A stretch of 24,673 nt of DNA from a virus (taxonomy: Duplodnaviria > Caudoviricetes), in IMG/VR virus record IMGVR_UViG_3300020042_013343, positions 1 to 24,673 of that record; one strand, written 5' to 3'. The notes beneath the pieces were generated by a model. It was given only the letters and a program-made list of their open reading frames with translations. It had not been told where the DNA came from and made no database searches. The position numbers were made by a program, and so were the translations under genes. Of this stretch, positions 1 to 24,673 are shown piece by piece (position 1 is the first letter of the stretch; each line of letters starts with the position of its first letter).

Positions 1-72
1 ACAAGTCCTTGGGCGCATATGAATAGCAATTACTATCCGCCAACTTGGATTAATATTGATAATAAGAATTAA
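1..72 (+). CDS. 3' end of a truncated ORF, possibly a glycosyltransferase (GT11-like C-terminus)
   Basis: Frame 1 reads TSPWAHMNSNYYPPTWINIDNKN* and ends 2 nt before the next ATG. PxxWIxI resembles GT11 C-termini, and the context is sugar genes. Confidence 0.3.
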   Translation, partial: TSPWAHMNSNYYPPTWINIDNKN

Positions 73-74
73 AA

Positions 75-1031
75 ATGACAAAAGTAGTTTACGTAACAGG
101 ATGTTTAGGGTTTATAGGATCCTATGTAACAAGAGCTTGTTTAAATAAAGGATGGTATGTTAAGGGAGTTGATAAAGGAACGTATGCAGCTAATAAAGCT
201 TTACTAAAAGAATTTAAAGACTACAGTAACTTCTCATTTGTTGATTGCGATATAAATGATCTAAAGTTTTTATACGATTGTGATTATATAATCAATACAG
301 CAGCTGAGACTCATGTAGGTAATTCAATTGCTAACTCAGATGATTTTGTATCTTCAAATGTAAATGGAGTTCACAATCTATTAGAGTTGATTAAGAATCA
401 TAGAGGAGAGCATTCAACTAAACCTACCTTACTTCACTTCAGTACAGACGAAGTATATGGAGATATTGAAGAGGGAGAACATATCGAAACAGACTTACTT
501 AAACCATCCAATCCATACTCAGCTACTAAAGCAGCAGCCGATATGCTTGTAACAGCATGGGGTAGAACATATAATCTTCCATATGTAATAGTTCGACCAA
601 CAAACAATTATGGAGCAGGTCAGTATACAGAAAAGTTAATTCCAAAAGCTTTAAAGTATTTAAAACTAGGAAAGAAGATTCCATTACACAATGGAGGTAC
701 TCCAATCAGAACTTGGCTTCATGCCCAAGATACAGCCAACGCTGTTATAAAGATAATCGAATCAGGAGTACAGAATGAAATATTTAATATCTGTGGAGGA
801 TTTGAGCAAAGTAATTTGGAAACCATTAAAAAAGTTCTTACATTGTATAATAAGGATCAGGTTTATATGCTGGAAGACTTTGTAGACTTCTCATATGACA
901 GACAAGGACAAGATGTTCGATATGCTTTGAATGATGATAAATTAAGAGCATTAGGATGGAAGCCTCAAATAAACTTTGATACTGAATTAAAGTATATTGT
1001 AGAATATTATAGAGAAAAATTCATATGGTAA
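75..1031 (+). CDS. rmlB: dTDP-glucose 4,6-dehydratase (extended SDR)
   Basis: TGCLGFIG Rossmann motif, AAETHV, STDEVYG, PSNPYSATK (YxxxK) and NNYG motifs typical of RmlB/RfbB. Confidence 0.9.
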   Translation: MTKVVYVTGCLGFIGSYVTRACLNKGWYVKGVDKGTYAANKALLKEFKDYSNFSFVDCDINDLKFLYDCDYIINTAAETHVGNSIANSDDFVSSNVNGVHNLLELIKNHRGEHSTKPTLLHFSTDEVYGDIEEGEHIETDLLKPSNPYSATKAAADMLVTAWGRTYNLPYVIVRPTNNYGAGQYTEKLIPKALKYLKLGKKIPLHNGGTPIRTWLHAQDTANAVIKIIESGVQNEIFNICGGFEQSNLETIKKVLTLYNKDQVYMLEDFVDFSYDRQGQDVRYALNDDKLRALGWKPQINFDTELKYIVEYYREKFIW

Positions 1032-1642
1032 AGTTAAAAAAGAGAATAGCCGAAATAGCTTATACACATAAGCTAGGACATTTAGGAAGCTATCTATCAA
1101 GTGTAGAAATTGTTGATGAGATCTTTTCTAAGATGGATAAAGATGATATCTTTATACTATCCTCAGGTCATGCATCCTTAGCAATGTATGTATGCTTGGA
1201 GAAGTATCATGGAATAAATGCTGAGGAGTTATTTATCAAGCATGGAGGACATCCTCATAGAGATGAAGAGAATAAAATATACTGCTCAACAGGAAGTCTA
1301 GGATTAGGATTAACGATTGCTCTAGGAAGAGCAGTAGCTAATCCAAAGAGAAAGGTTTGGGTATTGATAAGTGATGGTGAAGCAGCTGAAGGAAGTATTT
1401 GGGAGGCTTTAAAAACTATTGTAGAGGAAAAGATTGATAACATAGAAGTATTTGTTAACATAAATGGACTATGTGCGTATAAAGAAGTTGATCAAGATTA
1501 TATCTCAGCTAGATTGAAAGCATTTTTACCTACGATCAACTTAAGGTACACTACAGTGGAGCAGTATCCTTTCTTAAAAGGACTAAATGCTCACTACCAT
1601 GTAATGAATGAAGATAATTATAATCAAGTTTTAGAATCATAA
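1025..1642 (+). CDS. Transketolase-like N-terminal (TPP-binding) subunit
   Basis: GHLGS, ILSSGHA, STGSLGLG and SDGEAAEGSIWE...N TPP-binding motif. Confidence 0.88.
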   Translation: MVKLKKRIAEIAYTHKLGHLGSYLSSVEIVDEIFSKMDKDDIFILSSGHASLAMYVCLEKYHGINAEELFIKHGGHPHRDEENKIYCSTGSLGLGLTIALGRAVANPKRKVWVLISDGEAAEGSIWEALKTIVEEKIDNIEVFVNINGLCAYKEVDQDYISARLKAFLPTINLRYTTVEQYPFLKGLNAHYHVMNEDNYNQVLES

Positions 1643-1643
1643 T

Positions 1644-2120
1644 ATGAGAAGAACGTTTGCAAGTTTACTGCACCAGGAAATGGAGCATAATCAGGACATA
1701 CATTTAATAACAGGTGACTTAGGTTACGGATTATGGGACAGTATTAGAGATACTTATCCTGATCGCTTTCATAATGTAGGTTCTTCCGAAATGGTTATGA
1801 TGGGAATGGCTATTGGATTGGCAATGGAAGGAAAGATTCCTTTTGTATACTCTATTACTCCTTTTGCAATCTATAGGCCTTTTGAAATGATTAGAAATTA
1901 TTTAGATCATGAAAAGATTCCTGTAAATATTATTGGAGGAGGAAGAGATAAAGAATATGGTTACTTAGGATTCTCTCATTGGTCTCATGACGATAAAAGA
2001 ATTATGGGAGTATTTGATAATATCAAAACATATCATCCAGAAACAGATGAAGAGTTAACAGACTTCTTTAAGTATACATTACAAAAGAGATCTCCAATCT
2101 ATATCAATTTAAAGCGATGA
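1644..2120 (+). CDS. Transketolase-like pyrimidine-binding subunit (short, no C-terminal domain)
   Basis: TGDLG, PDRFHNVGSSE, GLAMEG, RPFEMIR and GFSH motifs; 158 aa. Confidence 0.85.
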   Translation: MRRTFASLLHQEMEHNQDIHLITGDLGYGLWDSIRDTYPDRFHNVGSSEMVMMGMAIGLAMEGKIPFVYSITPFAIYRPFEMIRNYLDHEKIPVNIIGGGRDKEYGYLGFSHWSHDDKRIMGVFDNIKTYHPETDEELTDFFKYTLQKRSPIYINLKR

Positions 2121-2890
2121 AAATATTAATCACAGGCGGGAATGGTTATCTAGCAAAGAGTATTACAAAGAGCTTATGGAGTAAGTATCATATAATAGCT
2201 CCAGGTAGAGATGAGTTAGACTTAACCGATAGTAAGTCTGTTGATCGTTTCTTTAAAGATAAATACTTTGATGTAGTTATACATACAGCTATAAAAGGTG
2301 CAGCTAGTCCTAGAGATCCAGACGAGACTATTTCATTTTGGAATTTAGTTATGTTCTATAACTTAATGTCAAAGAGAGATCATTTTAATAAACTAATCAA
2401 TATAGGTTCAGGAGCTGAAAGATACTTATCAGAGACTCCGTACGGACATAGTAAAAGTATTATCAATAAGTTAGTTCATAAGTATGATAACTTTTATACT
2501 TTAAGAATATATGGAGTGTTTAGTGAGGATGAATTAGAGACAAGATTTATAAAAGCTAGCATCAATAATGTATTACAAGGTAATCCAATAAAGATACATC
2601 AAGATAAGCTAATGGACTTTATTTATATGACTGACTTAATCTCTATAGTTGAGCATTACATTGTAGGTAAAGATCTATTAAAAGAAGTAGACTGTATATA
2701 TGACGATACTGTTTCGTTAAGTAATATAGCTCAGCAAATAAATAATCTATCAATAAATAAAGTACCAATCAATATAGAGGATCCTCTTCCAGGACAGAAC
2801 TATCTAGGAACTTACAGCGATCTTCCAATAGCTTACCTAGGATTGGAACAAGGAATTAAAAATGTTTACAATAAATTAAATAACATATGA
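2117..2890 (+). CDS. NAD-dependent epimerase/dehydratase/reductase (SDR)
   Basis: ILITGGNGYLA, YGHSK (YxxxK), LRIYGVF, DFIY; ATGA overlap with the upstream gene. Confidence 0.85.
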   Translation: MKILITGGNGYLAKSITKSLWSKYHIIAPGRDELDLTDSKSVDRFFKDKYFDVVIHTAIKGAASPRDPDETISFWNLVMFYNLMSKRDHFNKLINIGSGAERYLSETPYGHSKSIINKLVHKYDNFYTLRIYGVFSEDELETRFIKASINNVLQGNPIKIHQDKLMDFIYMTDLISIVEHYIVGKDLLKEVDCIYDDTVSLSNIAQQINNLSINKVPINIEDPLPGQNYLGTYSDLPIAYLGLEQGIKNVYNKLNNI

Positions 2891-4200
2891 GCACAGAAAA
2901 AATAAGTTTTTGTATTAATACATCTAGGAATGAAATAAATCATGTTAAGTTATTATTTCGATCACTGGAGCAAAATCTATCTACAAAAGAGCATGAGATT
3001 GTAGTATTTATTGATAGCGATAATCAAGGTACTTTTGAATGGCTACTTACACAGAAGAGTATCTTTCCTAATTTAAAGATACTTAGAAATACACTTCCTA
3101 TCTGTTACGGATATTCTAGAAATATTAATGAGATGTTTGAGCAGGCTTCTAATGAGATAGTCTCATTCTTACAATCAGATATGGTAGTGTGTAAAGATTA
3201 TGATTTAGAGATACTAAAAGGACTCGAACCAGGAATGATGCTATGCTCAACTAGAATTGAACCACCTCTACATCCACCAGGCCCAGAAAAGATAACACAT
3301 GATTTTGGATTAGATCCAGAAACGTTTGACTTAGAGACTTTTACACACTTTGCAGAAAAGCATAAAGAAGATAGATTTTCAGTATATTTCTTTGCTCCAT
3401 TTACAATGTACCGAAAAGAATGGCTATCAGTAGGAGGACAGAACACTCTCTTCAGACGATCTAGAGAAGATAGTGATATGTTAATCAGAATGGTATTAAA
3501 TGGAACAAAAATGTCTCAGACTTGGAGAGCATTAGTATACCACTTTACTTGTACATCTAGTAGAGGTCCAAAATGGTTTGATCAAGACAATAAAGAAGCA
3601 CAAGAGCGGTTAAGATATCAACAACTAGCAGACATGTACGAGCTCCATAGATTTATATCGCTATGGGGAGCTTTCAAGCATGGAGACTTAATAGGTAGTG
3701 AATATAAGAAACAAGTCTACTATAATATTGCAGCTAAAATTGACACTACAGGTGCATCTTTGGAGCAGTTTTTAGAATTTGAAAGATTTTTCGATAAGAC
3801 CTATGTACAGGATACTTCTCTAATAGTTCAAACACAGAAAGTTTATGATGATCAACATAAAGCCGCTAACATACTACTAAACATAACCGACGATGTTTGG
3901 GAAGAATATAAGTATATGTACAATACCTTAGATGCATCCTCTAGAATTAAACCTCTCTCAGAATTAGAAGAAGATTCTGTGGATATATTAATAGAGTTTA
4001 GTATAAAAGATGTACATGATAGTTATATTCATGGTTTCTTAGGGCAGCTACAGGACATATTAGATGAGACTGACGATACAGGTGAGTTTAGTTACGGGCC
4101 ATTTACTTTACAAATTAATAATAAGGTAGATAGAGCAAAAGAAAGAGGAATAATAACAAACCCTCAGGTAAAGCCAGAGCATTTATACGAGGTATACTAG
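2887..4200 (+). CDS. Glycosyltransferase family 2 protein with C-terminal extension
   Basis: ISFCI start, EIVVFIDSD, FLQSDM (DxD-like), VGG...REDSD and VYHF; located in the sugar cluster. Confidence 0.72.
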   Translation: MSTEKISFCINTSRNEINHVKLLFRSLEQNLSTKEHEIVVFIDSDNQGTFEWLLTQKSIFPNLKILRNTLPICYGYSRNINEMFEQASNEIVSFLQSDMVVCKDYDLEILKGLEPGMMLCSTRIEPPLHPPGPEKITHDFGLDPETFDLETFTHFAEKHKEDRFSVYFFAPFTMYRKEWLSVGGQNTLFRRSREDSDMLIRMVLNGTKMSQTWRALVYHFTCTSSRGPKWFDQDNKEAQERLRYQQLADMYELHRFISLWGAFKHGDLIGSEYKKQVYYNIAAKIDTTGASLEQFLEFERFFDKTYVQDTSLIVQTQKVYDDQHKAANILLNITDDVWEEYKYMYNTLDASSRIKPLSELEEDSVDILIEFSIKDVHDSYIHGFLGQLQDILDETDDTGEFSYGPFTLQINNKVDRAKERGIITNPQVKPEHLYEVY

Positions 4201-4209
4201 AAACTAAAC

Positions 4210-4217
4210 TATTTATA
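4210..4217 (+). promoter_or_regulatory. TATTTATA motif, candidate phage-sigma (late) promoter
   Basis: 10 nt upstream of ATG 4228; the same octamer lies at 20721-20728 just before ATG 20733. Confidence 0.3.
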
Positions 4218-4227
4218 GTAAAAACAT

Positions 4228-4581
4228 ATGAGCTTGATAAACGAAATAAAAGAGATGTTATCCGAAGTTACAAAAGTAAATTTCAAAGGAAATAAATTTG
4301 TACTTAAGATAGATGTAAACGAAGATCCAAATAAGAAAGGAATCAAAGTACAATTCCTTCCAACTACCTTTGCAGGTATGTCTAAACAACAACAAGACAA
4401 TATCGCTATGGACTTAGGAGCTAAGTTGAATCAAGGACTATCGGCTCTAGGCTTAGCAGTTGAGAGAGACAGAGAACTAAAGGATAAGACGATTGTAGGC
4501 TTCTTTATATATATTGAATACCTAGATAAGATTATTATCAATGCTCTAAATCAAGCAGCAAACGAACCAAGTAACAATTAA
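4228..4581 (+). CDS. Hypothetical protein
   Basis: 117-aa ORF with A-rich start context. Confidence 0.75.
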   Translation: MSLINEIKEMLSEVTKVNFKGNKFVLKIDVNEDPNKKGIKVQFLPTTFAGMSKQQQDNIAMDLGAKLNQGLSALGLAVERDRELKDKTIVGFFIYIEYLDKIIINALNQAANEPSNN

Positions 4582-4591
4582 TTAAAAAGAT

Positions 4592-4804
4592 ATGCCACAG
4601 TTTTGCTTTTATTCAAAAAATAACCACACACAAGAACCAATAGGAGTTGTGTATGCAGCAAGTAAAGAAGAAGCAGTAAAATTCTTCTCATTATCAAAAC
4701 AGTTACCAATAAACGATTTTCTAACAATTTTTGAAGTAAAGAACTACACGTATGGTACACAAGAAGGACTTAAGGAAAACACTAAACAGCTTCTTAAAGG
4801 CTAG
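4592..4804 (+). CDS. Hypothetical protein
   Basis: 70-aa ORF with A-rich leader; overlaps the next ORF by 53 nt. Confidence 0.55.
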   Translation: MPQFCFYSKNNHTQEPIGVVYAASKEEAVKFFSLSKQLPINDFLTIFEVKNYTYGTQEGLKENTKQLLKG

Positions 4805-5162
4805 TATTAGAATAAAGGAAAAGGATATGGCTAGAGAGGTACTCGAAAAGAAGCTCTTCATAGAAAATATCATCCTTTTAAGAGAGATAGAGGATAGGAG
4901 AGACTTCATGGAAGAAGAGATCGGAGTTGATATGTCTATCTACGAAGAAAAGTTTCTACAAATAATAGAAAATCTATTCAAGATACACTTCAGCAAAGAA
5001 CAATTTGCATTAATCCAGTACTACCTATACCAAGTACCTAACATAGACAATTGGGATGGAATGATAGATCTTTCAGATGGAAAGGATATGATTACAGTTA
5101 AGTTTGAAACACCTGAGCAGGTTTGGAATGTAATAACTAGCTTAAAAGAAGTTAAGAAATAG
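4752..5162 (+). CDS. Hypothetical protein
   Basis: 136-aa ORF ending directly before the promoter at 5163; start uncertain. Confidence 0.7.
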   Translation: MVHKKDLRKTLNSFLKASIRIKEKDMAREVLEKKLFIENIILLREIEDRRDFMEEEIGVDMSIYEEKFLQIIENLFKIHFSKEQFALIQYYLYQVPNIDNWDGMIDLSDGKDMITVKFETPEQVWNVITSLKEVKK

Positions 5163-5193
5163 TTGCCTAAGAAGAGTATTGTTCTTATATTTA
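5163..5193 (+). promoter_or_regulatory. Bacteroidota-type promoter TTG-N20-TATATTTA
   Basis: TTG 5163, TATATTTA 5186-5193, followed by GGTAT and an A-rich leader to ATG 5220. Confidence 0.75.
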
Positions 5194-5219
5194 GGTATAA
5201 TTAATAAACAAAAACGGTT

Positions 5220-5621
5220 ATGAATTTAGAAATGATTCCTTGTACAAGATGTGGCAATGATATGCCAAAGCTCCGATTAGACACTTACGGATACGATTTC
5301 TGTGTTAATTGCTCAGATGTAAAACCTAAGGTAGGGCGTATTAGAGTAGTAGGAGAAGGAGACTATACAGTAACAGAGCTAGATATCTTAGATCAAGATA
5401 CTGCTAGAAGACTTCAAGAGCTGGAGAATACTTCAAGAGGAGTAAGAAATGTTCCATTAGAGATCTTAAACTATGACGAAGATGAGATAACAGATGATGC
5501 TAAAGCATTAGATGCTGTTATTGAAAAGACTCTAGACGATGATTTAGAAATCGAAGAGGTAGAAGAAGACTTAGAAGATCTAGAAGATATAGATGATCTA
5601 GAAGACGAAGATGAAGACTAA
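5220..5621 (+). CDS. DksA/TraR-like C4 zinc-finger protein with acidic tail
   Basis: CTRCGNDMPKLRL...FCVNC resembles CxxCGxxIxxxRL...CxxC; C-terminal D/E run. Confidence 0.6.
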   Translation: MNLEMIPCTRCGNDMPKLRLDTYGYDFCVNCSDVKPKVGRIRVVGEGDYTVTELDILDQDTARRLQELENTSRGVRNVPLEILNYDEDEITDDAKALDAVIEKTLDDDLEIEEVEEDLEDLEDIDDLEDEDED

Positions 5622-6275
5622 ATGCCAGCAGCTAAATTCATATCTAAAGATGATTGCCTCAGAGCAATGGACAACACTAAAAGTAATAGAGGAGCAGCTC
5701 GATTTCTTCGTTGCAGCTTTGTCCATTATAAGAAGTATGCCAGAACTTATGTAAACGAAGAAGGAATATCTCTATGGGAGGTTCATAAGAATCCAGCCGG
5801 AATAGGTATTCCTAAATATCTTCCTAACAAAGGCAAGCAAGCACCTCTTAAAGAACTAATCGAAGGAAAGATATCAGTAGCTTCTTTTGAGCCGGCTAAG
5901 ATCAAACAGAGATTAATCTTTGAAGGGTACTTGAAAGAGGAATGCAGTCGATGTGGCTTTCATGAAGAGAGAGTAACAGATCATAAAATACCTTTGATAC
6001 TTCAATTTAAGGATAAGAATAAAGTCAACTATGAGCTTACTAATATTGAGCTTATGTGTTACAATTGTTCTTTCCTGTACTCGGTATCACCTATTACCGA
6101 CAAGCAAGTAGCAGCAGCAGAGGATTCTGTTGACAGACAAGTAAGAGATTTTGATTGGGAGGTAGATGATGCAATGAAAGAGCATCTAGAATCATTAGGG
6201 CTTTGGAAAGAAGAACCTACAGATGGTTCACAATACATCTCAGAAAACTTTAAGAGGAATGAAAAAGAAGACTAA
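5622..6275 (+). CDS. Putative DNA-binding protein: HTH-like N-terminus plus degenerate HNH/Zn domain
   Basis: SNRGAARFLRCS (HTH-like); CSRCG...PLILQFKDKNKVNYELTNIELMCYNC follows the HNH pattern but lacks the catalytic His. Confidence 0.55.
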   Translation: MPAAKFISKDDCLRAMDNTKSNRGAARFLRCSFVHYKKYARTYVNEEGISLWEVHKNPAGIGIPKYLPNKGKQAPLKELIEGKISVASFEPAKIKQRLIFEGYLKEECSRCGFHEERVTDHKIPLILQFKDKNKVNYELTNIELMCYNCSFLYSVSPITDKQVAAAEDSVDRQVRDFDWEVDDAMKEHLESLGLWKEEPTDGSQYISENFKRNEKED

Positions 6276-6387
6276 ACCTACCAGAGAAAGAATTGTAGCC
6301 AACAAGCTTGTAAAGCAATCTGAACAGAATGAAAAGCTGAGAGAGAAAACAATCAGTAATTCTTTTTGGAAATTGTTTGGAAAATAG
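6259..6387 (+). CDS. Small basic hypothetical protein (42 aa; not in the ORF track)
   Basis: MKKKTKPTRERIVANKLVKQSEQNEKLREKTISNSFWKLFGK* fills the gap up to the next promoter. Confidence 0.55.
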   Translation: MKKKTKPTRERIVANKLVKQSEQNEKLREKTISNSFWKLFGK

Positions 6388-6418
6388 TTGCTAGTACGAA
6401 TCTTTGTTCGTATATTTA
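6388..6418 (+). promoter_or_regulatory. Promoter TTG-N20-TATATTTA with ACGAA/TTCGT inverted repeat
   Basis: Same geometry; shares ACGAATCTTTGTTCGTATATTTAGGTATA with the 7336 copy. Confidence 0.78.
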
Positions 6419-6441
6419 GGTATAGAAATTAAAAAAAGGTT

Positions 6442-6771
6442 ATGGCAGAAAAGACAGGCGCTACAGTCAAAAAGATTCACGATTTTAATACCTCAGGTGT
6501 ATTAGAAGTATGTATCAAAGGAAATTGGTATAGAACTACTTGTAATGAGTTCAGATCATTCGATGGTAAAAGAAGAATAACTGAGCCGTTAAAGCAGCCA
6601 GGACTTGGAGATAGCTTTGATGATATAGAATTTAGAACGTATGACTATAATGGTCCGGTTTATATTCTATTAACTAATCTAGAGGTAATCAGAATGGATA
6701 CAGAGACTATTGTAACTAATCCAAAAATGCCAGTCAATCAAAAATCAGAAGTAAATAGTAATCGTATATGA
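6442..6771 (+). CDS. Hypothetical protein
   Basis: 109-aa ORF directly after the promoter and leader. Confidence 0.75.
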   Translation: MAEKTGATVKKIHDFNTSGVLEVCIKGNWYRTTCNEFRSFDGKRRITEPLKQPGLGDSFDDIEFRTYDYNGPVYILLTNLEVIRMDTETIVTNPKMPVNQKSEVNSNRI

Positions 6772-7061
6772 GAAAATTAGAAATAGAATCTTTAGAACAA
6801 TTAGAATCTATCTTCAGAGAAAGATCAGTCGATATGACAAATAATATCAGAGAAGGTATTGAGGAAGCTATGAAGAGTAAGAAGAAGACAGCCATCTTAT
6901 TTGAAATATTTATGGATGGAATGGATACTTCTTTTGAGATATCACTCTCAAAGAAAGAATGGATAATAGCTCTAGAGAATTGCTTGAAGCATTACAGCGA
7001 ATGGGAGATGGGAGATGAAGCAATTGATACTTATTTACTAATCAAAGAATTGAAAGCATGA
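6768..7061 (+). CDS. Hypothetical protein
   Basis: 97 aa; ATGA coupling at both ends. Confidence 0.75.
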   Translation: MRKLEIESLEQLESIFRERSVDMTNNIREGIEEAMKSKKKTAILFEIFMDGMDTSFEISLSKKEWIIALENCLKHYSEWEMGDEAIDTYLLIKELKA

Positions 7062-7312
7062 TAAAGCCTTATGTAAAAGTATTTGTATGTGAGAAGACTG
7101 GAATCAAGTCAACCTATACATATAACGGTGCAAGTATTGTAAATGGAATGATAAAAGCTGAGTTCGAATATCCTAAACAATACTTGGATGACTTCGCTAA
7201 AAAGGAAAAGATTAAGAATAATCTTCCGAAAACAAAACAAATGTTCTTAAATCCTGCAACAGGAAAAGAAGTCGGTTACTACAGAGCTAAGAACTTAGGC
7301 TTGGTAAAATAA
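7058..7312 (+). CDS. Hypothetical protein
   Basis: 84 aa; ATGA coupling. Confidence 0.7.
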   Translation: MIKPYVKVFVCEKTGIKSTYTYNGASIVNGMIKAEFEYPKQYLDDFAKKEKIKNNLPKTKQMFLNPATGKEVGYYRAKNLGLVK

Positions 7313-7335
7313 ATTAAAAAAAGTTACTAAAAAAG

Positions 7336-7366
7336 TTGCTATAACGAATCTTTGTTCGTATATTTA
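7336..7366 (+). promoter_or_regulatory. Promoter TTG-N20-TATATTTA
   Basis: TTG 7336, TATATTTA 7359-7366, upstream of the DUF932 gene. Confidence 0.78.
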
Positions 7367-7395
7367 GGTATATTAATCAATTAAAACAATCAGTT

Positions 7396-8214
7396 ATGTT
7401 ATCAAAATTCACTACAGGTTTAGATTCTTACCTTACAAAAGATCAAGTAAAAGCTTTAGCACCAGTAGCATTTGCTACAGAGCCAACAAGTGATAAAGTA
7501 AGTAGTAAGTACTTACTAGTAAATACTGAGACTATCATCGATGACTTAGAAAAGTTAGGATGGTTACCAGTAACAGCCTCACAGAGAAAATCTAGAGGTA
7601 AAGATACAATCTTCTCAAAGCACATGGTATCATTTCAGAATCCAGATCTTATGATCAAAGGTAAGAATGGTGATGATGCTTTCCCAAGAATCATTTTAAC
7701 TAACTCTCACGATGGATTTAATTCATTTCAGTTCAGAGTTGGTATCTACAGATTAGTATGCTCAAATGGATTGGTAGTAGCTGATGAGGAATTCTCAGCA
7801 TTCAGAATCCGTCATAAAGGATATACCTTCGAAGAATTAAGAGGAGTAGTATCTCAAGCAGTAGCTGATCTTCCTAATAAAGTACAGATCTTAAATCAAA
7901 TGCAGTTAAGAGAATTGACTCCTGCAGAGCAAAGACAATTGGCTATCGATGCAATGCAATTGAGAACTAATAGAATCGATGCTGAATGGGATGAAGAGAC
8001 TATTCAAGATGTTTTAACTCCTACAAGAGATGCTGATAAAGGAAATGACCTTTGGAAAGTATTTAATGTAATCCAAGAGAAGATTACTCAAGGAGGATAC
8101 TCAGCAGCCTTAACTGGTGCTAAAGTAAGAAAGGTTAGAAGAATTAAATCATTCGAGAAAGATCTAGAAGTTAATCAAAAGCTATTCAAATTAGCTACAG
8201 CATTGATCAACTAA
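7396..8214 (+). CDS. DUF932/DUF945-family protein
   Basis: ILTNSHDG, GIYRLVCSNGLV, RIRHKG and LWKVFNVIQE motifs. Confidence 0.85.
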   Translation: MLSKFTTGLDSYLTKDQVKALAPVAFATEPTSDKVSSKYLLVNTETIIDDLEKLGWLPVTASQRKSRGKDTIFSKHMVSFQNPDLMIKGKNGDDAFPRIILTNSHDGFNSFQFRVGIYRLVCSNGLVVADEEFSAFRIRHKGYTFEELRGVVSQAVADLPNKVQILNQMQLRELTPAEQRQLAIDAMQLRTNRIDAEWDEETIQDVLTPTRDADKGNDLWKVFNVIQEKITQGGYSAALTGAKVRKVRRIKSFEKDLEVNQKLFKLATALIN

Positions 8215-8453
8215 TGGATAGAGAGAAGTATCTACAGATGAGAAGAACTGGCCAATATGACCTTGGCTGGTTCTATCAATACTACCTAGAGAATAAGGAT
8301 AAGGATAAAATGACTCCTCCCTTTGAAGCTTTTCATCAAGCCTTTAATATGTACTTTCAAATGAATGGAGGATTTATTCTAGACCATATGGATAAGAAAA
8401 TGGAAGTAACGAAAATAGAAAACGAACAAGGAAATTTAATTTATATAAACTAA
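8214..8453 (+). CDS. Hypothetical protein
   Basis: 79 aa; TAATG coupling. Confidence 0.7.
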   Translation: MDREKYLQMRRTGQYDLGWFYQYYLENKDKDKMTPPFEAFHQAFNMYFQMNGGFILDHMDKKMEVTKIENEQGNLIYIN

Positions 8454-8454
8454 A

Positions 8455-8697
8455 ATGGCAGAAGGCAAAGTAAAAACACCGAAGGAATTGATGGCAGACT
8501 TAAAAGGAAATTACATTCAAGTAATTAAAAAGAATGGAAAGACTCATGACAAGCTCTATAAAGACCCTCAGAGAGCGATCAGAGGAGTAGGAGGAGTTGA
8601 TAATGTAAAATACCTTAGAGAGGTTCTTAAAGAGCAGGTCAATTCAAGATACGTAGAAGTAGATTCATTAACCGGAACACCAGAAAACGAATTATAG
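8455..8697 (+). CDS. Hypothetical protein
   Basis: 80 aa; tight packing. Confidence 0.7.
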   Translation: MAEGKVKTPKELMADLKGNYIQVIKKNGKTHDKLYKDPQRAIRGVGGVDNVKYLREVLKEQVNSRYVEVDSLTGTPENEL

Positions 8698-8699
8698 TT

Positions 8700-8900
8700 A
8701 TGGAAAAATTAGGAGTAGTATTAGCGGCATTAGGAATGCTAGTTGTAGTAGCAATTGTATTAGCATGGCCAACACAATGGCTTTGGAACAACGCTTTAGT
8801 AGGAGCAGCAGATGGATTCAATCCAATTGGCTTTTGGCAAGCATTAGGAATTAATATCCTATGTGGAATTTTATTTAGAAATAATAACTCAAATAAGTAA
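8700..8900 (+). CDS. Small membrane protein (2 predicted TM segments)
   Basis: Hydrophobic LGVVLAALGMLVVVAIVLAW and FWQALGINILCGILF. Confidence 0.7.
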   Translation: MEKLGVVLAALGMLVVVAIVLAWPTQWLWNNALVGAADGFNPIGFWQALGINILCGILFRNNNSNK

Positions 8901-8922
8901 AATATAGTAAAAATAATTGATA

Positions 8923-8959
8923 AAAGAGTTGCTAACGCAGCTCTTTGTTCGTATATTTA
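8923..8959 (+). promoter_or_regulatory. Promoter TTG-N20-TATATTTA overlapping a terminator-like hairpin
   Basis: TTG 8929, TATATTTA 8952-8959; hairpin AAAGAGTTGC-TAAC-GCAGCTCTTT. Confidence 0.7.
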
Positions 8960-8985
8960 GGTATAGAAACAAACAAATAAAGGTT

Positions 8986-9162
8986 ATGAAAGTAGAAGAT
9001 TTAAAAGCAGGTGATAAGTTTAAGATGAATGGACTATCAGTGAGCGGTAAGCAGACTAAGGTTAAATGTGAAATGATCCGATACAATGGAATGGATAAGT
9101 ACATTGTAGTATGCCAGGGTATTAGCTTACTGGTAGATGGTACTGATGAAGTATTTGTATAA
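8986..9162 (+). CDS. Hypothetical protein (start revised from 8917)
   Basis: ATG 8986 follows the promoter and leader; the 8917 start would run through the promoter. Confidence 0.7.
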   Translation: MKVEDLKAGDKFKMNGLSVSGKQTKVKCEMIRYNGMDKYIVVCQGISLLVDGTDEVFV

Positions 9163-9178
9163 CTAGAAGGTAAGAGCT

Positions 9179-9277
9179 ATGACAGAAGAAGAGTTACAAG
9201 TACTGCTTGACGAGGAAGAGACTTACATCAACGAATGGAGAGATAGTCTAACGCAAGAGCAGATTGATTCGATTTAA
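9179..9277 (+). CDS. Small acidic peptide (32 aa; not in the track)
   Basis: MTEEELQVLLDEEETYINEWRDSLTQEQIDSI*. Confidence 0.5.
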   Translation: MTEEELQVLLDEEETYINEWRDSLTQEQIDSI

Positions 9278-9284
9278 AAACTTA

Positions 9285-9357
9285 GGGGAGGGGGCGCAAG
9301 ACTACTCACCGAAGGTGTCACGCGCAATTTCTCCCAACCTTCCAGGTTGTTGGAGGT
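9285..9357 (+). other. GC-rich intergenic element with nested stems (candidate structured RNA)
   Basis: GGGAG/CTCCC, GCGC/GCGC, CACC-GAA-GGTG, plus a second hairpin at about 9337-9357. Confidence 0.4.
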
Positions 9358-9372
9358 AAAAATCTAAAACAT

Positions 9373-9567
9373 ATGAAGATAGAACAAGTAGAATTGTACA
9401 AGAAGAAGTATAAGGGAGTTAAAATAGCTTTCAACTCTAGAAAGGGTGTAGGAAGGATTATAGAAGGAATAGCTGTCCAGGTGGTAGAATCTCAGGGTCT
9501 TGTAATACTTAGAGACTATGATAACTTTCCTCATTGTATATCAATAATGACATTGGAAGAGATATGA
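9373..9567 (+). CDS. Hypothetical protein
   Basis: 64 aa; A-rich leader; ATGA coupling to mgsA. Confidence 0.65.
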   Translation: MKIEQVELYKKKYKGVKIAFNSRKGVGRIIEGIAVQVVESQGLVILRDYDNFPHCISIMTLEEI

Positions 9568-9941
9568 AACTAGCAGTTATAGCACATGATGGTAAGAAAG
9601 CAGACATGGTAGCTTTCATAATGAAAAGACTAGACTTCTTTAGTAGGGTAGAAATAATTGCTACAGGTACTACAGGAAAACATATTGAACATGCCGGATT
9701 AAAGGTACAATGCTTGAAGTCAGGCCCATTGGGAGGTGATGCACAAATTGCTTCTTTGATAGCAGATGGAGAGGTCAATGGAGTTATATTCTTTATTGAT
9801 CCATTGGATGTTCACCCACACCAGGTAGATGTACATATGTTACTTAGAATTTGTAATGTATATAACATTCCATTAGCAACCAATTACAAGACAGCAGTCT
9901 ATGTTATAAATGGATTAGAAACTAAATTGAATAAAAAATGA
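9564..9941 (+). CDS. mgsA: Methylglyoxal synthase (start revised to 9564)
   Basis: IAHDGKK, ATGTTG, SGPLGGDAQI, FFIDPL..HPH..DV and NIPLATN motifs. Confidence 0.93.
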   Translation: MKLAVIAHDGKKADMVAFIMKRLDFFSRVEIIATGTTGKHIEHAGLKVQCLKSGPLGGDAQIASLIADGEVNGVIFFIDPLDVHPHQVDVHMLLRICNVYNIPLATNYKTAVYVINGLETKLNKK

Positions 9942-10171
9942 CCGTAAAACAACTAATTGAAAGCCTAAGTAAGGTAGAAGACCAAGAGATAAGAGTAATG
10001 GTAAGAGGATATGAGAGAGGAGTAAAAGATATAGATAATAACACTCCAGCAATCATACACGTAGCGTTAGATGTAAATGAAGAATGGTACTATGGAAGAC
10101 ATGAAAGAGTAGATGATATAGATCCAAGTACTAGTAAACAATACCAAATAGTAAAGGCAATTATTCTATAG
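9938..10171 (+). CDS. Hypothetical protein
   Basis: 77 aa; starts MTVKQLIESL; overlap coupling. Confidence 0.7.
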   Translation: MTVKQLIESLSKVEDQEIRVMVRGYERGVKDIDNNTPAIIHVALDVNEEWYYGRHERVDDIDPSTSKQYQIVKAIIL

Positions 10172-10172
10172 T

Positions 10173-10448
10173 ATGCAAGTATGGGGTATAAATAAATTAA
10201 AAGATCCTAATTCAAATCATATCATAAGGAAGGTAGAGAAGAGAAGGGAACAATTACTACAAAGGGAACAAACTCCTAAAGTAATAAAGGAGTTAAAATA
10301 CCTAGAAGACAGAATGAAGATAGGAACAATGTTACTCAAAAGATGGCATGAAAACCATTTGGCAAACCGTTTGCAAAACCGTTTGCAAAACCGTTTCGCT
10401 AACCGTTTACATAACCAATTGAACAACCGATCCAACCAAACGAAATAA
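10173..10448 (+). CDS. Hypothetical protein whose C-terminus reads through the 12-bp repeats (xNRL)
   Basis: 91-aa ORF; the tail is derived from the tandem repeat. Confidence 0.45.
   Translation: MQVWGINKLKDPNSNHIIRKVEKRREQLLQREQTPKVIKELKYLEDRMKIGTMLLKRWHENHLANRLQNRLQNRFANRLHNQLNNRSNQTK
10350..10433 (+). repeat. Tandem 12-bp repeat block 1 (7 copies, nnnAACCRwtyn)
   Basis: gaaaaccatttg, gcaaaccgtttg, caaaaccgtttg, caaaaccgtttc, gctaaccgttta, cataaccaattg, aacaaccgatcc. Confidence 0.9.
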
Positions 10449-10510
10449 GGGGAGAGATACGGGTATAATTGCTGAGAAACACATACAAATTGCTAGGGAG
10501 ATCTCAAAAT

Positions 10511-10532
10511 GAAACGTTTGCAAAACCGATTG
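10511..10532 (+). repeat. Isolated pair of the same repeat
   Basis: GAAACGTTTGCAAAACCGATTG. Confidence 0.6.
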
Positions 10533-10692
10533 AAAGTATACAAAGTACATAGTACTAGGTAATACATAATACTATATGACATAAGGTAATGCGTATAAAA
10601 TGGGTAGGGATAGGTGGAATAAAATTAGTAATTAATTGTCTCGTGTCCTCCTCTCTAAACAAATTTGTATATAGGACCTTGGATCCTCCCTT

Positions 10693-10878
10693 AGAACCGT
10701 TTAAAAACACCTAAGAAACCTTCCACAAAACCGATTGGAAAACCGATCTGTAAACCGTTTAGCAAACCGATCACAAAACCGATTGGGGAACCGTTTGGAA
10801 AACCGACTAGCAAACCGTTTGGTGAACCGATCCGTAAACCGTTTGGAAAACTGATTTGGCTAACCGATCTGGAAAACA
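10693..10878 (+). repeat. Tandem 12-bp repeat block 2 (12 copies in strict phase plus flanking copies)
   Basis: AAC(C/T) every 12 nt from 10717 to 10849; extra copies at 10695 and 10862. Confidence 0.92.
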
Positions 10879-10964
10879 AACTGACAACCCTAACAAAAAA
10901 TAAATTAAAAAAAAGTTGCACCGTAGGGAAAAAAGCAGTATCTTTAGGAACTAAAGACAAACAT

Positions 10965-11180
10965 ATGACACATACTCAGGATCTAAACACAGTAATAGGA
11001 AAAGATTGTTCGTGTAATCAATCTCCTACCCTAAGGGCCAAATTAATCTCAGTAGGGAAATATAAAAGTATTGTAGAGGTTAGGCCCACTATGTATAATA
11101 GAGCTCAGTGGAGTAATGCTCACGTAGGGCAAAAAATTACCCTGGACAATTCAATTATTCACAACATGTATTTTTTTTAG
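10965..11180 (+). CDS. Hypothetical protein
   Basis: 71 aa, directly after the 10916 promoter. Confidence 0.7.
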   Translation: MTHTQDLNTVIGKDCSCNQSPTLRAKLISVGKYKSIVEVRPTMYNRAQWSNAHVGQKITLDNSIIHNMYFF

Positions 11181-11184
11181 TACT

Positions 11185-11346
11185 ATGAAAACAATTCAAA
11201 TAACCCTTCAGGAAAGGTGGGCCGCTTCCCAGCACAAAATCCACAAATCAAAAAAAACCTACGACAGGAAAGACAAACATAAAAAAAGAGGATCCCAAAA
11301 GGATCCTTTTTGTTTTTACTTAAATCTTTACTTTCAGTTAAACTAA
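11185..11346 (+). CDS. ArfA-like small basic protein (53 aa; not in the track)
   Basis: MKTIQITLQERWAASQHKIHKSKKTYDRKDKHKKRGSQKDPFCFYLNLYFQLN*; KxxYxRKxKH motif; terminator inside the ORF. Confidence 0.5.
   Translation: MKTIQITLQERWAASQHKIHKSKKTYDRKDKHKKRGSQKDPFCFYLNLYFQLN
11281..11317. terminator. Bidirectional intrinsic terminator
   Basis: A7-G-AGGATCC-CAAAA-GGATCCT-TTTTGTTTTT. Confidence 0.8.
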
Positions 11347-11396
11347 AGCTTTCAGTTAAAGTGTTGATGGAAGTGAAAGTATTGCTTTCAGTTAAA
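11331..11396. repeat. 3 x CTTTCAGTTAAA
   Basis: Exact copies at 11331, 11349 and 11385; degenerate copy at about 11403. Confidence 0.85.
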
Positions 11397-11491
11397 CCTT
11401 TACTTTAAGTAACGAGTGTGGAGCGCTGTCCGGTCTACTCTTCCGAATCTCTCGATCCAGGCCCCTGTCGCATCTCTGCTTTTTCAATACC

Positions 11492-11522
11492 TAAAGATAC
11501 TACCAAAAAACTTCATATGCAA
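11492..11522 (-). promoter_or_regulatory. Minus-strand copy of the array promoter
   Basis: Reverse complement reads TTG-catatgaagttttttggtag-TATCTTTA-GGTAT (20-nt spacer). Confidence 0.8.
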
Positions 11523-11635
11523 CAGTTTGGTAAAAATAATTGTTATTTATATTGATTCTAAATTACCCTTACCTGTTGACCCGTATACCCAAAAGCAGTA
11601 TCTTTACCTCATTAATAATTAAAACGACAAACATC

Positions 11636-12031
11636 ATGATCAACGTTATTAAAAATTTATCGGTAGTACATTACATTGGAGAAAGTAAAGGGTTATTTCA
11701 GGCAGTAGTAAAAGTGCCTGCAGGGTTTATGGTAGCATATGAAATAGGATCTGACATCCCTTCTCTTAATACTTGGAAGAAAGGATCGCTACAAACTTTA
11801 CAATTCAAAAGAGAAGGATCAGCAGCTTGGCTTACAGTATTCGCTAGAAAGGGTAATAAGGTTATTTTAATTGATCAGGCAATTGCTGAGAAATTAGAAG
11901 TAGGAGTAGTTAATTCTTTATTCTACAATACAAACTTAATGGATCACAATCAGTATAAAGCAGTAGGGGCTAGAACTTGGGCTGACAAAGTATTTGTGGT
12001 CAATGAAAATAATTTAGAAAAAGTTGTATAA
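11636..12031 (+). CDS. Hypothetical protein (start revised from 11540)
   Basis: ATG 11636 follows the conserved promoter and leader. Confidence 0.8.
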   Translation: MINVIKNLSVVHYIGESKGLFQAVVKVPAGFMVAYEIGSDIPSLNTWKKGSLQTLQFKREGSAAWLTVFARKGNKVILIDQAIAEKLEVGVVNSLFYNTNLMDHNQYKAVGARTWADKVFVVNENNLEKVV

Positions 12032-12093
12032 AAAGTTGCAAGTAAAGTAAAAAAATAGTATCTTCGCACCATTAATAATTAAAACAATATAAT

Positions 12094-12312
12094 ATGTCAA
12101 AGGAATTTATGAATAACAGAGAGGTTAGGATAACTCAGGAAGGACAAAATGTATTTAGGTTTATTGCAGAGTTATTAAATAACAAGGAATTTGATATTAA
12201 CGGACCTATAACAGATACTTACTTACATGAGGTAGGATGGTTTGTAGGGTTGAGTATTGAAAAAAGGAATAGGGTAATTAAATTCCTTTTATCTAATAAT
12301 TTATTGGAATAA
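12094..12312 (+). CDS. Hypothetical cassette protein
   Basis: 72 aa, after the conserved leader. Confidence 0.75.
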   Translation: MSKEFMNNREVRITQEGQNVFRFIAELLNNKEFDINGPITDTYLHEVGWFVGLSIEKRNRVIKFLLSNNLLE

Positions 12313-12374
12313 AAGTTGCTTCGTATTACTTAAAGCAGGATCTTTAGGTATCAATAATTAAAACAATATAGGTT

Positions 12375-12500
12375 ATGAAAAAAGTTGTACTACAGGGAAT
12401 TACTTACTACGAAGTAAGTTTAGGAGGAGTTTGTTACATGTCCTTCAATCCTCAGGAATTAGTTGTTAGAATGGCACAAGCAAATTTATCTTTAAATTAA
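12375..12500 (+). CDS. Small hypothetical protein (41 aa; not in the track)
   Basis: MKKVVLQGITYYEVSLGGVCYMSFNPQELVVRMAQANLSLN* directly after the conserved leader. Confidence 0.7.
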   Translation: MKKVVLQGITYYEVSLGGVCYMSFNPQELVVRMAQANLSLN

Positions 12501-12506
12501 TTAGTT

Positions 12507-12671
12507 ATGAAAAAGAATTTATCAGTACTATTAGTCGTTACCATGTTTGCAATACTAACATCAGGTTTTGCACTTATGCCCTCAACCTGGGGGTTATTTT
12601 TAAAAGGGTTTGCAGTTTCTTTTTGTTTTTGGGCCTTAATGTTAGCTCCAGCATTTTCTACTGAAAAATAA
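12507..12671 (+). CDS. Small 2-TM membrane protein (54 aa; not in the track)
   Basis: MKKNLSVLLVVTMFAILTSGFALMPSTWGLFLKGFAVSFCFWALMLAPAFSTEK*. Confidence 0.65.
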   Translation: MKKNLSVLLVVTMFAILTSGFALMPSTWGLFLKGFAVSFCFWALMLAPAFSTEK

Positions 12672-12742
12672 TTGTAGAAAAAGTTGCACCGTATTATCTT
12701 TTACAGTATCTTTAGGTATTAATAATTAAAACAGATAAAAAT

Positions 12743-13003
12743 ATGAAAAGTTTAGATCAAGTTAACATTGAGGATATTACCTCAGACAAGAAGTATTTGT
12801 TAGTAGTTTCATTGTATGAAAGATATGGTGATGGAGGAACAGAATCTTACATAGGGACAGGAGATGAAGTTATTGAAGAGATCAAACAAATCTTTGGTTG
12901 GGAAGAGGGAGGAGAAGATGGAGAAGATGATGATTGGGCAGGATTTGTTGAAGAAAGAAATGGTGATGGAGATGATTACGTTGAAGTATTTGAAGTTGAA
13001 TAA
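12743..13003 (+). CDS. Highly acidic small protein
   Basis: About 27 of 86 residues D/E by hand count; conserved leader. Confidence 0.8.
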   Translation: MKSLDQVNIEDITSDKKYLLVVSLYERYGDGGTESYIGTGDEVIEEIKQIFGWEEGGEDGEDDDWAGFVEERNGDGDDYVEVFEVE

Positions 13004-13018
13004 ATTTTAAAAAAGTTT

Positions 13019-13047
13019 AGCGAGACTGTTGTCTCGCTTTACTTTAA
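13019..13047 (+). terminator. Terminator hairpin fused to the promoter
   Basis: AGCGAGAC-TGTT-GTCTCGCT followed by TTACTTT. Confidence 0.7.
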
Positions 13048-13088
13048 TCAGTATCTTTAGGTATCAATAATTAAAATAACAAAACATC

Positions 13089-13694
13089 ATGAGAGTAGTA
13101 GAAACAAAAGTTTACACATTCGAGGAATTATCAGCAACTGCTAAAGAGGTTGCAATCGAAAATCACAGAGACGTCAATACGTATGATGGTTGGTGGGAGC
13201 CTATCTTTGAAGGTATCACAGAGGAAGCAGAGCAAGCAGGATTCCATGTAGGGAATATTTACTTCTCAGGATTTTGGTCTCAGGGAGACGGAGCAATGTT
13301 TGAATACACTACCTTAGGGGATACATTACTAAATAAATTTGTAGATCAGTTGGATCTATCACCTCTAAGAAAGGAATGGTTGAGATCTCAGACATTTGCT
13401 CAAGGTAGAGGTGATCACTCAGGACATTACTATCACGAGAATTGTTGTAGTCATGTTATTGATTTTGAATCTAACTTTGGTTACAATTTCGCTAATATTA
13501 ATTTTTATAATTGGATTAATAGTTTTGCAGATCAGTATGAGGAGTTTGTGATTGCTGAGTACAAATCATTGTGTAGAGAATTGTATAGTAGGTTGAGTAA
13601 GTACAACGACGAACTTACTTCGGATCAGGAAGTTGCTGATACTATTATAATGAATGAATGGGAATTTGATGAGGATGGCAATAATTTTCATTAA
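13089..13694 (+). CDS. FSGFWSQGxGA / HYYHE family protein (paralog 1)
   Basis: Motifs recalled from an uncharacterised phage/ICE family often auto-annotated 'antitoxin of toxin-antitoxin stability system'. Confidence 0.7.
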   Translation: MRVVETKVYTFEELSATAKEVAIENHRDVNTYDGWWEPIFEGITEEAEQAGFHVGNIYFSGFWSQGDGAMFEYTTLGDTLLNKFVDQLDLSPLRKEWLRSQTFAQGRGDHSGHYYHENCCSHVIDFESNFGYNFANINFYNWINSFADQYEEFVIAEYKSLCRELYSRLSKYNDELTSDQEVADTIIMNEWEFDEDGNNFH

Positions 13695-13759
13695 AAAAGT
13701 TGCACCGTATTATCTTTTTCAGTATCTTTAGGTATTAATAATTAAAACAACAAAAAGTT

Positions 13760-13981
13760 ATGGAAAATTTAAAACAGATTGAGGATTTTGTTAAATCATT
13801 TGAAACAATGAATATTGATTTTGATGATTGTGATTCTTTTGAAGATTTTAAACAAGAAGGAATTGAAGAACTTGATTCTTATTTACAAGAGGATTTTGGA
13901 ATAAGTTATGAAGATCTTGATGAAACTTTAAAAAAGAATTTCATTAAGTTATTAAGAAGAGATTGGAATGAGTATTTTTAA
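13760..13981 (+). CDS. Highly acidic small protein
   Basis: About 22 of 73 residues D/E; conserved leader. Confidence 0.8.
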   Translation: MENLKQIEDFVKSFETMNIDFDDCDSFEDFKQEGIEELDSYLQEDFGISYEDLDETLKKNFIKLLRRDWNEYF

Positions 13982-13994
13982 TTAAAAAAAGTTG

Positions 13995-14025
13995 GTGAGA
14001 CTGTTGTCTCACTTTCTTTTTCTTT
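13995..14025 (+). terminator. Terminator hairpin fused to the promoter
   Basis: GTGAGAC-TGTT-GTCTCAC followed by TTTCTTTTT. Confidence 0.75.
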
Positions 14026-14060
14026 GTATCTTTAAGTATTAATAATTAAAACAATAAGTT

Positions 14061-14288
14061 ATGGCAAATTTAGTACAAACAATCGTAGAGAAGTTGACTA
14101 CAGACTTTCAAGGTAAGTTGAATTGTGAAGAACAACGAGCAGATCTATTTGCATATGTTGATGGTGAAGAAAAGAAGATAGTTGAAGTGACTACTGAGAA
14201 GGTGTATTTTGAGGGAGATAGTTTAGGTGTTGATTTGTATGATGTTGATGTACATACGTTAGCTTATCTTAATGAAATTTTAAGTTAA
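14061..14288 (+). CDS. Hypothetical cassette protein (acidic)
   Basis: 75 aa; conserved leader. Confidence 0.78.
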   Translation: MANLVQTIVEKLTTDFQGKLNCEEQRADLFAYVDGEEKKIVEVTTEKVYFEGDSLGVDLYDVDVHTLAYLNEILS

Positions 14289-14350
14289 AAAAGTTGCACC
14301 GTATCATCTTTTTCAGTATCTTTAAGTATTAATAATTAAAACAACAAATC

Positions 14351-14644
14351 ATGTCAAGAAAAATCACAGAGGAATCAATTCAGAATTTTTACAACAGAGC
14401 AAAGTTCAACAAGTCTAATATGTCAGTTGAGATCACAGACGAGGGCTTCCCATTACTAAAACTTCATGGCAATACAATTGCAGGAAGAGATTATAAAGGA
14501 CTTTGGATCACTGATGCTGGTTGGCCTACCAGAACAACATTCGAAAGATTGAATGGCCTAAATGATGTAAGCATCTATACAAAGAGAGGTCAAGTGTATT
14601 TGAATGGTGAGGAATGGGATGGAGAAAAAGTTTATATTAATTAG
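14351..14644 (+). CDS. Phage hypothetical protein (LHGNxIA...GWxTxTTxxRLN type)
   Basis: Motif recalled from uncharacterised phage proteins; conserved leader. Confidence 0.75.
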   Translation: MSRKITEESIQNFYNRAKFNKSNMSVEITDEGFPLLKLHGNTIAGRDYKGLWITDAGWPTRTTFERLNGLNDVSIYTKRGQVYLNGEEWDGEKVYIN

Positions 14645-14655
14645 AAAAAAAATAG

Positions 14656-14683
14656 GCGAGACTGTTGTCTCGCTTTTGTTTTT
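14656..14683 (+). terminator. Terminator hairpin fused to the promoter
   Basis: GCGAGAC-TGTT-GTCTCGC followed by TTTTGTTTTT. Confidence 0.78.
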
Positions 14684-14721
14684 ATAGTATCTTTAGGTAT
14701 TAATAATTAAAACAACAAAAT

Positions 14722-14979
14722 ATGAAAAATTCAGTTACTTCAGAAGTTAAAAGTATTGTTAAGGAATTAGGATTAACTTGGTTTCATGCTTATTCTGACA
14801 ATCGTGTAAAAAATAGTGTAGGGGTTAAGTTGGTTGGAACTTACTTGACTGACGATCAGAAGCAAGTTGTTAAGCAGAAAATGATCGACAAAGGTTTTGG
14901 CTTTCGTTATATCAGAGAAAATGCAAATGGTTGGAGGGGAGATTGTAATGGGACTAGGTTTTGTTTTATTAGAAAATAA
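14722..14979 (+). CDS. Hypothetical cassette protein (basic)
   Basis: 85 aa; conserved leader. Confidence 0.78.
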   Translation: MKNSVTSEVKSIVKELGLTWFHAYSDNRVKNSVGVKLVGTYLTDDQKQVVKQKMIDKGFGFRYIRENANGWRGDCNGTRFCFIRK

Positions 14980-15061
14980 TTTAAAAATAATCGGAGAAAG
15001 TGTTGCATATTAAATTCTTTCTCCGTATCTTTAGGTATCAATAATTAAAACAATAAAAGTT

Positions 15062-15292
15062 ATGGAAAATTTACAAATTACTAAAACAAAACCAGAAGCA
15101 GTATCTTTTTTAGAAGAACAAGGTTATTTACAAGATGTAATAGCAGATATTGAAGGTTTAGATGAAAAAGAACAGATAGGTGTTATTCATGATTGGTTAA
15201 ATGATGTTGATGATTTTTATGAATTGGGTAATTCTTTTGAGATGCTTAATAAACATGCAAAACAAGTTTATAAGTATCTAAAAAATAATTAA
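15062..15292 (+). CDS. Hypothetical cassette protein (acidic)
   Basis: 76 aa; conserved leader. Confidence 0.78.
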   Translation: MENLQITKTKPEAVSFLEEQGYLQDVIADIEGLDEKEQIGVIHDWLNDVDDFYELGNSFEMLNKHAKQVYKYLKNN

Positions 15293-15359
15293 TAAAAAAG
15301 TTGCTTCGTATTACTTAATTCACTATCTTTAGGTATCAATAATTAAAACAATAAAAGTT

Positions 15360-15914
15360 ATGGGTTACTCAACAATGTTAATGGGCAAAGGTTTTGACCA
15401 GCCAAGAAATTCAGTTAAACAAATTATCGAATTTTTAACTAATAATCCAGATCAAACAGAAACTGAGATTCAAGAAAAAGTTTGGGGCTATTACAGATAC
15501 GCTCACAGACAATTAGAGTCGAATAAAAAATATGCAGATCTATTGAGACGAGCTGTCGCTAAGGGTTTAATATGTCGAATTGAGAAAAAGAAAAATCAAA
15601 GTCGATTTGTTTATAGTGTTGCATCTCTAGTAGTTGACAAAGTTGAAGTGGTTGAAAACACTATACAAAATGTTATTGTAATTCCAAGACCTCTTGGTCG
15701 TTTAACTTTGTCAGTAGATGAAGTTACACAATTGTATAATGATAAATTTCTGATCGATAGTATTTTGTTAATGGTCATTAATGGTGACGATACTTGGGAG
15801 AATGAATTTGAAGTTGAGTTTAACAGACAAGACGCTAGAGAGTTTCTTACTGAGTATTTCAGTAATACAAATTACGATCAAAATTTTATTAAAAAAGTTT
15901 TGGAAAAACTTTAG
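15360..15914 (+). CDS. Putative winged-helix domain protein
   Basis: IIEFLTNNPDQTETEIQEKV...LLRRAVAKGLICRIE...RFVYSV has a wHTH-like pattern. Confidence 0.55.
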   Translation: MGYSTMLMGKGFDQPRNSVKQIIEFLTNNPDQTETEIQEKVWGYYRYAHRQLESNKKYADLLRRAVAKGLICRIEKKKNQSRFVYSVASLVVDKVEVVENTIQNVIVIPRPLGRLTLSVDEVTQLYNDKFLIDSILLMVINGDDTWENEFEVEFNRQDAREFLTEYFSNTNYDQNFIKKVLEKL

Positions 15915-15981
15915 AAAAATGTTGTCTTGTATTATTAAAAAGAGTATCTTTAGGTATCAATAATTAAAACAATATAAAATC

Positions 15982-16290
15982 ATGGCTAAAAAAACTTATC
16001 AGGACACTTACGGGACATCATTTCAAGGAGTTGTAATTCAAGCGACTGTTGATCAATTAACTAAAATCTTTGGTGAACCTTACGATAATAATACGGGTGA
16101 GGATAAAGTGAATTTCGAATGGGAAATGGAAACTGACGAAGGGGAAGTATTTACAATTTACGATTGGAAAAATTATCGTCCTTTGAGATCTGATGAAATT
16201 GTAACGTGGCATATTGGAGCTAAATCGAGAAGTATTGCAAGTGATGCAAGTTATGAAATTTTAAGAGAATTAGGAAATTTTGTTGATTAA
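15982..16290 (+). CDS. Phage hypothetical protein (GTSxQG...FGEP...DKVxxEW...TIYDWK type)
   Basis: Motif recalled from uncharacterised phage proteins; conserved leader. Confidence 0.75.
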   Translation: MAKKTYQDTYGTSFQGVVIQATVDQLTKIFGEPYDNNTGEDKVNFEWEMETDEGEVFTIYDWKNYRPLRSDEIVTWHIGAKSRSIASDASYEILRELGNFVD

Positions 16291-16348
16291 ATGTTGCTTC
16301 GTATTAGTTAAAGGAGTATCTTTAAGTATTAATAATTAAAACAGCAAT

Positions 16349-16531
16349 ATGGAAAAAGTATTTGTAAAAGTAGTTGACACAGTTGGGTTGTCACAAGAAA
16401 CTATCAGTAAGATTGAAAATCAGATGGAATACTTAGGTACTGAGGTAGTAAATGAAACTACGTTCTGTGTCCTTGCAAATAGTAAGCAGGAAATAATAAA
16501 AATATTTGACTTCAGATTAAACTTTTTGTAG
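16349..16531 (+). CDS. Hypothetical cassette protein
   Basis: 60 aa; conserved leader. Confidence 0.72.
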   Translation: MEKVFVKVVDTVGLSQETISKIENQMEYLGTEVVNETTFCVLANSKQEIIKIFDFRLNFL

Positions 16532-16596
16532 AAAAAGTTGCTTCGTATTATTAAAAAGAGTATCTTTAAGTATTAATAATTAAAACATATAACAAC

Positions 16597-17382
16597 ATGA
16601 CTAGAATTCAAGTATTACAAGACGCAAGAGCAGAGTGGGTAGAAAAACTTAATGCTGCTAAAGAAACAACAAGTGAGATCTACGCAAGAGAGCAGAATGC
16701 AATCAAAGATGTATTACTTCCTTTCTTTGAAGATTTCAGTGAAGGAGTAATAGTAGAAGTACAAAGAGGATCCGTATACTTTAAAATGTTTGATCCTGAA
16801 AGAGGATATAATAAAGAGATCTTCAGTTTGTATTTGAAAGAAGATTGGAGTGGTGATAGATCTTTCAGAGGAGTTAGTATTTCATACTACACAACTTCAA
16901 CAAATGGTGAAGATACCTGGGAATTGGAAAGATTATTTTTATTAGGAAAGGTAGCAGGAATAGTTAGATGGAAGCAGGATGAAATAGTTGATGCTGCTAA
17001 TAAAGTTAAGCCTGTTTTCAAAGAAGAGTACGAAGTTGCATTCCAGTTACAGAATATGATCAGCACTGCAATCAGTGATATTGATAATAAGATTAGAAGA
17101 TTGACCAGGGAGAGAGTTGAGTTTGATCTCAAGAATGATAGAGTTGAATTTACTGAGGGAAGGAATATTGATTTGAAGTATAATTATTCTCCTAGAGTAA
17201 TATCAATTAAGTTGATCGACTTCAGTAAGAGTGGAAAGAAGGCTACAGCAGTGTTTGAATTTGCACATGGTGGGCATACAAGTAGAGAAGAAAATTGCAG
17301 TGTTGAGAAGATAGTAGACCAGGTTACTTACTACTACCCCAACTACGCCAAAGATACCAAGAGGGAGTTGTTACCCTCTTAG
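16597..17382 (+). CDS. Hypothetical protein (helical/coiled-coil segments)
   Basis: 261 aa; conserved leader. Confidence 0.8.
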   Translation: MTRIQVLQDARAEWVEKLNAAKETTSEIYAREQNAIKDVLLPFFEDFSEGVIVEVQRGSVYFKMFDPERGYNKEIFSLYLKEDWSGDRSFRGVSISYYTTSTNGEDTWELERLFLLGKVAGIVRWKQDEIVDAANKVKPVFKEEYEVAFQLQNMISTAISDIDNKIRRLTRERVEFDLKNDRVEFTEGRNIDLKYNYSPRVISIKLIDFSKSGKKATAVFEFAHGGHTSREENCSVEKIVDQVTYYYPNYAKDTKRELLPS

Positions 17383-17395
17383 TTTTAATTATTGA
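17382..17395 (-). repeat. Inverted copy of the conserved leader (GTTTTAATTATTGA)
   Basis: Exact reverse complement of TCAATAATTAAAAC (for example 17501-17514). Confidence 0.85.
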
Positions 17396-17430
17396 CCAAA
17401 GAGAGAGCTACCTTAGGGTGGCTCTTTTGG
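17396..17430 (+). terminator. Intrinsic terminator-like hairpin
   Basis: GAGAGCTACC-TTAG-GGTGGCTCTT-TT; extendable with CCAAA/TTTGG. Confidence 0.7.
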
Positions 17431-17522
17431 GTTATAAAATAATTTGAAAATAATTGTAAAAAAAGTTGCACCACTTGTATTAATTGAGTATCTTTAGGTA
17501 TCAATAATTAAAACAACAAATC

Positions 17523-17705
17523 ATGACAACAATTAATTCTTACTTTGCAGACAAATTCCCTCACATTAACCTTCAGGGATTAGATCAATCAGTGGTTAGT
17601 GACTTTATGTCCAATACTTACTTAATAGGTTTAGACTTTCCTGAACAAATGGAATGCCTTGCAGATTATATAGTTGCAAATGACTTAACTGAAGTATCAC
17701 TTTAA
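17523..17705 (+). CDS. Hypothetical cassette protein
   Basis: 60 aa; conserved leader. Confidence 0.72.
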   Translation: MTTINSYFADKFPHINLQGLDQSVVSDFMSNTYLIGLDFPEQMECLADYIVANDLTEVSL

Positions 17706-17717
17706 AAACAACAAATC

Positions 17718-18143
17718 ATGACAAAATTATTCAGAGACGTAGATTATTACGTAGTGCAGGCTTCTAACAGCACACAGAGAGAATTTGAATTAGACTTCGC
17801 AGATGTTATAGAGGTCTATGATACAAATTCTATAACACTAACTACTGAAGATAGGAGAGAGGTAGTTATTAGTTGGGATGAGAAAGGTTATTTTAAATCT
17901 TACTTCGTACAGGAAGAAACAATACTAATGAGGTCACATCCTGGGATGGTAGAAGAGATCATTGCAATGTTACAGCATATAGATGTTGATGGAGAAACAC
18001 TACAGTACATTATTGAGAAAGTTGGAATGACAGATCAGATGTTAAGACAACTAGTAATGAATAATCCTTACACTGACACTTCAGATCTATTGAAGGAGAA
18101 AGTAGAACAAGACAATAAGTTAGTAGGAAGAGTTAATAATTAA
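17718..18143 (+). CDS. Hypothetical protein
   Basis: 141 aa; partial leader AAAAACAACAAATC-ATG without a promoter. Confidence 0.78.
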   Translation: MTKLFRDVDYYVVQASNSTQREFELDFADVIEVYDTNSITLTTEDRREVVISWDEKGYFKSYFVQEETILMRSHPGMVEEIIAMLQHIDVDGETLQYIIEKVGMTDQMLRQLVMNNPYTDTSDLLKEKVEQDNKLVGRVNN

Positions 18144-18155
18144 AACATATACATC

Positions 18156-18338
18156 ATGAGGTATTTAAACTACAAATCAAATTACGGAGTTGAAACAGTA
18201 GATTGTTTGGATCAGAAAGATTTTATCTTCTACAGCGATTTCAGAAAAGAATTAATAAGACTTTTGAACGAGCATCGTTTGGCTGGAATGGATGTTTATG
18301 TTAGTCAAAGATGTACAAAAGATTTTAAAAATAATTAG
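18156..18338 (+). CDS. Hypothetical protein
   Basis: 60 aa; leader TTAATAATTAAAAC without a promoter. Confidence 0.72.
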   Translation: MRYLNYKSNYGVETVDCLDQKDFIFYSDFRKELIRLLNEHRLAGMDVYVSQRCTKDFKNN

Positions 18339-18403
18339 TAAAAAAGTTGCACACAAAGTAAAAAAAGAGTATCTTTAAGTATTAATAATTAAAACAACAA
18401 ATC

Positions 18404-18778
18404 ATGAAAAAAGAATTAGTATTACAATCAGTTGAGAATTCAGTTAGTTCAATCTTCACTAAAGAAGATGTTATCAATCTTATCAATTCAATTGAAGAAG
18501 GATCAAGTAGAAAAATTACTCCGTACGATATTGGACGTGCGATTGATAAAACTATTGATTGGATTGAAAATAATCAAGATAATATAGTATGTTTAGATGA
18601 TGCTGAGTTTGAACTCTCTTACGACAATAGAATAGAATGTACGGGAGTAGGATTTTGTACTGACGAGATTAGAGAGGCATTAGAAAATAACTTCATGGAC
18701 TTTGGAGAAGCAGAAGTTGAAGAAGATGATGTAGTTGAGATTGAAAGAGCAGAAACTTCAGAGGAAAATGAATTGTAA
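18404..18778 (+). CDS. Acidic hypothetical protein
   Basis: 124 aa, D/E-rich; conserved leader. Confidence 0.8.
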   Translation: MKKELVLQSVENSVSSIFTKEDVINLINSIEEGSSRKITPYDIGRAIDKTIDWIENNQDNIVCLDDAEFELSYDNRIECTGVGFCTDEIREALENNFMDFGEAEVEEDDVVEIERAETSEENEL

Positions 18779-18786
18779 AAAAAGTT

Positions 18787-18806
18787 GCCTCTTCGGAGGC
18801 TTCTTT
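18787..18806 (+). terminator. UUCG terminator hairpin inside the promoter spacer
   Basis: GCCTC-TTCG-GAGGC-TTCTTT. Confidence 0.75.
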
Positions 18807-18846
18807 GTATCTTTAGTCATTATTAATAATTAAAACATATAACATC

Positions 18847-19047
18847 ATGGAAAAGTTTTTCGAAGAGCAGTTTAAAATGTTGAACAGAGGATTAGTTGCA
18901 ACTCCAAATTCAAGAGAAGATCTTGAAGCATTTGCAAAAGCCAATCAAGGTTCAATGGACATCTTGTTAATGCAAATGGCAATCAACTTTGGATATAAGA
19001 TCGCACTAGAGAATGTTCAGGAACATCTAGAGAAGGAGGTAGCGTAG
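18847..19047 (+). CDS. Hypothetical cassette protein
   Basis: 66 aa; conserved leader. Confidence 0.75.
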   Translation: MEKFFEEQFKMLNRGLVATPNSREDLEAFAKANQGSMDILLMQMAINFGYKIALENVQEHLEKEVA

Positions 19048-19284
19048 ATGGCTGAACAAGATATAAAAGGTAAGTGGACTTTGAGAGCTCCGAATAATAT
19101 TCCCAAGAGCTCTCTCCCTATGTTAGGGATGGTGTATGAAGGTACAAACAAATACTTTGGTGGTCAAGTTGTTGGAATATTAATCCAACTTCACCAAGAG
19201 AATGATGAAGCTGTGCTACAGATGAAAGGAAATAGCCTAGTCTCTGTTGATATAAAAAGTTTAAAAGTAGTTGTCTCGAGTTAA
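19048..19284 (+). CDS. Hypothetical protein
   Basis: 78 aa; abuts the upstream stop codon. Confidence 0.68.
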   Translation: MAEQDIKGKWTLRAPNNIPKSSLPMLGMVYEGTNKYFGGQVVGILIQLHQENDEAVLQMKGNSLVSVDIKSLKVVVSS

Positions 19285-19329
19285 TTAATTTAGTATCTTT
19301 AGGTATTAATAATTAAAACATATAACATT

Positions 19330-19926
19330 ATGAGAACAGTAGAAGTACGATTATTCAGTTTCAGTGAATTATCACCAACAGCTAAGCAAGTAGTATTAGA
19401 CAACTACAGAGACATCCACACACAGTTCGATGATTGGAGTGAGCCTATCCAAGAAGGTTTTAGAGAGAAGGCCACTGAAGCAGGATTCGAAATAGAAGAT
19501 ATATTCTTCTCTGGTTTCTGGTCCCAAGGTAGTGGTGCAATGTTTACCTACAGCAGATTCAATGATAGTATGTTAAAGAACTTTGTTGCTCAACTTACAA
19601 TCAAAGAAGAGGACAAAGTAATTATACTATCACAAGGAGATACATGTGGTAAAGGAATACACAGAGGACACTACTACCATGAGAATAGTTGTGACCATTA
19701 TAGTATGCTGGATAGTACTAATCCTGATTGGGAGTACGCTACGGATCTAATCTCTCAACATGAAGATGCCTTTGGGCAGTATGTGATTGATACTTACAAA
19801 GATCTTTGCAGAGAGTTGTATAGTGATCTAGAGAAGTATTACGAAGAGCTTACAAGTGATGAAGCTGTCCAGGAGTACATCGAAGAGAATGATTATGAGT
19901 TTACTGAGGATGGTTCAATCTATTAA
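19330..19926 (+). CDS. FSGFWSQGxGA / HYYHE family protein (paralog 2)
   Basis: Colinear similarity to 13089-13694 along its full length. Confidence 0.75.
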   Translation: MRTVEVRLFSFSELSPTAKQVVLDNYRDIHTQFDDWSEPIQEGFREKATEAGFEIEDIFFSGFWSQGSGAMFTYSRFNDSMLKNFVAQLTIKEEDKVIILSQGDTCGKGIHRGHYYHENSCDHYSMLDSTNPDWEYATDLISQHEDAFGQYVIDTYKDLCRELYSDLEKYYEELTSDEAVQEYIEENDYEFTEDGSIY

Positions 19927-19933
19927 AATAATT

Positions 19934-19963
19934 AAGCGAGGCTGTTGTCTCGCTTTCTTTTTT
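19934..19963 (+). terminator. Terminator hairpin fused to the promoter
   Basis: AAGCGAGGC-TGTT-GTCTCGCTT followed by a T-tract. Confidence 0.75.
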
Positions 19964-20003
19964 GTAGTATCTTTAGATATCAATAATTAAAACAAGATAC
20001 ATT

Positions 20004-20279
20004 ATGACAAGACAACAATTTTTATCAGGAGTACATTTTACATTAGGATCAGCAAGAAGAGGAGATTCAACTTACAACTACGACGGAAGTGAAAAGGCAG
20101 GTCACATCTCAAGACAGATAAGATCTGCAGTAGATAAAAGAATAGTCCTAGATGATTACGAATGTAACATAAGTAAGATAGGTAGAGTAGGTTTTACAGG
20201 GATTACTTTTGTAATGGGTAAGAAGGTATTGGTTAAACATAGGTTTGCGGACTTAGTAATTTTTGAAGAGGGAGTCTAA
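20004..20279 (+). CDS. Hypothetical cassette protein (last of the array)
   Basis: 91 aa; conserved leader. Confidence 0.78.
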   Translation: MTRQQFLSGVHFTLGSARRGDSTYNYDGSEKAGHISRQIRSAVDKRIVLDDYECNISKIGRVGFTGITFVMGKKVLVKHRFADLVIFEEGV

Positions 20280-20296
20280 CGACTCTCTTTTTTTTT
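20268..20296 (+). terminator. Intrinsic terminator closing the array
   Basis: GAGGGAGTC-TAAC-GACTCTC followed by T9; the stop codon lies in the loop. Confidence 0.82.
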
Positions 20297-20636
20297 GGAC
20301 TTGGAGAGGTGAGCTCGAGGTGATATCACTGTGATGTCAATTTGAAATAAGTTTGATCGTTTATTTCATGCAACGGTTTTCCACGTCGGTTTTCCAGAGT
20401 ACATAGATTAGTGTATTTCTGATAAAAATTAAGATAAAGGGATATATATTTATATACTGTAATGAAATTAAACAAGATGTGGTTATGACCCATACCTCCT
20501 ACTCCAACTTTTTCAAGTTGCGCCTACTATACACTGTTCGACCCTTCGTTGCATAGCATCAAGTTGTTGTCCTGTTATTGTATACTACAGTTGCTACATT
20601 AAGCAAAATTACCACCTATACCCCTTATCTCAATGT
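20297..20636 (-). ncRNA. Candidate non-coding RNA or regulatory region
   Basis: No ORF in the track; minus-strand promoter at 20641-20671; CAACUU-GAAA-AAGUUG hairpin on the minus strand. The 3' end is unknown. Confidence 0.35.
20371..20397 (-). repeat. Two inverted copies of the GGAAAACCG motif
   Basis: Reverse complement is CTGGAAAACCGACGTGGAAAACCGTTG, matching TGGAAAACCGA in block 2. Confidence 0.7.
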
Positions 20637-20640
20637 ATAT

Positions 20641-20671
20641 TTAATATACAACTTTTTTGGTTTTTTTGCAA
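20641..20671 (-). promoter_or_regulatory. Minus-strand promoter TTG-N20-TATATTAA
   Basis: Reverse complement GTTG-caaaaaaaccaaaaaagttg-TATATTAA, 20-nt spacer. Confidence 0.55.
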
Positions 20672-20732
20672 CAATGGTGTAAAAATTTTTTGGAAAAATT
20701 TTGATTATATAAACAGTATATATTTATATAAG

Positions 20733-21140
20733 ATGAAGAAGCTTAGTAGTGCAGATTTATTTAATATATTTTCCCAGCAAGACCACGAGGTATTTGCCGA
20801 TAACGGTATGGTTGAAGAAATAGATAACGACTTTATTACTTTTGGCACTATATTAATAGGGATGCGTAATTATCAAATCCTTGACAATATTTATAGGTAT
20901 CGCTATGAGGAACAGTACGATAGCGTTAAAGATCAGTTGCAATTGAAGTATTTTGACTCTGTTATGAGATATGCCAGTAGAATCGATCAATTAAGCTTAG
21001 ATACGGTAAATGACCTCAATGATGAGTTTGGAAAACAAGAGATAGTAGGTATGTTAAATTATTTAATACAGTTTTACCAACAACAAGAGCATTACGAAAA
21101 GTGTGCAGTTATTTTTAAACTTTTACAAAAATTTATGTAA
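20733..21140 (+). CDS. Hypothetical protein with C-terminal ExYEKCA (UVR-like) helix
   Basis: 135 aa; QEHYEKCAVI. Confidence 0.7.
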   Translation: MKKLSSADLFNIFSQQDHEVFADNGMVEEIDNDFITFGTILIGMRNYQILDNIYRYRYEEQYDSVKDQLQLKYFDSVMRYASRIDQLSLDTVNDLNDEFGKQEIVGMLNYLIQFYQQQEHYEKCAVIFKLLQKFM

Positions 21141-21146
21141 AAAAAG

Positions 21147-21177
21147 TTGCTATGTAATGTATAATTGTGTATATTTA
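21147..21177 (+). promoter_or_regulatory. Promoter TTG-N20-TATATTTA
   Basis: AAAAAGTTGC then TATATTTA at 21170. Confidence 0.7.
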
Positions 21178-21202
21178 TGTATAATTTAAAAACAAAAAGG
21201 TT

Positions 21203-21400
21203 ATGGGAACATTAATTTTAAACATTTTAATCCAATACGGTGCTATTGGATTTATTTGCGCAGCAATTGTAGATTTTACAATTCGTACAACAAGGTCGAG
21301 TGAACCATTCACTCTTACAGAGATCTTAGGGACTGTTATTGCTTGGCCCCTAATACTAGGTGCTTTTTTAACTTCTATGTTTGAAGATTTTTTCAACTAA
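21203..21400 (+). CDS. Small 2-TM membrane protein
   Basis: Two hydrophobic segments. Confidence 0.7.
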   Translation: MGTLILNILIQYGAIGFICAAIVDFTIRTTRSSEPFTLTEILGTVIAWPLILGAFLTSMFEDFFN

Positions 21401-21416
21401 AAAAAATATAACGGTT

Positions 21417-22049
21417 ATGTTTAAAGATAAGATAAGCCTTTCGCAGGCCATGTCTCTTGAATTAATAGGAGAGATTATAATTGTTGATTGTTCACCAGAG
21501 TCTATTTTACCTTACCCTAAGGTAGGAAAAACTTGGAAGGAAAACTTCATCAAGCTTCAATCAAAGCATAGGCATATATCTCCAGATAAACTCCTTACCT
21601 TTCTATCGGCAAAATACCTTATAGAGGTTGCTGAGGGTATAGTAGATAAAGATGCTAATACTTACTCGTGGAGATACTTTCACGGTATAGAAAATTCCAA
21701 GATTTTAGACAAGTCAAAAGATAATATCGAGTATGTGTATATCCTAGTAAATGCAGGGTATCCAAACCTTGTTAAGATAGGAATGACAATTACAACAGTT
21801 GATGCCAGAGTAACGGGATTAAACGCCTCTAGTACGGTAGATGAATGGGTTGCAAAATTTGCTTTACCTGTTGAAAAGGGATCGGCGTATAAAGTGGAGC
21901 AGGCCGTGCATGCTTTCTTTGCCTCGCAAAGGGTTTCGTCGGATCAAGGAGGTTCTCGAGAATTCTTTGAAGTAAATCTATTAACAGCTTTTGATAAAGT
22001 AAGGGAAATAGGAGCGATGTTTGCCGTAGGGAATCCAATTGTTTATTAA
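21417..22049 (+). CDS. T5orf172 (GIY-YIG-like) domain protein (start revised to 21417)
   Basis: YVYILVN...LVKIGMT...R...EQAVH...REFF. Confidence 0.8.
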   Translation: MFKDKISLSQAMSLELIGEIIIVDCSPESILPYPKVGKTWKENFIKLQSKHRHISPDKLLTFLSAKYLIEVAEGIVDKDANTYSWRYFHGIENSKILDKSKDNIEYVYILVNAGYPNLVKIGMTITTVDARVTGLNASSTVDEWVAKFALPVEKGSAYKVEQAVHAFFASQRVSSDQGGSREFFEVNLLTAFDKVREIGAMFAVGNPIVY

Positions 22050-22106
22050 GGGATTTTGTAAAATTGCGCGGTGTTAAAACTTTTTTAAAAATATTTCGCC
22101 GTTTTG

Positions 22107-22137
22107 TTGCTTACCTCGTTTTTTGTTAGTATCTTTA
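22107..22137 (+). promoter_or_regulatory. Promoter TTG-N20-TATCTTTA
   Basis: TTG 22107, TATCTTTAGGTAT at 22130. Confidence 0.75.
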
Positions 22138-22160
22138 GGTATAATTAAAAAAATCACATT

Positions 22161-22814
22161 ATGAAACAGATTAAATTTTTATTCTTACTAGTAATATCTT
22201 TATTAGTTTTTAGTTGTACTCCTGATGAGGTTGTACCTAATGTTTGTTTAAACGGAGATTGTGGTGCTGAGTTTTGGATTGATACACAAGGTCACCCTGG
22301 AACTTATCAAGATGCTCAAGGGGTTTGGCATATTAAGCATGCAAATTTAGACTACTTTACAGTGAAGGGTAGAATAAATCAATTAGATCCTCACTATGTT
22401 ATTAATGGAGTTCCTTTAATATCTACAGGTTTTGATTCTAATTTATTCTATACCTTAGGAAATGTAATTTGGACCTACCCTGTATATTCCTACTTAGGAC
22501 TTTGGTCAAGTAGTCAAATGAATACACCTATTCCAGTAGGTACTCAAACGTATACATTCCCTCAGTTAGTTCAACAATCTACTATATTAAATTTAGCAGG
22601 GTACGAAATACAACGCAATCCTAATGCTAATGTTAATCACCCTGCATATAAAACATATTTTGCTACATATAGCAGCTATACTTACACTCCTCAACAAAGC
22701 ATGGTATTCTTTGATGATTTAGAAGGAAAGACAGCTATAATTTATATAGAGGTTACATTGGGAGAAAATAAGGAAACTATTAGAAAAGAGTTGAAAATAT
22801 CACTAGAACCTTAG
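22161..22814 (+). CDS. Lipoprotein
   Basis: Basic N-terminus, hydrophobic core, lipobox-like VFSC, followed by TPDE. Confidence 0.75.
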   Translation: MKQIKFLFLLVISLLVFSCTPDEVVPNVCLNGDCGAEFWIDTQGHPGTYQDAQGVWHIKHANLDYFTVKGRINQLDPHYVINGVPLISTGFDSNLFYTLGNVIWTYPVYSYLGLWSSSQMNTPIPVGTQTYTFPQLVQQSTILNLAGYEIQRNPNANVNHPAYKTYFATYSSYTYTPQQSMVFFDDLEGKTAIIYIEVTLGENKETIRKELKISLEP

Positions 22815-22912
22815 GCTGTTGTTTCTTTAAAAAAAAAGTGGTAACTTCTTCCTATAAGCCCTTAAAGAAAAAAAGGGATATAAAAAAAATAGTAATTAAT
22901 AAAAATAAAAAA

Positions 22913-23086
22913 ATGAGAAACAAAAATTTATTCGAACAAAAATTAGAAAGATTCGAAGCAGAAGTAAAAAACATAGGGTATAATATTCATAGAAATGAAT
23001 TGAGTACTGCTTATGAATTAGTAGAAACTTTATTAGAAAAAATAGGGGATCTTAGAACTTTACTAAATACCGAACATCAAGACTAA
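22913..23086 (+). CDS. Small helical hypothetical protein (start revised from 22838)
   Basis: ATG 22913 after an A-rich leader; TAATG coupling to the HD gene. Confidence 0.65.
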   Translation: MRNKNLFEQKLERFEAEVKNIGYNIHRNELSTAYELVETLLEKIGDLRTLLNTEHQD

Positions 23087-23823
23087 TGAATCTAACAGCA
23101 GAGCAAATACAAAAGAATTGGGATAAACATCTCAAAATTGTAGATACTTTTATAACAGGAGAACGTAAAGAGAAGTTAAAAGCTCTTTACGTTTCCTTGG
23201 CTGATACTATGGTCTTAGCTCCTGCTTCTGGTAAACCTTCTTTTCATAATGCTTTTCCTGGAGGGTATATTGATCATGTTAATCGTGTGGTTCATTGTGC
23301 TTTAAAAACTAAGCAGCTATGGGAAGAGATGGGATCTACTATTGATTTTACAGATGAAGAATTAGTTTTTGCAGCTCTTAATCATGACTTAGGTAAAATA
23401 GGAACTCCTGACCAAGCATATTATCTCCCTCAGACTGATAAATGGAGACAAGATAAATTAGGAGAGATTTATACTCATAACAAAGACTTATCTTATATGT
23501 TAATTCAAGATAGATCTCTATTTACTCTTCAGCAAAATCAGATACCTGTTTCAGAAAAAGAGTATTTAGCAATTAAATTACATGATGGATTATATGATGA
23601 TGTTAATAAACCGTATTACATATCATTCAATCCAGATTCAAAATTAAGAACTAATTTAGTTTATATTTTACATCAAGCAGATTTTCTAGCATCTAAAATA
23701 GAATATGATACTTGGAAAGCCTCAGGACAGGTTCAAGAACCTAAAGTAGAGAAAACAAAATCTTCCACAGGTAAAACAGTCAATGCCTCAGAAGGATTAA
23801 TGAGTTTAGTAAAAAATATTTAA
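23086..23823 (+). CDS. HD-domain phosphohydrolase (YhaM/Cbf1-like HD domain)
   Basis: APAS...HNAFPGG..DH, NHDLGK, LHDG and LHQAD motifs. Confidence 0.85.
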   Translation: MNLTAEQIQKNWDKHLKIVDTFITGERKEKLKALYVSLADTMVLAPASGKPSFHNAFPGGYIDHVNRVVHCALKTKQLWEEMGSTIDFTDEELVFAALNHDLGKIGTPDQAYYLPQTDKWRQDKLGEIYTHNKDLSYMLIQDRSLFTLQQNQIPVSEKEYLAIKLHDGLYDDVNKPYYISFNPDSKLRTNLVYILHQADFLASKIEYDTWKASGQVQEPKVEKTKSSTGKTVNASEGLMSLVKNI

Positions 23824-23824
23824 T

Positions 23825-24118
23825 ATGGAAATTTTAGTAATAATACTAAGTGTAGTGGTTTTAGGGTTAGGATATATAGTATTCAACCTAAATCGTAAAG
23901 TAATTAAACAAGAATCTATAATAGAATTCCAAGTAGGTTATTTAAGAAATGTTGCGTATCTTATTAATGAATCAAAAATTTATGTTGAACAATTAGATGA
24001 GAAAGGTACATTTAGATCAGATGACGAGGTCGGAGTTTTCTTTAATTTCATGAAAGAAATACAGGAAACTATAAATGATTACCGCCTCCCTGAAGATTAT
24101 GGCAAAACCACAAAATAA
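23825..24118 (+). CDS. N-terminally membrane-anchored hypothetical protein
   Basis: Hydrophobic first ~20 aa. Confidence 0.7.
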   Translation: MEILVIILSVVVLGLGYIVFNLNRKVIKQESIIEFQVGYLRNVAYLINESKIYVEQLDEKGTFRSDDEVGVFFNFMKEIQETINDYRLPEDYGKTTK

Positions 24119-24673
24119 AGACAATTACTATTTCACTCAAGGAACGGAGGATGCAATCGTAAGATATAACGCATCCTCTGACCCTGTTTTTAGAGATAAG
24201 ATATTTGCAAAAGAAATTTATCACCCACTTTACAAATTAGCAGAAAACATTATTCATACTTTTAAATTTTACTACCTCGATGTTGATAGTATAGAAGATC
24301 TTAAGTTAGATGTAGTAAGTATGCTAGTAGAAGAAAAACTTCACAGATTTGATCCAACTAATGGAGCAAAAGCCTTTTCCTACTTCCAGACAATAGTAAA
24401 AAGATGGCTTATTAATTATAATAATAAGAACTATAAAAAGCTAAAACAAGTAGGATCTTTTGATGAGATGGAAGATTCATACGAAGTAGAGGGAGTCCCA
24501 AACTCAGAAAGAAAGGTAACATTAGCAGTTGTAGTAAATGAGTTTATAGAAAATAGTTACAATAATATTGAAACACTTTTTCCAAAAGAACAAGATCAAA
24601 AAGTTGCAGATGCAATTCTTACCCTATTTAATACACGTCACGATTTAGAGATATTTAGAAAAAAAGCTTTATA
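24099..24673 (+). CDS. Phage sigma-factor-like protein (gp55-like), 3'-truncated; not in the track
   Basis: Open frame MAKPQNKDNYYFTQ...EDLKLDVVSMLVEEKLHRFDPTNGAKAFSYFQTIVKRWLI resembles sigma region 2.2-2.4. Confidence 0.65.
   Translation, partial: MAKPQNKDNYYFTQGTEDAIVRYNASSDPVFRDKIFAKEIYHPLYKLAENIIHTFKFYYLDVDSIEDLKLDVVSMLVEEKLHRFDPTNGAKAFSYFQTIVKRWLINYNNKNYKKLKQVGSFDEMEDSYEVEGVPNSERKVTLAVVVNEFIENSYNNIETLFPKEQDQKVADAILTLFNTRHDLEIFRKKAL

Follow-up and report, generated by a model that had tools for sequence, protein, structure and literature searches.

The window analysed here is the whole 24,673-nt stretch of viral DNA (IMG/VR record IMGVR_UViG_3300020042_013343). All of its genes are on the plus strand, and the minus-strand element studied here sits where an array of small ORFs begins, and every ORF of the array has a near-identical promoter in front of it. 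The closest annotated relative over the element is Flavobacterium phage immuto_2-6A of the genus Immutovirus (72.6% identity over 64% of a 501-nt query), whose genome is nearly all one-stranded and has the same gene order around the element. The array (10916-22107, plus strand) is composed of about twenty near-identical promoter-plus-leader cassettes with a small ORF after each, and resembles a host-takeover early region. Paralogous 200-aa early ORFs are located at 13089-13694 and 19330-19926, and the first of them had no Pfam match. Just before the array, in a zone largely without genes, there are two tandem arrays of a 12-bp unit (10349-10429 and 10727-10877). Another 12-bp-like array occupies the same place in immuto_2-6A, and this zone is possibly a genome-end or origin region.

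Promoter, predicted transcript and convergent gene

The promoter pattern of the array has 25 sites on the plus strand and one site on the minus strand in the whole window. The minus-strand site is a Bacteroidota-type early promoter (11522-11492) with TTG at 11522-11520 and the -7 box TATCTTTA at 11499-11492, and its spacing is the same as that of the 25 plus-strand promoters. The -7 consensus used for scoring is a presumed form of this motif. The initial annotation had placed a minus-strand consensus promoter back-to-back with the array promoter at 11576-11608 (plus strand), which serves a 131-aa ORF at 11636; this was confirmed, the site being the sole minus-strand match in the window. It is also true, as annotated, that the A-rich translation leader seen after most array promoters is missing here. 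Transcription would start near 11488, and the predicted RNA would run to about 11281, giving 208 nt if both estimated ends are correct. Its 5' leader (11488-11466) differs in length and sequence among relatives. As had been noted, the first ATG, located at 11473 within the leader, opens only 12 codons (11473-11435, with the stop at 11437-11435). This mini-ORF was rejected as the product of the locus because it is not conserved; an ATG is found in 39 of 85 leaders.

At the other end, a hairpin resembling an intrinsic terminator (11281-11317) folds on both strands (z -2.06 and -3.71), which agrees with the bidirectional terminator of the initial annotation, and the 3' end of the predicted RNA is placed near 11281. 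The stability of the 213-nt stretch is ordinary in a single-sequence fold (z -1.13). ARAGORN found no tRNA or tmRNA gene (a cloverleaf or tRNA-like domain with T-arm and CCA end). No Rfam 15 family matched the element at its gathering score; the window had two weak matches, both elsewhere, and the 17 matches obtained across 18 relative loci were all far under the cut-off. The Infernal comparison that had been proposed thus assigned no family to the window or to the 18 relative loci. Resemblances to rRNA, RNase P, SRP, ribozyme and riboswitch motifs were weighed and rejected, being without Rfam support.

A basic ORF of 53 aa (11185-11346, plus strand) converges on the element. One of its homologues carries an ArfA label from its source. 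However, Pfam ArfA matched none of 29 proteins comprising the ORF and its homologues, so ArfA membership was rejected; a weak match to DUF7230 was found for the ORF and in 20 of 28 homologues. Because the frame continues across the bidirectional terminator, an mRNA ending there is expected to have no stop codon. An mRNA that is ended before its stop codon by a terminator is a mode of control of ArfA and BrfA. The C-terminus is encoded by the terminator hairpin in many homologues of the ORF, not in some. The predicted RNA is antisense in its 3' part to the tail of this ORF, as annotated, with an overlap of 66 nt between the RNA and the frame, and a homologue of the ORF is head-on to the conserved core in 43 of 54 Immutovirus-type loci with enough flank. 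The element might accordingly be an antisense RNA or a transcriptional-interference partner of the convergent ArfA-like gene, but we consider this very unlikely: the shared hairpin is predicted to end transcription from either side, which would leave an overlap of about 35 nt in the terminator, the conserved core is outside the overlap, and the larger class of the family adjoins genes other than the ArfA-like ORF.

A conserved core with a covarying hairpin

Relatives of the element keep the promoter and a core of about 50 nt (11468-11417, minus strand), and their leader and tail are variable. The core is composed of GGGC, one or two bases, a hairpin, GGAAGAGUAGAC, seven variable bases and YRC. 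The core model R1 scored 56.7 bits at 11417-11468, its sole strong match in the window, with this sequence being part of the training set. The hairpin (11460-11443) has the arms CUGGAUC and GAUUCGG; it is present as annotated, with the GAGA loop and two G-U pairs. The most conserved segment, GGAAGAGUAGAC (11444-11433), is largely unpaired, and GURGAC varies least in it.

Alignment A1 holds 65 members from 107 distinct candidates, after chance-looking, truncated and near-identical rows were dropped. The members were gathered with patterns containing the core, so invariance of the core is partly built in. When seven bases of the core were left free in the pattern, AGTAGAC was still found in 21 of 52 loci, and the other 31 looked unrelated by eye. 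GTAGAC was found in 51 of 54 model hits, a count biased by the model itself.

The hairpin covaries. Double-change cells numbered 75 in the 65-row alignment against 17.6 in shuffles, and none of 500 shuffles was as high; five of the eight pairs are changed on both sides, and 89% of cells are paired, compared with 32-49% in slid controls. On 54 paralogues, in an alignment fitted by the model, the values were 49 and 16.7, and RNAalifold recovered four pairs of the same hairpin unaided. Covariation among homologues, a check suggested with the initial annotation, is therefore strong, though the minimum-energy fold of the single window sequence omits the GAGA hairpin. Because the 65 aligned rows had passed a folding filter, the pairs were counted again without it: 26 distinct hairpins gave 130 cells, of which 93 were Watson-Crick, 24 G-U, 8 A-C and 5 other. 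These counts favour the minus strand as the RNA, if one is made; the wobble pairs would also suit displaced single-stranded DNA. The GNRA loop, which the initial annotation had stressed, is present in the window but is not conserved: only 8 of 29 hairpins have one.

The 3' half of the core is less clear in structure. The U of GUAG is opposite A or G only, at YRC, in all 65 rows, which gives one consistent U-A/U-G pair of a short 3' helix; its other pairs are weak. A closing helix, in which the 5' G-run would pair with the 3' end, was no better than slid controls across the family. An alanine-tRNA or tmRNA mimic was considered for the acceptor-like helix with a G-U third pair in the fold of the window sequence and was rejected, as this helix is unsupported across the family. 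In the UCC class described below, the 3' half might form a pseudoknot; none can be drawn for the CGG/GGG class, to which the window belongs.

Family, copy number and the downstream dyad array

Two patterns, scanned over viral and metagenome contigs, gave 146 distinct members, a count that takes in near-identical strains, with several records near-duplicates, so that independence is overstated. Of these, 52 belong to the class of the window (CGG/GGG after the core) and 94 to the larger class (UCC), and the two classes share only about a dozen positions. The larger class exposes UCC in a loop, which is replaced in the class of the window. A -7 box is located upstream in 49/50 members of the window's class and 74/93 of the UCC class. 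On the opposite strand the counts are 2 and 11, and shuffles have a box in 8-13%. Likewise, 53 of 54 model hits, paralogues from 11 regions, have a promoter box within 40 nt upstream, and an ORF of at least 40 aa starts nearby in only five of the 54. The next ORF is head-on in all 32 loci of the Immutovirus-type class; in the UCC class it is on the same strand in 24, on the opposite strand in 24, and missing in 9. This arrangement counts against a cis-acting leader. The element has its own promoter-like site, no conserved ORF and a conserved structure, as would a phage-encoded sRNA of the general kind. Conservation, covariation, strand-specific wobble pairs and promoter association give the proposed early non-coding RNA good support at the sequence level, but the emphasis on the GNRA loop and the repeats was wrong.

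A second model found 1-12 copies per record among 36 records chosen for having at least one copy; 16 of the 36 have 2-12 copies, in both orientations. A complete 288-kb genome has nine copies, a 40-kb fragment 12, one further record five and Tenacibaculum phage Larrie three. Larrie is a cultured carrier, as is immuto_2-6A, which has a single copy. The hairpins vary among copies, and the core is constant. Convergent pairs of copies 0.4-1.2 kb apart are frequent (G192 28755-29199, G193 4080-5385 and G171 24812-25987). Two Immutovirus-like contigs, L088 (205-240 and 894-926) and L108, carry two cores about 700-800 bp apart, one of which has no repeats and is directly followed by a terminator. A possible distant variant of the core, with a sigma-70-like promoter and another 3' half, was seen in L207, L213 and L268, which are outside the alignment.

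Within the genomes searched, the element is restricted to phages. Among 151 sampled Bacteroidota genomes, 150 had no match and one had a weak match without the GUAGAC core. Of 50 pattern matches in GTDB genomes, 43 were rescored and eight exceeded 30 bits, all on MAG contigs of at most 27 kb, which are probably binned phage DNA. A chromosomal gene was rejected on these grounds.

The initial annotation also pointed to three exact 12-mers, which are present at 11396-11385, 11360-11349 and 11342-11331, within 66 nt. With up to one mismatch, the 12-mer is found nowhere else in the window, where 0.65 would be expected, and three copies are reached in 4 of 100 shuffles when a mismatch is allowed. 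The 12-mers are part of an array of imperfect dyads with an 18-bp period (11322-11411), which is limited to a lineage. Of 46 loci in the class to which the window belongs, 31 lack the exact 12-mer, 4 have one copy, 7 have two and 4 have three; a looser dyad pattern has no match in 22. A sister lineage (L111, L112, L131, L165 and L173) keeps the RNA core with a different repeat downstream, and the head-on ERWAA ORF was not found in those of its loci looked at. Since neither the GNRA loop nor the triple 12-mer is conserved, a multivalent repeat sponge, as proposed initially, is not what the family preserves. The features annotated earlier are all real but were wrongly weighted; the conserved part is the 5' core, and the 12-mers are likely a separate, lineage-limited feature.

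The dyads are specific to the locus, which holds all five matches in the window and four of five in the 160-kb immuto_2-6A genome. Half-site spacing is identical in 195 of 195 pairs, although tandem duplication alone would give this too, and 57 distinct dyads have 25 different spacers. The flanking positions are often unpaired, with C-C at one position in 35 of the 57. As judged from these sequences, binding by a dimeric DNA-binding protein, or slippage, would explain the array better than RNA stems would. The simplest view of the 12-mers is that they are an array of DNA sites for a dimeric protein, or a minisatellite that arose by slippage and is crossed only incidentally by the transcript.

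The whole element might instead be a transcription-coupled DNA element acting in cis, in which the promoter and the folded nascent RNA or displaced strand lead to an R-loop or a pause. It would prime replication, or mark a genome end or recombination site, and the dyads would be the site of a phage protein. We regard this as unlikely. The sole minus-strand promoter match in an all-plus window, with immuto_2-6A almost wholly one-stranded, is in line with it, as are the locus-specific dyads with their fixed spacing, variable spacers and frequent mismatches, the 12-bp tandem arrays 400-900 bp away, and the AT-rich tract that follows the core in 47 of 94 members. However, 12 copies in 40 kb and nine in a complete genome are many for origins or ends, nearly half of the related loci (22/46) lack a dyad even by the looser pattern, and no inversion of GC skew was found at the element in immuto_2-6A, where one-sided coding limits the test.

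Candidate functions and relation to known systems

The initial annotation compared the RNA with ToxI mimics and RNA anti-CRISPRs, and by that comparison the three 12-mers would act as a sponge for Cas proteins or a type III toxin. In line with this, 66 nt hold three exact copies, and the promoter-start junction shares 14 nt, just outside the query, with one CRISPR repeat (L733); the matching leader start, AUUGAAA, opens 28 of 85 leaders. However, 57 of the 85 begin otherwise, the exact 12-mer is missing from most loci of the class (31/46), and the repeat of the sister lineage is different. Against 35 distinct Bacteroidota repeats, taken from 40 of 50 cas2 loci and representing neither the true host nor type VI arrays, none of five queries scored above shuffles, and 93-196 of 200 shuffles were as good for the 12-mer, the 31-nt unit, the core and the whole RNA. 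The CRISPR family of Rfam did not match the element either. The type III antitoxin comparison was also negative: there was no Rfam ToxI match, and ToxN, the one type III toxin family searched for, exceeded the cut-off in none of 201 Bacteroidota genomes, nor in 14 control genomes, so that the sensitivity of this search is not shown. We therefore consider ToxI or CRISPR-repeat mimicry by the 12-mers extremely improbable.

Known phage systems of similar kind differ from the element. The Racrs (PMC10651486) and rAcrIIA1 (10.64898/2026.06.03.729762) are phage RNAs that mimic CRISPR repeats or the Cas9 guide. They share with our element the idea of a small phage RNA as a decoy for a host protein, which here is only a proposed mode, but the element shows no similarity to the 35 repeats and has no copy of its core in the 151 host genomes. 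The pseudo-ToxI of phage PhiTE is described as a non-coding locus with repeats of variable copy number (PMC3475682), which holds for our locus as well. ToxI and pseudo-ToxI are tandem pseudoknot repeats, whereas the window has poorly pairing dyads of 18-bp period without an Rfam family, and the repeat is not the conserved part. In the T4-type phages RB49 and phi1, the PeSL cassettes described in PMC2839356 have a stem-loop in or before the promoter that terminates upstream transcription, and a 3' end consisting of a ribosome-binding site and a start codon. Like our element, they combine a promoter with a stem-loop and recur in the variable early regions of large phages; in ours, however, the structure is downstream of the -7 box and the predicted start site, and a gene follows in only 5 of 54 cases.

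A parallel in organisation suggests base pairing. FopS of Bacteroides thetaiotaomicron comprises chromosomal multicopy sRNAs with shown mRNA targets, in which a single-stranded seed at the 5' end precedes a terminator hairpin (PMC11697453). As in FopS, our family consists of paralogous short RNAs (predicted ones here) in Bacteroidota, each with a primary-sigma promoter and a constant segment, and with a possible dose effect. The constant segment may then be a seed that represses host or phage mRNAs. The UCC displayed in a loop in the larger class fits a seed, and a 22-nt part of the core forms weak duplexes with 11 phage translation starts, 5 of 60 shuffles being as good. In contrast to FopS, the element is phage-borne, its covarying hairpin precedes the constant segment, and neither the order of 5' seed and terminator hairpin nor a match to the FopS/GibS family model, or to any in Rfam, was found. 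The UCC loop is replaced in the window's class. A complement or copy of the core (18 of 21 positions, either strand) was found in 5 of 61 Bacteroidota genomes versus 13 of 61 for a control pattern, so no enrichment was seen on either strand, and the core is constant across phages of Flavobacterium, Tenacibaculum and others, while mRNA targets would drift. We thus give a seed-type sRNA a low probability.

The reading that we tentatively prefer, at somewhat less than even confidence, is a trans-acting early sRNA that titrates a host protein and is expressed from a stand-alone gene of an Immutovirus-like phage. Host RNA polymerase would start near 11488 and stop near 11281, and transcription would be early. 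The 50-nt core, the hairpin followed by the GUAGAC-containing segment, would then likely act in trans as a decoy, binding and titrating a protein common to Bacteroidota hosts. We favour a decoy because the copies are multiplied in both orientations, because their hairpins vary freely around a short segment that stays fixed, and because neither a downstream target in cis nor an enriched complement in host genomes was seen. Multiple copies with variable hairpins and a constant core are the pattern expected if dose matters. The general idea of a decoy in the initial annotation thus survives, moved from the repeats to the 5' core, while its ToxI and CRISPR analogies fail.

A bolder form of this reading is possible, but we hold it to be doubtful. 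The RNA would be a phylum-wide, RNA-only factor for host takeover or anti-defence, in which a structured RNA of 50 nt titrates a conserved host protein outside the known targets of phage RNAs, for example an immune protein that senses RNA or a core factor of transcription, translation or RNA decay. Its carriers would be podo-, sipho- or myophages and jumbo phages of Bacteroidota, with up to a dozen promoter-driven copies.

To our knowledge, few families of phage small RNAs have been recognised, and the decoys described so far imitate an RNA of the host. Unlike these, the present RNA has no detectable host counterpart. The sequence evidence indicates that it is a real, and probably undescribed, family of putative phage sRNAs. 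Literature searches, which reached a minority of the subscription papers, found no description of it. In a catalogue of viral structured RNAs, a comparison confined to the text supplements found neither the motif nor six sample ids (PMC10690425), and it is possible that the RNA has been catalogued before, for example there. Phages that are only distantly related, all from one major phylum of aquatic bacteria, share the element and have multiplied it in their early regions, a pattern that suggests strong selection on its dose. If the decoy reading is true, identifying the partner would reveal a host factor which many Bacteroidota phages have to neutralise. Since immuto_2-6A and Larrie are cultured, expression and partner are directly testable. 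In the GenBank record of immuto_2-6A, a 32-aa hypothetical protein is annotated over the element on the opposite strand (L071 7982-8080), and this is probably a spurious call.

Follow-up and report, generated by a model that had tools for sequence, protein, structure and literature searches.

Why would a phage carry, directly behind one gene of an array, an exact reverse complement of the leader that precedes this gene and nearly all of its neighbors? We asked this of a 24,673-nt stretch of viral DNA (IMG/VR record IMGVR_UViG_3300020042_013343; hereafter the window), which comes from a relative of Flavobacterium phage vB_FspM_immuto (78% identity in the HD hydrolase). A first-pass annotation, made from the sequence alone, had read the antisense copy and its flanking hairpins as an RNA that could occlude the initiation regions of a whole early regulon, and had offered an invertible promoter as the alternative. 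The analysis reported here partly supports the antisense-RNA interpretation.

Results

A cassette array with uniform promoters and leaders

Between 11.6 and 20 kb of the window, almost every small gene is preceded by a TTG...TATCTTTA promoter of its own and then by a shared leader (Table 1). The leader, TYAATAATTAAAAC, occurs in 19 exact copies on the + strand and in one copy on the - strand, compared with a mean of 0.01 and a maximum of 1 in 100 dinucleotide shuffles of the window; a twentieth sense leader, at 13064, carries one mismatch. The variable leader position reads C in 6 exact copies and T in the other 13 and, as had been claimed, lies opposite a G in the antisense copy. In Flavobacterium psychrophilum, the corresponding promoter box is placed at -12 to -5 in the available text of PMC9723704, and on that numbering the leader begins at +1 in 15/20 copies and lies at about -24 to -11 from the AUG. 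It thereby includes the -14 to -11 region, in which adenines (at -12/-13) promote initiation in F. johnsoniae, where structure in the start region lowers initiation (PMC6847099, available text). Because the promoters are of host type, we infer that the cassette genes are early genes read by the host sigmaA polymerase.

Table 1. Positions of the array, the carrier gene and the antisense element in the window
Feature	Position	Strand	Basis or remark
Cassette array, 20 sense leaders (predicted targets)	11612..19993	+	Leader pattern, promoters, predicted pairing
Sense leader starts, first half	11612, 12072, 12351, 12719, 13064, 13735, 14039, 14329, 14700, 15038	+	
Sense leader starts, second half	15336, 15957, 16329, 16573, 17501, 18133, 18382, 18823, 19306, 19980	+	
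Six promoter-leader units whose transcripts would converge on the element	14700..17430	+	Terminator calls
Carrier-gene promoter, predicted Bacteroidota sigmaA-type	16538..16568	+	TTG -33 box, TATCTTTA -7 box
Carrier gene's own leader copy, predicted +1 to +14	16573..16586	+	Possible cis partner
Carrier gene, 261 aa	16597..17382	+	Coiled-coil hairpin and two small beta domains (predicted structure)
Hairpin 1	17359..17380	+	Overlaps last 7 codons of carrier gene; conserved by compensatory changes
Anti-leader core, exact reverse complement of shared leader	17382..17395	+	Pattern search
Terminator-like hairpin	17396..17430	+	Strong core 17401-17428; sequence variable, structure conserved

At five points of the array (13019, 13994, 14654, 18787, and 19934), terminator-like hairpins overlie the -33 box of the cassette promoter that follows, and terminator and promoter thus use the same DNA. 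On the - strand, a cassette-type promoter faces about 200 nt of DNA (11522-11285) that is free of genes, partly GC-rich, and ends at a two-way hairpin (11285-11311); this stretch is a candidate non-coding RNA with a fold z of only -1.13, and many related array loci likewise have exactly one reverse-strand promoter. Short AAACCG-type repeats cluster just upstream of the array (10400-10450 and 10690-10880), and the genes at 13089-13694 and 19330-19926 are phrog_5162 paralogues; jumbo phages of Caulobacter and enterobacteria carry relatives of them in their terminal regions. Nucleotide-sugar epimerase, transketolase-like, glycosyltransferase, and MGS-like (methylglyoxal synthase) genes occupy 75-4200 and 9561-9941.

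The antisense copy lies between two hairpins

The two hairpins that had been described around the antisense copy are both present, and the 96-nt region containing them folds with a z of -5.26, which was equaled by none of 200 shuffles. The first base of the core is also the last base of the TAG stop of the carrier gene. The suggestion that the core would be single-stranded holds in part for the isolated element, in which the linker is predicted to be partly open (mean unpaired probability 0.45), and fails for the full 16573-17440 transcript (0.02), in which the core is predicted to pair with the leader of its own mRNA (p 0.89). Hairpin 1 with its U run also receives a terminator-like score, which counts against the reading of the element as a small RNA.

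We found no intrinsic terminator call before hairpin 1 in the six-unit block that ends at the element; a hairpin does occur at 14993, but its U tract is weak. The promoter scan detected no cassette-type -7 box at 16561-17489, that is, no cassette-type promoter inside the carrier gene.

The carrier protein is 51.5% identical to immuto26A_136, its phage immuto counterpart. It has no Pfam or PHROG family and no Atlas match, and its structure model (pLDDT 90) found no PDB match at E 0.001, with coiled-coil matches that were generic only; matches in BFVD were limited to uncharacterized phage proteins. We considered and set aside an RNA chaperone role for this protein, for which neither a family nor, in comparisons with the whole-protein model, an informative structural match spoke.

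The element is conserved while its stems turn over

Each of five related genomes that are at least 90% complete has a single antisense copy when both strands are counted, alongside 16, 14, 9, 13, and 11 sense copies. For a wider comparison, in which loci were also retrieved by the carrier protein alone, 114 loci including the window were examined; 15 lacked 3' DNA, leaving 99, many of which are close kin, so that the counts are not independent. The core stands right behind the carrier stop in 80/99 loci (61 distinct contexts), and nine of the remaining 19 have a detached copy, two have a copy behind an apparent frameshift, and eight have none within their downstream DNA of up to 3.1 kb. Counting the detached and post-frameshift copies, the element is present in 91/99 loci. 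Two copies occur in L058, L061, L062, L087, and L149; anchored scans added two further true elements and seven matches without array context.

We aligned 41 elements of the predominant kind (type I) chosen from the 61 contexts, with the structure set from two sequences. The core is nearly invariant while both flanking stems turn over: all six core pairs of hairpin 1 change on both sides, with 98.8% of cells able to pair, and 5/9 pairs of the terminator hairpin do so. Covariation of the hairpins was 0.556, compared with 0.228 for shuffled and at most 0.184 for slid alignments. Hairpin 1 is kept although the peptide it encodes varies among relatives, and it is likely to form the 5' boundary or protector of the RNA. 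The degraded cores of L047, L084, L105, and L006 count against an antisense role, as does L060, whose pairing was matched by 8/100 shuffles. We conclude on these comparative grounds that the observation is not due to chance and that the element is a conserved phage RNA module.

The hairpin-core-terminator unit is tandemly duplicated in L062 (6220 and 6288) and L087 (about 1468 and 1545), and L006 carries on its - strand (2186-2273) a variant element in which two hairpins lie upstream and the core is shortened. Downstream of the terminator, the motif TATTTATA recurs in many relatives, including L042, L067, L079, L088, and L126, and in the window it occurs at 20448 and 20721, ahead of the gene at 20733. 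It is possibly a phage late promoter, and we take it to resemble the T4 late box.

The same comparison bears on the invertible promoter, in which 17382-17395 and 17501-17514 would be recombination repeats that flip a terminator and a promoter. These two segments do form a perfect 14-bp inverted repeat in the window. However, a reversed promoter-plus-leader is absent from every fetched phage locus, the distance from the core to the following leader varies between 73 and 1409 nt and defines no fixed segment, the hairpins covary as RNA, and the core contains changes that G-U pairing tolerates; we consider DNA inversion extremely improbable. The wobble cases are few (three A-to-G changes in 2/40 elements and no T-to-C change at core positions 1-13), and changes that break pairing also occur.

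A second lineage in which element and leader have changed together

Some relatives have a shorter leader, followed mostly by GTTATG starts, and in this type II lineage the core of the element is changed to match. The loop of the type II hairpin complements GTTATG and is invariant in 15/15 aligned copies, and its stem covaries in 3/7 pairs. A search with the type II element finds true leaders on the opposite strand. We compared mean median duplex energies for 10 type I and 8 type II loci, excluding two intermediates, and found that each type favors its own leaders: type I elements reach -12.4 kcal/mol with type I leaders versus -8.6 kcal/mol with type II leaders, and type II elements reach -13.2 kcal/mol with type II versus -8.7 kcal/mol with type I leaders. 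No shuffled element (0/200) reached the observed pairing in any of six loci; among 12 further loci, 0/100 shuffles did as well in 10, and 1/100 and 8/100 did so in the other two.

The loop of type II elements matches the AUG region with p ≤0.001 in 7/7 loci. The loops of type I elements match AUG-proximal sequence weakly and with mixed results (p 0.002-0.84), which counts against an antisense role, and a general second seed in type I loops was not supported. The type I match ends at the predicted +1 or -1, in favor of an antisense role, whereas the type II match extends 3-6 nt upstream of the predicted +1, against it.

Type II copies lie behind the carrier gene, tRNA-like RNAs, a 62-aa ORF, or a 179-aa ORF, and detached copies are 0.9-3.8 kb from the carrier gene. 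The tRNA-like RNA upstream of the element in L054 (6548-6693) scores 34.3 bits with the Rfam tRNA model, the sole Rfam tRNA score obtained; in L048, L052, L061, L125, L144, and L159, T-arm-like ends can be seen by eye just upstream of the element, and ARAGORN mostly does not call these RNAs. Within the cassette array, tRNA-like RNAs have tRNA ends and enlarged or odd middle parts.

In a quick protein tree, which mixes gene transfer with descent, type II loci are scattered among type I loci, from which it follows that the element tracks the leader of its genome and not the carrier gene. The change of the RNA between the types was probably one event. The covariation of leader and element thus represents essentially one lineage split and not many independent events, which weighs against the comparative argument.

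These observations also bear on the choice between a pairing RNA and a pair of tandem terminators, in which hairpin 1 with its U run would terminate transcription first and the antisense match would be a relic left by an inverted cassette end, without a role in pairing. The terminator-like call on hairpin 1 agrees with this view, and so do L064 and L067, where a near-complete reverse complement of the leader plus start codon suggests that the element arose by inverted copying of a cassette 5' end. A relic does not account for the near invariance of the entire core, beyond its U run, against stems that turn over, for a core that follows the leader from one lineage to the other, or for the invariance of the type II loop in all 15 copies. 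We therefore judge tandem terminators to be a quite improbable explanation.

Predicted pairing is specific to the array

We scanned the first 160,000 bases of G001, which matches the immuto 2-6A record, with target windows that take in a few promoter bases. The 15 best-pairing of 321 ATG start regions all belonged to array genes, at -11.9 to -16.5 kcal/mol versus a median of -4.6 kcal/mol, so the predicted pairing is array-specific. In the window, the array leaders pair at -12.1 to -14.3 kcal/mol and six flanking non-array leaders at -5.1 to -8.4 kcal/mol. A point against the antisense reading is that the predicted duplexes are AU-rich and modest, at -12 to -14 kcal/mol and a net -7 to -11 kcal/mol after unfolding.

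The pairing could be real and its effect something other than repression of phage genes, such as protection of 5' ends, timing of decay, or action on A-rich host start regions. The sign of the effect is not readable from sequence, the type I core ends at the predicted mRNA 5' end, and host start regions are A-rich. Against this, the target 12-mer was not enriched in two Flavobacterium genomes, neither of them the phage's own host (30 occurrences versus 30 in the control, and 17 versus 22), only 2 of 30 inspected 12-mer sites in these genomes precede an ORF of at least 60 aa, and the type II loop covers the AUG, which favors blocking. We see a slim chance that such an effect is the right one.

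In a search for host homologues with model R1 (five bacterial genomes, 150 candidates scored per genome), the one weak match fell on the terminator of an IMP-dehydrogenase-like gene, where the core is missing, and it was rejected. One metatranscriptome run (0.05 share, contigs only) covered carrier-gene copies of relatives and did not cover the element.

Action in cis or in trans

The strong predicted pairing within the full transcript raises the question, absent from the first-pass annotation, of whether the core acts only in cis, by folding back on the 5' leader of its own transcript and silencing or stabilizing that mRNA after transcription, with other cassettes matching merely through the common leader. 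Much in the data is compatible with such a role. Besides the p of 0.89 in the window, the own leader is as good a partner for the core as the consensus in 34/40 distinct type I cases, and in the window's clade it ranks high, with 1-4 leaders better out of 15-20, while the hairpin loop also complements 7 nt before the carrier's own AUG. The module is tied to one gene in 80/99 loci. The hok mRNA is a familiar case of 5'-3' fold-back. Type I toxin mRNAs, of which hok is an example, are held inactive by intramolecular folding (PMC11228461, available text) and provide a precedent for intramolecular silencing; as in them, the full transcript here is predicted to hide its own initiation region, but we found neither a small toxin nor a separate antitoxin RNA, and the module can move from one upstream unit to another, unrelated one.

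Several loci do not fit action in cis. In 6/40 distinct type I cases (L008, L034, L064, L067, L069, and L090), the own leader has drifted and the predicted fold-back is lost, whereas the core is unchanged and equals the array consensus, in favor of action in trans. The own-leader run in L066 is 6 nt, and 15/18 other leaders have longer runs; in L043, 7/8 other leaders out-pair the own leader. In addition, the module is found behind unrelated genes and tRNA-like RNAs. We regard it as rather unlikely that fold-back is the only function of the core; roles in trans and in cis can coexist.

Relation to known systems

The closest likeness we found is to the FopS/GibS small RNAs of Bacteroides thetaiotaomicron (RF04319; PMC11697453, PMC7366714; available text of both), which share the Bacteroidota setting and, as predicted for the phage element too, have a single-stranded seed directly before an intrinsic terminator; the linker of the phage element is only partly open in silico (0.45). 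FopS RNAs repress by pairing at the translation initiation region of many mRNAs, and one family member derives from a 3'UTR (PMC11697453, in the parts available). They are multicopy and host-encoded, mostly have their own promoter, and target host PUL mRNAs, according to the same text, whereas the element described here is mostly single-copy, is encoded by a phage, has a hairpin on its upstream side, and matches a leader that recurs among genes of the same phage. Two FopS traits, a sigmaA promoter of their own and multicopy paralogues, are absent here (no -7 box at 16561-17489 and one copy in 5/5 genomes), and RF04319 found no match in the five related genomes, where the B. thetaiotaomicron control matched, or in the window. 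Of the traits of 3'UTR-derived small RNAs that act in trans, a conserved seed complementary to target initiation regions and covarying with them is present. By analogy, then, the element may work like FopS/GibS without being a member of that family.

Among phage systems, the Rfam C4 model found nothing in the window at E values of 1 or below and nothing locally at values up to E 10, and an Rfam search of the element gave nothing near the gathering threshold. The C4 antisense RNA of P1/P7, like P4 CI, is a phage RNA that undergoes processing and exposes segments able to pair with repeated target sites. The operon on which C4 acts is a single, downstream one in a temperate phage, whereas the predicted targets here are 10-20 separate transcription units. 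In T4, the RegB endoribonuclease and the RegA repressor shut down many early mRNAs through a motif common to initiation regions (PMC3014915, available text); these are proteins that act on GGAG Shine-Dalgarno or AU-rich operators, whereas the phage described here would use an RNA, in a group of hosts that lack Shine-Dalgarno signals.

Our literature search found no description of such a phage RNA, with most subscription papers outside its reach. The accessible text of a 2025 review of phage small RNAs (PMC12197685) yielded no such system, and the motif was not found in four supplementary files of PMC10690425, whose other supplements, outside this search, may list the RNA. Within the reach of these searches, the module is uncatalogued.

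Discussion

The comparative support for a module that would pair with the shared leader is strong. We think that the module probably acts as an antisense RNA, derived from the 3' end of a transcript, that lowers translation of the cassette genes as a group. It would be made by read-through from cassette promoters, likely as the 3' end of converging cassette transcripts, because the carrier gene harbors no internal cassette-type promoter and no strong terminator intervenes from 14700 onward. The unprocessed transcript would first fold its core onto its own leader. As this sequestration is predicted (p 0.89), action in trans needs a release step, and decay or tRNA-like processing may free the hairpin-protected 3' piece. 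The freed piece would be stable and accumulate as a small RNA, pair with the first 14 bases of cassette mRNAs, and cover the A-rich initiation region (about -24 to -11 from the AUG), damping translation. The outcome would be a delayed negative feedback on the whole array. Every transcript that contains the module also bears at least one leader, so an excess of the RNA over its targets would depend on greater stability.

We tentatively extend this model to a function: a standardized leader and one processed antisense RNA, placed downstream of the promoters that drive the array, may together act on 10-20 swappable genes as a timer or dosage limiter made of RNA alone, a reading we hold to be plausible but short of probable. 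The model is directly testable in the cultured pair of immuto 2-6A and Flavobacterium sp. LMO8, which carries both the gene and the array, and the two natural leader/anti-leader types are a ready-made swap pair. A possible use is as a compact translational repressor for Bacteroidota genetics.

To our knowledge, the end of the early program of large lytic phages is only partly understood, even in T4, where proteins bring it about. If the model is true, a single RNA directed against an array-wide leader would be a different solution from that of the T4 proteins, and it would explain the uniformity of the leader across the array. If the timer or limiter reading is also true, the module would be to a host lacking Shine-Dalgarno signals what RegB is in T4, with RNA in place of protein, and newly captured cassettes would come under its control automatically.
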